Origin: Candidatus Woesearchaeota archaeon
GTDB taxonomy: Archaea; Nanobdellota; Nanobdellia; Woesearchaeales; UBA583
Length of the DNA stretch: 64,000 nt
NCBI GenBank assembly: GCA_965205335.1
Contig: OZ242164.1
Coordinates: 352,001 to 416,000, forward strand
Direction of reading: 5' to 3'
Positions 1 to 64,000 of the stretch are shown here, piece by piece. The position numbers were made by a program, and so were the translations under genes. Below the pieces are notes generated by a model. It did no database searches. It saw only the letters and a list, made by a program, of their open reading frames with translations, and had not been told where the DNA came from. Positions within the stretch are counted from its first letter, which is position 1, and every line of letters starts with the position of its first letter.

Positions 1-402
1 AATTACTTCTCCTAATATCCTCTTATCAAGTACGGGTCTGGCATAATCTTTTGGCAAAACTCCTTTTAATCTTGGATTTTCTTTTTCAATTGAAATCATT
101 GCATCATCAACATAATTTCCTATAGTTGGCAGTTTTGCATTTTTCATGATTTCTTCCCATCTTGCTTCTTTAGGGACCCAGAATACATTTCTGGAAATAT
201 ACTCATCTCTATCCTCAGGCTCTGAATTTTCTTCATTACTTAATATATAATGAAGTTCTTCAAAACTATCAGAAATATATTTAAGAAATATTAACCCAAG
301 TATGATATGCTTATATTCAGCAGGATCCATATTATTTCTTAATTTATCTGCTGATTTCCATAATTTCTCTTCAAACCCAATATTTGCTCCGTTTGTGACC
401 AT
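1..402 (-). CDS. hsdM: Type I restriction-modification methyltransferase subunit M, N-terminal part (runs off window)
   Basis: Not in ORF track; manual translation from ATG at 402: MVTNGANIGFEEKLWKSADKLRNNMDPAEYKHIILGLIFLKYISDSF...FWVPKEARW...ENPRLKGVLPKDYARPVLDKRILGEVI, typical HsdM N-terminal domain. Confidence 0.92.
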   Translation of the reverse strand, partial: MVTNGANIGFEEKLWKSADKLRNNMDPAEYKHIILGLIFLKYISDSFEELHYILSNEENSEPEDRDEYISRNVFWVPKEARWEEIMKNAKLPTIGNYVDDAMISIEKENPRLKGVLPKDYARPVLDKRILGEVI

Positions 403-720
403 ACAAAATTTACTCTACATCATTTTATATAATTTACTAAAAAACTATTGGAGGAGGATAAATGAGTTAAAGTGGAAATAAACAAAAATTAACTCTTTCT
501 TGAATATTTCCTGAATGCAACAATTGTTTAGTATATAAGGGCAGTTATAATTATATTCTTAAATAAATTTGCAAACTCCCATCCTCTATTAATAGAATCA
601 TAACTCCCAAAAATCCTACAAATTATAAACAGTATACGTATTTAAGGTAAAAAAACAGCCAAATTTGTTACAGAATCTTAATATAATAAATTATATAAAC
701 CCTATTGAAATTTCATTTTT

Positions 721-1920
721 ATGTTAGACTTAGAAAAAGAATTAGATAGGTTACAAAAGAAAGAATTTTTGAAAGAAATTGATATATATAAGAATCTTTT
801 GGTTATACATTATGCTTGTTCTGATATTAATTCAAAACCCATAAAAATTTCTTCAGTTTCAACTTATGATATTAATAATGATGAATCTCAAACATTTTCA
901 AGGAAAGATCAATCTGATAAAGGAGAAATTAAGTTATTAAGAGATTTTTTTGTATATTTAAAGAAAAAGTTAGATGAGAAGTATTTAATACTTGGGTTTA
1001 ATAATAAGGGTGAAAAGTTTGGGATTAGAACTATAAGAGAGAGATGCTTGGAATTAAAGAACGATAAAGATTTGATAGAAATCTCTGAAAATTTGATTAT
1101 TGATTTTGACAGATTAATTAAAACCTCCTTCCCTAATTATTTTGGGGGTTTAAACAGATTAATAGAAATTAATGGAATTAGTTCTGAAAATTTAGTTAAG
1201 GGTTATGATGAATTAGATTTATTTGAAGGAGGAAAATTTAATGATTTAGATAATTCAACAAAAGCAAAAGTTCATGCAATATCTCAACTTTATCAAAAAT
1301 TTATTGATGATGATTTAGAAATATTTTATGAATATATTAATTCATATGAAAATAAAGATTATTATCAAAATTTTACAAGAAATATTTCTCAAATTAAGAG
1401 AATGATTGATTTGAAAGATCTCAAAAATCAAAGAGATAAAGAATTTTTAAGAAAATTATTATATATTAATGTTATAACTTCAATGGAGATTTATTTAGGG
1501 GATGCTTTTATATACCAAATTCGTAATAATGAGAGATACTTGAAAAAATTTATTTCACATCATCAAAATTTTGAAAAAAAATCTTATTTGAAGGAAGTAG
1601 CTAAGAAATATCCAAATTTTGAATCTTCCTTGAAATATGTTTTTTTAGAAGAAGCAACACAAATATTAAATAATATTTCATTTCATAAATTAGAGAATAT
1701 TGAAAAATTATATAAGAAAGTTTTGGAGATATCATTTCCTAAAGGATTTAATAAAATAATATATGATGCTATTCTAAAAAGACATAATTTAGTTCATAGG
1801 AATGGAAAGGATTTAAAAGGGAAGAAAGTATCAATTGAAATTGATTCATTAGATGATTTAATTATTACTGTAAAAAATTTTATTGGTCAAATTCATAATA
1901 AAATAATTAATCTAACATAA
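721..1920 (+). CDS. Putative RNase H-like (degenerate exonuclease-type) domain fused to C-terminal HEPN ribonuclease domain; candidate defence protein
   Basis: C-terminal LYINVITSMEIYLGDAF...RHNLVHRNG carries the HEPN Rx4H motif; the N-terminal VIHYACS...EIKLLRDFF...ILGFN...IIDFDRL pattern resembles PolB-exo-like folds (inference); divergent from hsdM. Confidence 0.6.
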   Translation: MLDLEKELDRLQKKEFLKEIDIYKNLLVIHYACSDINSKPIKISSVSTYDINNDESQTFSRKDQSDKGEIKLLRDFFVYLKKKLDEKYLILGFNNKGEKFGIRTIRERCLELKNDKDLIEISENLIIDFDRLIKTSFPNYFGGLNRLIEINGISSENLVKGYDELDLFEGGKFNDLDNSTKAKVHAISQLYQKFIDDDLEIFYEYINSYENKDYYQNFTRNISQIKRMIDLKDLKNQRDKEFLRKLLYINVITSMEIYLGDAFIYQIRNNERYLKKFISHHQNFEKKSYLKEVAKKYPNFESSLKYVFLEEATQILNNISFHKLENIEKLYKKVLEISFPKGFNKIIYDAILKRHNLVHRNGKDLKGKKVSIEIDSLDDLIITVKNFIGQIHNKIINLT

Positions 1921-2159
1921 GTGTCAATTGAGATATACTCAAAGTTTTTTGACAGAATCTTTGATTGGAAACATATATAAATAAAATACTAACTATTTTT
2001 TATATGGGCTCAGAAAGTGTAAATGTATTCAAAGATGTAGGATTTATTGGAAGAAAATGGATTTCTCTAAAGGGACACTACATCATATGAAGCAAAATGC
2101 AAAGAGTGTTAAACCTTTTACACTTAATCAACATGTAAAAGAAAGAATATTGGAGTTGT

Positions 2160-2591
2160 ATGATTAAAATGGTTGACTTAAAAATTAATGCAAATGGCTT
2201 AATTAAATATTTAGAAAAATTAAGTGATGAATCAACTGATGAAGAAATAACTGAATTAATTCAAAACTTTATGAAAAAAGATTCAGAATTTATGCAAAAA
2301 AATATAGAGAAAGTTAAAAATAAAGTTAATGAAATTATTAAAGAAAATGATGAAACTCTAGAACCTTTTAAGGAAAGATTTAAAGAAAGGTGGGGCGAGG
2401 CATTAGATTTACTTGAAACTTTTAGAATTTTATCATATGAATTAGGGGACAAGATTAATAAAAATAAAAAACCAGAAGAAAAATATTTGCCTCTTGTTTT
2501 AATTAGATTACATGCTAGGGCGTGTCTTATCTCAAACGAAATATTTACACTTTCCTTTAAAATAATCAGAAACAAATCAAATTACAATTAA
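2160..2591 (+). pseudogene. Truncated DUF5677-like gene whose 3' end is replaced by a copy of the tail of the 1949-aa adhesin gene
   Basis: LIRLHARACLISNEI resembles DUF5677-type proteins; terminal SFKIIRNKSNYN matches the C-terminus of 35714..41563 (SFKIIRDKSNYN), also at DNA level. Confidence 0.6.
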
Positions 2592-2838
2592 AAATAATTC
2601 TTTTCAATTCTCGAAATTTTTAAACATAACAGAATTACTAGCACATAAATTAATATTAAAATTTTCAGTCAAAATTATTACACATTTTCCCCTATTATCA
2701 TCTTAACATCACAGATTCATTTAGAGATATATTAATAACACATAACTCTGATTACGCCTTCTGATTCTCAGGAATGATTAGCCTAAGAGAAGATAAACTA
2801 TTAGATGAAATAAATACAATTGATGATATAAGCAATTT
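2540..2838 (+). repeat. ~300-bp dispersed repeat, copy of 41512..41811 (adhesin-2 tail + intergenic DNA + ligase 3' relic)
   Basis: Direct alignment, e.g. tttcctttaaaataatcaga..caaatcaaattacaattaaaaataattcttttcaattctc at both sites. Confidence 0.95.
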
Positions 2839-3002
2839 TATAAATAACAGATGAATTCCCAACAATCAGAATAAAATTGCAAACTAAAACTTACAAAAAT
2901 CCATTGGAATTGCAATTTCTCATCATAAAAATGTGATGTCAGGAAAACACTACTCAACAGTAATACTTATAAATAAAGATACCTTATCTATTATATAAAA
3001 AT

Positions 3003-3137
3003 ATGGATTCTGAACTAAAAACTTCTCCGCAAAAGAAAATATTGAAGACAATCTTAGTGTTATTTCTATTCATTGCTATGGTTGGATTGGCAAGCTCCTT
3101 GGCATCTTGGGGGGGGGGGGGGGGGTCTCCTTCCTGA
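3003..3137 (+). pseudogene. Orphan signal-peptide uORF (44 aa) ending in a G17 tract; paralog of the N-terminus of 42007..51594
   Basis: MDSELKTSPQKKILKTILVLFLFIAMVGLASSLASWGGGGGSPS* vs MEQKKLSQHKVLRATWILFLFVVLAGLASSLAWG; TATA-like boxes upstream (cttataaata ~2966, ttatataaaa 2991). Confidence 0.75.
3109..3125 (+). repeat. G17 homopolymer
   Basis: 17 consecutive G in an AT-rich genome. Confidence 0.95.
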
Positions 3138-3273
3138 TTGGAATTATTATCTGAGTTTATCCTGCTTTTTTATTCTGTTCTCTGCTTTGGCCGGAGTCGT
3201 GGTTCATTCTCGGTTAGTTAGAGATTTTTCGCGTGCTTTTGGTTTGGTTCGCATTCTTTGCTCCAGACCTCTG

Positions 3274-3281
3274 GGAGGTGA
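3274..3281 (+). promoter_or_regulatory. Shine-Dalgarno GGAGGTGA upstream of ATG 3289
   Basis: Perfect SD 7 nt before the start; most other genes here instead have a TATA box close to the ATG. Confidence 0.7.
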
Positions 3282-3288
3282 GTCCTGA

Positions 3289-6200
3289 ATGATGGAGGTG
3301 CCAAAAAGAGGTGTGAGGCGCAGAGCGTTCTCAGTTTTTTGTCTGATTTTTTTATTTGCCTTTATGGGCGTTGTTCTTGCTGATAATGTCAGTGCTGTTA
3401 AGTTGGTGGGTAATCTGGATTCTGAGAGTTCCGGAGATTTAACAATAGGTGAGTATCAAACATCGACCGGAGTTGGTGCGCAGGCGTTTACCACAGGTAA
3501 TAATCCTGAGGGTTACGTTATTACTGGCGTTGAGATAAATGTAAGCGTAGCGTCCAGCAACCGTACTGCTTTGGTGAGCATTCAGAGTAGTAATAATAGT
3601 AAGTTGTATGATCTTACCGGTAGCGTTACTTCAGCCGGAGTTCAGTCTTTCACTGCTCCTGAGAATGCCACACTTAATGCGAGCACGACTTATTTTCTGC
3701 ACATTGCTCCCGGAACAGGAACCCTTAATTTTAAGGTTGGCGTTACTGACTCAGATAGTGAGGATTCTGCTTCTGCTTCAGGGTGGTCTGTAGAAAATGT
3801 ATCTTTGCATTCTATGAATAATGGGAGCAGTTTCACTATTAATACTGACTCGCTTCAGCTTGCAGTTTATGGTGATGCTGTTAGTATTAATCCTGAAATT
3901 CCGACAAACAGTTTTGATTTGGATAGTTCAAACAGCAATCCCTTTGGACTGTGGTCTGATGGTGAGACACTCTGGGTATCAGACGAATCAGGAAATAAAG
4001 CATATGCCTATACATTTGCAGAAGGTTCTTTAACTTATGATTCAAGCAAGGATTTTAGTACAGTCGCTTCTCCCGATGGTGCAGGTGTGAACGCCAACAA
4101 TGATATAATATACCTTTTAAGACCTGCTGGTGATTTCCTCACAGCTCATGCATATAACTTTTCAGGCGATCGGCAAAACAGCAAGGATGTTACAAACATT
4201 AACATCACATTTAATGCTCAATCCACAGGACTTTGGGCTGACAGCACTACAATTTGGATAACTGGCAAATGGTCTGATCCTTCTCATTTTATGTATGGTT
4301 ATAATTTAAATGGAACCCGCAACTCAAACAAAGACATTCTCATAGGAAGTTGCATAAATTCTTATGGTGCATGGTCAGATGAAGAGACTATTTGGGTAAT
4401 TGGGGAATGTACAACCGGAGGAAATAAAATCAGAGCTTTCAATTTGTCAGATGGTGCTCGGGACTCAGCAAGGGATATTCCTATATCTGAGAATAACACT
4501 CAACCCAGAGGTCTATGGTCAGATGGAGAATTTATGTGGACTGCCAATAATAAGGGTACAAATGATAAAGTGTATTCCTACAAGTATCGTAATAATTCTT
4601 ATGGTCTGAGAATTCAGGGTTCTCCTGTGACAGGTCATACTCTGAGTGCTGATTCTTCATCTATAACTGATCCTAATGGTTTGCCTGATTCTCCTGACTT
4701 TTCTTATCAGTGGCAGTATGACGATGGAACGGATATTGCAGGTGCTACCAGCAAAACATATCGCTTGAGAGCATCAGACGTAGGAAAAAAAATACAGGTA
4801 AGAGTGCGTTTCATTGACAATGCACGTTATGATGAGGAACTTTACAGTGAATCCTTTGAAATCATTAAAGATAAAATACCAACAAGCAGTTTTGATTTGG
4901 ATAGTTCAAACAGCAATCCCTTTGGACTGTGGTCTGATGGTGAGACACTCTGGGTATCAGACGAATCAGGAAATAAAGCATATGCCTATACATTTGCAGA
5001 AGGTTCTTTAACTTATGATTCAAGCAAGGATTTTAGTACAATCGCTTCTCCCGATGGTGCAGGTGTGAACGCCAACAATGATATAATATACCTTTTAAGA
5101 CCTACTGGTGATTTCCTCACAGCTCATGCATACAACTTTTCAGGCGATCGGCAAAACAGCAAGGATGTTACAAACATTAACATCACATTTAATGCTCAAT
5201 CCACAGGACTTTGGGCTGACAGCACTACAATTTGGATAACTGGCAAATGGTCTGATCCTTCTCATTTTGTGTATGGTTATAATTTAAATGGAACTCGCAA
5301 CTCAAACAAAGACATTCTCATAGGAAGTTGCATAAATTCTTATGGTGCATGGTCAGATGAAGAAACTATTTGGGTGATTGGAAACTGCATAACAGGCGGA
5401 AATAAAATCAGAGCTTTCAATTTGTCAGACGGTGCTCGGGACTCAGCAAGGGATATTTCTATATCTGAGAATAATACTCAACCCAGAGGTCTATGGTCAG
5501 ATGGAGAATTTATGTGGACTGCCAATAATAAGGGTACAAATGATAAAGTGTATTCCTACAAGTATCGCAATAACGCTGAAGGTCTGAGAATTCAGGGTTC
5601 TCCTATAACTGGTCACACCCTGAGTGCTGATATTGCATCTATAACTGAACCTAATGGTCTGCCCGATTCTCCTGAGTTTTCTTATCAGTGGCAGTATGCT
5701 GACGGGACTGATATTGCTGGTGCTATCAGCAAAACTTATTACTTGAAAGTAGCAGATGCAGGTAAAAAGGTACGGGTAAGAGTGAGTTTCACTGACAATG
5801 CACGTTACGAAGAGGAAATCTTCAGTGAACCAACAGGAACTATTCAAGTTAATGAACTAGCTGTTTTCGGTCAGAGCGAATATATTTTCTATCTTGATGA
5901 AAATAGAAATGGAAGTGGAGTAAATGCTATCACTCTGGGAAGAATAACTGTAACTGATAAAAATAAACCTAGTGGTGTAGGACTATTCTTTACTGAATCC
6001 AGTTCCATCAACTCTAATGATGGGAAATTCCGTATAACAGGAGAAACGACAGACACATTCAGATTTCAATATAGAGGAACAGGAGAAGAATACAATGAAA
6101 CAAAAAACAAATATGTGTATACAATTACGACATTCAACAATAACAATTTTACTAATTCTACATCTGTAAATGTTACTATTTATATTAATGATCCAAATGA

Positions 6201-9200
6201 AGCACCTGTTTTCGAACATCTCAGATATTTCTTCTACCTTGATAAAAATAAAAGTGGTAAGCCAACACCTGTCGAGCTGGGAACAATAACTGTAACTGAT
6301 AACAAAGACCCTGATGGTGTAACATTATTCTTTCCTGAAACCAATTCCCCCAGTTCTAATGATGGGAAATTCCGTATAATAGGTGAAACGACAGATACAT
6401 TCAGATTTCAATATAGAGGAACAGGAGAAGAATATAATGAAACAAAAGACAGATATGTGTATACAATTGCGGCACTTGACAATAACAATAATATTGCATA
6501 TATGAATGTTACTGTCCTTATTAGAAACTCAACTGAACCACCTGTTTTCGATCAGAGAGAATATGTTTTCTACCTTGATGTAAATATAAGTGGACCTGTC
6601 GAGATGGGAACAATAACTTTAACTGATAATGATGATTCTAATGGCATAACACTCTTCTTTACTGAAATCAATTCCGTCAATTCTAATGATGGGAAGTTCC
6701 GTATATCAGGGGGAGCGAGAGATACATTCAGATTTCAGTATAAAGGAACTGGAGAAACTGATGAAACAAACAAATATGTATATACAATTGAGGCAATTGA
6801 CGATAGAGATAACTCTGCATATGCAAATGTTACTATCTATATTATAAACCCTAATGCACCCGTTTTCAGTCAGAAAGAATATGTCTTCTATCTTGATGAA
6901 AATCAAATAGGAAATGATACACCTATAGACCTGGGAACAATAAGTGCAACTGATAACGATGACCCTGATGGTTTTGCATTCTCCTTCGCTAATGACTCTA
7001 ATGACACTTTTACCCCATATTCTAAAGATAATAAGTTTCGTATTAAAGCTAATACTACCACTTCTTCTACATTTAGATATGTGGGAGACGGAGAAGAATA
7101 CAATGAAACTGATGAAACAAAAAACAAATATGTATATACTATTATTACGTCTGATAATAACTTGAATTATGCATATGCAACTGTTACTGTCTATATTAAC
7201 GACCCGAATGAAGCATCCGTTTTCGATCAAAGCGAATACATCTTCTACCTTGATGAAAATAGAAGTGGAAGTGGTGATAATCCTATCACTCTGGGAACAA
7301 TAAATCTAAATGTTAATGGAATAGCCGGATTAAAATTCAAAGACGGCGATAATACACTTTCTTCTGATAGTAAGTTCAAGATTAAAAGTATCAGTGATAA
7401 TTCTTTTGAATTTAGATACATAGGAACAGGAGAAGAATATAATGAAACTGATGAAACAAAAAACATATATGAATATCCAATCTTTACAGTTTATGTGGGG
7501 GAGGACAATGGCAATAGCACGACGAAACTTGAATTAGTAAATGTTACTATCAATATTAGAGAAGTAGAAGAAGAAACAAATGAAGCACCTGTTTTCATTA
7601 ATACTGCATACTTCGCGTTAATGGATGAAAATAGAAGTGGTAATCAAACACCTCTCGACTTGATAACAATAAGTGCAACTGATAATGATGACACTAATGG
7701 CATAACATTTTTCTTTTCTGAAACCAATTCCAACAATTCTAATGATGGAAAGTTCCGTATGGCAGAATTTGGGATTAATACAGTGGTACTCCAATACATT
7801 GGAACAGGAGAAGATTATGATTCAGAAAACCAATATGTGTATATAATTGGGGCACGTGACGATAACAATAATACTGCTTATGTAAATGTTACTGTCGATA
7901 TTAAAGACCCGGATAACTCTCCACCAGTTTTCAATCAGAGCGAATACGTCTTCTACCTTGATGAAAATAGAAGTGGAAGTGGCGGAAATGCTATCACTCT
8001 AGGAACAATAACTTTAACTGATAAGGAAAATGAACAAGTTGCATTAGGCTTCATTGGCACCGCTACCACATATTCTTCTGATAATAAGTTCCATATTGAA
8101 CATATCAATGGTAATTCTTATAGGATTAGATATGTAGGAACAGGAGAAGATTACGAAACAACAAACGAATATGTATTTGGAATCTTTGCAACTGACAGAA
8201 GCAATAATGTTGTACGTACAAATGTTACTGTCTATATTAACAACCCAAATGAACCTATAAGAGAAACAAATGACACTCTTGTAAGTAACTTGAACCAAGC
8301 CAGACATTTCTCTAGTTTTGGGTTTGGGTCTACCAGACTTGCTCAGGGATTTACTACTGGCAATAATTCTCTGGGTTATGTTCTTGAGAAAGTTGAGATA
8401 AGTGTAACTAATGGTAATTTTTTTAGAGGAGTTATAAATACTCATACGGCTATTTATTCTGCGAGTGGTAATAATCCTGGGACTAAGTTATATAATCTTA
8501 CTGGTAATAATGTTTCAATGGGTTACAATGAGTTTACTGCTCCTGAAAATACTGTGCTTAACGCTAGCACATCATATTTCTTCGTTATTGAGAAAGAAAG
8601 CTATTCCAACTCAAGACATACTTTCAACTTGGAAGTAACTAACAGTAATGATGAAGACTCTGGTGCATCTGTCGGATGGTCTATCAAAGACAAAGGCCAA
8701 ACTCAAAGTGTGACTAACCCTGGTAGTTGGAGTAGTGAACTTTATATTCAAAGTGTGAGAACCAATACATCGCTCAAGATGGCAGTTTATGGAGAAGAAA
8801 AAACAAATAGCCCTCCTGTATTTTCCGGCAGTTCAACTTTTACAGTAAATGAACACAAAAAGCGTGTTGGCACTGTTATGGCTTCTGATGAGGATGTTGA
8901 GGACAGCATTACTGGCTACAGCATTTCTGGAGGTGAAGACTCAGGTTCATTCCGTATTAATAATAATGGCGTGTTACATTTTATTCCCACTCCTAATTTT
9001 GAGAGTCCTTCCGATGTTGGAGGTGACAACGAGTACAAGGTTTCAGTTCAGGTTACCAGTGGTACTGGCAGTCGCCTCCTAACTACAAACAAAGAGTTTA
9101 CAATAAATGTTAATGATTTGAATGAACCACCTTCTACTCCCGCAAAACCCACATTAAACTTTCCTACTTCCACAAGTCTTTTAGTAAACTGGGTTGCACC

Positions 9201-12200
9201 AAGCAATAAAGGTCCTGCAATTACTGACTATGATGTAGAGTACCGTGAAGAAGATTCAAGTGGCTCTTTTAGTACTTGGACTCATAATGGAGCAGTTACA
9301 AGCACTACAATTACAAATTTAAGTACTAACACTACTTATTATGTTCAGGTTCGTGCTGAAAATGCAGAAGGAACCAGTGGCTGGTCTCCAGTTGCCAATG
9401 GTACTACTGGTGGTGCTCAATTGACGCCAGAGATTTCAGACGTTGAAGCATCTGACATTACTGCGGATGGTGCTAAAATTACAGTGATTGTAAGCAATCC
9501 TGATGGAAATTCCAAAAACATTTATTATCGTGTTTGGGCAATTATTAGTGATCATATTGTTGATAGTGGTGTAGTGAATACATCCACAAGTAGTGCGACT
9601 TTTAGGCTGACTGGTCTGAATGAAGGGTATAGACACGATGTAGATGTATCCTTTAATGAAAATTTTCCTGAAGAAGAGACTCTGCATGCTCAATTCACAC
9701 CTAAGGAGCCTAATAATCCTCCTATCCTCACTAAAAATCTGATAGAGTTTAATCTCAGTGAGAATGCAAACGGAAACAGTACACCCTTTCATATTGGAAG
9801 AGTTAAAGCAACTGACCCTGACGGTGACCCTTTAAACTACACCCTCGTAAGAACTCATACTGATGATATAGATAAATTCACTATCAATTCAACATCCGGT
9901 GATGTTTATTACACTGGAAGTGGAGAAGATTACGAAACAAAAAGACAGTACTTCTTATTAGGTAATTTATATGATGGAGTTAATGAACCTGTCTATTTCA
10001 GTATTACTATTGAAATCATTAACAACTCAGATGAAGATGGAAATAACCCTCCTGAATTTACAAGCAGTTCAACCTTCTCAGTAAATGAAAACAACATAAA
10101 CGTGGGAACTGTAACAGCTACTGACTCTGATACAGAAGACAGTGTTACAGATTATAATATCTCTGGCGGTGCAGATAGCACAAATTTCTCAATCACAAAC
10201 GGTGGTGTTTTGACTTTCAATTCTGCTCCTGATTTTGAGAATCCTTCCGACTCTAACAGCGATAATGAGTACGAGGTACAAGTTACTGCTACAAGTGGAA
10301 CAGGAAGTAGAGTGATGACCGCAACGCAGGACATTATAGTTACAGTAAATAATGTGAGTGAGAGTACGTCTAACAATCCACCTGAATTTACAAGCAGTCC
10401 AACCTTCTCAGTAAATGAAAACAACATAAACGTGGGAACTGTAACAGCTACTGACTCTGATACAGAAGACAGTGTTACAGATTATAATATCTCTGGCGGT
10501 GCAGACAACGCAGGATTATCAATCACAGGTGATGGTGTTTTGACTTTCAATTCTGCTCCTGATTTTGAGAATCCTTCCGACTCTAACAGCGATAATGAGT
10601 ACGAGGTGCAAGTTACTGCTACAAGTGGAACAGGAAGTAGAGTGATGACCACAACACAGGACATTATAGTTACAGTAAATAATGTGAGTGAGAGTACGCC
10701 TAACAATCCACCTGAATTTACAAGCAGTCCAACCTTCTCAGTAAATGAAAACAACATAAACGTGGGAACTGTAACAGCTACTGACTCTGATACAGAAGAC
10801 AGTGTTACAGATTATAATATCTCTGGCGGTGCAGACAACGCAGGATTATCAATCACAAACGGTGGTGTTTTGACTTTCAAATCTGCTCCTGATTTTGAAA
10901 ACGCTGATGATGATGACAGTAATAATGAGTATGAGGTACAAGTTACTGCTACAAGTGGAACTGGAAGTAGAGTGATGACCACAACACAGGACATTACAGT
11001 TACAGTAAATAATGTGAGTGAGAGTACAACTAATCTCCCTCCAACTTTCTCTATACCTCATACTACCTTTTATATTGACGAAAATACTATTGACGTAGGC
11101 ACAATAGTCACTAGTGACCCTGACATTCAGGACAGGATTACCGGTTATAGATTCATTAATGTCTCAAATTTTGATCAAGAATTATTCCAAATTACAAATG
11201 AAGGTGTTTTGACTTTCAAATCTGCTCCTGATTATGAAAATCCTTCTGACTACGACGGTGACAACACTTATCAATTTAGAGTGCAGGTTTCAAGTGGTAT
11301 AGGAAGCAGAAGAAGAACTAAAAACTCTGATGTATACGTGTTGGTAGATAATGTGAGTGATGAGATAGTTAATAACACTCCTGCATTTACAAGCAATCCA
11401 ACCTTCTCAGTAAATGAAAACAACATAAGCGTGGGAACAGTAACAGCTTCCGACTCTGATACAGAAGACAGTGTTACAGGTTATAATATCTCTGGCGGTG
11501 CAGACAACGCAAGATTATCAATCACTGGTGATGGTATTTTGACTTTCGTTTCTGCACCGGATTTTGAAAACCCAAATGATGATGACAGTAATAATGAGTA
11601 CGTGGTGCAGGTTACTGCTACAAGTGGAACAGGAAGTAGAGTGATGAACGCAACGCAGAACATTACAGTTACAGTAAATGATGTAAACGAGGCTCCATCC
11701 ACACCTTCGGCACCAACTTTAAGTTCCCCCACTCCAAATAGTTTATCTGTGAGTTGGTCTGCTCCCGATAATACTGGTCCAGATATCAATGATTATGATG
11801 TGCAGTACAGAAAAGGCTCAAGCGGAGCATTCACTAACAGGACACATACAGATAACTCTACAAGCACTACAATTACCGGTTTGGATGCTAATACTCAATA
11901 CCAAGTAAGGATTCTTGCACATAATGATGAGGGTGCAAGCAATTGGTCCCAGACATCCGATGCTACTACCAGTCCAGTACCTAACAACCAACCAACATTC
12001 ACAAGCAATCCAACCTTCTCAGTAAATGAAAACAACATAAGCGTGGGAACTGTTGTGGCTTCTGATACCGATACAGAAGACAGTGTTACTGGTTACATCA
12101 TCTCAGGAGGGACAGACAGATCTATGTTCTCAATTACAAACAGTGGAGTACTAACTTTCCAGTCTAATCCAGATTACGAGAACCCTTCCGATGTCGGAAC

Positions 12201-15200
12201 TAACAATAATTACGCAGTTGAAGTTACTGCTACAAGCGGTGCTAATAGTCGTGTGCTGACAGAAACACAGAATATTGTAGTTACTGTAGATGATGTAAAC
12301 GAGGCTCCATCCACACCTTCGGCACCAACTTTAAGTTCCCCTACTCCAAATAGTTTATCTGTGAGTTGGTCTGCTCCCGATAATACTGGTCCAGATATCA
12401 ATGATTATGATGTGCAGTACAGAAAAGGCTCAAGCGGAGCATTCACTAACAGGACACATACAGATAACTCTACAAGCACTACAATTACCGGTTTGGATGC
12501 TAATACTCAATACCAAGTAAGGATTCTTGCACATAATGATGAGGGTGCAAGCAATTGGTCCCAGACATCCGATGCTACTACCAGTCCAGTACCTAACAAC
12601 CAACCAACATTCACAAGCAATCCAACCTTCTCAGTAAATGAAAACAACATAAGCGTGGGAACTGTTGTGGCTTCTGATACCGATACAGAAGACAGTGTTA
12701 CTGGTTACATCATCTCAGGAGGGACAGACAGATCTATGTTCTCAATTACAAACAGTGGAGTACTAACTTTCCAGTCTAATCCAGATTACGAGAACCCTTC
12801 CGATGTCGGAACTAACAATAATTACGCAGTTGAAGTTACTGCTACAAGCGGTGCTAATAGTCGTGTGCTGACAGAAACACAGAATATTGTAGTTACTGTA
12901 GATGATGTAAACGAGGCTCCATCCACACCTTCGGCACCAACTTTAAGTTCCCCAACACCTAACAGTTTATTTGTAAGTTGGACTGCACCTGATAATACAG
13001 GTCCGGACATTAACGATTATGATGTGCAGTACAGAAAAGGTTCAAGCGGTTCATTCACTAACAGGACACATACAGACGACAGCACTAATACTACAATTAC
13101 AAGTCTGGATGCTAATACTTCATATCAAGTGAGGATTCTTGCACGTAATGATGAAGGGGGTAGTAACTGGTCTCCAACTGCTAGTTTTACTACAAGTTCA
13201 ATAAACAGTCCGCCAACTTTTACAAGCAGTCCAACCTTCTCAGTAAATGAAAACAACATAAACGTGGGAACAGTAACAGCTAACGACTCTGATACAGAGG
13301 ATAGTGTTACAAATTATAGTATCTCTGGAGGGGCTGACAACACAAGATTCTCAATAACAAACGGCGGTGTTTTGACTTTCGTTTCTGCACCAGATTTTGA
13401 AAACGCTGATGATGATGACAGTAATAATGAGTATGAGGTACAAGTTACTGCTACAAGTGGAACAGAAAGTAGAGTGATGACCACAACACAGGACATTACA
13501 GTTACAGTAAATAATGTGAGTGAGAGTACGCCTAACAATCCACCTGAATTTACAAGCAGTTCAACCTTTTCAGTAAATGAAAACATCAGAAACGTGGGAA
13601 ATGTTACAGCCTCTGACTCTGATACACAGGATAATGTTACAAGTTATAGTATCTCTGGCGGTGCAGACAACGCAAGATTATCAATCACAAACGGTGGTGT
13701 TTTGACTTTCGATTCTGCACCAGATTTCGAAAACCCAAATGATGCTAACAGTAATAATGAGTACGTGGTACAAGTTACTGCCACAAGTGGGACAGGAAGT
13801 AGGGAAATGAGTGCAACGCAGGACATTACTATCACAGTAAATAATGTGAGTGAAAGTACAGCTAATAGCCCTCCAGTTATCCCTATATCTTCTACTACTT
13901 TATATATTGACGAAAACAATATTGACGTAGGTACAATAGTCGCTAGTGATCCTGACATTCAGGACAGGATTACAGGTTATAAATTCATTAATGTCTCAAA
14001 TTTTGATCAAGAATTATTCCAAATTACAAATGAAGGTGTTTTGACTTTCAAGTCTCCTCCTGATTATGAAAATCCTTCTGACTATGATGGTGACAACACT
14101 TATCAATTTAGAGTGCAGGTTTCAAGTGGTATAGGAAGCAGAAAAAGAACTACAAACTCTGATGTATACGTGTTGGTAGATAATGTGAGTGATGAGATAG
14201 TTAATAACCCTCCTGCATTTACAAGCAGTTCAACCTTCTCAGTAAATGAAAACAACATAGGCGTGGGAACAGTAACAGCTTCCGACTCTGATACAGAAGA
14301 CAGTGTTACAGGTTATAATATCTCTGGCGGTGCAGACAACGCAAGATTATCAATCACTGGTGATGGTATTTTGACTTTCGTTTCTGCACCGGATTTCGAA
14401 AACCCAAATGATGCTGACAGTGATAATGAGTACGAGGTACAAGTTACTGCTACAAGTGGGACAGGAAGTAGAGTGATGACCGCAACGCAGGACATTACAG
14501 TTACAGTAACTAATGTGAGCGAGAGTACGCCTAACAATCCTCCTCAATTCCCCACCGGCGTAGCCTATTTGGACCTTGATGAGAATTTGAATGGTCCTAA
14601 ACATGTTCAGGACATCACTGCAAGTGATGATGTTAATGATACTATAACCTACTCAATTGCTTCTTGTGATAGAAGTAAGTTTAGTATTAATTCGTCAAAT
14701 GGTGAGGTATTTTACATTGGTAGTGGGGAAGATTTTGAGAGTTTAGTGCGGTCTGGTTCAACCCAGTTTAATTGTATAATTGAAGCCAGTGATGGGTCGC
14801 TTAATGATACTATTAGGTTAGAGGTTAACGTTCAGGATGTAAATGAGGCTCCTGTGTTCACCGAGCTTGAGACACGCGGACAGATGGAGGCTTATTTTTT
14901 TGATTTTGATGAGAATCTGAATGGCAGTTCTACTCCTGTTTTTGTAGGGAATGCAACCGCGACTGATGACGATGAGGATAATTTAACGTATAGTTTTACT
15001 ACTGCTCAAACCAAGTTTGAGATTAATTCATCAACTGGTGAGATAACGTATGTTGGTAGAGGGGAAAATCAAGAAGATGAAGATGATTTTATGACAGCGG
15101 TGCAGGTAAGTGATGGTACTCTTAATGTTTCTGTCAATGTTTTCATTAGTGTTAATGGCGTAAACGAGGCTCCATCCACACCTTCGGCACCAACTTTAAG

Positions 15201-18200
15201 TTCCCCAACACCTAACAGTTTATTTGTAAGTTGGACTGCACCTGATAATACAGGTCCGGACATTAACGATTATGACGTGCAGTACAGAAAAGGTTCAAGC
15301 GGAGCATTCACTAACAGGACACATACAGACGATAGCACTAATACTACAATTACAAGTCTGGATGCTAATACTTTATATCAAGTGAGGATTCTTGCACGTA
15401 ATGATGAAGGGGATAGTAACTGGTCTCCAACTGCTAGTTTTACTACAGGTTCAATAAACATTCCGCCAACTTTTACAAGCAGTCCAACCTTCTCAGTAAA
15501 TGAAAACAACATAAACGTGGGAACAGTAACAGCTAACGACTCTGATACAGAGGATAGTGTTACAAATTATAGTCTCTCAGGCGGTTCTGACAGCACAAAG
15601 TTCTCAATCACTAGTGGTGGTGTTTTGACTTTTGTTTCTGCACCGGATTTTGAATACCCTGATGATGCTGACAATAATAATGAGTACGAAATACAAGTTA
15701 CTGCTACAAGTGGTGCGGGAAGTAGAGTGATGACCGCAACGCAGGATATTACAGTTACAGTAAATAATGTGAGCGAGAGTACGCCCAACGTTCCTCCTGT
15801 ATTTACAAGCAATTCAACCTTCTCAGTACAAGAAAACAACATAAACGTGGGAACAGTAATAGCCTCTGACTCTGATACAGAAGACAGTGTTACAGGTTAT
15901 AGTATCTCTGGAGGGGCTGACAACACAAGATTCTCAATCACAAACGGTGGTGTTTTGACTTTCGTTTCAGCACCGGATTTTGAAAACGCTAATGACTATA
16001 ACGGAGACAGAATATATGTAGTACAGGTTACTGCTACAAGTGGGTCTGGTAGCAGAAGATTGACTGCAATACAAGACATTACAGTTACAGTAAATGATGT
16101 GGATGAGACTGTGCCTAACGATCCTCCTGAATTTATAAGCAATTCAACATTCTCAGTAAATGAGAACAACATAAACGTGGGAACAGTTAGAGCTACCGAC
16201 TCCGATACACAAGATAGTGTTACAAAATATAGTATCTCTGGCGGTTCTGACAGCACAAATTTCTCAATCACAAATAGCGGTATTCTGCATTTCATTTCTG
16301 TACCGGATTTTGAAAACCCTACTGATGCTAACAGTGATAATGAATATGAGGTACAAGTTACTGCTACAAGTGGGACTGGGAGCAGAGTGATGACCGCAAC
16401 ACAGAACATTATAATTACAATAACTAACGCAAATGAATCTCCTATTTTCACACAGAACTCTTATACCTTCAATATTAGTGAGAACGTAAACGGAACTTCT
16501 GTACATTTAGGAACAGTAACTGCAAATGACCCTGACTCTAACAGTGTTATAACATACTCCATCACAGTAGGCGACACGAATAAATTTAACATTAACTCAG
16601 CAGGTGAAATAACATACAATGGAAGTGGAGAAGATTACGAGAGAACAAAACGATACCGTTTAACAGTAAGAGCAAGTGATGGAACAAACAATGTAAACTC
16701 TAGCGTTATAATTAACATCAACAACCTAAATGATGGAGAAGAATTTGGATTTGAAAGAAATGCATACACATTCACTCTTGATGAGAACGCAGATGGTAGT
16801 TCAACTCCTGTATCTATCGGCACAGTAATTGCAATCAATTCCAACGGAACTGCAACATACTCAATTACAGAAGGTGACACAAGCAAATTTAACATTAAGT
16901 CATCAAGTGGGGTTATCTCATATATTGGAAGCGGAGAGAATTATGAAAGTGAAACAAGACAATATAACCTGACAATTAAGGCAGCCGATGGAACAAATGA
17001 AGTTACCACTGATGTTACTGTTAATATCAATAATTTAAATGAAGCAAATAACCAACCCCTTGTAGCAAGAGATGATAGAATTGATATAACCTCAGGCGAT
17101 ACCACAAGTGTTCTATCTAATGGAATAACAAATGTTAGAGATAATGACGAGGAGCAGGATAATGAAATTTCCCCACCGAGGATAACTCTAATCAGTGATG
17201 TAAAATATGGAAATTTAACGCTTAATGAGAATGGTACTTTCATATACAGACACTATGGCAACTCCACAGCAGAAGACAACTTTATGTATAGCATTAGTGA
17301 TGGAAATTACAGTGACAATGCAACAGTTACAATTACAGTGCAAGAGGACACATCATCTCCTAATGTTAATAGAAGTTCTTCATCTTCTTCATCCACATCA
17401 AGAAGTGGAAGCAGTGGAGGAGGTAGTAGCGGGACCCGGCTAAATGAAGGAGACCCAACTGAATTCAATATAAGAAGTGGAGGGTCAAGTGTTGTCTTAA
17501 TCATTGTGGAAGCAAATGAGAGAGTAAACAACGTAAAAATCAAAGCAAGAAAACTCAAAAACCTTCCATCATCTGTAGATGAAACTCCTAATGATGAGAT
17601 ATACGAGTATATAGATATAACAGCAAGCAGATTAGACAATGATGAAATTTCTGATGCTGAAATTGAATTCATTGTAGACAAAGAATGGTTATCAGACAAT
17701 GGATTTGATAAAGATGAAATAATAATGTTAATATATAATGAAGATGACGATGAATGGGAAGATTTAGATACTGAGGTAATCGGGGAAAATTCAGAAGAAG
17801 TCAGATACTCAGCAGAAACTTCTGGGTTTGCAATCTTTAGTATAGTTGCAAGAGAAAAACCTGATACAAAACCTCAAAAACCAATAGTTGAAACTACACC
17901 AGAAACGCAAATTATAACAAATGAAACAGAGACTAATACAACATTAACAGAAACACGAACTATAACTAATGAAACTGAATCTAAAACAATACCTGTTACA
18001 ACAAAACCTCAAACCCTCTCTAACCTAATTATAATCATACCTTTGATTGCATTAACATTGATAGTATTAGTAGTTGTTGGTTCTTTAATAATTAAGAAGT
18101 CAAAAAGCAGACGTTCTGGAGCAAAGAAAGAGAAAAAAACAAGACCAATAACTCAAACTCCTGCTATACTCTCATTAGAGAAAACCAAATCCATTGCAAC

Positions 18201-18825
18201 TTCTCCCCAATATAAGACTCAACCTTCTACAAAATATATGAAACAGAAGAACATATCAGAACAAAGAAAAATACCATTAGAGCAAACAATCATTTCAGTA
18301 ATATTAGGAATAATAATATTAATTTCTGGAATTGTGTACATGATTCTCTTCTCAGAACCAAATAGTATCCCTTCCTTAGAAGGCATAATCACAAATATAA
18401 ATCTATTTATATTCATCTCATTGATTGTGGTATTAGCAACAATAACTGTACTTATATCCAAAATCACAAGAGATAACTCAACTAAACAATCAACAAGGCA
18501 AACCAGACAATATACAAAACCAGAACCATCTCCTTCATCTCTCTCTACAAATAAAACAAGACGTGACAGTACAAAGTACTCAACAAAAACAGTTTCAGTA
18601 TTATCATTAATATTGACTGTGTTAATATTAATTATACTTGCAATTGTGATGTATATGAATTCTACTGCAATTTCTAATATATTTTCCGCTGAAAATCTGA
18701 ACACTATACTGTTCGTCTCCCTGATTATAGTGATAATAATAATATTTGGAGTTGAATACAAATATAAAGTATTTAATGAACTCCTATTTAGAGAGAGCAA
18801 CACTCAAAAAAGCAAGATCCTGTAA
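3289..18825 (+). CDS. Giant mosaic surface adhesin (5178 aa): signal peptide, choice-of-anchor-R-like domains, two beta-propeller-like modules, many cadherin and FN3 domains, PGF-pre-PGF domain, Thr-rich stalk, 5 TM helices
   Basis: Cadherin Ca-binding motifs (PxF..EN..AxDxD..DF/YE..DVNE); FN3 (LSVSWSAP..YDVQYR..L.ANTQYQVRI.A.N); GLWSDG repeats; AQAFTTG; TSGFAIFSI; hydrophobic C-terminal segments. Confidence 0.85.
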   Translation: MMEVPKRGVRRRAFSVFCLIFLFAFMGVVLADNVSAVKLVGNLDSESSGDLTIGEYQTSTGVGAQAFTTGNNPEGYVITGVEINVSVASSNRTALVSIQSSNNSKLYDLTGSVTSAGVQSFTAPENATLNASTTYFLHIAPGTGTLNFKVGVTDSDSEDSASASGWSVENVSLHSMNNGSSFTINTDSLQLAVYGDAVSINPEIPTNSFDLDSSNSNPFGLWSDGETLWVSDESGNKAYAYTFAEGSLTYDSSKDFSTVASPDGAGVNANNDIIYLLRPAGDFLTAHAYNFSGDRQNSKDVTNINITFNAQSTGLWADSTTIWITGKWSDPSHFMYGYNLNGTRNSNKDILIGSCINSYGAWSDEETIWVIGECTTGGNKIRAFNLSDGARDSARDIPISENNTQPRGLWSDGEFMWTANNKGTNDKVYSYKYRNNSYGLRIQGSPVTGHTLSADSSSITDPNGLPDSPDFSYQWQYDDGTDIAGATSKTYRLRASDVGKKIQVRVRFIDNARYDEELYSESFEIIKDKIPTSSFDLDSSNSNPFGLWSDGETLWVSDESGNKAYAYTFAEGSLTYDSSKDFSTIASPDGAGVNANNDIIYLLRPTGDFLTAHAYNFSGDRQNSKDVTNINITFNAQSTGLWADSTTIWITGKWSDPSHFVYGYNLNGTRNSNKDILIGSCINSYGAWSDEETIWVIGNCITGGNKIRAFNLSDGARDSARDISISENNTQPRGLWSDGEFMWTANNKGTNDKVYSYKYRNNAEGLRIQGSPITGHTLSADIASITEPNGLPDSPEFSYQWQYADGTDIAGAISKTYYLKVADAGKKVRVRVSFTDNARYEEEIFSEPTGTIQVNELAVFGQSEYIFYLDENRNGSGVNAITLGRITVTDKNKPSGVGLFFTESSSINSNDGKFRITGETTDTFRFQYRGTGEEYNETKNKYVYTITTFNNNNFTNSTSVNVTIYINDPNEAPVFEHLRYFFYLDKNKSGKPTPVELGTITVTDNKDPDGVTLFFPETNSPSSNDGKFRIIGETTDTFRFQYRGTGEEYNETKDRYVYTIAALDNNNNIAYMNVTVLIRNSTEPPVFDQREYVFYLDVNISGPVEMGTITLTDNDDSNGITLFFTEINSVNSNDGKFRISGGARDTFRFQYKGTGETDETNKYVYTIEAIDDRDNSAYANVTIYIINPNAPVFSQKEYVFYLDENQIGNDTPIDLGTISATDNDDPDGFAFSFANDSNDTFTPYSKDNKFRIKANTTTSSTFRYVGDGEEYNETDETKNKYVYTIITSDNNLNYAYATVTVYINDPNEASVFDQSEYIFYLDENRSGSGDNPITLGTINLNVNGIAGLKFKDGDNTLSSDSKFKIKSISDNSFEFRYIGTGEEYNETDETKNIYEYPIFTVYVGEDNGNSTTKLELVNVTINIREVEEETNEAPVFINTAYFALMDENRSGNQTPLDLITISATDNDDTNGITFFFSETNSNNSNDGKFRMAEFGINTVVLQYIGTGEDYDSENQYVYIIGARDDNNNTAYVNVTVDIKDPDNSPPVFNQSEYVFYLDENRSGSGGNAITLGTITLTDKENEQVALGFIGTATTYSSDNKFHIEHINGNSYRIRYVGTGEDYETTNEYVFGIFATDRSNNVVRTNVTVYINNPNEPIRETNDTLVSNLNQARHFSSFGFGSTRLAQGFTTGNNSLGYVLEKVEISVTNGNFFRGVINTHTAIYSASGNNPGTKLYNLTGNNVSMGYNEFTAPENTVLNASTSYFFVIEKESYSNSRHTFNLEVTNSNDEDSGASVGWSIKDKGQTQSVTNPGSWSSELYIQSVRTNTSLKMAVYGEEKTNSPPVFSGSSTFTVNEHKKRVGTVMASDEDVEDSITGYSISGGEDSGSFRINNNGVLHFIPTPNFESPSDVGGDNEYKVSVQVTSGTGSRLLTTNKEFTINVNDLNEPPSTPAKPTLNFPTSTSLLVNWVAPSNKGPAITDYDVEYREEDSSGSFSTWTHNGAVTSTTITNLSTNTTYYVQVRAENAEGTSGWSPVANGTTGGAQLTPEISDVEASDITADGAKITVIVSNPDGNSKNIYYRVWAIISDHIVDSGVVNTSTSSATFRLTGLNEGYRHDVDVSFNENFPEEETLHAQFTPKEPNNPPILTKNLIEFNLSENANGNSTPFHIGRVKATDPDGDPLNYTLVRTHTDDIDKFTINSTSGDVYYTGSGEDYETKRQYFLLGNLYDGVNEPVYFSITIEIINNSDEDGNNPPEFTSSSTFSVNENNINVGTVTATDSDTEDSVTDYNISGGADSTNFSITNGGVLTFNSAPDFENPSDSNSDNEYEVQVTATSGTGSRVMTATQDIIVTVNNVSESTSNNPPEFTSSPTFSVNENNINVGTVTATDSDTEDSVTDYNISGGADNAGLSITGDGVLTFNSAPDFENPSDSNSDNEYEVQVTATSGTGSRVMTTTQDIIVTVNNVSESTPNNPPEFTSSPTFSVNENNINVGTVTATDSDTEDSVTDYNISGGADNAGLSITNGGVLTFKSAPDFENADDDDSNNEYEVQVTATSGTGSRVMTTTQDITVTVNNVSESTTNLPPTFSIPHTTFYIDENTIDVGTIVTSDPDIQDRITGYRFINVSNFDQELFQITNEGVLTFKSAPDYENPSDYDGDNTYQFRVQVSSGIGSRRRTKNSDVYVLVDNVSDEIVNNTPAFTSNPTFSVNENNISVGTVTASDSDTEDSVTGYNISGGADNARLSITGDGILTFVSAPDFENPNDDDSNNEYVVQVTATSGTGSRVMNATQNITVTVNDVNEAPSTPSAPTLSSPTPNSLSVSWSAPDNTGPDINDYDVQYRKGSSGAFTNRTHTDNSTSTTITGLDANTQYQVRILAHNDEGASNWSQTSDATTSPVPNNQPTFTSNPTFSVNENNISVGTVVASDTDTEDSVTGYIISGGTDRSMFSITNSGVLTFQSNPDYENPSDVGTNNNYAVEVTATSGANSRVLTETQNIVVTVDDVNEAPSTPSAPTLSSPTPNSLSVSWSAPDNTGPDINDYDVQYRKGSSGAFTNRTHTDNSTSTTITGLDANTQYQVRILAHNDEGASNWSQTSDATTSPVPNNQPTFTSNPTFSVNENNISVGTVVASDTDTEDSVTGYIISGGTDRSMFSITNSGVLTFQSNPDYENPSDVGTNNNYAVEVTATSGANSRVLTETQNIVVTVDDVNEAPSTPSAPTLSSPTPNSLFVSWTAPDNTGPDINDYDVQYRKGSSGSFTNRTHTDDSTNTTITSLDANTSYQVRILARNDEGGSNWSPTASFTTSSINSPPTFTSSPTFSVNENNINVGTVTANDSDTEDSVTNYSISGGADNTRFSITNGGVLTFVSAPDFENADDDDSNNEYEVQVTATSGTESRVMTTTQDITVTVNNVSESTPNNPPEFTSSSTFSVNENIRNVGNVTASDSDTQDNVTSYSISGGADNARLSITNGGVLTFDSAPDFENPNDANSNNEYVVQVTATSGTGSREMSATQDITITVNNVSESTANSPPVIPISSTTLYIDENNIDVGTIVASDPDIQDRITGYKFINVSNFDQELFQITNEGVLTFKSPPDYENPSDYDGDNTYQFRVQVSSGIGSRKRTTNSDVYVLVDNVSDEIVNNPPAFTSSSTFSVNENNIGVGTVTASDSDTEDSVTGYNISGGADNARLSITGDGILTFVSAPDFENPNDADSDNEYEVQVTATSGTGSRVMTATQDITVTVTNVSESTPNNPPQFPTGVAYLDLDENLNGPKHVQDITASDDVNDTITYSIASCDRSKFSINSSNGEVFYIGSGEDFESLVRSGSTQFNCIIEASDGSLNDTIRLEVNVQDVNEAPVFTELETRGQMEAYFFDFDENLNGSSTPVFVGNATATDDDEDNLTYSFTTAQTKFEINSSTGEITYVGRGENQEDEDDFMTAVQVSDGTLNVSVNVFISVNGVNEAPSTPSAPTLSSPTPNSLFVSWTAPDNTGPDINDYDVQYRKGSSGAFTNRTHTDDSTNTTITSLDANTLYQVRILARNDEGDSNWSPTASFTTGSINIPPTFTSSPTFSVNENNINVGTVTANDSDTEDSVTNYSLSGGSDSTKFSITSGGVLTFVSAPDFEYPDDADNNNEYEIQVTATSGAGSRVMTATQDITVTVNNVSESTPNVPPVFTSNSTFSVQENNINVGTVIASDSDTEDSVTGYSISGGADNTRFSITNGGVLTFVSAPDFENANDYNGDRIYVVQVTATSGSGSRRLTAIQDITVTVNDVDETVPNDPPEFISNSTFSVNENNINVGTVRATDSDTQDSVTKYSISGGSDSTNFSITNSGILHFISVPDFENPTDANSDNEYEVQVTATSGTGSRVMTATQNIIITITNANESPIFTQNSYTFNISENVNGTSVHLGTVTANDPDSNSVITYSITVGDTNKFNINSAGEITYNGSGEDYERTKRYRLTVRASDGTNNVNSSVIININNLNDGEEFGFERNAYTFTLDENADGSSTPVSIGTVIAINSNGTATYSITEGDTSKFNIKSSSGVISYIGSGENYESETRQYNLTIKAADGTNEVTTDVTVNINNLNEANNQPLVARDDRIDITSGDTTSVLSNGITNVRDNDEEQDNEISPPRITLISDVKYGNLTLNENGTFIYRHYGNSTAEDNFMYSISDGNYSDNATVTITVQEDTSSPNVNRSSSSSSSTSRSGSSGGGSSGTRLNEGDPTEFNIRSGGSSVVLIIVEANERVNNVKIKARKLKNLPSSVDETPNDEIYEYIDITASRLDNDEISDAEIEFIVDKEWLSDNGFDKDEIIMLIYNEDDDEWEDLDTEVIGENSEEVRYSAETSGFAIFSIVAREKPDTKPQKPIVETTPETQIITNETETNTTLTETRTITNETESKTIPVTTKPQTLSNLIIIIPLIALTLIVLVVVGSLIIKKSKSRRSGAKKEKKTRPITQTPAILSLEKTKSIATSPQYKTQPSTKYMKQKNISEQRKIPLEQTIISVILGIIILISGIVYMILFSEPNSIPSLEGIITNINLFIFISLIVVLATITVLISKITRDNSTKQSTRQTRQYTKPEPSPSSLSTNKTRRDSTKYSTKTVSVLSLILTVLILIILAIVMYMNSTAISNIFSAENLNTILFVSLIIVIIIIFGVEYKYKVFNELLFRESNTQKSKIL
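3898..5830 (+). repeat. Near-identical 978-bp tandem duplication (propeller + Ig-like module)
   Basis: cagttttgatttggatagttc at 3909 and 4887; 326-aa protein repeat. Confidence 0.92.
10045..11030 (+). repeat. Three 330-bp tandem cadherin-coding repeats
   Basis: cctgaatttacaagcagt at 10051, 10381 and 10711. Confidence 0.92.
11678..12953 (+). repeat. Near-perfect 612-bp tandem duplication (FN3 + cadherin) plus the start of a third copy
   Basis: atgatgtaaacgaggctccatcc at 11678, 12290 and 12902; the two 204-aa units are identical in the translation. Confidence 0.95.
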
Positions 18826-18994
18826 ATTTTTGATTGTTGTACTTATGCTTATAGATAAAGTTCTCAAGTAACTTATTCCTTACAATAAAATAATTTTGTA
18901 GTATGCTATCAAACAAAACTATCTCCATAACTCCAAAAACAAAGCCCAAAATCCTGAAATAAAAACAAAAAGAACCATAAAACAAAACAGATAC

Positions 18995-19081
18995 ATAATA
19001 ATCTGTGGGGAAGAAGTAAAAGAATACTACAGAAAATTTGGCTATGAATTAGAAGGAGCATACATGGTTAAAAAACTATAA
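18995..19081 (+). pseudogene. 3'-end relic of Elp3 (tRNA U34 modification enzyme, radical SAM/GNAT)
   Basis: Translates IIICGEEVKEYYRKFGYELEGAYMVKKL*, matching the Elp3 C-terminal pattern (VISG.GVREYYRK.GYELEGPYM.K.L); overlaps the livF stop convergently. Confidence 0.7.
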
Positions 19082-19789
19082 AGCACCCAGATACGTCTCC
19101 TTTATCTTTTTATTATTAATAATATCCTTACCAGCACTCAAAACAACTTTCCCATTCTCAAGCAAATAAGTCCTATCTGCAATCTCAATAACTCTTTTAG
19201 CATTCTGCTCAACAATCAGCATACTAATTCCCTTTTCTCTCAACCCTACAATAACACTAAAAAGTTCCTTTTGGAGTTTTGGACTTAACCCCAATGTTGG
19301 TTCATCAAGCAAAAGCAACTTTGGTTCTTGCATCAAAGCCCTTCCAACTGCAAGCATCTGCTGTTCTCCCCCGCTTAAACCATACGCCAAATCATTTTCC
19401 TTTCTCCTAAGAGAAGGAAAAGTGTTATACACATTCTCTAATCTCTTCTCCAAAACTTCCTTATCAGAAATTCTATCAACACCAATCATAAGATTTTCCC
19501 TAACAGTCATATTAAGAAAATTAACCCTTCCCTGAGGAACATAAGAAACTCCAATTTCCATTAACTGATGAGTCTTAAAATCTCTAATACTCTTACCATT
19601 AAAACTTATTTCCCCTGATGTTACATTCGTTATATTAAACACAGACTTAATAACTGTACTCTTTCCAGCCCCATTAGGTCCTATCAAAGCAACAATCTCT
19701 CCATTCTTAACATCAATATCAACACCATACAAAATCTCAATCTGCCCATAACCCGCATAAACCTTTTTTAACTCTAACATTTTAATCAC
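19076..19789 (-). CDS. livF: Branched-chain amino acid ABC transporter ATPase
   Basis: GPNGAGKST, LSGGEQQMLAVGRAL, LLDEPTLGLSP, VEQNA. Confidence 0.93.
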   Translation of the reverse strand: MIKMLELKKVYAGYGQIEILYGVDIDVKNGEIVALIGPNGAGKSTVIKSVFNITNVTSGEISFNGKSIRDFKTHQLMEIGVSYVPQGRVNFLNMTVRENLMIGVDRISDKEVLEKRLENVYNTFPSLRRKENDLAYGLSGGEQQMLAVGRALMQEPKLLLLDEPTLGLSPKLQKELFSVIVGLREKGISMLIVEQNAKRVIEIADRTYLLENGKVVLSAGKDIINNKKIKETYLGAL

Positions 19790-20513
19790 CTAAATAAGCC
19801 TCCAACACTCTCTCATTATTCAAAACCTCCTTTGGTGTACCTCTTGCAAGCACCTCCCCTGCATTCATAACAATAACCTCCTGAGCAATACCCATAACAA
19901 AAGGCATATTATGTTCTATAATTAAAATAGTCTCACCTTTCTCTCTTAACTTTATTAAAAGTTTTTTAATCTGCTTTCTTAACTTTGGATTAACTCCTGC
20001 AACAGGTTCATCAAGCATTAAAATATCATGAGGCTTTGCCAACGCAATAGTTAAATCCAATAACTTTCTCTGCCCATAACTCAAATCAGACAAAAGAGTA
20101 TCCAAAGGCTTGTTAAGACCAGTTAAACTTAAAAATTTTTCAATCTCCTCTGTTCTATCCTTTTTCCTTCTAAAAAAACTTTTGAAAAAAGCCTCATCAT
20201 CAGATGACATTGCAATCTCAATATGATCCCTTATTGAAAGATTCTCAAAAATTCTAACCTGCTGAAACGTTCTTGAAATTCCCATCTTAGAAATCTTATG
20301 AGTTGCCAACTTAGTAATATCCTTATTCTCATAAACTATGCTTCCCTCATCTGGAACATAAATTGAATTAATACAATTAAACAAAGTTGTCTTCCCTGAA
20401 CCATTAGGTCCTATAATAGCAGTAATCTTACCCTTCTTAATACTCATAGAACAATCTTTCAATGCCTTAACTCCTCCAAAACTTATCGAAATATCCTTTA
20501 TATCAAGAATCAT
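19782..20513 (-). CDS. livG: Branched-chain amino acid ABC transporter ATPase
   Basis: FGGVKAL, GPNGSGKTT, RTFQ, LSYGQRK, DEPVAG, IEHNM, EAYLG. Confidence 0.93.
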   Translation of the reverse strand: MILDIKDISISFGGVKALKDCSMSIKKGKITAIIGPNGSGKTTLFNCINSIYVPDEGSIVYENKDITKLATHKISKMGISRTFQQVRIFENLSIRDHIEIAMSSDDEAFFKSFFRRKKDRTEEIEKFLSLTGLNKPLDTLLSDLSYGQRKLLDLTIALAKPHDILMLDEPVAGVNPKLRKQIKKLLIKLREKGETILIIEHNMPFVMGIAQEVIVMNAGEVLARGTPKEVLNNERVLEAYLGD

Positions 20514-21394
20514 TCTATATTCACCCTCCCAAAAAGTCCCTTTGGTTCAAACCATAAAATAATTAATAATACTAACGAATAAAGAATTTGCCTCAAAGGT
20601 CCTATTATCCATGCAATCTCTGGAGGGAGTTCAACAAACCTTAGAGCCTCAGGAATTAAAATAACTAAAAATGCCGCAATAACTGTGCCTTTAAGAGATG
20701 CAACCCCTCCTACAATTACTATAGTTAACATCAGAACAAGTTCCTCTAACAGAAAAGACTTAGGGCTGATAAATCTTATATAATGAGCTAAAAGTGAACC
20801 TGCAATACCTGCTAAAAATGTAGAAATAAACATTGCCTTTATCTTTATAGTCAGAGTATCCTTCCCTAAAACTTTCAACCCTAACTCATCATCTCGCACT
20901 GCCCCAAGTAATTTTCCAAAAGGAGATTTTACAATCCTATATAAAACTAAAATACAAATTACAGTTATAATAAGAGTAAATATAAGATAATCAAAATTTG
21001 ACTTCAGGGCAAACCCAAAAATCTCAGGTCTTGGAATCCCTGAAATGCCAAGAGTTCCATTTGTTAATGACTTCCAGTTTTGAAAAACAGTATATGTAAT
21101 ATATGTAAACCCAAGAGTTAAAAGAGCAAGATAATCTGATTTGTGTTCTCTTGTAACAATTGATAATATAACTCCAAAAAGAGCAGCAACAAGTCCGGAG
21201 AGAACAAATGCAAGTATAAAAGGCACTCCAACATCCATAACCAAAATAGCTGAAGTATAAGCGCCAATCCCAAAAAACGCTACATGTCCCCAATTTAAAA
21301 GACCAGTGTAACCAAATGCCAAATTCAGACTTGCTGACAAAATCAGATAAATGCATATATAAATTAAAATATGTATCAAATATTTCTCAATCAT
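20510..21394 (-). CDS. livM: Branched-chain amino acid ABC transporter permease
   Basis: GYTGLLNWGHVAFFGIGAY, DYLALLTLGF, SPFG..L.AVRDDE. Confidence 0.92.
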   Translation of the reverse strand: MIEKYLIHILIYICIYLILSASLNLAFGYTGLLNWGHVAFFGIGAYTSAILVMDVGVPFILAFVLSGLVAALFGVILSIVTREHKSDYLALLTLGFTYITYTVFQNWKSLTNGTLGISGIPRPEIFGFALKSNFDYLIFTLIITVICILVLYRIVKSPFGKLLGAVRDDELGLKVLGKDTLTIKIKAMFISTFLAGIAGSLLAHYIRFISPKSFLLEELVLMLTIVIVGGVASLKGTVIAAFLVILIPEALRFVELPPEIAWIIGPLRQILYSLVLLIILWFEPKGLFGRVNIE

Positions 21395-22296
21395 TTTCTA
21401 CCCTTCACAAACGCCCCCCCGAATAATCCACTTGGCTTTAAAAGAAGAATTAAAAAAAGTCCAACAAATGCAATTGCATCCTTATACTCAGATGGTAAAA
21501 GCAATATTCCATAATTCTCAACAAGCCCTAAAACATAAGAACCAAGAATTGATGACGGAACAGATGCAATCCCACCTATAACTGCTCCTGCAAAACCTTT
21601 AATAATAAGATCTGTTCCCATTGTAGGTTCAGCAATCTGCACAATCCCAATCAGAATCCCTGCAACTCCTGCAAGAAAAGAGCCCAGCAAAAAAGAATAT
21701 ATTGCAACCTTTCTTGATGATATTCCGACTATATTTGCCAACTCGTAATTATCAGACACTGCTCTTAAATCCTTCCCAAGCTTTGTTTTCTTCAAAAATA
21801 AATACAAAAGAACCAAAAGAACCAAAGAACAAATAACTACTCCAATCTGAGTAGGAGTTATAAACGCCCCAAAAACCTCAATACCCTTTTTAACATCTAT
21901 CAATCCTATATTTCTAACTCCGGGTCCAAAACCAAGAACTATTAAATTCTCTACTAAAAATAAAATTCCTAGACTTGCAATTAAAAGCACAATATTTGAT
22001 GCTCCCCTCTTTTTCATAGGTTCATAAACAATAATATACATCAAAAGCCCAGACAACGAAGTTAAAATCAATGTTAAAATCACAGCAATAGGAAAAGGAA
22101 AATTGCTCAATGTAAACAGCAGATAGATAAAATAAGCCCCGAGTACAACAGTTACTCCATGAGCTATATGTAAAAACCTGTTAGTTGTATATATAAGAGA
22201 AAAACCGCATGCAACAAGTGCATAAATAGAGCCTGCTACAATACCATTAAAAGTTACCTGAAGGACTGTACCTGAAGTTATTTGCTCTAAAACCAT
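21391..22296 (-). CDS. livH: Branched-chain amino acid ABC transporter permease
   Basis: NGIVAGSIYALVACGFSLIY, AHG, TKLGKDLRAVSDN, KPSGLFG. Confidence 0.92.
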   Translation of the reverse strand: MVLEQITSGTVLQVTFNGIVAGSIYALVACGFSLIYTTNRFLHIAHGVTVVLGAYFIYLLFTLSNFPFPIAVILTLILTSLSGLLMYIIVYEPMKKRGASNIVLLIASLGILFLVENLIVLGFGPGVRNIGLIDVKKGIEVFGAFITPTQIGVVICSLVLLVLLYLFLKKTKLGKDLRAVSDNYELANIVGISSRKVAIYSFLLGSFLAGVAGILIGIVQIAEPTMGTDLIIKGFAGAVIGGIASVPSSILGSYVLGLVENYGILLLPSEYKDAIAFVGLFLILLLKPSGLFGGAFVKGRK

Positions 22297-22353
22297 CTCT
22301 AAAAATTCACATATTTTAAGACATTATAAAATTAACTATAAAAAAAGTAGAGA

Positions 22354-23517
22354 TTATGAAATAACAACTAATTCGCCGCCTCTTATTTGCTTAAGATCAA
22401 ATTCAACAATAGGATCTCCATTCTCATCTATCGATACTGTGCCCATTGCACCTTCCCAGTTCTGCACTTTGTACAGCTCATCCTTAACACATGTACCATC
22501 CTGATCTCCACATATCGCAAGAATATCCTTTAATATGTAAGCAATATCATATGATGCCGCAAGATATGCAAATGGCACGGACTGAACGAATCCTTCTCCT
22601 TCTCTTTGATTTGCATTATTAATGAAAGCGCTTGCTTTTGGTGAATCCTTATCCACTTTAACTTCTGGATATATCGCACCTTCCAGATAATCACTGTGCA
22701 CATCTAAAACTTCATTTGCAGTTATCATTTCAGATGAATAAATTGGAAGTTCAATTCCTATCTCCTGCATTTGTTTAACAAGTAAACTTGCCTTGGGGAA
22801 TGTTTGAGTTACAGGATATATTGCTGTTACATCTGAATCCCTAATATTAGTAAGTGGAGTTCTTAAATCAGTTACTTCTGGTGCAAATCTCTCTTCAATA
22901 ACGATATCTCCACCTAATCCTGTATAAGTCTCAACAAAGACTTCCCTTAAAGATTCAACATACTCAGTAACTTCAGAAATCACAGCCATCTTCGTATGAC
23001 CGTCCTCAATAGCTCTTCTTGCAACAGCCGCTGCTCCTAGGGCATCTGAAGGATAATTCCTGAAGATATAGTCTCCTGCAAAAGTAATCTGAGTACTGCT
23101 TGAACCTGGTGATACTAATACAACCTGATTATCTTCAGCAATTGGGGCTGCTCCAAGAGTCTCATCACTGCACACTCCACCAATTATAACCTTCACTCCA
23201 TCTAGATTAATCAGTTTCTGAGCAGATTTTGCTCCTTCTGAACCATCACACTGTCCGTCCTCATAGATAACTTTTAGTTGCTTTCCATTAATTCCTCCTT
23301 GGGAATTTATTTCATCAACTGCTAACTGCAAAGACTTCTGCATAGGAATTCCATATGCAGCCCCATCTCCAGTTAATGGGAAGATTGCACCTACTTCATA
23401 AAAATCATCTCCTGCCCCTTCAACAGGTACTTCACTTGTATTTGTGTGTGCACATCCTCCAAGTAAAAGTATGAAGGAAAATAAAACCATAACTTGTAAT
23501 ATCCTTTTTTGTTTCAT
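22354..23517 (-). CDS. livK: Branched-chain amino acid ABC substrate-binding lipoprotein (LivJ/LivK family)
   Basis: PLTGDGAAYG, EINSQGGINGKQL, YIFRNYPSD; lipobox-like LLGGC. Confidence 0.9.
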   Translation of the reverse strand: MKQKRILQVMVLFSFILLLGGCAHTNTSEVPVEGAGDDFYEVGAIFPLTGDGAAYGIPMQKSLQLAVDEINSQGGINGKQLKVIYEDGQCDGSEGAKSAQKLINLDGVKVIIGGVCSDETLGAAPIAEDNQVVLVSPGSSSTQITFAGDYIFRNYPSDALGAAAVARRAIEDGHTKMAVISEVTEYVESLREVFVETYTGLGGDIVIEERFAPEVTDLRTPLTNIRDSDVTAIYPVTQTFPKASLLVKQMQEIGIELPIYSSEMITANEVLDVHSDYLEGAIYPEVKVDKDSPKASAFINNANQREGEGFVQSVPFAYLAASYDIAYILKDILAICGDQDGTCVKDELYKVQNWEGAMGTVSIDENGDPIVEFDLKQIRGGELVVIS

Positions 23518-23542
23518 AGTAACATCTAGGGATATTGTAAGT

Positions 23543-23551
23543 TTTATAAAT
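23543..23551 (-). promoter_or_regulatory. Archaeal TATA box ~25 nt upstream of the livK start; similar boxes precede many genes (e.g. ~691, ~29171, ~31510, ~33681, ~34291, ~34907, ~52514, ~58447, ~60940)
   Basis: Recurrent TTTATAAA/TTATATAA about 20-30 nt before ATG, consistent with leaderless mRNAs. Confidence 0.7.
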
Positions 23552-23564
23552 TTTTGTATTTTAG

Positions 23565-23818
23565 GGCTCTGGTCATTTTTAGGGTGTTTTTATTTTAAAT
23601 GCATTTTTCATAATTTCTTCCCAATTATCAGGAACATTTAAACCACTTGCTTGTGCTGGTGTCATACCTAAACTTAAATGTGGTTTAACAAAATTATAAT
23701 AGTTTTTGAAACCTTTATTATATATCTGAACTCCTTTAAGTGTTTTCATTCCACGCATTGACTTAGTACGGTCTTTATGTGTTCCGTGATAACGTTCTAT
23801 AATGTTATTGTTGCTATC
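23565..23818 (-). mobile_element. IS6-family-like (DDE) transposase C-terminal remnant with its terminal repeat
   Basis: NNIIERYHGTHKDRTKSMRGMK...YYNFVKPHLSLGMTPAQASG resembles the archaeal IS6/IS240 transposase tail; end sequence GGCTCTGGTCATTTTTAGGGTG starts at 23565. Confidence 0.72.
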
Positions 23819-24171
23819 TAAAAGAACTCCAACAATAGAAATTACACAAGTATTTACCGCTCCAACAAACAAAGCATAAAGGAAAGAGTTTGAAGAATCA
23901 TAAGGCAGGAAATGATGCCCGATTCCATAAAGCGTTTCTTCCATTTTCTCTTGGAAGATTAATTTCTCCACCACTGCCAAGATTTCTATCGTAAATCTCA
24001 CCATAGTTGCCAACGCTTCTTATAACATTCTGAGCAAAGCCCATTTCAAGCCCCAAAGTTTCCTATCCGAAACTGCCTTCAAATCCAAGCAAACGATCAA
24101 CTTTTCTATCTCCTGTAAGCTCACACATTGGAAGGTGTTATTTCATAAGATTCAGAGCAAGTAAGAACGCC
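23819..24171 (-). pseudogene. Decayed duplicate of the aapJ-aapQ junction with a ~300-bp internal deletion
   Basis: 23819-23923 matches 27658-27762 (aapQ); 23925-24171 matches 28061-28312 (aapJ). Confidence 0.9.
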
Positions 24172-24223
24172 AATGTTATGACAATATTCATTTTTTCCCC
24201 TCCTCAGTTTTTTATTATTAACT

Positions 24224-24973
24224 TTATGTCAAAATCCGAGACAAAAACTCCTTAGTTCTTTTCTCTTTAGGATGACTAAAAAATTCTTTTGGAGGTCTTT
24301 CCTCTATTATTCTGCCTTCATCAAACATAATAATTCTATCTGCAACTTCTTTGGCAAATCCAATTTCATGAGAGACAAGAATCATGGTCATTCCAGAATT
24401 AGCCAATTCCTTCATAACATCTAACACCTCATTAATCATTTCAGGGTCCAAAGCAGAAGTTGGCTCATCAAAAAGCATTATTTTAGGTGACATAGCAAGG
24501 GAACGAGCTATGGCAACTCTCTGCTGCTGTCCTCCTGAAAGTTCGGAAGGGTATTTATCTGCTTGTTCAGAAATCCCAACTCTTTTAAGAAGTTCCTTTG
24601 CCTTCTGTTGAGCTTTATCCTGCGGTATTTTCCTTACCTTCATTGGAGCTAAGGTTATGTTCTGCATCACGGTAAGATGGGGAAATAAATTAAAAGACTG
24701 AAAAACCATTCCAACTTCTCTTCTAATGGCATCTATGTTTCTTGTATCCTGAGTTAGTTCTATTCCATCAACTATAATCTTTCCCTTTTGATATTCTTCA
24801 AGTTTGTTTATTGTTCTGATAAAAGTGGATTTTCCAGATCCTGAAGGACCCACGATAACAATTTTCTCTCCTTTCTTCACGGAAAGGTTTACTCCTTTAA
24901 GAACATGGAATGAATCATACCATTTATGAACTTCTTTGCATATTATTATCGGATTTTCAGATTCTTTTGACAT
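24224..24973 (-). CDS. aapP: Polar/general L-amino acid ABC transporter ATPase (AapP/GlnQ family)
   Basis: [48 protein letters not shown]. Confidence 0.9.
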
Positions 24974-24996
24974 TAATAAAAATATGTATTAATAGT

Positions 24997-25233
24997 TTAA
25001 ATAGTTTTCGTTAATTCAATTCTTCCAAAAACTTTTTTAATTTCACTTAATTGAATTTTATCTAATTTGAAATATTTTGAAACATTTAGAATCTCCATTC
25101 CCCATGCTTTTTCCTTTTCATCTAAATCAATAATAAAATCTCCAAAATTAATACTATGATGGTAATTCATTTTTCTTTTCTTCAAGAAAAGCGAGTCACT
25201 CTTAAAATCATAATCAATTATATCATGTGCCAT
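24997..25233 (-). CDS. DUF2283-like small protein (antitoxin-like)
   Basis: YDFKSDSLFL...IIDLDEKEKAWGMEILNVS pattern. Confidence 0.65.
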   Translation of the reverse strand: MAHDIIDYDFKSDSLFLKKRKMNYHHSINFGDFIIDLDEKEKAWGMEILNVSKYFKLDKIQLSEIKKVFGRIELTKTI

Positions 25234-25320
25234 TATACTTACAATAACATTTGTGTATTTATAAAATTTTCAATTTTTGTGGTTTTGTGAGTTTTACTCA
25301 AATATTAGTTGTTTGTTTTT

Positions 25321-25358
25321 CATATAAAACAAAAACACCCTAAAAATGGTCAGAATCC
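25321..25358 (-). repeat. Inverted ~38-bp copy of the IS end at 23565-23601
   Basis: Reverse complement ggattctgaccatttttagggtgtttttgttttatatg vs ggctctggtcatttttagggtgtttttattttaaatg. Confidence 0.75.
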
Positions 25359-25537
25359 ATCAAAACGAAAACTAATAAAAGAATAAATATCCCAAACAAT
25401 CAAAATAAATTCTTTGGAGTTTCACCCTCCATTATATCAGGAAAGGCAGGATGGATGACTTGTTTGAGTGGTATTTTGTTTAAGCATAGTATTACATTTG
25501 TTCACGGCATTAAATCGGCAATTCTTTCTCAATTTCA

Positions 25538-26755
25538 TTAATGTGTCGCAGTGTTTCTTACTCCCGTATTTGTTTTTCTCTCAATATATCTGCTGACGTG
25601 GGAAAGTCCGTATGCGAATATCCAGAAAGTCAGGGCCAGAAAAATGAACAATTCATAAGAACTATTTAAGTATACAGGATTTCCACTAATAAATGCCCTT
25701 CCAATTCCAACCATGTCAAGCATTCCGATAACATAAACCAAATTCGTATCTTTGAAAAGTGATATAAATTGTCCTACAATTGCAGGTATTACATTTTTAA
25801 GTGCCTGAGGCAGAGATATTAAAAGTATAGTTTGCACACCAGAAAGCCCCAATGCCCTTGCAGCTTCTTGTTGCCCCGGACTTAGAGCTTGCAATCCCCC
25901 CCTTATATTCTCAGCCATATATGCCGCACTGAATAAGGTTATTATTATTGCAGCTCTGTAAAGAGAATTTAAAGGAAAATCTTCGGGAAACGCAAGAGGA
26001 ACAAGGGTTTGAGACATAAAAAGAAGAGCAATCAGAGGAACTCCCCGAAATAATTCTATAAACAAAATGCAAATTACTTTAACTAAATGCAAACTGCTTC
26101 TCCTTCCAAAAGCAAGAAGTATTCCAATTGGCAGGCAGAGAACTATTCCAGAAACGGCTAATAACAAATTCAGCATCAGCCCTCCCCAATATATTACAGA
26201 TACGGGTTCTAAGAACTTAACCCCTGAAACTCCGTGTAGCAATAGAAGAATTGCCAAAAAACATAAAACTCCAGTTAATAAAATCCCTTTAGCTTTCCTT
26301 ATTTTAAAATAAGACGCAAAGTAATAACCAAGAATCAAAGCAGGCAAATTAAGAAGCAGCAGAATTCTGATGTCAAAACCCATTTTTTCCAGACTATAAG
26401 GAAGGAAAGCAAAAGCAGCTGATGCAACTGAAAAAATTATGGCAATCTTTTTAGCAAGAGAATCTCTTGTAGAACCCCATATAAATCCAAAAAAGAAAGT
26501 TGATATTAATAACGCTGCTGCAGGTCTCCAGAAACAATTTCCACCAGAACATGCAATTTCTGTGTTATACTGTCCTATAATCAAAGTCCCTCCAAGAACT
26601 GATATGATACTCCAGTCAGCAACAAATAACAACCATCTGCCTCCAAACCACAAAGATAAGATTATCATGCTTCCAAGCAAGATCGTAAAGATTCCATTAT
26701 AAAACGAACTAAACAGATTTTCTTTAAGCCATTTGGTTATTTTTTCAAAACTCAT
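25538..26755 (-). CDS. aapM: General L-amino acid ABC transporter permease
   Basis: WLKENLFSS, WGGLMLNL, FIELFRGVPLI, AAYMAENIRGGLQA, FISLFKDT. Confidence 0.9.
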   Translation of the reverse strand: MSFEKITKWLKENLFSSFYNGIFTILLGSMIILSLWFGGRWLLFVADWSIISVLGGTLIIGQYNTEIACSGGNCFWRPAAALLISTFFFGFIWGSTRDSLAKKIAIIFSVASAAFAFLPYSLEKMGFDIRILLLLNLPALILGYYFASYFKIRKAKGILLTGVLCFLAILLLLHGVSGVKFLEPVSVIYWGGLMLNLLLAVSGIVLCLPIGILLAFGRRSSLHLVKVICILFIELFRGVPLIALLFMSQTLVPLAFPEDFPLNSLYRAAIIITLFSAAYMAENIRGGLQALSPGQQEAARALGLSGVQTILLISLPQALKNVIPAIVGQFISLFKDTNLVYVIGMLDMVGIGRAFISGNPVYLNSSYELFIFLALTFWIFAYGLSHVSRYIERKTNTGVRNTATH

Positions 26756-26760
26756 TAGAT

Positions 26761-27984
26761 CTATCCTCCTGTGAATTTGATATGCCTGTTATAGATATTC
26801 CCTATTAGCGAATATGTCAGACTTATGACGAGGTAAGCCGCCATTATCAGTATGAATATGGAAATTGCTGGAGCGGTTTGTGTCATTGTTTTAGCTACAT
26901 TAACCAAATCAGGGTATCCAACAATTGCAGCAAGACTGCTGTTTTTTGTCAAATTCAAATATTCGCTTATGGTAGGAGGAACAATAACTCTTAAAGATTG
27001 GGGGAAGGTTATGTGCCTTAATGCTTCAAATTTAGACAACCCTAATGCTCTTGCCGCTTCCACTTGTCCTTTATTAACGGATTGTATTCCTGCTCTCACA
27101 ATTTCAGCAATAAAAGAAGAAGCGTATAATACTAACCCGATTAGCAGGGCAATTAGTCCCGCAGGGACCGTGAATCCTCCGCTAATCCTTCCAAAAGTTC
27201 CCTGAGGATACGGGACTGAAATCGATAATGGATGCTGTCCAAATAAAAAATAAAGAATAAACCATCCCGCAAGAAAAAATGATAATGACAAGATTAAGGA
27301 ATAAATCAAAGGATGATAATTTTTCCCCTTTTTTTTTGAAATTGAGGAGAAGAACTTATATGCAAAAAACAACAAAGCAAAAGTTGCCAGAACTAAGATT
27401 AGTGACAACATCCCTGCTCCAAATCCCAAAGCAGAAAACCATGGAAAAGACACTCCCGAATTACTGATGTAAACTTTGTCTGCTATCGTAAAACTTTCTT
27501 TAATTTCCGGCAATGTAAGCATAATGTAAAACCAAAAAAACAACAGAATAAGCAAAGGAACGTTTCTGAAAATTTCTATATAAACAAGCGAAGTTTTGCT
27601 TATAAGCCAATTTTTTGACAATCTGCAAACTCCTATGAAAATGCCTAAGATAGTTGCTAAAAGAACTCCAACGATAGAAATTACACTGGTATTTACCCCT
27701 CCAACAAACAAAGCATAAAGGAAAGTATTTGAAGAATCATAGGGCAGGAAATGATGCCCGATGGGAGTTTGATATGCTCTTTCCAAAAAATCAAATCCGT
27801 ACGGTATGTTTCTCTCTGCAATAGCAGTAGCAATGTTAAGAAAAAACCATGAAACAAGAACTAAAACCAAAATTCCTGAAACAATCTGTATAAACCATTT
27901 CAGGAACTTAGAATGCCTCCATAAAGGAATTCCTTGATAGGATAAACCCAATCTTATGGATTTACTTTTTTGGAGGGATGGCAT
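26761..27984 (-). CDS. aapQ: General L-amino acid ABC transporter permease
   Basis: YIEIFRNVPLL, FIAEIVRAGIQSV.KGQ.EAA, YLNLTKNSSLA..VGYPDL. Confidence 0.9.
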   Translation of the reverse strand: MPSLQKSKSIRLGLSYQGIPLWRHSKFLKWFIQIVSGILVLVLVSWFFLNIATAIAERNIPYGFDFLERAYQTPIGHHFLPYDSSNTFLYALFVGGVNTSVISIVGVLLATILGIFIGVCRLSKNWLISKTSLVYIEIFRNVPLLILLFFWFYIMLTLPEIKESFTIADKVYISNSGVSFPWFSALGFGAGMLSLILVLATFALLFFAYKFFSSISKKKGKNYHPLIYSLILSLSFFLAGWFILYFLFGQHPLSISVPYPQGTFGRISGGFTVPAGLIALLIGLVLYASSFIAEIVRAGIQSVNKGQVEAARALGLSKFEALRHITFPQSLRVIVPPTISEYLNLTKNSSLAAIVGYPDLVNVAKTMTQTAPAISIFILIMAAYLVISLTYSLIGNIYNRHIKFTGG

Positions 27985-27997
27985 TTTATGAAAATGC

Positions 27998-29146
27998 TTA
28001 TCTCAGGGGAGCAGCGTAAATCTGTCCTCCTTTTGGACAATTAGTGCATGGTGCGTTTGCCCATAAAGCGTTTCTTCCATTTTCTCTTGGAAGATTAATT
28101 TCTCCACCACTGCCAAGATTCTTATCGTAAATCTCACCATAGTTGCCAACGCTTCTTATAACATTCTGAGCAAAGCCCATTTCAAGCCCCAAAGTTTCCT
28201 GCCCGAAACTTCCTTCAAATCCAAGCAAACGATCAACTTTTCTATCTCCTGTAATCTCAGCAGGCACATTGGACGATGAGATTTCGTATGCTTCTGAGTA
28301 AATAAGAACGCTCATGACAGTCTTCACAATGTCAAACCACTGTTCATCTCCATGCGGAACAACAGGTCCTAATGGCTCTTCTGATATGGTTTCAGGCAAA
28401 ATAACGTGGTCGTCCCTGTTAGTAAGGCCTGAACTAATAGCAGCCAATTGCGATCTGTCGTTTGTGTAAGCGTCACATTGTCCGCTTTCATAAGCAGCCT
28501 TCGTAGCATCGTTACTCTCAAAAGTCAAAGGAGTAATCTCTAAATTATTTTGAGCCGAAAAGTCCTCAAGGTTAAGTTCAGTTGTAGTTCCCTGAATTAC
28601 ACATACTGTTGCTCCCCCAAGCATATAAGCACTTGAAATGCCTGAATCTTTTCTTATCATAAATCCTTGTCCGTCATAGAACATTGTCTGAACATAATTT
28701 CCCCACTGAGCATCTCTTGAAGTTGTCCATGTAACTGTACGAACCAGCAGATCAACTTCTCCTGACTGGATGGTAGGACCTCTTTCAGCTGCAGTAATCA
28801 ACCTTATCTCTATTTTATTAGGATCTCCAAGAACGGCAGTAGCAACTGCTCGGCAAAGATCTATGTCAAAGCCAACGTTCGAGCCTGTGTTTTCATCAAT
28901 ATATCCAAATCCTGAAACGTCATTACGACTTGCACAAATAACTTTTCCTCTTTCCCTCACTTTTTCAAGACGGCTCATTTCATTACTACTTTCTTGAGCA
29001 TAATTTTTCTTATCTTCATTAACCGAATTTACATTCCCTGAATCCCCAACAGGTACTTCACTTGTATTTGTTTGGTGTGCACATCCCCCAAGTAAAAGTA
29101 TGAAGGAAAACAAAGCCAAAACCCATAGTATTCTTTTTCGTTCCAT
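27998..29146 (-). CDS. aapJ: General L-amino acid ABC substrate-binding lipoprotein
   Basis: GFDIDLCRAVA, TWTTSRD, YDGQGFM, GTTTELNL, ISEEPLGP, VGNYGEIY; lipobox-like LLGGC. Confidence 0.92.
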   Translation of the reverse strand: MERKRILWVLALFSFILLLGGCAHQTNTSEVPVGDSGNVNSVNEDKKNYAQESSNEMSRLEKVRERGKVICASRNDVSGFGYIDENTGSNVGFDIDLCRAVATAVLGDPNKIEIRLITAAERGPTIQSGEVDLLVRTVTWTTSRDAQWGNYVQTMFYDGQGFMIRKDSGISSAYMLGGATVCVIQGTTTELNLEDFSAQNNLEITPLTFESNDATKAAYESGQCDAYTNDRSQLAAISSGLTNRDDHVILPETISEEPLGPVVPHGDEQWFDIVKTVMSVLIYSEAYEISSSNVPAEITGDRKVDRLLGFEGSFGQETLGLEMGFAQNVIRSVGNYGEIYDKNLGSGGEINLPRENGRNALWANAPCTNCPKGGQIYAAPLR

Positions 29147-29192
29147 TGTAAATTCTGTGATACTACAAGTTTTATAAATTTTTGTATTTCAG

Positions 29193-29320
29193 GGCTCTGT
29201 CCGGAAATTCAAGAGAACTTAAAATATTGTATCAATAAAGCAACTTTTGACGAATAATTTTTTTCTTTGATTGAATATAGTTAGCATAGATTTTGGAAAA
29301 AGCAATTTCCGGACAGAGCC
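29193..29320. mobile_element. 128-bp MITE with perfect 17-bp TIRs and 8-bp target-site duplication
   Basis: GGCTCTGTCCGGAAATT ... AATTTCCGGACAGAGCC, flanked by TATTTCAG at 29185-29192 and 29321-29328; GGCTCTGT ends plus 8-bp TSD fit IS6-type elements (IS1595 family also possible). Confidence 0.9.
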
Positions 29321-29374
29321 TATTTCAGAATACTATAACAAACAACAATCATTATAATGATTTTAGGTATAAAA

Positions 29375-31144
29375 TTATACATAATAATATTCTCCTAAGG
29401 CTTTTTGTTTCTGATCATTTACAGAACCATCCTTATTTACTCTTGGTCTCTTATTTGAACTATCCCGCCTGAAAGTTATATCTAAATCCTTTAAAAACAA
29501 ATTCATTCCATCTCGCATACTTAGAGGTTCACTTGAAAATCCCTTTACCCCCTCCTCTCCCTGAAACACCAATAACTTATCTGAAAGATAATCCATAAAA
29601 ACCAAATCATGATCAATTATAAACGCAGATTTCTCCTTCATCTGAATGAAATTCTTAATTATCTTAGCTATCTTTAACCTATCCTCAACATCTAAAAATG
29701 CAGTAGGTTCATCAATAATATAAACCTGAGCTTCTGCAAGCAGGCATTTTGCAATAGCATACCTTTGCAGTTCCCCCCCTGAAAGGGTTTTAATAGATTT
29801 CTCTGCAATCGATGAAATATTTAAAGGATCTAAAACATACACCTGATAAAAATTATCTGTATAATTCTTATACTGCATCAAATCAAACTCAACCTGCTCC
29901 TTATCATCTCTTGGAACCATCTGTGGCTTATATGAAATTGGATTCTCATCTCCAAGTCCCTCTTCAAACAAATCATTTGCAAACGTGGACTTCCCAAGAG
30001 CATTCCTTCCTATAATCCCAATAATTTCTCCTTTCTTAATATCACCCTCTTTAACCTTCAACTTAAAATCTCCTGCTCTTAAATCTTTCTCTTCCCATTT
30101 TGCCATTACCTCAATCCTTTTGGCATCTTGAACTGACTCCTTATCAAACGTTATTGGCTTATCTCGAAACCTAACATTCTCTTCCTTTGAAAACCCTTCA
30201 AGATAAATATTTATCCCTGCCTTTGAAGACTTAACCCCCGTAAGCATTCCATAAATCCCTGACTGCCCATACATAATATTCACAAAATCACACAAATAAT
30301 CCAAAATAATCAAATCATGCTCAACAACTAAAACTGTCTTATTCTGAGCCTTTTCCTTAATTATCTTTGATGTATTAAACCGCTCAAAAATATCCAAATA
30401 ATTTGTAATCTCATCTAATATATAAAAATTCGTCTCATCCTTTAGAAGACAGGATGCAACTGCAACCCTTTGCAATTCCCCCCCTGAAATAACACCAATA
30501 TCCCTATCAAGAGCATTCCTTATATTTAATTTAGATGCTATCTCCTCAACTTTTGCCTTATCTGAATTTACTTTTAAAAGAAGTTTTTTAACCTTTCCTT
30601 TGAAAACATTTGGAATACTTACAATCTGCTGTGGTTTATACGCTATTTTAATCTCTCCTTTCTCTAATTTTCCTAAATAATTCTGAAGAGCAGTGCCCTT
30701 AAACATAGTATTTAAATGTTTAAAATAATCCTCATCAGGAATCTTTTCCTCCCCAAACTTTGCAAAATTTACTTTTATTGTATTTGCTAAAGAATTTATC
30801 ACTGTTGTCTTTCCTATCCCGTTTCTTCCAATAATTCCTGTAATTGCATTTTCCTGAATCAATGGTAAATCAAATATCCTAAACCCATTAGGCCCATACT
30901 GATGAATTGGAACTTTATCTTTCATATCCGGAAGATTAATAATAGTTATTGCTCCAAACGGACAAATCTTAGGACAAATCCCACATCCCGTGCACAATGT
31001 TTCATCAATGCCTGCCTTTTTGCCTTGATCCTCTTCATAAATACAATCTGAACCAGTCATATTTACAGGGCATTGCTTCATACACAACCAACCACACAAA
31101 TGAGGTTTACACTTCTCCTTATCAATAACTGCAATTCTTGGCAT
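29375..31144 (-). CDS. Ribosome recycling ATPase ABCE1 (Rli1)
   Basis: N-terminal Fe-S Cys motifs (CKPHLC..LCMKQCP, CTGCGICPKICP), two ABC cassettes with SGGELQR, TFRRD..NKRPRVNK, GEYYY. Confidence 0.96.
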   Translation of the reverse strand: MPRIAVIDKEKCKPHLCGWLCMKQCPVNMTGSDCIYEEDQGKKAGIDETLCTGCGICPKICPFGAITIINLPDMKDKVPIHQYGPNGFRIFDLPLIQENAITGIIGRNGIGKTTVINSLANTIKVNFAKFGEEKIPDEDYFKHLNTMFKGTALQNYLGKLEKGEIKIAYKPQQIVSIPNVFKGKVKKLLLKVNSDKAKVEEIASKLNIRNALDRDIGVISGGELQRVAVASCLLKDETNFYILDEITNYLDIFERFNTSKIIKEKAQNKTVLVVEHDLIILDYLCDFVNIMYGQSGIYGMLTGVKSSKAGINIYLEGFSKEENVRFRDKPITFDKESVQDAKRIEVMAKWEEKDLRAGDFKLKVKEGDIKKGEIIGIIGRNALGKSTFANDLFEEGLGDENPISYKPQMVPRDDKEQVEFDLMQYKNYTDNFYQVYVLDPLNISSIAEKSIKTLSGGELQRYAIAKCLLAEAQVYIIDEPTAFLDVEDRLKIAKIIKNFIQMKEKSAFIIDHDLVFMDYLSDKLLVFQGEEGVKGFSSEPLSMRDGMNLFLKDLDITFRRDSSNKRPRVNKDGSVNDQKQKALGEYYYV

Positions 31145-31166
31145 TTTAAATCAACACAAATTTGAT

Positions 31167-31487
31167 TTACTCAACAGAAATCTTCTTTGAGCGAATACCC
31201 TTATCAGCAGAAACATTTGTCTTATTACACTCCGTGCACGTATACCTTAAATCCGTCTTTTTTGAATGCTTCTTATTAAATCTCTTCCATGAATTCAATG
31301 CACCTCTTGACCTTGCCCCCTTATTACCAGTTCCAGTTGTAAGCCCTCTTAACTTCATTCTAATCTGAGAAAATCTAGTCATAGGATGAGTTTTGTTCTT
31401 CCCCCTATTTTTCTCATTTTTAACTTTCTGAAGAGTATGTTTTTTGCACTTAGAACAGAACCTCTTCATCTCTTTTGGAATCTTCAT
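31167..31487 (-). CDS. rpl44e: 50S ribosomal protein L44e (eL42)
   Basis: MKIPK...FCSKCKKHT...KKTDLRYTCTECNK zinc ribbon. Confidence 0.93.
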   Translation of the reverse strand: MKIPKEMKRFCSKCKKHTLQKVKNEKNRGKNKTHPMTRFSQIRMKLRGLTTGTGNKGARSRGALNSWKRFNKKHSKKTDLRYTCTECNKTNVSADKGIRSKKISVE

Positions 31488-31586
31488 ACTAATAATTAAT
31501 TTAAGAAGTTTTATAAAGGTTAGGTTTTGCCCCCCACTTACATCATCAAGAATTTATAATCTTAAAAAAAGAATAAAAAACAAAAT

Positions 31587-33656
31587 TTAACAAGTTATAG
31601 GAAAATTTGGTTTATTAGAAGATGTAAATAAAGTAGCACCATTACTAAAGTCTTGACAATTAACAATAATATTCACATTCCAACCACTCAAATCCTGATT
31701 AAATGAAGTTGCACTATCAAACATATTATTCATATACTTAACATTACCTACATCCCAACCACTCAAATTACTATTAAATAAACTTGCTCCTTGGAACATA
31801 TCATTCATATTTGTAACTCTGCTCACGTTCCAAAGACTCAAATCACTATTAAATGAACTTGCTCCTTGGAATATATTTTTCATACTTGTAGCCTTATGTA
31901 CATTCCAAAGACTCAAATCACTATTAAATGAACTTGCTCCTTGGAACATATTATTCATATTTAAAACATTACTTACATCCCAATTGCTCAAATCACCATT
32001 AAAATCATATGCATAAAGGAACATACCTGACGTATCTCTAACTCTGCTCATATTCCACCCACTTAAATCACCATTAAAACTACTCGCATCAAAGAACATA
32101 CCTTTCATATCTGTAACACTACTTACATCCCAATTACTCAAATTATTATTAAATAAATATGAATGAGAGAACATATTCCCCATATCTGTAACTCTGCCCA
32201 CATTCCAACTGCTCAAATTACTACTAAAATTATTTACATCATAGAACATCCATTTCATATCTTCAACTCTACTTACATCCCAATTGCTCAAATCATCATT
32301 AAAACTATTTGCATAAGCGAGCATATGTGACATATCTGTAACACGGCTTACATCCCAATTACTCAAATTACCTTCAAATTGAGTTGCAGAATGGAACATA
32401 TGTGACATATCAGTAACACCTGACAAATTCAACACATCTGTAGCGGACACATCTAATTCGTTACATCCCCAAAAATATCCTCCATTATTGCCAAGTATTA
32501 AAGATCCCCAATTACTAATATCACTAATTTTATTTTTGTCTCCGCCATCACCAAATCTAAAACCTTCAATTTTCCCTTTAATAATTATCTCATACTCTCC
32601 TGCCGTTGCATATGTACGAATTACGTCTGAGTGATTCCATTCCGTAATTGTATCATAAGTCCCATCACCCCAGGACACAGCAAAACTATAATTCCCAGAA
32701 CTCTCTAAAGGTAATTTAATCTGATTATAACTTGAAGATCCAGGAAGTGTTTGCGTTGTATCCCAGAGCGAAACAAACAAATTATATATAAGTTTATTAC
32801 AATCTGTATCACTTCCTCCATGCAACCCATCACAACTCCATAGATGATGAGTAAAATTATCAGGAGAATCATCTAAATTTCCTCTCACACACCCATTAAC
32901 AATTGTACCACAAACACCATTTACAGGAGGAGGTTTAAGTTCACTGCACATAGCATCAAATCCGCTATTCAACCCTCTGCAACTCCACAAAAAATGAGTA
33001 GCATTATCTACAAAATCATCAAAAATTCCTCTTAAACAATCAGGTTCACTCAAGCCGCAAACACCATTTATATCAATACGATCCTTAGAATCAGTATGAT
33101 CCACTCTAATTTTTAGAGTTCCCTTACTTAGCATTTCAATATCTGTCTCATGCTCCTTCAATGGAACTTCAATCCTGCCCATGATAACATCCCCCTCAAA
33201 CAACTCCCCCACAGAATCAGAAGAACCATTCAAATTGCAGTCAAAAACAATCCTTCCTAACTCAGAAGGCTTAAAAGTAACAGAACTGTTACTATAATTA
33301 CTATACAAATCACCATCAATATTTTCAACCAAAACACTTTCACATTTCTTTCCACCATCATCTATTATCATTGATTCACTTGGTGTTATATTAACAACAT
33401 ACCTGCCCTGATGCCTAAAATAAATATGAACTTTACTCTGAAACGAAGAATACAACGACATCTCTGAATAAGCACCCGAAGCCTCATACTCTGCTTCAAG
33501 AAGATTTTTGAACTCTACCTCATCAGGATATAATAAACTAAAATCCACAAAAGAAAAAGCTACCGCTGCTGTAACTAAAACTATTAAAAACATCCAGCCA
33601 TATGTCATTAAAAACTCATATGCCGCTTGTGATCTCCCGCCTCTTATCTCTCTCAT
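31587..33656 (-). CDS. Surface protein with class III (pilin-type) signal peptide, Cys-rich repeats and DUF285/BspA-type 25-aa repeats
   Basis: RSQAAYEFLMTYGWMFLIV; two NGVCG..C..G...WSC.G...D..C units; repeated FNxDLSxWDVSxVTxMxxMF. Confidence 0.85.
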   Translation of the reverse strand: MREIRGGRSQAAYEFLMTYGWMFLIVLVTAAVAFSFVDFSLLYPDEVEFKNLLEAEYEASGAYSEMSLYSSFQSKVHIYFRHQGRYVVNITPSESMIIDDGGKKCESVLVENIDGDLYSNYSNSSVTFKPSELGRIVFDCNLNGSSDSVGELFEGDVIMGRIEVPLKEHETDIEMLSKGTLKIRVDHTDSKDRIDINGVCGLSEPDCLRGIFDDFVDNATHFLWSCRGLNSGFDAMCSELKPPPVNGVCGTIVNGCVRGNLDDSPDNFTHHLWSCDGLHGGSDTDCNKLIYNLFVSLWDTTQTLPGSSSYNQIKLPLESSGNYSFAVSWGDGTYDTITEWNHSDVIRTYATAGEYEIIIKGKIEGFRFGDGGDKNKISDISNWGSLILGNNGGYFWGCNELDVSATDVLNLSGVTDMSHMFHSATQFEGNLSNWDVSRVTDMSHMLAYANSFNDDLSNWDVSRVEDMKWMFYDVNNFSSNLSSWNVGRVTDMGNMFSHSYLFNNNLSNWDVSSVTDMKGMFFDASSFNGDLSGWNMSRVRDTSGMFLYAYDFNGDLSNWDVSNVLNMNNMFQGASSFNSDLSLWNVHKATSMKNIFQGASSFNSDLSLWNVSRVTNMNDMFQGASLFNSNLSGWDVGNVKYMNNMFDSATSFNQDLSGWNVNIIVNCQDFSNGATLFTSSNKPNFPITC

Positions 33657-33870
33657 TACACAAATCTTTCACTAAATAGATTTATAAAAACTTGTAACCC
33701 CTTTACTAAGTATTCCAAAAACAAACAAAACACCAAGGCAATAATATAAAATTAATCATATCAAGGATAAGTAAATGACACATTCATTCTTCTATATATT
33801 CTTACTTATTACTCATACAGCAAATGCATTTAAATTTACGTAGACAAACAAAACACCAATTTAAAAACAG

Positions 33871-34005
33871 TGCGGAATCGGGGATTTGAACCCCGGACCT
33901 CAGGCTTTCTTAGTAAGAAATACCAATAGAATCGCGATCAGAACCATCTAACTGTTTCGTTAAACTTATAAGACCTGCGCTCTAACCAGACTGAGCTAAA
34001 TCCGC
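33871..34005 (-). tRNA. tRNA-Ile(UAU) with a 60-nt intron at canonical position 37/38 (33907-33966)
   Basis: GCGGATTTAGCTCAGTCTGGTTAGAGCG CAGGT CT TAT A [intron] A GCCTG AGGTCCGGGGTTCAAATCCCCGATTCCGCA; bulge-helix-bulge with central CTTA/TAAG helix; 75-nt mature length. Confidence 0.85.
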
Positions 34006-34015
34006 ATAAAACACA

Positions 34016-34087
34016 TGCACGCGCCGGGATTTGAACCCGGGTTACAAGCTTGGCAAGCTCGTGTCATAACCACTAAACTACGCATGC
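34016..34087 (-). tRNA. tRNA-Gly(GCC)
   Basis: GCATGCGTAGTTTAGTGGTTATGACACGAGCTTGCCAAGCTTGTAACCCGGGTTCAAATCCCGGCGCGTGCA folds as a cloverleaf with anticodon GCC. Confidence 0.93.
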
Positions 34088-34141
34088 AATATCAATACAA
34101 TTCAAAATTAAACTCTTTTTATAAAAGTTTCCTCTAACACT

Positions 34142-34276
34142 GGCTTTGTACGAAAAGTAACTAAATATCCTGACTTATCGTACAACAAGTTAGAGGTAAT
34201 TCTCAAGTTTTCCATTTTTAATTAAAACTCTTTTTTACAATTATTGTTTCTTAAAAATTAATTTTCGGATAGAGCC
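34142..34276. mobile_element. Possible degenerate MITE related to 29193-29320
   Basis: Left GGCTTTGTACGAAAAGTAA, right end reverse complement GGCTCTATCCGAAAATTAA; similar length (135 bp); no TSD visible. Confidence 0.45.
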
Positions 34277-34320
34277 AAATAGCCACTAAGTTTATAAATA
34301 AAAAAATATAAACCCAAAGT

Positions 34321-34551
34321 ATGGAACAAAGTGTGAAATTAGGTAATAAAACTAAGAGCGATAATAGAGAAGTTAAAGCAGAAATAGACTACCAAAAATT
34401 AAGAACAATGATTAGAAAGATTGTAAGAGAAGAACTACAGAAAGCAAGATACCTGTTAATCTTCTCCCAAGAACAAAAAGAACTTGAGAATCTTTACAGC
34501 AAAGAAGCATTAATGGAAACATACAATGAAGAAGATTACATTGGAATTTAA
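34321..34551 (+). CDS. Small putative antitoxin upstream of a RelE-like gene
   Basis: 76 aa, IRKIVREEL, acidic tail; ends 2 nt before the RelE-like frame. Confidence 0.55.
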   Translation: MEQSVKLGNKTKSDNREVKAEIDYQKLRTMIRKIVREELQKARYLLIFSQEQKELENLYSKEALMETYNEEDYIGI

Positions 34552-34553
34552 GA

Positions 34554-34811
34554 ATGTGAAAAGTCAGAGTCAAAAGAGAAGTTTCTCAATTTATTGATTC
34601 ACTCCCAAACTCAGAAGAAATTAAAGAAAAACTAATAAGATTAAAACATTTCAAATCCACAAAGAATATTCATTTAGACATTAAACGTTATAGAGACAAA
34701 AAACGAGATATTTTTCGATTAAGGATTGGAAAATTAAGATTTATCTTTGAAGTTGAAGAAAACCTAATTTTCATTAAGGCTGCAGATTTCAGAGGAAGAG
34801 TTTACAAGTAA
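34554..34811 (+). pseudogene. RelE/ParE-family toxin with a nonsense codon at position 2
   Basis: ATG TGA AAA GTC...: M*KVRVKREVSQFIDSLP...LDIKRY...IFRLRIGKLRFIFEVEENLIFIKAADFRGRVYK*. Confidence 0.8.
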
Positions 34812-34935
34812 TTAAAGGAATTTGGAAATCTAATAACTTAAATCATAATAAAAAACATAATTGAAAACAACACCTTAATTTACACCAGAATCACTAATAA
34901 ACAATATTTATAAACTTTCATATCTCACACAAATT

Positions 34936-35664
34936 ATGGACTTAAATCTCTTCACAGAATCCAAGGAGAAAAAAATTAGAAAAGAAATAATCTTAAACAA
35001 TAAAGAAATTAAAATAACAAGAATAGATAATCATTTAGAATTTAACTTCAAACACAAAGACGCTATAAAGAAATATCAAAATCTTATGTTCTTCTCGCCA
35101 ACAAATTCAATAATCACAGACTCAGACAAAGAAGCAGAAGACTTTTTCAAACAATCAATCAAAGAAGGAGTTGAAGGACTAATGTTTAAATCATTAAAAG
35201 CGCCATACAAACCGGGACTAAGAACAGGAACAATGGCAAAAATCAAAGAAACAAAAGAAGACATTGACGTTGTCATATTAGGAGCAGAATACGGAAAAGG
35301 AAAAAGAGCAGGATTTTACTCATCCTTTCTTGTCGGGGTAAAAAACCCAGATTACTCAGATGAAAACGACATTTACTTGGAAATTGGAAAAGTCTCCTCA
35401 GGAATAAAAGAACTTGAAGGAGAAGGTGCTACAATGGAAAATCTGATGAACCTCTTAAAACCCCTAAAAACAGAAGAGAAAAACGGAATAATAAAATTTG
35501 AACCAAAAATAATAATTCAGATAAGATATCAGGAAATACAAAAATCAACAACATACAACTCTGGCTACGCCCTTAGGTTCCCAAGAATAATCAGCCTAAG
35601 AGAAGACAAACTACTTGAAGAAATAAACACTGTCAGTGACATAAGAAATTTCAATACTATTTAG
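34936..35664 (+). CDS. lig: ATP-dependent DNA ligase, C-terminal portion only (motifs IV-VI and OB domain)
   Basis: EGLMFK, YKPGLR..MAKIK, DVVILGAEYGKGKR, YALRFPRI..LREDK; no KxDG motif I or DNA-binding domain. Confidence 0.8.
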   Translation: MDLNLFTESKEKKIRKEIILNNKEIKITRIDNHLEFNFKHKDAIKKYQNLMFFSPTNSIITDSDKEAEDFFKQSIKEGVEGLMFKSLKAPYKPGLRTGTMAKIKETKEDIDVVILGAEYGKGKRAGFYSSFLVGVKNPDYSDENDIYLEIGKVSSGIKELEGEGATMENLMNLLKPLKTEEKNGIIKFEPKIIIQIRYQEIQKSTTYNSGYALRFPRIISLREDKLLEEINTVSDIRNFNTI

Positions 35665-35713
35665 TAGTAAAACTTATAAATAACAGTATCTTACTAAATT
35701 GTAGAGATTAACT

Positions 35714-38700
35714 ATGGAACGAAAGAATTTACCACAAAACAAAGTATTAAGGATACTTATGACATTATTACTATTCATATTCATAAGTAGCGTTCTTGCT
35801 CATGCTGTTAGTGCTGTCAATAATCCTCCGGTTTTCACCAGTGGTGACAGTTTTTGGGTTGACGAAAACACTGTTTACGTAACTACAATAACCGCTAATG
35901 ATTCCGACAGCGAAGATAACATTACTGGTTATGAGGTTATATATCGTGATAGTTCAACAATGGACAGCAGACATTTCCAGATTACAAATGATGGCGTTTT
36001 GAGTTTCATTTCTCCTCCCGACTACGAGAATCCCACTAACTTTGACCCTGATAAACTTGGTTTATATCGCCTTGCTGTAAAAGTCACAAGTGGTTCTGGT
36101 AGTAGAGAAAGAACCGCAATAAATAGATATATATACGTGATAGTAGGGGATGTGGATGAATTCCTTTCTTTCAGTCAGAACCTATACACCTTCAATCTTA
36201 ACGAAAGCGAAAAAGGAAATCTGATACCTCTTCTCCTTGGCAGTGTGAACGCTACCAGCAACGATAATCTTTCAAATGAAATCATATACTCAATCACACA
36301 AGGCAACACCAGCAAATTTAATATTAACCGGTCAAACGGACAGATTACATATATTGGAAACGGAGAAGATTATGAGAGTGGGAAAATACAATACAATTTA
36401 ACTGTTCAGGCAAATGATAGTGTAAATAATGCAACTGCTAATATTATAGTTTATGTTAATGCTGTAAATGAACCTCCTGTTTTCAGTCAGAATTCATATA
36501 CTTTCAATCTTGATGAGAATGCTGATGGAAGTTCAAACCCTATTTCCGTTGGAAATGTGACTGCAACTGATGAGGAAAATGATTCTGTAAATTACTCAAT
36601 AACACAGGGTAATACAAGCAAGTTTAATATTGACAGGTCAAACGGACAGATTACATATATTGGAAACGGAGAAGATTATGAGAGCGGAACAACACAATAC
36701 ACCCTAATGGTTTCGGCAAATGATAGTGTAAATGAAGAAACTGCTCAAATTATAATTAATATCAACAATCTAAACGATAACTCTCCTGTTTTCAATCAGA
36801 GTTCATACACTTTCAGGCTTGATGAGAAAGTAGTTGGAAATTCAACTCCTGTTTCCCTTGGAAATGTTACTGCTACCGATGAAGATAGAGACATCTTAAC
36901 ATACTCTATTACACAAGGTGACACAGATAAGTTTGATATTAACCCATCAAACGGGGAAATTACATACATCGGAAGCGGAGAGGATTATGAAAGTGGAACA
37001 ACTCAGTACACTCTAACAGTTACTGCAAATGATAGCACAAGTCAAGTGAATGCTCAAGTAACTGTGAATGTGAATAATGTGAATGAACCGCCAGTATTTG
37101 ACCAGAATTCTTACACATTCGATCTTGATGAAAATGAAGACGGCAGTACAAATCCAGTATATGTTGACACAGTAAATGCAGCAGATGTTGATAATGGAGA
37201 TAATGTAGAATACTCTATTTCAGCAGGAGATACTAATAAATTTAGTATTAATTCAACAACTGGAGATATCACATACATCGGAAGCGGAGAGGATTACGAG
37301 AGCGGAACAACTCAGTACACTCTAACAGTTACTGCTGATGATGGAACAAGTCAAGTGAATGCTCAAGTAACTGTGAATGTGAATAATGTGAATGAACCGC
37401 CAGTATTTGACCAGAATTCTTACACATTCGATCTTGATGAAAATGAAGACGGCAGTACAAATCCAGTATATGTTGACACAGTAAATGCAGCAGATGTTGA
37501 TAATGGAGATAATGTAGAATACTCTATTTCAGCAGGAGATACTAATAAATTTAGTATTAATTCAACAACTGGAGATATCACATACATTGGAACTGGAGAG
37601 AATTACGAGAGCGGAACAACTCAGTACACTCTAACTGTTACTGCTGATGATGGAACAAATCAGGTAGATGTTCAGGTAACAGTGGATATTAATGATTTGA
37701 ATGAGAATACAAATGAGTTTGGGTTTGAGAAAAGTGCATATACATTCAGTATTGATGAAAATGAAGACGGAAGTTCAACACCAGTAAATCTTGGAACTGT
37801 AAAGGCAGTAAATAATGAAAGTACTGTAACATATTCAATTTCAGCAGAAGATAACAATAAATTTAGTATCAATTCTCAGACGGGAGTTATTACATACATT
37901 GGGAATGGAGAGGATTATGAAAGTGGAACAACTCAGTACACCCTAACTGTTAATGCAAATGATACAATAAGTCAAGTGAATGCACAAGTAACTGTGAATG
38001 TGGATGATGTAAATGAACCGCCTGTATTTGAACAGAATTCCTACTCATTTGACCTTGATGAAAATGTGAATGGAAGTTCAACACCAGTAAATCTTGGAAC
38101 TGTAACTGCTGAGGATGAAGATTCTGGAGATAATATGGAATACTCAATTTCAGCAGGAGATAACAATAAATTTAGTATCAATTCTCAGACAGGAGAGATT
38201 ACATATATCGGAAGTGGAGAGGATTATGAAAGTGGAACAACTCAGTACACTCTAACAGTTACTGCTGATGATGGAACAAATCAGGTAGATGTTCAGGTAA
38301 CAGTGGATATTAATGATTTAAATGAAAATACAAATACATTTGAATTTGAGAAAAGTGCATACACATTCAGTATTGATGAAAATGTGAATGGAAGTTCAAA
38401 TCCTGTAAATCTTGGAACTGTAAAGGCAGTGAATAATGAAAGTACTGTAACATATTCAATTTCAACAGGAGATACTAATAAATTTGCTATTAACTCAACA
38501 ACTGGAACTATTACATACATAGGAAGTGGAGAGGATTACGAAACAGACAACCAGTACAATCTAACCGTTACTGCAGATGATGGAACTAATGAAGTGAATG
38601 TTCAAGTAACTGTGAATATTAATGACTTAAACGAAAATACAGAAGAGTTTGAATTTGAGAAAAATGCATACACATTCAATCTTGATGAAAATGAAGATGG

Positions 38701-41563
38701 GAGTTCAACACCAGTAAATCTTGGAACTGTGAAAGCAATAAATAATGAGAGTAGTATAACATATTCAATTTCGGCAGGAGATACTAACAAATTTAGTATA
38801 AATTTCCAGACAGGAGAGATTACTTATATTGGAAGTGGGGAAGACCATGAAACAGACGACCAGTACACTCTAACAATTAATGCAGATGATGGAACAAATC
38901 AGGATACCACCCAAGTAACAATAGATGTGAATGATGTAAATGAACAGCCAGTATTTGAACAAAACTTATACACATTCAATATTGATGAAAATGTAGATGG
39001 GAGTTCAAATCCTGTATTCATTGGGAAAGTGACAGCAGAAGACCCTGATACTAACGATGTTGTGACATATACAATGACATATGGAGACACTAACAAGTTT
39101 AATATCAATTCAACAACAGGAGTTATAACATATATCGGAAATGGAGAGGATTATGAAGGAAATACATTTTCTTATGCTTTAAGAATAAACGCATACGATG
39201 GAGAAATAATTGGTGAAATACTTGCAGAAGTGAATGTGAATGTAGAGAATGTGAGTGAACCTCCTGTATTTGAACAAAACTCGTACACATTCAATATTGA
39301 TGAAAATGTAGATGGGAGTTCAAATCCTGTATTCATTGGGAAAGTAACAGCAGAAGATGATGATTTTGATTCTGTTTTAGAATACTCCTTATCAACAGGG
39401 GATACAAGTAAGTTTAAGATTAATTCAACAAATGGAAATATTACATATACTGGAACAGGAGAAGATTACGAAACAAACAATACATTTTATTTAACAGTTA
39501 TGGTAGATGATGGAGAAAGCAGTAGTGTTACCGTAGATGTTACCATTAATATCAACAATTTAAATGATGAAGGAGAATTTGGATTTGATAGAAGTTCATA
39601 TGTATTCAGTCTTGATGAGAATGAAGATGGGAGTTCAACACCAGTATCTATCGACACTGTAAATGCAATCAATAATAACGATACTATAACATACTCAATC
39701 TCCTCAGGTGATACTGATAAGTTTAACATTAGTTCAACAACAGGAGAGATTACATACATTGGAACAGGAGAAGATTATGAAAATGGAATAATTCAGTATA
39801 ATTTAACATTAACAGCAAATGATGGAGTAAATGAAAGCACTGTAAATGCTACCATTAACATTAATGATTTAGACGACAACAAACCTCCAATAGCAAGAGA
39901 TGATACAATTGAAATAATTTCAGGAGATACAATAAGCGTTCTATTAGGAGGAGATGTAAGCGTTAGAGACAATGACGAAGATGAAGATAACTTAATTTCC
40001 CAATTAACAGTAACTCTGATTAGTGATGCAAGTTATGGTAATTTAAAACTTAATGAAGATGGAACTTTCACATACAGACATTACGGTAACTCTACAACTG
40101 AGGATAACTTTGAATATAGCATTAGTGATGGTATTAATAGTAGCAGTGCAACTGTTACAATCTCAGTACAGGTGGACACATCAGCTCCTAATATTACTAT
40201 AACAAGTCCTGCTAACGGATTATCCACAACAAACACTACTCAAGAAATATCCTTTATAGCAACAGATAATACTTCCCCAGAAGCCTTTAAACCATTAAAA
40301 TTCAAAATATTTGTAGATAATACATTAGTAGAAGAGAAAGTCGGAAACAGCGATACAGCAGTATCATATACACTCTCTGAGTTATCAATTGATAGCCACA
40401 CATTTTGGGTTGAAGCAACAGACCCTGCTGGAAACTCACAGAATTCATCTAAGATAACAATTAATATTAATACAAACACCTCCTCTGACTCATCAGAAGA
40501 TGAAGACAGAGGAAACAGCGGAACTCGTTTATATGAAGGAGAGCCAAAAAAATTTAAAATAAAAAGCGGAGGATCAAGTGTTGAATTAATTGAAGTGGAA
40601 GCAAACAAGAGAGTAAACAACGTAAAAATAAAGGCAAAGAAAATTAGAATACTTCCGTCCTCAATAGATGAGGTCTCTAATGGAGAGGTATATGAGTACA
40701 TAGATATAACTGCAAGAAGATTGGACGATGATGAAATTGCTGATGCTACAATTGAATTCATTGTAGAAAAAGAATGGTTATCAGACAACGGATTTGACAA
40801 AGAAGAAGTGGTACTATTAATGTATGATGAGGATAATGATGAATGGGAAGAACTTGATACAGAAATAATCCTAGAAACTTCAACATACATTAGATACTCA
40901 GCAGATACTTCAGGATTTTCAACTTTTGCTATTGTAGGAATAAAGAAACCTGAACCAACACCAGTACCTACAACAGTTGAACCAACACAAGTATCAACTC
41001 AAACAGAGACCCAAACTGTTGAACCACAAACACCAGTACCTATTGAAACAACACCACAACCAACTCCTACTCCAGTTCCTAATACTATACCTAAAGGCAT
41101 AGATGTACCATCCTATAATAACCAAACCATAATCATATTTCTGATTGTAGTGACATTATTAGTATTAATAACTGCAGTATTTACAATAATCAAAAAAAGC
41201 AGAGGCAGGCGTTCAAGAGTAAAGAGAAAGATAAAATTACCAACTCAATCTCCTACTATATCTTTGGGAAGACCTACACTATCTGCAAGATCAATGCCTA
41301 TTCAATGCACCTCCACTAAGCACTTGAAAAAAATAAAGCAGAGAAAACCAATTGCTACAACAATCCTTTCAGGAGCATTGGGAATAATATTAGCCCTTAT
41401 AGCATTAGTTTCATACAGAATACTCTCACCAGAATCTATTGATGTCTCACTTTTAGGAAGTGTTAGTATAAACACTATTCTAATTTTCTCACTGATTATA
41501 GTGTTATCAGCAATATTTGCATTTTCCTTTAAAATAATCAGAGACAAATCAAATTACAATTAA
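35714..41563 (+). CDS. Cadherin-repeat surface adhesin (1949 aa) with Ig-like, PGF-pre-PGF, Pro/Thr stalk and 3 TM helices
   Basis: Signal peptide; more than 10 PVF.QNSYTF.LDEN...GEDYE...V.DVNE units; TSGFSTFAI; C-terminal hydrophobic segments. Confidence 0.87.
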   Translation: MERKNLPQNKVLRILMTLLLFIFISSVLAHAVSAVNNPPVFTSGDSFWVDENTVYVTTITANDSDSEDNITGYEVIYRDSSTMDSRHFQITNDGVLSFISPPDYENPTNFDPDKLGLYRLAVKVTSGSGSRERTAINRYIYVIVGDVDEFLSFSQNLYTFNLNESEKGNLIPLLLGSVNATSNDNLSNEIIYSITQGNTSKFNINRSNGQITYIGNGEDYESGKIQYNLTVQANDSVNNATANIIVYVNAVNEPPVFSQNSYTFNLDENADGSSNPISVGNVTATDEENDSVNYSITQGNTSKFNIDRSNGQITYIGNGEDYESGTTQYTLMVSANDSVNEETAQIIININNLNDNSPVFNQSSYTFRLDEKVVGNSTPVSLGNVTATDEDRDILTYSITQGDTDKFDINPSNGEITYIGSGEDYESGTTQYTLTVTANDSTSQVNAQVTVNVNNVNEPPVFDQNSYTFDLDENEDGSTNPVYVDTVNAADVDNGDNVEYSISAGDTNKFSINSTTGDITYIGSGEDYESGTTQYTLTVTADDGTSQVNAQVTVNVNNVNEPPVFDQNSYTFDLDENEDGSTNPVYVDTVNAADVDNGDNVEYSISAGDTNKFSINSTTGDITYIGTGENYESGTTQYTLTVTADDGTNQVDVQVTVDINDLNENTNEFGFEKSAYTFSIDENEDGSSTPVNLGTVKAVNNESTVTYSISAEDNNKFSINSQTGVITYIGNGEDYESGTTQYTLTVNANDTISQVNAQVTVNVDDVNEPPVFEQNSYSFDLDENVNGSSTPVNLGTVTAEDEDSGDNMEYSISAGDNNKFSINSQTGEITYIGSGEDYESGTTQYTLTVTADDGTNQVDVQVTVDINDLNENTNTFEFEKSAYTFSIDENVNGSSNPVNLGTVKAVNNESTVTYSISTGDTNKFAINSTTGTITYIGSGEDYETDNQYNLTVTADDGTNEVNVQVTVNINDLNENTEEFEFEKNAYTFNLDENEDGSSTPVNLGTVKAINNESSITYSISAGDTNKFSINFQTGEITYIGSGEDHETDDQYTLTINADDGTNQDTTQVTIDVNDVNEQPVFEQNLYTFNIDENVDGSSNPVFIGKVTAEDPDTNDVVTYTMTYGDTNKFNINSTTGVITYIGNGEDYEGNTFSYALRINAYDGEIIGEILAEVNVNVENVSEPPVFEQNSYTFNIDENVDGSSNPVFIGKVTAEDDDFDSVLEYSLSTGDTSKFKINSTNGNITYTGTGEDYETNNTFYLTVMVDDGESSSVTVDVTININNLNDEGEFGFDRSSYVFSLDENEDGSSTPVSIDTVNAINNNDTITYSISSGDTDKFNISSTTGEITYIGTGEDYENGIIQYNLTLTANDGVNESTVNATININDLDDNKPPIARDDTIEIISGDTISVLLGGDVSVRDNDEDEDNLISQLTVTLISDASYGNLKLNEDGTFTYRHYGNSTTEDNFEYSISDGINSSSATVTISVQVDTSAPNITITSPANGLSTTNTTQEISFIATDNTSPEAFKPLKFKIFVDNTLVEEKVGNSDTAVSYTLSELSIDSHTFWVEATDPAGNSQNSSKITININTNTSSDSSEDEDRGNSGTRLYEGEPKKFKIKSGGSSVELIEVEANKRVNNVKIKAKKIRILPSSIDEVSNGEVYEYIDITARRLDDDEIADATIEFIVEKEWLSDNGFDKEEVVLLMYDEDNDEWEELDTEIILETSTYIRYSADTSGFSTFAIVGIKKPEPTPVPTTVEPTQVSTQTETQTVEPQTPVPIETTPQPTPTPVPNTIPKGIDVPSYNNQTIIIFLIVVTLLVLITAVFTIIKKSRGRRSRVKRKIKLPTQSPTISLGRPTLSARSMPIQCTSTKHLKKIKQRKPIATTILSGALGIILALIALVSYRILSPESIDVSLLGSVSINTILIFSLIIVLSAIFAFSFKIIRDKSNYN
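36961..37650 (+). repeat. Near-identical 309-bp tandem cadherin-coding repeat
   Basis: caagtcaagtgaatgctcaag at 37038 and 37347. Confidence 0.88.
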
Positions 41564-41712
41564 AAATAATTCTTTTCAATTCTCAAAATTTTTAAACATA
41601 ACAGAATTACTAGTACATAAATTAATATTAAAATTTTTAGTCAAAATTCTCACACATTTTCTCCTACCATCATATTAATATCACAGATTCATTTAGAGAG
41701 ATATTAATAAAA

Positions 41713-41811
41713 TATAACTCAGGCTACGCCTTCCGATTCCCAGGAATGATTAACCTAATAGAAGATAAACCACCTGACGAAATAAACTCAATTGATGACA
41801 CAAAAAACTTT
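41713..41811 (+). pseudogene. Relic of DNA ligase 3' end (another copy at ~2741-2838)
   Basis: YNSGYAFRFPGMINLIEDKPPDEINSIDDTKNF vs ligase YNSGYALRFPRIISLREDKLLEEINTVSDIRNF. Confidence 0.85.
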
Positions 41812-42006
41812 CTTATATACAAGCAATTATCATAAATTATAAAAATATTGCTTTTTCGCGTTATAAGACACTCTAAAATACGTTAAAACCTACTAAAACC
41901 CAATTTAAATAGTCGTTCTCATTATATATTCACGACAATGATACGACACTAATTAGTAACAAAATTTTATAAATGAGTAAAATTTGCTATATATTAGAGA
42001 AGAAAT

Positions 42007-45000
42007 ATGGAGCAAAAAAAATTGTCACAACATAAGGTATTAAGGGCAACTTGGATATTATTTCTATTTGTTGTTTTGGCTGGACTGGCAAGCAGTTTAG
42101 CATGGGGTCAACAAGCCCCTACTTTTAATCAGAGTGAGTACCATTTCACTCTCGATGAGAATGCAGACGGAAGTTTATTCCCTGTAAATGTCGGTCGTGT
42201 AAATGCTACTGACCCTGAAAATGGCTCAGTGACATATTCTATTGATCTCAGCTCTATTAATGAAGAAGTTCTATTTGAAATTAATCCATCAACCGGTATA
42301 ATTACATATATTGGTGAAGGGGAAGATTATGATGAAGGAACACAAGAATATACCTTAAATGTTGTGGCGAGAGATAATGAAAATAAGATTGCAACAGCAG
42401 AAGTAATAGTTAATATTAATAATATTGATGAAGTTCCTGTTTTCAACCAGAGTTCATATACATTTTCCCTTGACGAGAATGAGGAGAATGTCCCCCTTGG
42501 TAATGTGGACGCTGAAGACCCTGAGAATGAACATGTAGAATACTTAATTATTTCCCCTAACTCTCTATTTAGTATTGAAACTACAAATGGAGACATTAGA
42601 TATACTGGAAATGGGGAGAACTATGAAACAAAAAATCAATATATCTTAACAATTGTTGCATATGAACGAGATAACAACTTAAGCATTTCCACTGCAAACG
42701 TTATTATTAACATTACAGATGTAAATGAAGCCCCAGAATTCAACCAGAGTTCATACACATTTACCCTTGACGAAAATTTAGATGGTAGTTCAAACCCTGT
42801 AAATGTTGGAAAAGTAAAGGCAACCGACCCTGACGCCGATAGTACTCTAACATACTCCATCACAGTAGGCGACACGAATAAATTTAACATTAACTCATCT
42901 AATGGAGAAATTACATATATAGGAAGTGGGGAAGACCATGAAACAGATAACCTATACACTTTAACAGTTAAGGTAAGTGATGGAAAAAACGAAGTTGATA
43001 ACAGAGTTAACATTAACATTAATAACTTAAATGAGATTCCTGCTTTCAGTCAGAATGCCTACTCTTTCATCCTTAGGGAGAATTCTGAGGGTAGTACTAT
43101 ACCTGTTGATAAAGTAACTGCAACTGATCCGGATGACACAGATACAATAACATATTCCATCCTATTAGGTGATAAAAATAAATTTAATATTTCATCAGAA
43201 ACAGGAGATATTACATATATAGGAGAAGGGGAAGACTATGAAAGTGACATTAGAGGTTATTTTCTAATTATAAAAGCAACAGATAATAATAATGCTACAT
43301 CAAATGCAATAGTAAATATAAAGATTGAAGATGATACAAGTGATGATAGAATTTTAAAATTTGACAGAAGTAAATATGTATTTAACATTGATGAAAATTT
43401 AAACGGTAGTTCAACATCTGTGGATGTTGGAAGAGTAACAGCCGCAGGAGGCACAGGTTCTTTCACATACGCTATCCAAGAAGGTGACACAGACAAATTT
43501 GCTATTGACTCAGGAAATGGAAATATTACTTACATCGAAAGTGGAGAAGATTATGAAAGTGGAGATATCCAATATAACTTACTGATTAATGTAAGTGATG
43601 GAGAAAACAACGTTACTACAAATGTTGTAATTGACATAAACAATTTAGATGAGAATCCTCTGCTCTTCAATAAAGAAACATATAACTTCACTCTTAGCGA
43701 AAATGTTAATGGAAGTGGGACTCCTGTGGATGTTGGTAGTGTAACTGCTACTAATTACAATAACGATCAAGTAAAATATCTAAGTATTACTACCGACACT
43801 CCATTTGAAATTAATCCTTCAACAGGAGCTATTACATATACTGGAAGCGGGGAAGACTACGAAAGTGTAACAAAACACTATGACTTAATAATCGCTGCAT
43901 ACAGAGAAAATAACAGTTCAGATGTTGCCACTACAAATATTGTAATTAACATAACAGATTTAAATGAAACTCCTGCTTTCAATCAAAGTTCATACACATT
44001 TTCTCTTGACGAGAATGCAGACGGAAGTTCAACACCAGTAGATGTTGGAAGTGTATCTGCCACTGACCCTGAAACAGATACAGTAACTTACTACATCAAT
44101 GATGACACCCTATTTAACATTGATTCATCAACAGGAGTTATTACATATAATGGAAGCGGAGAAGACTACGAAAGTAGAACAAAACAATACAGTTTAGAAA
44201 TCACAGCAGGAGATGGATTAAGTAATACAACTGCTGATTTTACAATTAATATCAATAACATAGATGAAACTCCAGTTTTCAAAAAAGATTCATACACATT
44301 CAGCATTAATGAGAATGTGAACGCAAGTTCAAACCCTGTGAATATTGGAACAGTAGAAGCAACTGATGCTGATGAAAATGATAACATAACATACTCTATT
44401 TCCGTAGGGGACACCAATAAATTCAATATTAATTCATCAGCAGGTGTTATCACATATATTGGGGAAGGGGAAGACTACGAAACATTCCCTAAGAACTATT
44501 CCTTAATTGTTTCCGCAAGCGATGGAGTAAACAGAGCAGACATCATAGTAACAGTTACAATTGCGGACTTAAATGATGGAGGATTTAGATTTGAAAGCAG
44601 TAGTTACATATTTAGCCTTGATGAGAACTTAGATGGCAGTGAAGATCCAGAAAATGTCGGCAGAATAAGTACAGTTAATGGTGTTAGTTCTGTGACATAC
44701 TCTATTACAAGAGGTAATACTAATGATAAATTCAGCATTGGTTCAGATGGAATTATTAATTATACCGGAAGCGGAGAAGATTACGAAAGTAGAACAAAAA
44801 GATATACTCTAACAATTAGTGCAAATGACGGAGATAAGACCATTACTACAAATGTTGTTATTAATATTAACAATTTGAATGATGAGGGAGAATTTGGATT
44901 TGAGAGAGAGGTGTATGTATTCTTCCTTGAAGAGAACGCTAATGGAGTCAACATCGGAAACGTTAGTACTAATGATGTTGTCGTTAACGGATTTGATAGA

Positions 45001-48000
45001 TACGATATTGTGGGAGGTGACTCCAATAAATTTAGCATTGATTCATTAACTGGGGCTATTACATACAATGGAGGTGGGGAAGACTATGAAAGTGATACAA
45101 AACAATATAATCTGCAAGTTAATGCAAGTTATTTTAATGAAAGTAATGAGAGAAATCAAGTTACTACAACTGTTGTAGTTAATATTAAAGATTTGGATGA
45201 TAACTCCCTTGTTTTCAATCAGAGTTCATACACATTTACTTTTGACGAGAATTTAGATGGTAGTTCAGACCCTCAAGATGTTGGAAGTGTAACCGCTGAA
45301 ATCCCAATATCTGGAACAGCTAATGGTTACCTAATTCTATCTCACACTAACCTATTTAACGTTACATCAGGAGGTAATGTTGTATATATCGGAGAAGGAG
45401 AAAACTATGAAAGTGGAACAATCCAATATGACTTAACAATTGTAGCATACATAGATGAGGACAGATCAAATGCCGCTACTGCAAATGTTGTAGTTAATAT
45501 TAATAACGTAAATGAAACGCCTTTCTTCAACCAGAGTTCATACACATTTACTCTTGATGAGAATTTAAATGGTAGTTTAAACCCTATAAATGTTGGAGGA
45601 GTAAAAGCAGCTGATAATGATACGAATGATGTCATAACATACTCCTTCATATCAGGACATGGTGATTTATTTAACATTAACTCATCCAATGGAGAAATTA
45701 CATATATAGGAAGTGGGGAGGATTATGAAAGAAGAACAAACCCACAATACATTTTAACAGTTAGGGCAAGCGATGGCATAAATAATGCTGACACAGATGT
45801 TGATATTAACATTACCGATTTAAATGAAATCCCTGCTTTCGAACTGAAAGTCTATTCTTCCACCCTTGCTGAGAATAGGGATGGAAGTGAAACTCCTGTT
45901 GATATTAGAACAGTAACTGCAACTGATCCAGACGGCAGAGAAGATACAATAACATATTCTATCCTGTTAGGTGATACAAATAAATTCAACATTTCATCAG
46001 AAAACGGACAAATTACATACATAGGAGATGGGGAAGACTATGAAAGAGATATCAGAAATTACGTTTTAGTTATAAAAGCAACAGATAATAAAAGTTCAGT
46101 CAATGCCATAGTAAAAATTGAACTTACAGACATTCAAAATGACAATGAACCTCTGAGATTTGGGGAAACTGAATATGTATTTAACATTGATGAGAACGCC
46201 GATGAAAGTGAAACTCCTGTATCTGTTGGAACAGTAACTGCTATAGAAGGCGCAGGTTCTCCCACATACGCTATCCACGAGGGTGATACAGACAAATTTG
46301 ATATTGATTCAAGAAATGGACTTATTACTTATATCGGATATGGGGAAGATTATGAAAGTGGAACAATCCAGTATAACTTAAAGATTAACGCAAGTGATGG
46401 TGAAGACTATGTTATTGTAAACGTTGTAGTTGATATTAATGACTTAAACGACAATCCATTAACTTTCAGGCAGAGAATGTACAATTTCAACCTTAGCGAG
46501 AATGATGATGGTAGTTCAACTCCTGTTGATATTGGAAGTGTAACTGCTACTGATTACAATAATGATCAATTGATATACTTCATCATTTCCCCTAATACCA
46601 AATTCGTTGTTGATTCTGCAACAGGAGATATAACATACACAGGAAGAGGAGAGAATTATGAAAGTGAGATCAAACAACATAATTTAATAATTGTAGCATA
46701 CTTAGAAGATGATAACACAAGCATTACATCCACAAATGTTGAAGTTAACATTACTGACTTAAACGAAACTCCTGTCTTCAATCAGAGTTCATACACATTT
46801 ACTCTTGACGAGAATTTAGATGGTAGTTCAGACCCTCAAGATGTTGGAAGTGTATCTGCTACTGACCCTGAAACTGATACAATAACTTACTCTATTAATG
46901 AAGGGACTCCATTTGAAATTGACTCAGATGGAGCCATTACATATACTGGAAGCGGGGAAGATTACGAAAGTGAAACTAAACAACATGATTTAAAAATTAC
47001 AGCAAGTGATGGAGTAAGAGATGCTACTGTAGATGTTACTGTTAAAATTAATAATCAAGATGATAATGTCCTTGTTTTCAAAGAAAGTTCATACACATTC
47101 GGTGTTAATGAAAATCTAAATGGAAGTTCAAATCCTGTAAAAGTTGGAACAGTAGAAGCAGATGACGCCGACGGCGAAGATTACAATGTAACTTACTCAA
47201 TTTCAGTAGGAGATACCAATAAATTTAACATCAACTCATCAACAGGAGTTATTACATATATAGGAGAAGGTGAAGACTACGAAACACCTCCAAGCAATTA
47301 TACTTTGATTGTTATTGGAAGTGATACCCAGACTACAGACAATACTATAGTAACAATCGTAATTAGAGATGTGAAAGATCAAGGATTCAGATTTGAGGAA
47401 CTTGAGTATGCATTTAACATTGACGAGAATGTGGATGGAAGTACAACACCTGTAAATATCGGCAATGCAAAAGCTATAGAGGGAAGTGGTACCCCTACAT
47501 ACTCCATCTCAGAAGGAGACACTAATAAATTCAGAATAAATTCAAGAAACGGGAATATTACATACATCGGAAGTGGGGAAGATCACGAGAGTGAAACTAA
47601 ACAATATAACCTTACTATTATGGCAAAAGATGGAACGGATAATGCCACAGTAAAAGTAGTAGTTAATATTAATGATTTATATGATAACCCAATTGTTTTC
47701 AATCAGGACTTATACACATTCACTCTTGACGAGAATGAAGATGGTAGTTCAACTCGTGTAGATGTTGGAACTGTAACTGCTACCGATGGTGACAGTACTT
47801 CAAATCCTCTTGCATATACCATAGAAGAAGGAGATATAAGCAAGTTTTTCATCAACAGACAAAGTGGAGTTATCTCATATATTGGAAGTGGAGAAGATTA
47901 CGAAAGCGAAACAATACAATACAATCTAACTGTTAGGGCAAATGATGGAAAGAACACTACAACAGCAAAAGTAGTAATCAACATTAATAATTTAGATGAT

Positions 48001-51000
48001 AACTCTCTTGCCTTCAATCAGAGTTCATACACATTTTCTCTTGATGAGAATGAAGATGGAAGTTCAACAGCAGTTCCTGTTGACAGTGTAAATGCTGCTG
48101 ATATTGACGATTCTTCAAGTACTATTGCATATACAATAAAGGAAGGTGATACAAGCAAATTTGCTATCAACAGATTAAGTGGGGCTATCTCATACATTGG
48201 AAATGGGGAAGATTACGAAAGTGGAGTAACTTCATATGAATTAACCGTTAAAGCAAGTGATTGGTTAAATGAAGTTACTGCAAATGTTATTGTTAATATC
48301 AATAACTTAAATGAATCCCCTGCTTTCGAAAAGAATATCTATACTTTCACCCTTGATGAGAACCTAGATGGAAGTTCAACACCAATATCTATCGGAAATA
48401 TTAGTGCCACTGACCCAGAAGATGACTCACTGACATACCACCTTGTTAGTGAGCAGGTTCCATTTGTTGTTAATCCTCTAAATGGAAACATTCAATATAT
48501 CGGAAGCGGTGAGGATCATGAAACAAAAGACGAATATAACCTAACTGTTAGGGCAAGTGATGACATAAATAACGCCACTTCTAATGTTCTGGTTATTATC
48601 TTTGACTCAAATGAATTCTCTGTTGTTTTCGTACCTAATAGCAGTTATGTATTCACTCTTAACGAGAATGAGGATGGAAGTGTGACTCCTGTTTTCGTTG
48701 GAAATGTAACCGCTACTGATAAAGATAGTACAAGTGAGATACAATATTCAATCTTTATAGGAGATACAAATAAATTTAATATCAATTCGTCAACTGGTGA
48801 AATCACATATATTGGAGAGGGGGAAGATTACGAAAGTGGAACAATCCAGTATAGTCTAACAATTGAAGCAAGTGATAATGGAAACAGAGGTATTGCCGAA
48901 GTTACTATTAATATCATTGAAATAGATGGAGTCCTTGAGTTCTCAGATGATAGTTATACATTCACCCTTAATGAGAATGCAGATGGTAGTTCAAACCCAG
49001 TAGATGTTGGCACAGTAAGTGCAGGTGACTCCGACTCCACAGAAGATATTACTTATTCCATTACAAAAGGTGATACAGATAAATTTAACATTGATTCAGA
49101 AACAGGAGAGATTACATATGTTGGAGATGGAGAAGATTATGAGAGTGGAGTAACCCAGTATGAATTAACAGTTAAAGCAAGTGTTAGAACAACAGAAGTT
49201 ACTGCTGATGTTACTATTAATATTAACAACCTAAATGATGGAAGTGAGTTTGGATTTGAGAGAAGTTCATATGTATTCAGCCTTGATGAAAATGCAGATG
49301 GCAGTACAAACCCTGTAAACATTGGAACAGTAAATGCAATTAACAATAATGGTGATATAACATACTCAATCTCCTCAGGTGACACAAACAAATTTAACAT
49401 TAATTCATCAAGCGGAGCTATTACATACACAGGAAGCGGAGAAGACTATGAAAGTCAGACTAAACAATATACTCTAACAGTTACTGCATCAGATGATAAT
49501 GATGAAATAACTACTGATGTTACCATTAATATTAATAATTTAAATGATGTAATCAATGAGCCACCAGTAGCAAGAGATGATGAAATTGAAATAATCTCAG
49601 GGGATACTACAAGTGTTCTATCTAATGGAAAGACAAGTGTGAGAGACAACGATGAAGATGAGGACAACTTGAATTCCCAATTAACTGTAACTCTAATCAA
49701 CGATGCAAGTCATGGAAATCTAACACTTAATGAAAACGGAACCTTCACATATATGCACTATGGTAATAGTACAACCGATGATAGCTTTAGATATAGTATT
49801 AGCGATGGTATTAATGGTAGCAGTGCAACGGTTACAATTTCAGTGCAGGAGGACACATCACCTCCTACTGTCAATATAACAAGTCCTGCTAACGGATCAT
49901 CCACAACAGATACTACCCCAGAAATATCCTTTATAGCGATGGATAACACATCCCCAGAAGCCTTTAAGTCATTAAAATTCAAAGTATTTGTAGACAACAA
50001 TACACTAGTAAGGGAGGAAGTCGGAAACAGCAATACAACAATATCCTATAATCTCTCTGCGTTATCAATAGGTAGCCATACATTTTGGGTTGAAGCAACT
50101 GATCCTGCCGGAAATTCAAAGAACTCATCTAATGTAACAATTAACATTAACAGAGCCACAACCTCTTCATCCTCATCAGGAGGGGGAGGCGGTGGAAGTA
50201 GTAGTGGAACTCGTTTAGATGAAGGAGATCCAGAAGAATTTAGAATAAGAAGTGGAGGCTCAAGCGTTGATTTAATTGAAGTAGAAGCAAATGAGAGAGT
50301 AAACAACGTAAAAATAAAGGCAAAGAAACTTACAAGACTTCCGTCCTCAGTAGATGAAACCCCTAGCGGACAGATATATGAGTATATAGATATAACTGCA
50401 AGTAGATTAGATGATGATGAAATTGCTGATGCTACAATTGAATTTATTGTAGACAAAGATTGGTTATCAGACAATGAATTTGATAAAGAAGATGTGGTGC
50501 TATTAAGATATGATGAAGAAGATGATGAATGGGAAGAACTTGATACCGAGGTAATTGGGGAAAGTGCAATAGAAGTTAGATATTCTGCAGATACTTCAGG
50601 ATTTTCAACTTTTGCTATAGTAGCAATAAAGAAACCTAAGACTGAAACAACACAGATATCAGTTGTTACAACACAACAACCCACTCCAACTAAAACAGAA
50701 CCAGTTGAAAAAACTCCTGAACCAGTTGAAACAACACCAGAACCTACTCCAACCCCTACTAAAACAACACCTACAAGTACAGATACTTCATCTTTCAACA
50801 ACCTCCTTATAATCATACCTTTGATTGTAGTGACATTTGTAGTATTAATAATTGCAGTATCTATAATAATTAGAAAATCCCTGAGTAGACGTTCTGGAGT
50901 AAAAATAAGAAAAAAGATAAGACCTCCTGTTCAATCCCCTACTATCTCACTGGAAAGATCTAGATCGGTTCCAACTCCGATGTCAGTTCAACCTCCTAAG

Positions 51001-51594
51001 AGATATGTAGAACAAAGGATACCAAGACAAAGAAGAACCACACCAGTTCCAATAATTGTCCTAGTAGCAATAGGAATAATATTAGTTCTTGGAGTTGTAT
51101 ATCAAATCTTCTCCACAGAATCTACTGAGGCATCACCTTTAGAAGGCATAAGCATAGGTATAAATTCACTTGTCTTCTTCTCTTTGGTTGTAGTGTTGGT
51201 ATTAATATTTGTACTTGCCTTTAAGATTATTAAGGAGAACTCATATGAACATCCGAGAAGAAAAATCAAACAATATATGAAACCAAAGCCAAGGCCATCT
51301 CCTACACTCTCCTCTACACTTAGAGCAAGAAGTGGTGCTAAGCACTATTCATCAAAAACAATTCCAATAATATCATTAATGTTGGGTGTATTAATAATAC
51401 TGATACTTGCAATTGGAGTATATATTATTTCCACTGCAAGTTTTAATATGTTTTCCGCTGAAAATATGAACACTATACTGTTCATCTTCTTGATTATAGT
51501 GATGATTGTAATATTTGGAGTAGGATATAAATACAAAGTATTTAGTGAACTCCTATTTGGAAAGAGCAACACTCAAAGAAGCAAACTCTTGTAA
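42007..51594 (+). CDS. Cadherin-repeat surface adhesin (3195 aa) with Ig-like, PGF-pre-PGF, Pro/Thr stalk and 5 TM helices
   Basis: Signal peptide; more than 20 GEDYE-type cadherin units; TSGFSTFAI; C-terminus closely similar to that of 3289..18825. Confidence 0.87.
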   Translation: MEQKKLSQHKVLRATWILFLFVVLAGLASSLAWGQQAPTFNQSEYHFTLDENADGSLFPVNVGRVNATDPENGSVTYSIDLSSINEEVLFEINPSTGIITYIGEGEDYDEGTQEYTLNVVARDNENKIATAEVIVNINNIDEVPVFNQSSYTFSLDENEENVPLGNVDAEDPENEHVEYLIISPNSLFSIETTNGDIRYTGNGENYETKNQYILTIVAYERDNNLSISTANVIINITDVNEAPEFNQSSYTFTLDENLDGSSNPVNVGKVKATDPDADSTLTYSITVGDTNKFNINSSNGEITYIGSGEDHETDNLYTLTVKVSDGKNEVDNRVNININNLNEIPAFSQNAYSFILRENSEGSTIPVDKVTATDPDDTDTITYSILLGDKNKFNISSETGDITYIGEGEDYESDIRGYFLIIKATDNNNATSNAIVNIKIEDDTSDDRILKFDRSKYVFNIDENLNGSSTSVDVGRVTAAGGTGSFTYAIQEGDTDKFAIDSGNGNITYIESGEDYESGDIQYNLLINVSDGENNVTTNVVIDINNLDENPLLFNKETYNFTLSENVNGSGTPVDVGSVTATNYNNDQVKYLSITTDTPFEINPSTGAITYTGSGEDYESVTKHYDLIIAAYRENNSSDVATTNIVINITDLNETPAFNQSSYTFSLDENADGSSTPVDVGSVSATDPETDTVTYYINDDTLFNIDSSTGVITYNGSGEDYESRTKQYSLEITAGDGLSNTTADFTININNIDETPVFKKDSYTFSINENVNASSNPVNIGTVEATDADENDNITYSISVGDTNKFNINSSAGVITYIGEGEDYETFPKNYSLIVSASDGVNRADIIVTVTIADLNDGGFRFESSSYIFSLDENLDGSEDPENVGRISTVNGVSSVTYSITRGNTNDKFSIGSDGIINYTGSGEDYESRTKRYTLTISANDGDKTITTNVVININNLNDEGEFGFEREVYVFFLEENANGVNIGNVSTNDVVVNGFDRYDIVGGDSNKFSIDSLTGAITYNGGGEDYESDTKQYNLQVNASYFNESNERNQVTTTVVVNIKDLDDNSLVFNQSSYTFTFDENLDGSSDPQDVGSVTAEIPISGTANGYLILSHTNLFNVTSGGNVVYIGEGENYESGTIQYDLTIVAYIDEDRSNAATANVVVNINNVNETPFFNQSSYTFTLDENLNGSLNPINVGGVKAADNDTNDVITYSFISGHGDLFNINSSNGEITYIGSGEDYERRTNPQYILTVRASDGINNADTDVDINITDLNEIPAFELKVYSSTLAENRDGSETPVDIRTVTATDPDGREDTITYSILLGDTNKFNISSENGQITYIGDGEDYERDIRNYVLVIKATDNKSSVNAIVKIELTDIQNDNEPLRFGETEYVFNIDENADESETPVSVGTVTAIEGAGSPTYAIHEGDTDKFDIDSRNGLITYIGYGEDYESGTIQYNLKINASDGEDYVIVNVVVDINDLNDNPLTFRQRMYNFNLSENDDGSSTPVDIGSVTATDYNNDQLIYFIISPNTKFVVDSATGDITYTGRGENYESEIKQHNLIIVAYLEDDNTSITSTNVEVNITDLNETPVFNQSSYTFTLDENLDGSSDPQDVGSVSATDPETDTITYSINEGTPFEIDSDGAITYTGSGEDYESETKQHDLKITASDGVRDATVDVTVKINNQDDNVLVFKESSYTFGVNENLNGSSNPVKVGTVEADDADGEDYNVTYSISVGDTNKFNINSSTGVITYIGEGEDYETPPSNYTLIVIGSDTQTTDNTIVTIVIRDVKDQGFRFEELEYAFNIDENVDGSTTPVNIGNAKAIEGSGTPTYSISEGDTNKFRINSRNGNITYIGSGEDHESETKQYNLTIMAKDGTDNATVKVVVNINDLYDNPIVFNQDLYTFTLDENEDGSSTRVDVGTVTATDGDSTSNPLAYTIEEGDISKFFINRQSGVISYIGSGEDYESETIQYNLTVRANDGKNTTTAKVVININNLDDNSLAFNQSSYTFSLDENEDGSSTAVPVDSVNAADIDDSSSTIAYTIKEGDTSKFAINRLSGAISYIGNGEDYESGVTSYELTVKASDWLNEVTANVIVNINNLNESPAFEKNIYTFTLDENLDGSSTPISIGNISATDPEDDSLTYHLVSEQVPFVVNPLNGNIQYIGSGEDHETKDEYNLTVRASDDINNATSNVLVIIFDSNEFSVVFVPNSSYVFTLNENEDGSVTPVFVGNVTATDKDSTSEIQYSIFIGDTNKFNINSSTGEITYIGEGEDYESGTIQYSLTIEASDNGNRGIAEVTINIIEIDGVLEFSDDSYTFTLNENADGSSNPVDVGTVSAGDSDSTEDITYSITKGDTDKFNIDSETGEITYVGDGEDYESGVTQYELTVKASVRTTEVTADVTININNLNDGSEFGFERSSYVFSLDENADGSTNPVNIGTVNAINNNGDITYSISSGDTNKFNINSSSGAITYTGSGEDYESQTKQYTLTVTASDDNDEITTDVTININNLNDVINEPPVARDDEIEIISGDTTSVLSNGKTSVRDNDEDEDNLNSQLTVTLINDASHGNLTLNENGTFTYMHYGNSTTDDSFRYSISDGINGSSATVTISVQEDTSPPTVNITSPANGSSTTDTTPEISFIAMDNTSPEAFKSLKFKVFVDNNTLVREEVGNSNTTISYNLSALSIGSHTFWVEATDPAGNSKNSSNVTININRATTSSSSSGGGGGGSSSGTRLDEGDPEEFRIRSGGSSVDLIEVEANERVNNVKIKAKKLTRLPSSVDETPSGQIYEYIDITASRLDDDEIADATIEFIVDKDWLSDNEFDKEDVVLLRYDEEDDEWEELDTEVIGESAIEVRYSADTSGFSTFAIVAIKKPKTETTQISVVTTQQPTPTKTEPVEKTPEPVETTPEPTPTPTKTTPTSTDTSSFNNLLIIIPLIVVTFVVLIIAVSIIIRKSLSRRSGVKIRKKIRPPVQSPTISLERSRSVPTPMSVQPPKRYVEQRIPRQRRTTPVPIIVLVAIGIILVLGVVYQIFSTESTEASPLEGISIGINSLVFFSLVVVLVLIFVLAFKIIKENSYEHPRRKIKQYMKPKPRPSPTLSSTLRARSGAKHYSSKTIPIISLMLGVLIILILAIGVYIISTASFNMFSAENMNTILFIFLIIVMIVIFGVGYKYKVFSELLFGKSNTQRSKLL

Positions 51595-51770
51595 ATCTTT
51601 GATTGTTGAAATAAATTAAAGGGTGCAATACCCAAATACCTTATTCTTCTTTGATAAAATCATAAACCATCCCAGTATCTATTTAGGAACTAATCTTATC
51701 TTTTAATACAAATTTTTAATTTAATGGAACCAAACAAATAGGGTACTGTAACAAAATAGGTACTTTTTAT

Positions 51771-52199
51771 TTAAAAACAAATATTTAATGAATTATCTAT
51801 TGTATTATATATTAATACTAAACCTTTCAGCATATCTCTTCCTAATAAGCCATGTATATTTTGATTTTTTGATTTAGTACCTGTAAATGATCTCTCATAA
51901 CTAAGATTTAATTCTGGAACAATAACTCTTAAATGATAAACATTAGCTTCATATGATTCACAAGATGGTGTTGAAATTTTTTGTTTTCTGATAGGTTTAA
52001 GTCCTAATTTTTTTGGAATTTCTTCATCAATGCAACTATGACTTGCTCCTGTGTCTACAAGAATGGGTAGGGGACCAATTGGTTCTTTTTTTCTTCCTTT
52101 TGATGTAATCTTTTCTAAATTTAAAGGAACTGCAAATAAAATATTAATTAATGGTCCTGAATCAGTAATGTTAGGATATTTTACATTAAGAGTAGCCAC
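51771..52199 (-). CDS. Retropepsin-like (clan AA) aspartyl protease
   Basis: ILVDTGASHSCI and HGLLGRDML motifs. Confidence 0.85.
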   Translation of the reverse strand: MATLNVKYPNITDSGPLINILFAVPLNLEKITSKGRKKEPIGPLPILVDTGASHSCIDEEIPKKLGLKPIRKQKISTPSCESYEANVYHLRVIVPELNLSYERSFTGTKSKNQNIHGLLGRDMLKGLVLIYNTIDNSLNICF

Positions 52200-52200
52200 T

Positions 52201-52440
52201 TTAATTAAGAATTAGTAAATCATTAGCATAATTATATTTTTCCTCTATGATTTCAATTTTCTTTACTAAAAACTCTTCTTCTCCAAATTTTTCATATCCT
52301 GAATTTACAGCGTCAAGTTCAGTATCATAACTTCCAATAATATCATTACCTTTAATTAAAACAAATTTTCCTTTATCACTTTTCAAAAGCTCTTCTTTAT
52401 TTTTTTCAAAAGTTTCTGTCTCTTTATCAAGATATTTCAT
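52201..52440 (-). CDS. Small DUF5678-like protein paired with the aspartyl protease
   Basis: ELLKSDKGKFVLIKGNDIIGSYDTELDAV..GYEKFG pattern; 1-nt spacing to the protease. Confidence 0.6.
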   Translation of the reverse strand: MKYLDKETETFEKNKEELLKSDKGKFVLIKGNDIIGSYDTELDAVNSGYEKFGEEEFLVKKIEIIEEKYNYANDLLILN

Positions 52441-52545
52441 AACATTATTAAAACTTACTCATTTATTGAGTTGTTAAGTTAGAGGGGTATAAATTAGTGA
52501 ACTTATAGAAAAATTTATAAAAAAAGTAAATGTCCATATATAATT

Positions 52546-53685
52546 ATGGAGACAGATTCTGAAAACAGAGTTTTAACATTATCAAATATGATAGTTAAAC
52601 AATTAGAAAGGGTAGTTGAGGGACAAGAATCCCCTAAGGAAGTTTATACTTATGCGGACTATATATGGTTGGATGGCTCCAACCCACAGCAACTGAGATC
52701 TAAAATTAGGATTTTAAATCGTCTGAACTCTCCTAAGTTGGAGGATTTTCCTGTTTGGAGTTTTGATGGTTCCAGTACGGGACAGGCTAAAGGGAGTGAC
52801 TCCGATTGTGAAATAAGACCAGTCTATGTGGTGAGAGATCCTTTAAGAGGGCAGGGGAACTATCTGGTGTTATGCGAAGTTTTTCATTTGGATGGAAGGC
52901 CTCATGAGACTAACACAAGACGAGAGCTCTATCGGATGATGAAAGAGCAGGGGGGCGATGATTTTGAAGTGTATATAGGCTTTGAACAAGAGTACACTCT
53001 TGTAAACCAGAAAGGCACTCCTTTAGGTTTTCCTGAATCAGGCTATCCATCTCCACAGGGTCCCTACTACTGTGGTGTGGGAGCTTCCAAGGCTTTTGGA
53101 AGACAGATCATAGAAGAACATTTGCGGCTTTGTGTGGAAGCGGGACTGAGTATATATGGAATTAATGGAGAGGTGATGCCAGGACAGTGGGAATTTCAGA
53201 TTGGGTATCGGGGAGATAAGGAGGGCGCTGATCCTTTGAGTGTTTCGGATCAACTTTGGGTAGCTCGTTATCTCTTAGAAAGATTAGCAGAAAACTACAA
53301 AGTAGACGTGAGTTATTCCAACAAGCCTGTTAAGGGGGACTGGAATGGAGCAGGCATGCACACCAATTTCTCCACTAAGTTCATGAGGGACTCGCAGGAA
53401 GGGTCGCAGGCCGTTCAGAAGGCCATTGAGACTTTGAAGGCTCGTCATGATATTCATATTCAAGATTACGGTCAGGGTTTAGGTGAGAGGCTAACAGGGG
53501 TTCATGAAACTTGTTCCATTGATACTTTCACGAGTGGGGTCTCTGATAGGGGAGCTTCTGTGCGTATTCCTCCCAAGACCTCTCAGAAGGGCTATGGCTA
53601 CATCGAAGATCGCCGACCGGGTGCTAATGCGGATCCCTACAAGATATCTATTTGTCTTGTGGGGAGTATTTGCGGTCTGGCTTAA
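52546..53685 (+). CDS. glnII: Glutamine synthetase, type II (GSII)
   Basis: YIWLDG, LRSK, FDGSST, GFEQEY, QGPYYCGVG, EVMPGQWEFQIG, DWNGAGMHTNFST, YIEDRRPGANADPY; 379-aa length fits GSII. Confidence 0.9.
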   Translation: METDSENRVLTLSNMIVKQLERVVEGQESPKEVYTYADYIWLDGSNPQQLRSKIRILNRLNSPKLEDFPVWSFDGSSTGQAKGSDSDCEIRPVYVVRDPLRGQGNYLVLCEVFHLDGRPHETNTRRELYRMMKEQGGDDFEVYIGFEQEYTLVNQKGTPLGFPESGYPSPQGPYYCGVGASKAFGRQIIEEHLRLCVEAGLSIYGINGEVMPGQWEFQIGYRGDKEGADPLSVSDQLWVARYLLERLAENYKVDVSYSNKPVKGDWNGAGMHTNFSTKFMRDSQEGSQAVQKAIETLKARHDIHIQDYGQGLGERLTGVHETCSIDTFTSGVSDRGASVRIPPKTSQKGYGYIEDRRPGANADPYKISICLVGSICGLA

Positions 53686-53724
53686 AGGAAAACTCTTCCC
53701 ACTGTTGGACACTCACAAATTTGT

Positions 53725-53816
53725 GTAGAAATTTATACATTCTATTAAACTATTGAGTGTTGCAGGTGGAGCTTGGTTAAATCTACAACAGTAGAAATTT
53801 ATATATTCTATTAAAC
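53725..53816 (-). CRISPR. Orphan type V-A (Cas12a)-like mini array: full repeat, 30-nt spacer, 3'-truncated repeat
   Basis: Minus-strand repeat GTTTAATAGAATATATAAATTTCTACTGTTGTAGAT (53816-53781) ends in the Cas12a handle AATTTCTACTGTTGTAGAT; spacer 53780-53751; second copy 53750-53725 matches 25/26 nt; 66-nt period. Confidence 0.85.
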
Positions 53817-54027
53817 AAAGGTTCTGTTAACTTTTAGAGTGATAGAGATAAAAGAAACGAGAGATATTCCAAAAATTTAGAGTTCTCAGTATGTTTTCAA
53901 AATGAACTGATTTTGAAACAACCATATTTATAACTGATGATTTACCTCGCATAAAACCCCTAACAGGAAAAACTTAATTTTATAAAAGCAAAGAATTTAG
54001 TTCTAATTGAGTTAATTATTCTTTAAA

Positions 54028-55437
54028 ATGGTTTTAGAAAAATTAGGAAGTTCTCTTAGAGGAGCACTTGACAAAGTTAGAAACTCTTTAACAGTTGATA
54101 GAGAATTAGTTGGAAATATTGTAAAAGAAATCCAGAAATCTCTCTTAGGAGCAGATGTTAATGTTAAACTTGTTTTGGATTTAACTAAGAAAATTCGTAG
54201 CAGGGCAATTTCTGAGGACAACAAAGCGCTTGATAAAAGAGAACACCTTATTACAATTATTTACGAAGAACTTTCCGCATTCTTAGGAGATGGTGAGGAA
54301 TTTGAATTACAACCAAAGCAGAATAGAATTCTATTAGTTGGTTTATACGGACAGGGTAAAACAACCACTTGCGCCAAATTAGGAGTTTACTTTAAAAAAC
54401 GTTCATCAAAAGTTGCCCTTATCTCAACAGACACTTGGAGACCCGCTGCGTATGAACAGTTAAAACAATTAGGTGAAAACGCTAATGTAGATGTCTATGG
54501 AGATCCAAGCATAAAAGATCCAATTAAAATATACAAGAAATTTGAAAAAGACTTTTCTAAATATGATATTGTCATAATTGATAGCGCGGGGCGTGATAGT
54601 TTAAACGAAGAATTAGTTGATGAAATTTCAGATTTAAACTCCTTTGTCAAACCAACTGATACTTTTATGGTTTTAGGAGCTGATGTTGGACAGACTGCTC
54701 AAAAGCAGACCCAAGCATTTAAAGAAAATCTTGATATTACTGGAGTTATAATCACGAAAATGGACGGAACTGGAAAAGGAGGGGGTGCTCTCTGTGCTTG
54801 TAGCGCCTGCTCTGCTCCTGTTAGATTCATTGGTGTTGGTGAGAAAATAACTGACTTAGAACGTTTCAACTCTTCAAGATTTGTATCACAACTCTTAGGA
54901 ATGGGAGATATTAAATCCCTCTTAGAAAAAGCAAAACTTGCAATTGATGAAGAATCAGCCAAGGATATGGGAGAGAAAATGATGTCTGGCGAGTTTGACT
55001 TAAATGATTTGTATGAGCAACTCAAAGCAATGAAAAAGATGGGTTCTATGAGTAAACTCTTAAACATGATTCCAGGCGTTAGCGGTTTGGGAATAGACAA
55101 ATCCTCTTTAAATGTTCAGGAGGAAAAATTACAGAAATGGAAATTCATAATGAACTCAATGACACCTCACGAAAAGAAAAATCCTTATGAAATTGACATA
55201 TCAAGAATTAAAAGAATTGCAAAAGGCAGTGGGAGTTCTATAACTAATGTTAGAGATTTATTAAAACATTTTAAGCAAACCAAAAAAATGATGGGAATGT
55301 TCAAAGACCCTAATGCAATAGGAAATATTGACGAAAAGACAATGGGAGACCCTAAAGAGATGATGAAAATGATGAAGAAATTTGGAGGGAACAAAGCAGT
55401 AAAGCAAATGGTGAAACAACAAAAGAAAATGCGATAA
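54028..55437 (+). CDS. srp54: Signal recognition particle protein SRP54
   Basis: ADVNVKLV, GLYGQGKTTT, DTWRPAAYEQL, DSAGR, TKMDGTGKGGG, Met-rich M domain. Confidence 0.96.
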   Translation: MVLEKLGSSLRGALDKVRNSLTVDRELVGNIVKEIQKSLLGADVNVKLVLDLTKKIRSRAISEDNKALDKREHLITIIYEELSAFLGDGEEFELQPKQNRILLVGLYGQGKTTTCAKLGVYFKKRSSKVALISTDTWRPAAYEQLKQLGENANVDVYGDPSIKDPIKIYKKFEKDFSKYDIVIIDSAGRDSLNEELVDEISDLNSFVKPTDTFMVLGADVGQTAQKQTQAFKENLDITGVIITKMDGTGKGGGALCACSACSAPVRFIGVGEKITDLERFNSSRFVSQLLGMGDIKSLLEKAKLAIDEESAKDMGEKMMSGEFDLNDLYEQLKAMKKMGSMSKLLNMIPGVSGLGIDKSSLNVQEEKLQKWKFIMNSMTPHEKKNPYEIDISRIKRIAKGSGSSITNVRDLLKHFKQTKKMMGMFKDPNAIGNIDEKTMGDPKEMMKMMKKFGGNKAVKQMVKQQKKMR

Positions 55438-55464
55438 CTCTAAATTCACATTTTAGATTTTAAT

Positions 55465-56184
55465 TCATTTCTTCCATACATCCTTTATATTCACAACAGG
55501 AAACCCAAACCTTAATATATCATCCTGACCTATTCTTGGACATGCCGTATTTACCCAGCATTCAATATAAGGAAAATTCTCCATTTCATAATCAATAAAA
55601 TTATCCCCTATAAAATAATAGAAATTCTTCTGGGGATACTGCTCTTTTAATTTCATTGAAGTATCCTTATACTCCTGCCCCCATTTCGTTGTAACAAAGA
55701 CCCCAATATTTTTTGACATATGAAACTTCATTAAATTCCCTTTCTTTTTTTTAAGATATTTTTCAATATGTTTCTTATCAATAACTTCAACAGTTCCGCT
55801 AACAACATTCATTAAAACAACAGGTTTTATTTCCTTCTCATATTCCTGAGCCAGAAGAAGAGCATTTGGGTGAAAATATCCATCACCAACATACACAAAC
55901 CCATCAATTTCATCTAAATTTAATTTCAGTGAATCCTTATATGAATCGCAACCAAGCATCTGCCCTTCAAGACTTGTTCTAAATGGCTTGGAAATTTGGG
56001 ACTTAAAACCCTCTTTCTTTAACAATTCTCTAACCTCATCCAAATTCTCCCTAAACTGAACCGCACTAAAAACTGCAAGATTTTTATTCTTCCCTTTATC
56101 AAAAGTACTATGCAAAACACCTATAAAATCCTTTGGAATATTAAACTCAATTCCATATTTAGCCTGCAAAAATTTTAGTTTCAT
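55465..56184 (-). CDS. dph2: Diphthamide biosynthesis Dph2, C-terminal two domains
   Basis: GQMLGCD, YVGDGYFH, WVNTACPRIGQDD. Confidence 0.85.
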   Translation of the reverse strand: MKLKFLQAKYGIEFNIPKDFIGVLHSTFDKGKNKNLAVFSAVQFRENLDEVRELLKKEGFKSQISKPFRTSLEGQMLGCDSYKDSLKLNLDEIDGFVYVGDGYFHPNALLLAQEYEKEIKPVVLMNVVSGTVEVIDKKHIEKYLKKKKGNLMKFHMSKNIGVFVTTKWGQEYKDTSMKLKEQYPQKNFYYFIGDNFIDYEMENFPYIECWVNTACPRIGQDDILRFGFPVVNIKDVWKK

Positions 56185-56188
56185 TTTT

Positions 56189-56718
56189 TATTTTTTAGTT
56201 TTCTTGGAATTCCTCCACTTCTTTATACTCTCATGTAATTCTTTGAACTTCTCCTCAGAATCTTCAATTTCTTGAAATCACTTTCTCCTTCTCTAAATAG
56301 ATAATATCCCAATTTTAATCATATTGTGAACCAACACCAATTGCACCAACAAATAAAAAAATATACTCAGAAAATTTACCAACTTTACCTATAATATCTG
56401 ACCACATTTGGTATTAGAACCTAATAGAAAAGCAATAAACAAAAAAGTAAAACTAAGGTAAAACCATTTCACAAGTTCAAAATACTTTCTGGGATTCTTA
56501 GTATAATAATTTTTGCTTAATGAAAGTGTTATTATCAAAACAGAAATATTTAATGTTAATATTCCAATAAAGAAAGTTGTATCGGTAAACCCTTTATATA
56601 AAAAAACTGAATATAGTGCATAAGATATACCATAAACAAGAAACATTGTCTTTGAAAGAACTAAAAAAAGCAATAGTAAAAAAAAAATTACAATATAAGT
56701 ATATACTTCTTCTACCAC
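56189..56718 (-). pseudogene. Membrane protein gene, probably disrupted (ORF 56389..56718 plus hydrophobic continuation after TAG and a frameshifted tail)
   Basis: After the TAG the frame continues VKLVNFLSIFFYLLVQLVLVHNMIKIGIIYLEKEK; another frame gives QEIEDSEEKFKELHESIKKWRNSKKTKK*. Confidence 0.5.
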
Positions 56719-56999
56719 ATTTCTTTCCTCTTAATATATACACTATGCCCCCACTGAACACATAAATCAAACCCTAAATCCTTTAAATGCAATGGAACAT
56801 CACATGCCCCAAAACAAGCCCCGAAATAAATAAAAAACTCTGCATCCGTCTTTTCCCTTAAAACATCCACAACCTCTTTTGAATAATACTTAAGCCCGTC
56901 AGGAAACTGAAGCAAAACCAATTTATTCCCATCCTTGTTAATACCATCAATTAACTTATCAAGTTCCAAATCATAAAACTCAGAATACTTCTCACTCAT
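56712..56999 (-). CDS. dph2: Diphthamide biosynthesis Dph2, N-terminal domain as a separate ORF
   Basis: YDLELDK, VLLQFPDGLK, GACFGACDV, VQWGHS. Confidence 0.85.
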   Translation of the reverse strand: MSEKYSEFYDLELDKLIDGINKDGNKLVLLQFPDGLKYYSKEVVDVLREKTDAEFFIYFGACFGACDVPLHLKDLGFDLCVQWGHSVYIKRKEMW

Positions 57000-57049
57000 A
57001 AACTTAGCAATTAAGTAAAATTTAAATACTTAGTCATTTTGGCATTTCT

Positions 57050-57562
57050 ATGGAAAAACCATTTATGAAAGTTAAAAAATTAAGAGAAGGTGCTAAAATC
57101 CCAACAAAAAGAGAAGAAGATGCAGCATACGACATATATGGAATCTTTGAAGAAAATTTTAAAATTTTAATGCAAGGAGAAGTTAGTTTAATACCAACAG
57201 GCATTGCAGTTGAAATCCCTAAAAACTGGGTTCTGTACTTTGCTGAGCGTGGAAGTACAGGTTCAAAAGGTATCGCAAAAAGATGCGGGGTTATAGATTC
57301 TGGATACAGAGGTGAAGTTTTCGTTGCAATAAATAACACTTCAGATAAACCTGTAATTTTTGCTAAATCCAATGACACGCAACTTGATGACTTCCTATCC
57401 AATAAAAATATGCTAAAAAAAGATGTTACAATTTATCCCCAGTCAAAAGGAATCGCTCAGGCAATGCTTCTTTACACTCCCCACATTGAACCTGAAGTTG
57501 TTTCAGAACTTGACGAAACATCTAAAAGAAGAGATGGTGCTCTGGGAAGTTCAGGAAAATAA
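57050..57562 (+). CDS. dut: Trimeric dUTPase
   Basis: AAYDI, IPTGI, ERGSTG, GVIDSGYRGE, IAQA, RRDGALGSSG. Confidence 0.92.
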   Translation: MEKPFMKVKKLREGAKIPTKREEDAAYDIYGIFEENFKILMQGEVSLIPTGIAVEIPKNWVLYFAERGSTGSKGIAKRCGVIDSGYRGEVFVAINNTSDKPVIFAKSNDTQLDDFLSNKNMLKKDVTIYPQSKGIAQAMLLYTPHIEPEVVSELDETSKRRDGALGSSGK

Positions 57563-57564
57563 TA

Positions 57565-58101
57565 CTACATCCTCATATCACTTGGCTTAATCTGAGATAA
57601 AAGTAGTTTCAGATTATTCATAAATATTTCAATTTTCTCTATTTTCATAATTAATTCTCTACTATTAGAATTTAACTCTATTTTAGATGTTCGGCTGTTT
57701 AATTCCTCAAGTAAATATTTCATTTCAATTGAATTACCAAACTCATTATTTTTTACTTGCAAATCATCAATTAAAGCAGATAGGGATCTAGTCAAATCTG
57801 AAAATGTTTCAATCATTTCTGAAATCTTTGTATCTAATTTATCAGTTCTATGCAATACATTATTTAAAGTTGTCTTATTTAAATCCTTTATTTCAGAAAG
57901 CTCCTGAATTATCAAATCTCTTTCTTTCTTTGATTCATTTGAAATAGTAAGAATAATTTTGTCTATAAAATCAGAATCTTCCCTGTGATTTCTCAAAACT
58001 TCTTTAGATACATTATCAGAATTTTTTTCCTGCAACTCCTTATTTTCTTCTCTCAAACTCTCTAACTTCTCCTTTGAGACAAGAGTATATTCATCATCCA
58101 T
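57565..58101 (-). CDS. Hypothetical coiled-coil protein
   Basis: 178-aa ORF with heptad-like Leu/Glu/Lys/Ser composition. Confidence 0.65.
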   Translation of the reverse strand: MDDEYTLVSKEKLESLREENKELQEKNSDNVSKEVLRNHREDSDFIDKIILTISNESKKERDLIIQELSEIKDLNKTTLNNVLHRTDKLDTKISEMIETFSDLTRSLSALIDDLQVKNNEFGNSIEMKYLLEELNSRTSKIELNSNSRELIMKIEKIEIFMNNLKLLLSQIKPSDMRM

Positions 58102-58151
58102 AAATTATATAAATATAGCTCCTTAAAATTTATTTATAACTACTATTAGGT

Positions 58152-58406
58152 TTGAAAATGGACTTTGATTTAATTATGACTGGACTTGGAATTTTAGGAG
58201 TAATTATGCTTGGGGTTGATATTTTACTTGAGGTTTTAAACAAACTAAATAGAAATCATAAAACATTCACAAAGATTTATGTCATTGCAAATCTCTTATT
58301 ATTTATATATTCACTTTACTTTAAGATATGGCTATTTGTTGTACTAAACGGATTTCTATTAGGAATTGGGATATACTTATATTATGTAAGCCATTTTAGA
58401 AAATAA
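58152..58406 (+). CDS. Small 3-TM membrane protein
   Basis: Three hydrophobic segments; TATA-like tttataa upstream. Confidence 0.65.
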   Translation: MKMDFDLIMTGLGILGVIMLGVDILLEVLNKLNRNHKTFTKIYVIANLLLFIYSLYFKIWLFVVLNGFLLGIGIYLYYVSHFRK

Positions 58407-58474
58407 TTAGAGAATTAATTCTATATATAATAACCTGGGCTTAAATTTATATAACAACACTCATTCCATTCATT

Positions 58475-58993
58475 ATGGAAATAGAAGAAAACAAAATCGT
58501 AAGCATTCATTACAAAGGCACACTAAAAGACAAATCAGTATTTGACTCATGCGAAGGCAGAGAACCCCTATCTTTTCTGTTCGGCAGTGGAATGATTATT
58601 CCAGGACTTGAAGAAGAACTAAAAGGATTAAAAAAAGGGGATAAAAAGAATATTGATGTAGGTTTTGATAAAGCATATGGACCAAGAATGGAAGAAGCCA
58701 AGCATGAAGTCCCAAAAGACCAATTCCCTCAAGAAATCAAACTAAAAGTAGGCATGCAACTTGCAGCTCAAAGCCCAAACGGAACTATTCCAGTAACCAT
58801 TGCAGAAATTAAAGATGATAAAATTGTTGTAGACTTTAACCATCCCCTTGCAGGAAAAGACTTAAACTTTGACATTGAAGTAGTTGATGTTCGCGAAGCA
58901 ACCAAAGAAGAATTAGAACACAAACACGCACATGGAAAAGACGGAGTAAACCATTCCTCAAATAAAGAAGATAAAAATCCAAAAAATAAATAA
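58475..58993 (+). CDS. slyD: FKBP-type peptidyl-prolyl isomerase (SlyD-like)
   Basis: VSIHYKGTL, FDS, IIPGLEE, AYG, VDFNHPLAGKDLNF, VREAT.EEL.H.H.H. Confidence 0.93.
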   Translation: MEIEENKIVSIHYKGTLKDKSVFDSCEGREPLSFLFGSGMIIPGLEEELKGLKKGDKKNIDVGFDKAYGPRMEEAKHEVPKDQFPQEIKLKVGMQLAAQSPNGTIPVTIAEIKDDKIVVDFNHPLAGKDLNFDIEVVDVREATKEELEHKHAHGKDGVNHSSNKEDKNPKNK

Positions 58994-59053
58994 TGTTTAT
59001 TATCCCAAAGCCTTTTCTCCAACATAAGGATAACCTTCAACAACACTTATTCC

Positions 59054-59190
59054 CTACTTTCCTTTATTGCAATAACCACTATTTCGCATTCTTTGGTTTA
59101 TTGAACCATCTTTATTTGACATATTACCAACTTGTCTCCCAAACTTATCTCTTGTAATAGGAATTCAACTATAAATTTGCTGCTATTTAA
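59054..59190 (-). pseudogene. Possible relic of a small SNase/thermonuclease gene
   Basis: IPITRDKFGRQVG...DGS followed by frameshifted INQRMRNSGYCNKGK*, resembling the DKYGR...VN..M...GY motifs. Confidence 0.4.
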
Positions 59191-59268
59191 CATCAAAATC
59201 ATACTAATATGTGTTATTTATATGAAAAACATAGAAAAATATATAAATAACCTAATTATTTCATTATT

Positions 59269-60417
59269 ATGGGTAGGGGTTCTACTAAGATTCTTATAAA
59301 AAAAATTATTGAATGCTTAACAGAAGGACCAAAAACAATTTCTGAAATAGTCAGATCTACAGAACTTGATAGAACCGCTGTTGGAAAATATCTCAATCTT
59401 CTCAAAGAGAGTGGACTTTTAAATGAAGAAGGACAAAAAACAAGCAAGGTATATTCTCTTGTGAAAACATTTAAAACCGATACTTATTTCGGACTGCCCT
59501 TAGATAAAGAAACCAACGAAAAAGTAGAATCTATATACTACTTCATAAAACAAGAATACGAGAAAAAAATAGGAAGAAAACTCCTAAAAACAACTGCTCA
59601 GAAAATTATGTATAAGATAATCAAGCAATGCAACTTAAACATTCCATCTGGGTGGTATATCTATGGGGGAATTTGCATAAAACCATATGATTATGATTTT
59701 AATTACAATTATTTTGGACTTGATGAAAACATCATCTCATGCATTAAAACAACAACAGAAGAATTTTCACACCATAACAAAGAATATAAAAGTAAACAAT
59801 ACCAATACAAAGAAGCTAAAAAGGAACTCTATATATTAAAAGAAGAAATTCTCGCCCTTCTCTACTCTAAAAACTTCTCAAAGAACTCCTTTTACATATT
59901 CCAGAAAAAATACTTAAAATTTATCCATTCTATACCTTTAAGTAATAGTTCATATATGCATCTAACTATGGAATATCAGACATTGCTTATTGACATCATA
60001 AAATACTGGGATGATTTTATCTCAGAAAAGGATGATGTTTCATTTACGAAATTCAAGCAGATACTAATATCATCTTTCGAGAGTCTATGGAAACTAATTG
60101 CACTATTCAATTTTAAAAAGGATTTATTAGAGAATGGATATTATACGCAAAGTGTCTTGGATGAATATTTTAAATTGGACATTAAACAAGCCAAAGAAGA
60201 ACTAATTGAAATTGGTTCACAAATAAATGAGATGATTCCTTTTGAAGACTTAGATGATCCAAATTATAAAAAAATAAAAGATGCCTTAAATGAAGCAAAT
60301 AAACCTGTATCTGAAGAAGAATTAAAAAAGCAGAAAGAAGAACTTAACAAAATAAAAGAAGAAAAGAGTTTGAGTGCATACAATAAAGAACTTTTCAAAA
60401 GAGTTGGTTTAGATTAA
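59269..60417 (+). CDS. Winged-HTH protein with possible SocA/DUF4065-like central domain
   Basis: GPKTISEI...LDRTAVGKYLNLL..SGLL HTH; KTTAQKIMY...GWYIYG weakly like DUF4065. Confidence 0.55.
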   Translation: MGRGSTKILIKKIIECLTEGPKTISEIVRSTELDRTAVGKYLNLLKESGLLNEEGQKTSKVYSLVKTFKTDTYFGLPLDKETNEKVESIYYFIKQEYEKKIGRKLLKTTAQKIMYKIIKQCNLNIPSGWYIYGGICIKPYDYDFNYNYFGLDENIISCIKTTTEEFSHHNKEYKSKQYQYKEAKKELYILKEEILALLYSKNFSKNSFYIFQKKYLKFIHSIPLSNSSYMHLTMEYQTLLIDIIKYWDDFISEKDDVSFTKFKQILISSFESLWKLIALFNFKKDLLENGYYTQSVLDEYFKLDIKQAKEELIEIGSQINEMIPFEDLDDPNYKKIKDALNEANKPVSEEELKKQKEELNKIKEEKSLSAYNKELFKRVGLD

Positions 60418-60852
60418 TTCCTCAGGTTTTACTATACATATTCTATCTCTGAAATGGAGAAAACCTTTGATATCTCTTGTAACAATGTAATCTGCACCTG
60501 ACTTTAGAGCAAGCATTCCATGTAATTCATCCTGAAAATGCTCAGGATTTTCCTTCTTTGCCCTGCTAATATCCTCTTCTGTATGCTCAATCTTTATAAT
60601 CTTTTTTTTTAGCATTCCTATAAAAGTTCCAACATTCTCTAATTTCCTCAAATAATTTAACTCTTGCAAAGTCCATGAAGAAATAATTAATTCATACTTA
60701 CAAGATAATGCCTCAAAAAAGAGACGTACTGAAGGTCTACTTATATCCTTCCCATAAAGATTCCTAGAATTCTCAATGGCATAGACTATTATATTCGTAT
60801 CAATATACAGTTTCTTTGTCACTTTTCTTATCATTCCTAAGTCCTTTCGCAA
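60409..60852 (-). CDS. PIN-domain (VapC-like) nuclease
   Basis: LYIDTNII, QEL, DELH, YIVTRD.KGF. Confidence 0.85.
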   Translation of the reverse strand: MRKDLGMIRKVTKKLYIDTNIIVYAIENSRNLYGKDISRPSVRLFFEALSCKYELIISSWTLQELNYLRKLENVGTFIGMLKKKIIKIEHTEEDISRAKKENPEHFQDELHGMLALKSGADYIVTRDIKGFLHFRDRICIVKPEELI

Positions 60853-60969
60853 ACTAATATACTAAAACAACTATGCTTTTAAGATAACATTTGATTTTTT
60901 AATAGATGTTACTACTAATTATTACAACAAAACATTAACTTTATAAATACAGGAATCATATAAATAATA

Positions 60970-62370
60970 TTGAACATGACAAACCCTCAATTCACACACA
61001 ACGAAAACCTTGAAGCAATGTTAAAAAGAGATATGTATTCCATATCAGACACCGAAGCTGCAGAAGAAATCTTATATGCTCCAGATTTCCATGGAGATTA
61101 CAAAGGCTTAAAACAAGGACTTAACGAACTAAGAGATAGAAACGAAGGAAAAAGAGTATACCTTGCCCTATCAGACATCAGCGAATACAAAGAAAGACTA
61201 GAATTATACAAAAAATTTGGAGTAATGGATGATACTTCATTAGAAATTAACCTTATTTCTTCCCAATTAGACAATGACGAAGAAAGAGATATATACGGAT
61301 ATATGAAGACAATTGAACACTATGGAGGAATTGACAATTACCTATCAATGGTTTCCCAAAGGAAGGGAATCTCCTTAGATGCCAAACTGCAAAAAGAAAA
61401 CCATGAAAAAGCAGTAAGAAGATACAAGGAATTAGGACTTGAAGACAGAACAGAAGAGATAATGAAAACAAACTCTGATGAAATAAACAAACACAAAAAA
61501 TTTAACAATCTCAGAAACCAAATCATTGAAGGAGCAATTCTAAAATATGAGGGTGACAAATTAATGGATTTCATCAATTATGCAAACGAAGGAGAAGGCG
61601 AAACAGTATTTATACTTGGAGGAGGAAACCACGACTCAACCTCATTAATTGACTACATCAGAAATAACACAGAAAATGGTGACAAATTAGTTCATAACAT
61701 AAATAACATTGCAGGAGCAATAAAATTAGGCGAAGAAGACAACCAATACAGATTCCAGTTATCAGGAAATGTAGCAGGAATTAGCCACCATGCCCACAAC
61801 ATATTAAATTTCACAGAAGAAGACTACATGCGAGAATTTCCTCATATGACGGAAGATATTGGTTATTTTGCAGAAAACTTTGACTTTAGCCAAAAAGATA
61901 GAATACCAAAAGAAGCAATTGAAAACAGTATTGAATATCTAAGACTAACAAACGGAGGATTAGAAGATACATTATTGCACAGACTCTTACTGCATATGGA
62001 ATTTGAAGGGAAAAATGGTCCTATGAAATATGAAGACAAAGAGCAGACATATCCAAGATTAGACCACTTGGGAGTATTATACTTTGCTGACAACTACTTA
62101 TTAAAAGATGAAAACGGCTATTCCCAAATTGATAGCGGACATATACACTCACGCGCATCAAAAACTGACGATGAACTAATGCAGAACAAATCAAGAGCCC
62201 ACATATCAATTCTTGGAAAAAATAACAGAAACATGTTAGACATCAACCCAACTCCATTAGAATACAACTTAGATGAAATAGCAGAAATGGTGCAATATCA
62301 ATTAAACAAACTAAGCAAAGTCGCAAATGATGAAAACTACGAATACGAAGAACTACCTAAGGCGGCATAA
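60970..62370 (+). CDS. Divergent calcineurin-like metallophosphoesterase with a large helical insert and SsrA-tag-like C-terminus
   Basis: Ordered motifs PDFHG, LSD, GGNHD, LLLH, SGHIH; ends VANDENYEYEELPKAA. Confidence 0.6.
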   Translation: MNMTNPQFTHNENLEAMLKRDMYSISDTEAAEEILYAPDFHGDYKGLKQGLNELRDRNEGKRVYLALSDISEYKERLELYKKFGVMDDTSLEINLISSQLDNDEERDIYGYMKTIEHYGGIDNYLSMVSQRKGISLDAKLQKENHEKAVRRYKELGLEDRTEEIMKTNSDEINKHKKFNNLRNQIIEGAILKYEGDKLMDFINYANEGEGETVFILGGGNHDSTSLIDYIRNNTENGDKLVHNINNIAGAIKLGEEDNQYRFQLSGNVAGISHHAHNILNFTEEDYMREFPHMTEDIGYFAENFDFSQKDRIPKEAIENSIEYLRLTNGGLEDTLLHRLLLHMEFEGKNGPMKYEDKEQTYPRLDHLGVLYFADNYLLKDENGYSQIDSGHIHSRASKTDDELMQNKSRAHISILGKNNRNMLDINPTPLEYNLDEIAEMVQYQLNKLSKVANDENYEYEELPKAA

Positions 62371-62401
62371 ATTTATTAAATAACTTTCTCTATTCTATTT
62401 A

Positions 62402-62863
62402 ATGAAAGAAAAATTTGAAGCATTTTCAATAAAAAACTCAATTGAAAAAATACCTAAAATTGAATTTAACGAAATCCTAAAAGATCCTAATCCCTTAATC
62501 TTAGACACAAACTTTCTATTCATAGCATTTGAGCAAAAAATTGATTTAATAAGCGAAATTGAAAGAATAATCGGCTCAAACTTTACGCTATACATCTATG
62601 AAGGAACTATAAATGAACTAATCTCAATAGAAAGCAAAAAAACCAAAAACAAAAAACTAATCCCACTCATTGCAAAAATGCTTAAAATCTACAGATTTAA
62701 AATAATCACATCAAAACAAAAATACATAGACAAGCAAATTCTTGAAAACCTAAATGACAAAGTAATCATCGCAACAAACGACAAAAAACTAAGAACAAAA
62801 ATCCGGTCAGAGAAAAAAAGAGTAATCTACATGAGACAAAAGAAATACCTTGAACTCAAATAA
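62402..62863 (+). CDS. Fcf1/Utp24-like archaeal PIN-domain protein
   Basis: ILDTNFL, TINEL, YID, IATNDKKL, YMRQKKYL. Confidence 0.85.
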   Translation: MKEKFEAFSIKNSIEKIPKIEFNEILKDPNPLILDTNFLFIAFEQKIDLISEIERIIGSNFTLYIYEGTINELISIESKKTKNKKLIPLIAKMLKIYRFKIITSKQKYIDKQILENLNDKVIIATNDKKLRTKIRSEKKRVIYMRQKKYLELK

Positions 62864-62897
62864 AAAATATAAAACTCCCTTCACCTCAAATTCCCGC

Positions 62898-63869
62898 TTA
62901 ATACCCCTTCTCTTTATCAACAGAGGTAGGAAGTTCCTTGTTATTAACAAAACACTCTAAATTCTTAAAAAAAATGTCTGCCGCTCTATCCATATACTTA
63001 GGAGTTAGCCCAGCAGTATGAGGTGTAATAAGAACATTATCCAAATTCCAAAGTTCACTATCTTCTGACAAAGGCTCACTCTCAAAAACATCCAACCCCG
63101 CTCCTCCTATCTCTTTTTCCTTTAACGCAGTTACAAGAGCCTTCTCATCAATAACAGAACCTCTGCCAATATTAAGAATAAAAGCAGAATCTTTCATCAA
63201 CGAAAACTGCTCTCTTCCAAACATATGATACGTTTGCTTCGTCAGAGGAACAGTTATAACAACATAATCTGCCAAATGTAATACATCATTTAACTCCGAT
63301 GCACTATAAACTCTGCAAACATCATTATCACTATCAGAAACATTTGACTTTACAGCAAACACATCCATTCCCAAGCACTTAAAAACCTCCACCATCCTCT
63401 TTCCAATATTACCCAATCCAACAATTAAAACTGACTTTCCATAAAGTTCTCCGGGATTTTTAACTAAAATCTCCTTACCAACCCAACTCTTTTGTAACTT
63501 CCCTTTTAAAGCAACATCAAGCCTTCTCTCATACATAAGCATTAAACCTAAAACTTGTTCCGTAATTTGAATACTATGAAGACCTTTTGAATTTGAAAGA
63601 AGAACCTCCCTATCCCTAACCACCAGAAGAATTTTCTCAACTCCAGCAGAAATAGAATGAATCCACTTTAAATTATCCCTTACCCACTCAGACTTAAATC
63701 TGCCATTAACACTTACCAAAACATCAACAGACTCAATCAAATTATTAAACTCATCATCACTATTTGCAATACTTACATCAGCAAGAGAACTAAACTTTCT
63801 TATATGCTCCTTAGTAAAACTAAAACCCTTAGGAACATAAATCAACACTTTAATCAAATGCCCTCCCAT
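62898..63869 (-). CDS. D-2-hydroxyacid dehydrogenase family protein
   Basis: WIHSISAGVE, IVGLGNIG, VPLT..T, LNIGRG, AGLDVFE.EPL, ITPHTAG. Confidence 0.92.
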   Translation of the reverse strand: MGGHLIKVLIYVPKGFSFTKEHIRKFSSLADVSIANSDDEFNNLIESVDVLVSVNGRFKSEWVRDNLKWIHSISAGVEKILLVVRDREVLLSNSKGLHSIQITEQVLGLMLMYERRLDVALKGKLQKSWVGKEILVKNPGELYGKSVLIVGLGNIGKRMVEVFKCLGMDVFAVKSNVSDSDNDVCRVYSASELNDVLHLADYVVITVPLTKQTYHMFGREQFSLMKDSAFILNIGRGSVIDEKALVTALKEKEIGGAGLDVFESEPLSEDSELWNLDNVLITPHTAGLTPKYMDRAADIFFKNLECFVNNKELPTSVDKEKGY

Positions 63870-64000
63870 ACAAAAGAAAATTCAACAAAATTTAAAAAAC
63901 TTTCATTAACACCATCCAATAATCTAGCACAACAACATACAGAACAATCTCTATCGTCCAATACTTAAAATACAGAAACCGCTTAGAAACAGTTTAATTA

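Follow-up and report, generated by a model that had tools for sequence, protein, structure and literature searches.

A one-spacer type V-A mini-array between glnII and srp54

The DNA analysed here (the window) is a 64,000-nt stretch of the genome of a DPANN archaeon, which is assembled as a single contig of 1,199,749 bp with a GC content of 30.9%; the window corresponds to positions 352001-416000 of that contig. Between a glutamine synthetase gene (glnII) and the core gene srp54, the minus strand of the window carries a mini-array made up of one full repeat (R1), a single spacer and a cut repeat (R2), which together occupy 53725-53816. The features of this region are listed below in window coordinates.

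52505-53722, plus strand: glnII cassette (type II glutamine synthetase) with its own TATA-like promoter; a duplicated segment
52546-53685, plus strand: glnII coding sequence, with Gln-synt_N and Gln-synt_C domains
53710-53724, no strand assigned: junction zone separating the cut repeat from the glnII cassette, containing the palindrome ACAAATTTGT
53725-53750, minus strand: R2, truncated distal repeat, first 26 nt, 25/26 identical to R1
53751-53780, minus strand: spacer, 30 nt, 43% GC, TTAACCAAGCTCCACCTGCAACACTCAATA
53781-53816, minus strand: R1, full 36-nt type V-A repeat, GTTTAATAGAATATATAAATTTCTACTGTTGTAGAT
3' end of R1, minus strand: intact handle of the V-A type, AATTTCTACTGTTGTAGAT
53817-53967, minus strand: upstream flank of the mini-array, putative leader/promoter, with a TATA-like box GTTATAAATATGG ~105 nt upstream of R1
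53893-53919, no strand assigned: perfect 9-bp hairpin with a 6-nt loop, between the TATA-like box and R1, TTTCAAAAT / ATTTTGAAA
53968-54027, plus strand: srp54 promoter region with a palindromic TATA box TTTTATAAAA, common to the related strain X4
54028-55437, plus strand: srp54, core gene, divergent from the mini-array, with SRP54, SRP_SPB and SRP54_N domains

A sequence-only reading of the window had described a 36-nt repeat, a 30-nt spacer and a repeat minus its last 10 nt, and this anatomy was confirmed on the minus strand. The span given at the time (53715-53960) contains the mini-array but also takes in flanking DNA beyond 53725-53816. R1 has the form expected of a V-A repeat, ~36 nt with a 19-nt Cas12a handle (UCUAC-loop-GUAGA stem) at its 3' end. 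The last 10 nt of R2 are replaced by ACAAATTTGT, beyond which unrelated sequence continues, and R2 is left without the 3' half of the stem. The spacer is of typical length and is flanked by two repeats, the second of them incomplete. As the earlier reading held, there is one complete repeat-plus-spacer unit, consisting of R1 and the spacer.

R1 is identical at 35/36 positions to all seven repeats of a longer array elsewhere in the genome (the main array, described below), the sole difference being a T instead of a C at position 16. This T16 is common to R1 and R2, and R2 has one further change (A13G). Repeat start-to-start distance is 66 nt in the mini-array, compared to 63-66 nt in the main array. 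When all 36-nt windows on both strands of the genome were scored against R1, nine reached at least 28/36, comprising the eight true repeats and one decayed solo repeat; R2 scored 27. Because R1 matches the seven main repeats at 35/36 positions and the genome-wide scan isolates the true repeats, the mini-array is not a chance resemblance. Its repeat sequence identifies it as a genuine V-A repeat-spacer unit of the resident system, and the earlier assignment of the handle to type V-A holds, given the AATTTCTACTGTTGTAGAT at the end of R1 and its 35/36 identity to repeats beside cas12a. No further decayed repeats were found near the mini-array (52300-54100, both strands, at most 20/36 apart from R1 and R2).

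When a 141-nt transcript was folded computationally, the minimum-energy structure (z -2.3) did not contain the canonical hairpin; instead, the glnII 3' flank was base-paired with the 5' half of the handle. The piece of the glnII 3' flank that resembles an inverted repeat, and which accounts for a 12-bp pairing in this fold, was dropped as a repeat candidate as it matches the repeat at only ~18/36 positions by hand.

The host genome contains a complete type V-A locus

We searched the whole genome for cas12a and for the same repeat, as the sequence-only reading had proposed, and found both at 706.7-718.5 kb, in a complete V-A locus on the same contig as the mini-array. Beside the main array, the minus strand carries cas2, cas1, cas4, a gene for an AAA_14/DUF4143 ATPase, a gene for a 1185-aa protein, and cas12a. 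Positions of the main features are given below, with L032 denoting the extracted locus, G000 the host genome and C1 its contig.

706717-707138 (L032:7717-8138), plus strand: main array with 7 repeats and spacers of 27-30 nt, located by handle and repeat search
L032:9935-11134, minus strand: AAA_14/DUF4143 ATPase, 399 aa, between the Cas12a3-like gene and cas4; match to the PADLOC candidate system PDC-S01 (E 2e-77)
L032:11235-14792 (G000:C1:710235-713792), minus strand: Cas12a3-like protein, 1185 aa, between cas12a and the ATPase/cas4 side; matched by PADLOC profiles
L032:14809-19479, minus strand: Cas12a, 1556 aa, intact frame; TIGR04330, 739 bits

Cas1, Cas2 and Cas4 are supported by Pfam matches, and cas1 is present in a single copy in the genome. 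Cas12a has REC1, REC2, PI, RuvC_1 and NUC domains. Alignment to FnCas12a structures showed that the positions fHcpit...nfK...K, IDRGER, LEDLNFGFK, mR and DSDANGAY are kept. The conserved positions relative to FnCas12a (H/K/K, D, E, R and D) are those which we take to be the crRNA-processing (RNase) and RuvC/Nuc residues. Cas12a is unusually long in this species (1556 aa) and in G007 (1537 aa), compared to ~1290 aa in G001 and G019, all three being related genomes. The main array reads towards cas2 and is convergent with the cas operon, its last repeat ending 19 nt from the cas2 stop codon. In G019 the array is located after cas12a and has the same orientation.

The distance from the mini-array to the main array is 300,901 nt, and to cas12a about 308 kb. 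Genome hits for cas12a, cas1 and the Cas12a3-like family were confined to 707-718 kb, and the window covers 352-416 kb; the earlier statement that the 64 kb contain no cas gene is thus correct for these three. The term "orphan", which the same reading had applied to the mini-array, is true only inside the window and wrong at the level of the genome, where a complete V-A locus lies ~301 kb away. An orphan array has no cognate cas genes in its genome, whereas here both cas12a and the adaptation genes are present. Because a complete cognate V-A system is encoded on the same contig, the mini-array is, in present terminology (PMC13142298), an "isolated" array and not an "orphan" array. The case shows that an array found in 64 kb of sequence should be checked against the whole genome before it is called "orphan". 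The sequence-only reading had also suggested that a distant Cas12a could work in trans on the mini-array; a candidate for this role is present in the same genome, ~308 kb away, and its predicted catalytic-site residues are conserved.

A Cas12a3-like protein is encoded next to cas12a

The 1185-aa protein had no Pfam matches. The PADLOC Cas12a profiles align over its full length (E 2e-174), and Cas12a3 proteins are the only relatives with solved structures (21we, E 3e-69; 9hlx, E 9e-49). The alignments show GIDRG, LEDLN and C-terminal D motifs and a CxxC...C stretch resembling a zinc ribbon. Matches to Cas12a2/a3-family profiles were found in three of the 41 genomes (G000, G019 and G014), all in the genus of the host. 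The G019 family member sits between its cas12a and its array, and in G000 too this effector is near cas12a. On the basis of these profile and structure matches, this DPANN archaeon encodes a Cas12a3-like effector in tandem with Cas12a.

Cas12a3 has been described as an RNA-triggered nuclease that cuts tRNA tails (PMC12851939). The main text of that paper mentions neither an archaeal host nor a tandem locus, its loci and hosts being listed in supplementary tables. Tandem cas12a/cas12a2 genes with one common array have been described (PMC9811890). Any guide made from the mini-array could serve both the Cas12a and the Cas12a3-like effector, and would in that case feed a dual DNA- and RNA-sensing system. 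The dual Cas12a/Cas12a3-like loci of this DPANN genus are a more interesting wider context than the mini-array itself.

The cut repeat borders an acquired and duplicated glnII cassette

The glnII cassette has a second copy at genome positions 1068947-1070166 (L033:2947-4166), with 98.4% identity over 1220 nt. Its GC content is 0.42-0.49, compared to 0.31 for the genome. Among the 41 genomes, glnII was found only in the host genome, in two copies, and in 0/40 relatives. A search of IMG/VR returned glnII relatives in 130 candidate stretches, of which 128 were confirmed, with 48-57% identity among the 80 kept; some of these are on contigs of 200-300 kb. We take the cassette to have been horizontally acquired and duplicated.

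The near-identity of the two glnII copies stops at ...CACTGTTGG (53709), followed by a weaker likeness (~13/19) up to 53722. The cassette breakpoint is thus 2-15 nt from R2 and is not exact, as the last ~15 nt are only partly alike. The missing 10 nt of R2 are absent from the other side of the cassette, which excludes a simple insertion into the repeat and means that a deletion or another rearrangement is needed. No repeat was found beside the second glnII copy. The array of G007 ends in a terminal repeat with only its 5' part (GTTTAATAAAAAAAAC...). Since 5'-only terminal repeats of this type occur naturally in the genus, R2 may itself be an ordinary terminal repeat, with the cassette having landed next to it, and truncation of R2 by the cassette is only one of the possibilities. 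The earlier suggestion that the mini-array is a remnant fits a cut repeat at the edge of an acquired cassette.

The upstream flank is AT-rich and does not resemble the leaders of the genus

The flank on the leader side of R1 has a GC content of 0.26 (over 53800-53999). The leader motifs TTGCAAACC..TCTTTATTTT are common to the main array of the host genome and the arrays of G007 and G019, with AAAATGAGTTTTAGAG occurring in G007 and G019. None of these V-A leader motifs of the genus occurs within 300 nt upstream of R1, and pairwise identity between the flank and the real leaders is 43-48%, which is the level seen among unrelated AT-rich flanks. The sequence-only reading had called this flank AT-rich and leader-like; the first description stands, and the second does not if it is taken to mean homology to the leaders of cas-adjacent arrays, which we did not find. 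Spacer uptake needs a leader; in the absence of a recognisable one, it has probably ended here, and we regard the mini-array as probably closed to new spacers.

The junction upstream of srp54 is variable

Among 40 relatives, V-A handles were found in arrays in G007 (45 repeats), G019 (33 repeats) and G014 (at a contig end), and in a solo repeat in G013. Handle matches in G008, G016 and G017 look like chance, being in or by coding sequence. cas12a is present in 4/20 genomes of the genus. No array or repeat was found next to srp54 in any of the relatives searched. Repeat relics outside arrays are common in the lineage, as seen from the solo full repeat of G013 and the decayed solo repeat of the host genome. 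We list these, together with two handle-like sites, below.

L028:1484-1519, plus strand: solo full V-A repeat in G013, GTTTAATGAAATATTAAAACTTCTACTATTGTAGAT
G000:C1:581314-581349, plus strand: decayed solo V-A repeat, downstream of a gene and with no second repeat, 28/36 to R1, ATTTAAAAGAACACATAAATATCTAATATTATAGAT
L034:4992-5010 and L034:16402-16420, minus strand: two handle-like sites in the promoters of paralogous small membrane-protein genes, AATTTCTACTGTTGCAGAT, 18/19

No match to cas12a was found in G013, whose assembly is 93% complete. The solo repeat at 581314 is the only non-array site of the host genome above 27/36. The two handle-like sites have one broken stem pair, no resemblance to the repeat on the 5' side and no seed matches; they may be chance or old debris.

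The genomic context of srp54 is poorly conserved. dph2 is kept downstream of srp54 in 4/19 loci, and the neighbours upstream of srp54 in the host genome recur in 0/19 and 0/11 loci. SRP54 is 64-73% identical in relatives of the same genus, the nearest genomes reaching only about 70%. The ancestral state of the srp54 junction was not recovered from these relatives, which are too distant for reconstruction of the rearrangement that split the arrays.

A closer comparison came from a contig of another study's run (X4), representing a strain ~94% identical over srp54. It matches down to 53967, 60 nt upstream of srp54, and continues with unlike sequence. Because X4 diverges at this point, the related strain does not have the 150-nt flank, the mini-array and glnII in common with the host genome. 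In two runs of one sample, short-read contigs span the mini-array without an indel (X1 over 52400-55453 and X2 over 53679-55453), although this sample may be the source of the genome itself and hence is not independent support. The sequence-only reading had raised the possibility of a collapsed longer array; these contigs bridge the unit without gaps and reveal no collapse in those assemblies.

No target was found for the spacer

The lack of a detected target is weak evidence, as DPANN viruses are poorly sampled. In the host genome, the best match to the spacer other than itself has 9 mismatches, as do shuffled spacers (best matches of 8-10 mismatches for 20 shuffles). The exact 30-mer had no matches in viral, metagenome and genome contig collections, and the PAM-proximal 20-mer had no viral matches. 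Two metagenome matches to the 20-mer (L125 and L126) were rejected as chance, as they agree at 21/30 positions and have ATAG at the PAM position. Allowing up to 3 mismatches, only the spacer of the host genome itself was recovered among 401 genomes of the order (0/400 others). BLAST searches of phage and plasmid sequences with the mini-array and the main array returned only chance-level AT-rich matches (E 0.02 to 0.9). The searches against self, viral and metagenome sequences that had been suggested along with a TTTV check therefore yielded no target, the two metagenome matches being without TTTV.

Regulation through a partial self-match, another earlier suggestion, is not borne out. No TTTV-flanked seed match of at least 9 nt to the PAM-proximal end of the spacer exists genome-wide. 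There are three TTTV-flanked seeds of 8 nt, compared to ~2.6 expected by our own arithmetic, and none of them is in the 78-nt region upstream of cas12a. Likewise, no CreR-like seeds beyond chance were found for the two handle-like sites, the 581-kb solo repeat or a 177-kb site.

Origin and possible function of the mini-array

We favour, with a probability of roughly 0.6, the reading that the mini-array is an isolated, static one-spacer fragment of the resident V-A system at a rearranged, strain-specific junction. A rearrangement would have left the end of an array here, whether through an insertion or deletion at the edge of the cassette or because an old terminal repeat came to lie beside it. 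Both mini-array repeats have T16 and all seven main repeats have C16, which means that the fragment was not freshly copied from the main array as it is now. A point against a static relic is the intact state of the handle and spacer amid decayed relics elsewhere in the genome, which could mean selection for function.

A fragment of this kind might still yield a guide. Given transcription of the minus strand, the R1 hairpin would be bound by Cas12a, which would cleave immediately 5' of the handle. Cas12a guides consisting of a handle plus a spacer are made with 3' trimming, and a second repeat is unnecessary. The 3' end of the guide would be trimmed in the same manner here and the truncated R2 would not be needed, giving a predicted mature guide of 40-44 nt that starts with AAUUUCUACUGUUGUAGAU and continues with the spacer. 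Co-transcriptional binding of Cas12a would avoid the misfolding of the handle with the glnII 3' flank that the modelled fold predicts. Loaded with such a guide, Cas12a would cleave matching DNA flanked by TTTV, and the Cas12a3-like enzyme might become active against transcripts complementary to it. A guide from a lone unit is possible because single repeat-guide units are processed by Cas12a (bioRxiv 10.1101/2024.10.29.618823).

The intact state of R1 and the spacer, set against the decay of the other repeat relics, is also an argument for a functional stand-alone guide gene, transcribed divergently from srp54, used in trans and kept against a prevalent unsequenced virus or plasmid. The cognate effectors are intact, there are TATA-like boxes upstream, tandem Cas12a/Cas12a2 loci with one array have been reported (PMC9811890), and isolated arrays can work according to PMC13142298. 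However, the spacer has no protospacer in the host genome, the genomes of the order, or the viral, metagenome, phage and plasmid collections, the unit is absent from the other genomes searched and was not seen in the ~94% strain, and the flank lacks homology to leaders. We consider a stand-alone guide gene possible but doubtful. Slightly more doubtful is its most specific form, a maintained single-guide gene with its own promoter, divergent from srp54, that supplies one fixed guide to both Cas12a and an RNA-triggered Cas12a3-like effector. If true, a DPANN archaeon with a genome of 1.2 Mb would have an immune memory that is hard-wired. The position of the unit at a strain-variable junction beside a foreign, duplicated, GC-rich cassette would also be expected if a virus- or plasmid-borne mini-array had integrated upstream of srp54, perhaps together with the glnII cassette; glnII relatives are common in IMG/VR viral contigs and virus-borne mini-arrays exist (PMC6858448). 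Yet the second glnII copy has no neighbouring repeat, a scan of 9 flanking ORFs revealed no viral hallmark or integrase gene, no phage or plasmid record has a similar stretch, and the mini-array DNA is AT-rich like the host and unlike the cassette. The repeat is closest to the array of the host itself (35/36), which is compatible with either origin. Delivery by a mobile element is unlikely on this evidence.

We consider it similarly improbable that Cas1-Cas2(-Cas4) integrated one spacer off target at a solo repeat, duplicating that repeat, and that the distal copy was cut later. Solo V-A repeats do occur in the lineage (in G013 and at 581314 in the host genome), off-target acquisition is one of three origins proposed for isolated arrays (PMC13142298), and T16 is present in both repeats, as if one had been copied from the other. 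But no leader-like integration signal was found, and T16 would be equally expected for neighbouring repeats of any older array, so that it does not distinguish this origin from a relic. A regulatory crRNA-like RNA of the CreR/Cracr kind, guiding Cas12a binding at a promoter, or a decoy titrating the effector, has precedents in the V-A CreR/Cracr elements, which consist of one repeat and a short guide (bioRxiv 10.1101/2024.10.29.618823), and in the frequency of repeat-like elements in V-A loci (bioRxiv 10.1101/2023.03.03.530964). This is very unlikely here, given the lack of a TTTV-flanked seed of at least 9 nt, a chance number of 8-nt seeds (3 vs ~2.6 expected) with none in the cas12a promoter, a best full-length self-match with as many mismatches (9) as shuffles give, a distance of 308 kb from cas12a and a repeat that is not degenerate. 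Finally, repeats collapse readily, and the genome is a single contig, which would leave room for an assembly artefact or a collapsed longer array. We give this hardly any credence, as contigs from two runs cross the unit without gaps, both flanks are unique, and R1 differs from the main repeats at position 16, which excludes a misplaced main-array read.

Comparison with known isolated arrays and solo repeats

The mini-array is an ordinary example of an already known feature class, isolated arrays. The proposed origins of such arrays are transfer by mobile elements, loss or rearrangement, and off-target acquisition (PMC13142298, citing Shmakov et al. 2020). Like the isolated arrays described there, the mini-array is a genuine repeat-spacer unit, located far away from the cas operon of a genome that has the cognate system, and the same candidate origins apply. 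Unlike typical members of the class, it has one spacer, a truncated distal repeat and no homologous leader, and it is of type V-A and in a DPANN host.

In Francisella, a V-A remnant consisting of a solo repeat and the last, degenerate repeat after loss of the locus has been described (bioRxiv 10.1101/2023.03.03.530964). Both cases represent V-A repeat debris from rearrangement in which a degenerate terminal repeat was kept. In Francisella the cas locus is gone and the remnant marks its site, whereas here the cas locus is intact elsewhere, and there is no sign that cas genes ever sat at srp54. The present junction offers a clear example of an array end falling together with the edge of a cassette that was recently acquired and duplicated, and is of use in considering how arrays become fragmented.

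CreR/Cracr elements have a degenerate repeat and a guide of ~21 nt, of which ~10 nt match the cas12a promoter by a TTTA PAM, and are positioned beside cas12a or on phages (bioRxiv 10.1101/2024.10.29.618823). They are similar to the mini-array in that one Cas12a repeat and a guide suffice for a processed small RNA, without a second repeat. By contrast, the mini-array has a canonical repeat, a spacer of full length and no seed match, and lies 308 kb from cas12a; the two marks of this class, a promoter seed with TTTV and a position next to cas12a, on a phage or on a plasmid, were not found. The virus-borne mini-arrays described in PMC6858448 likewise have one or two spacers and host-type repeats without cas genes. 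Those are in viral genomes and target related viruses, unlike the mini-array described here, which is flanked by cellular genes (srp54 and dph2) and a metabolic cassette and for which no target was found.

Other features of the window

The diphthamide synthase gene dph2, downstream of srp54, is split, with the C-terminal part at 55465-56184 and the N-terminal part at 56712-56999 (minus strand), separated by ~530 nt that contain a 109-aa ORF. A similar gap is present in L046, and the two parts are adjacent in L049 and L050. On the other side of glnII, 42007-51594 (plus strand) encodes a protein of 3195 aa with at least 16 cadherin repeats, which has many internal paralogous stretches and others elsewhere in the genome (388-402 kb, 282-286 kb and 368 kb). 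At 33871-34005 (minus strand), a tRNA match extends over 135 nt compared to the 71 positions of the model, and adjoins a normal tRNA of 72 nt. This suggests that the tRNA at 33871-34005 is intron-bearing.
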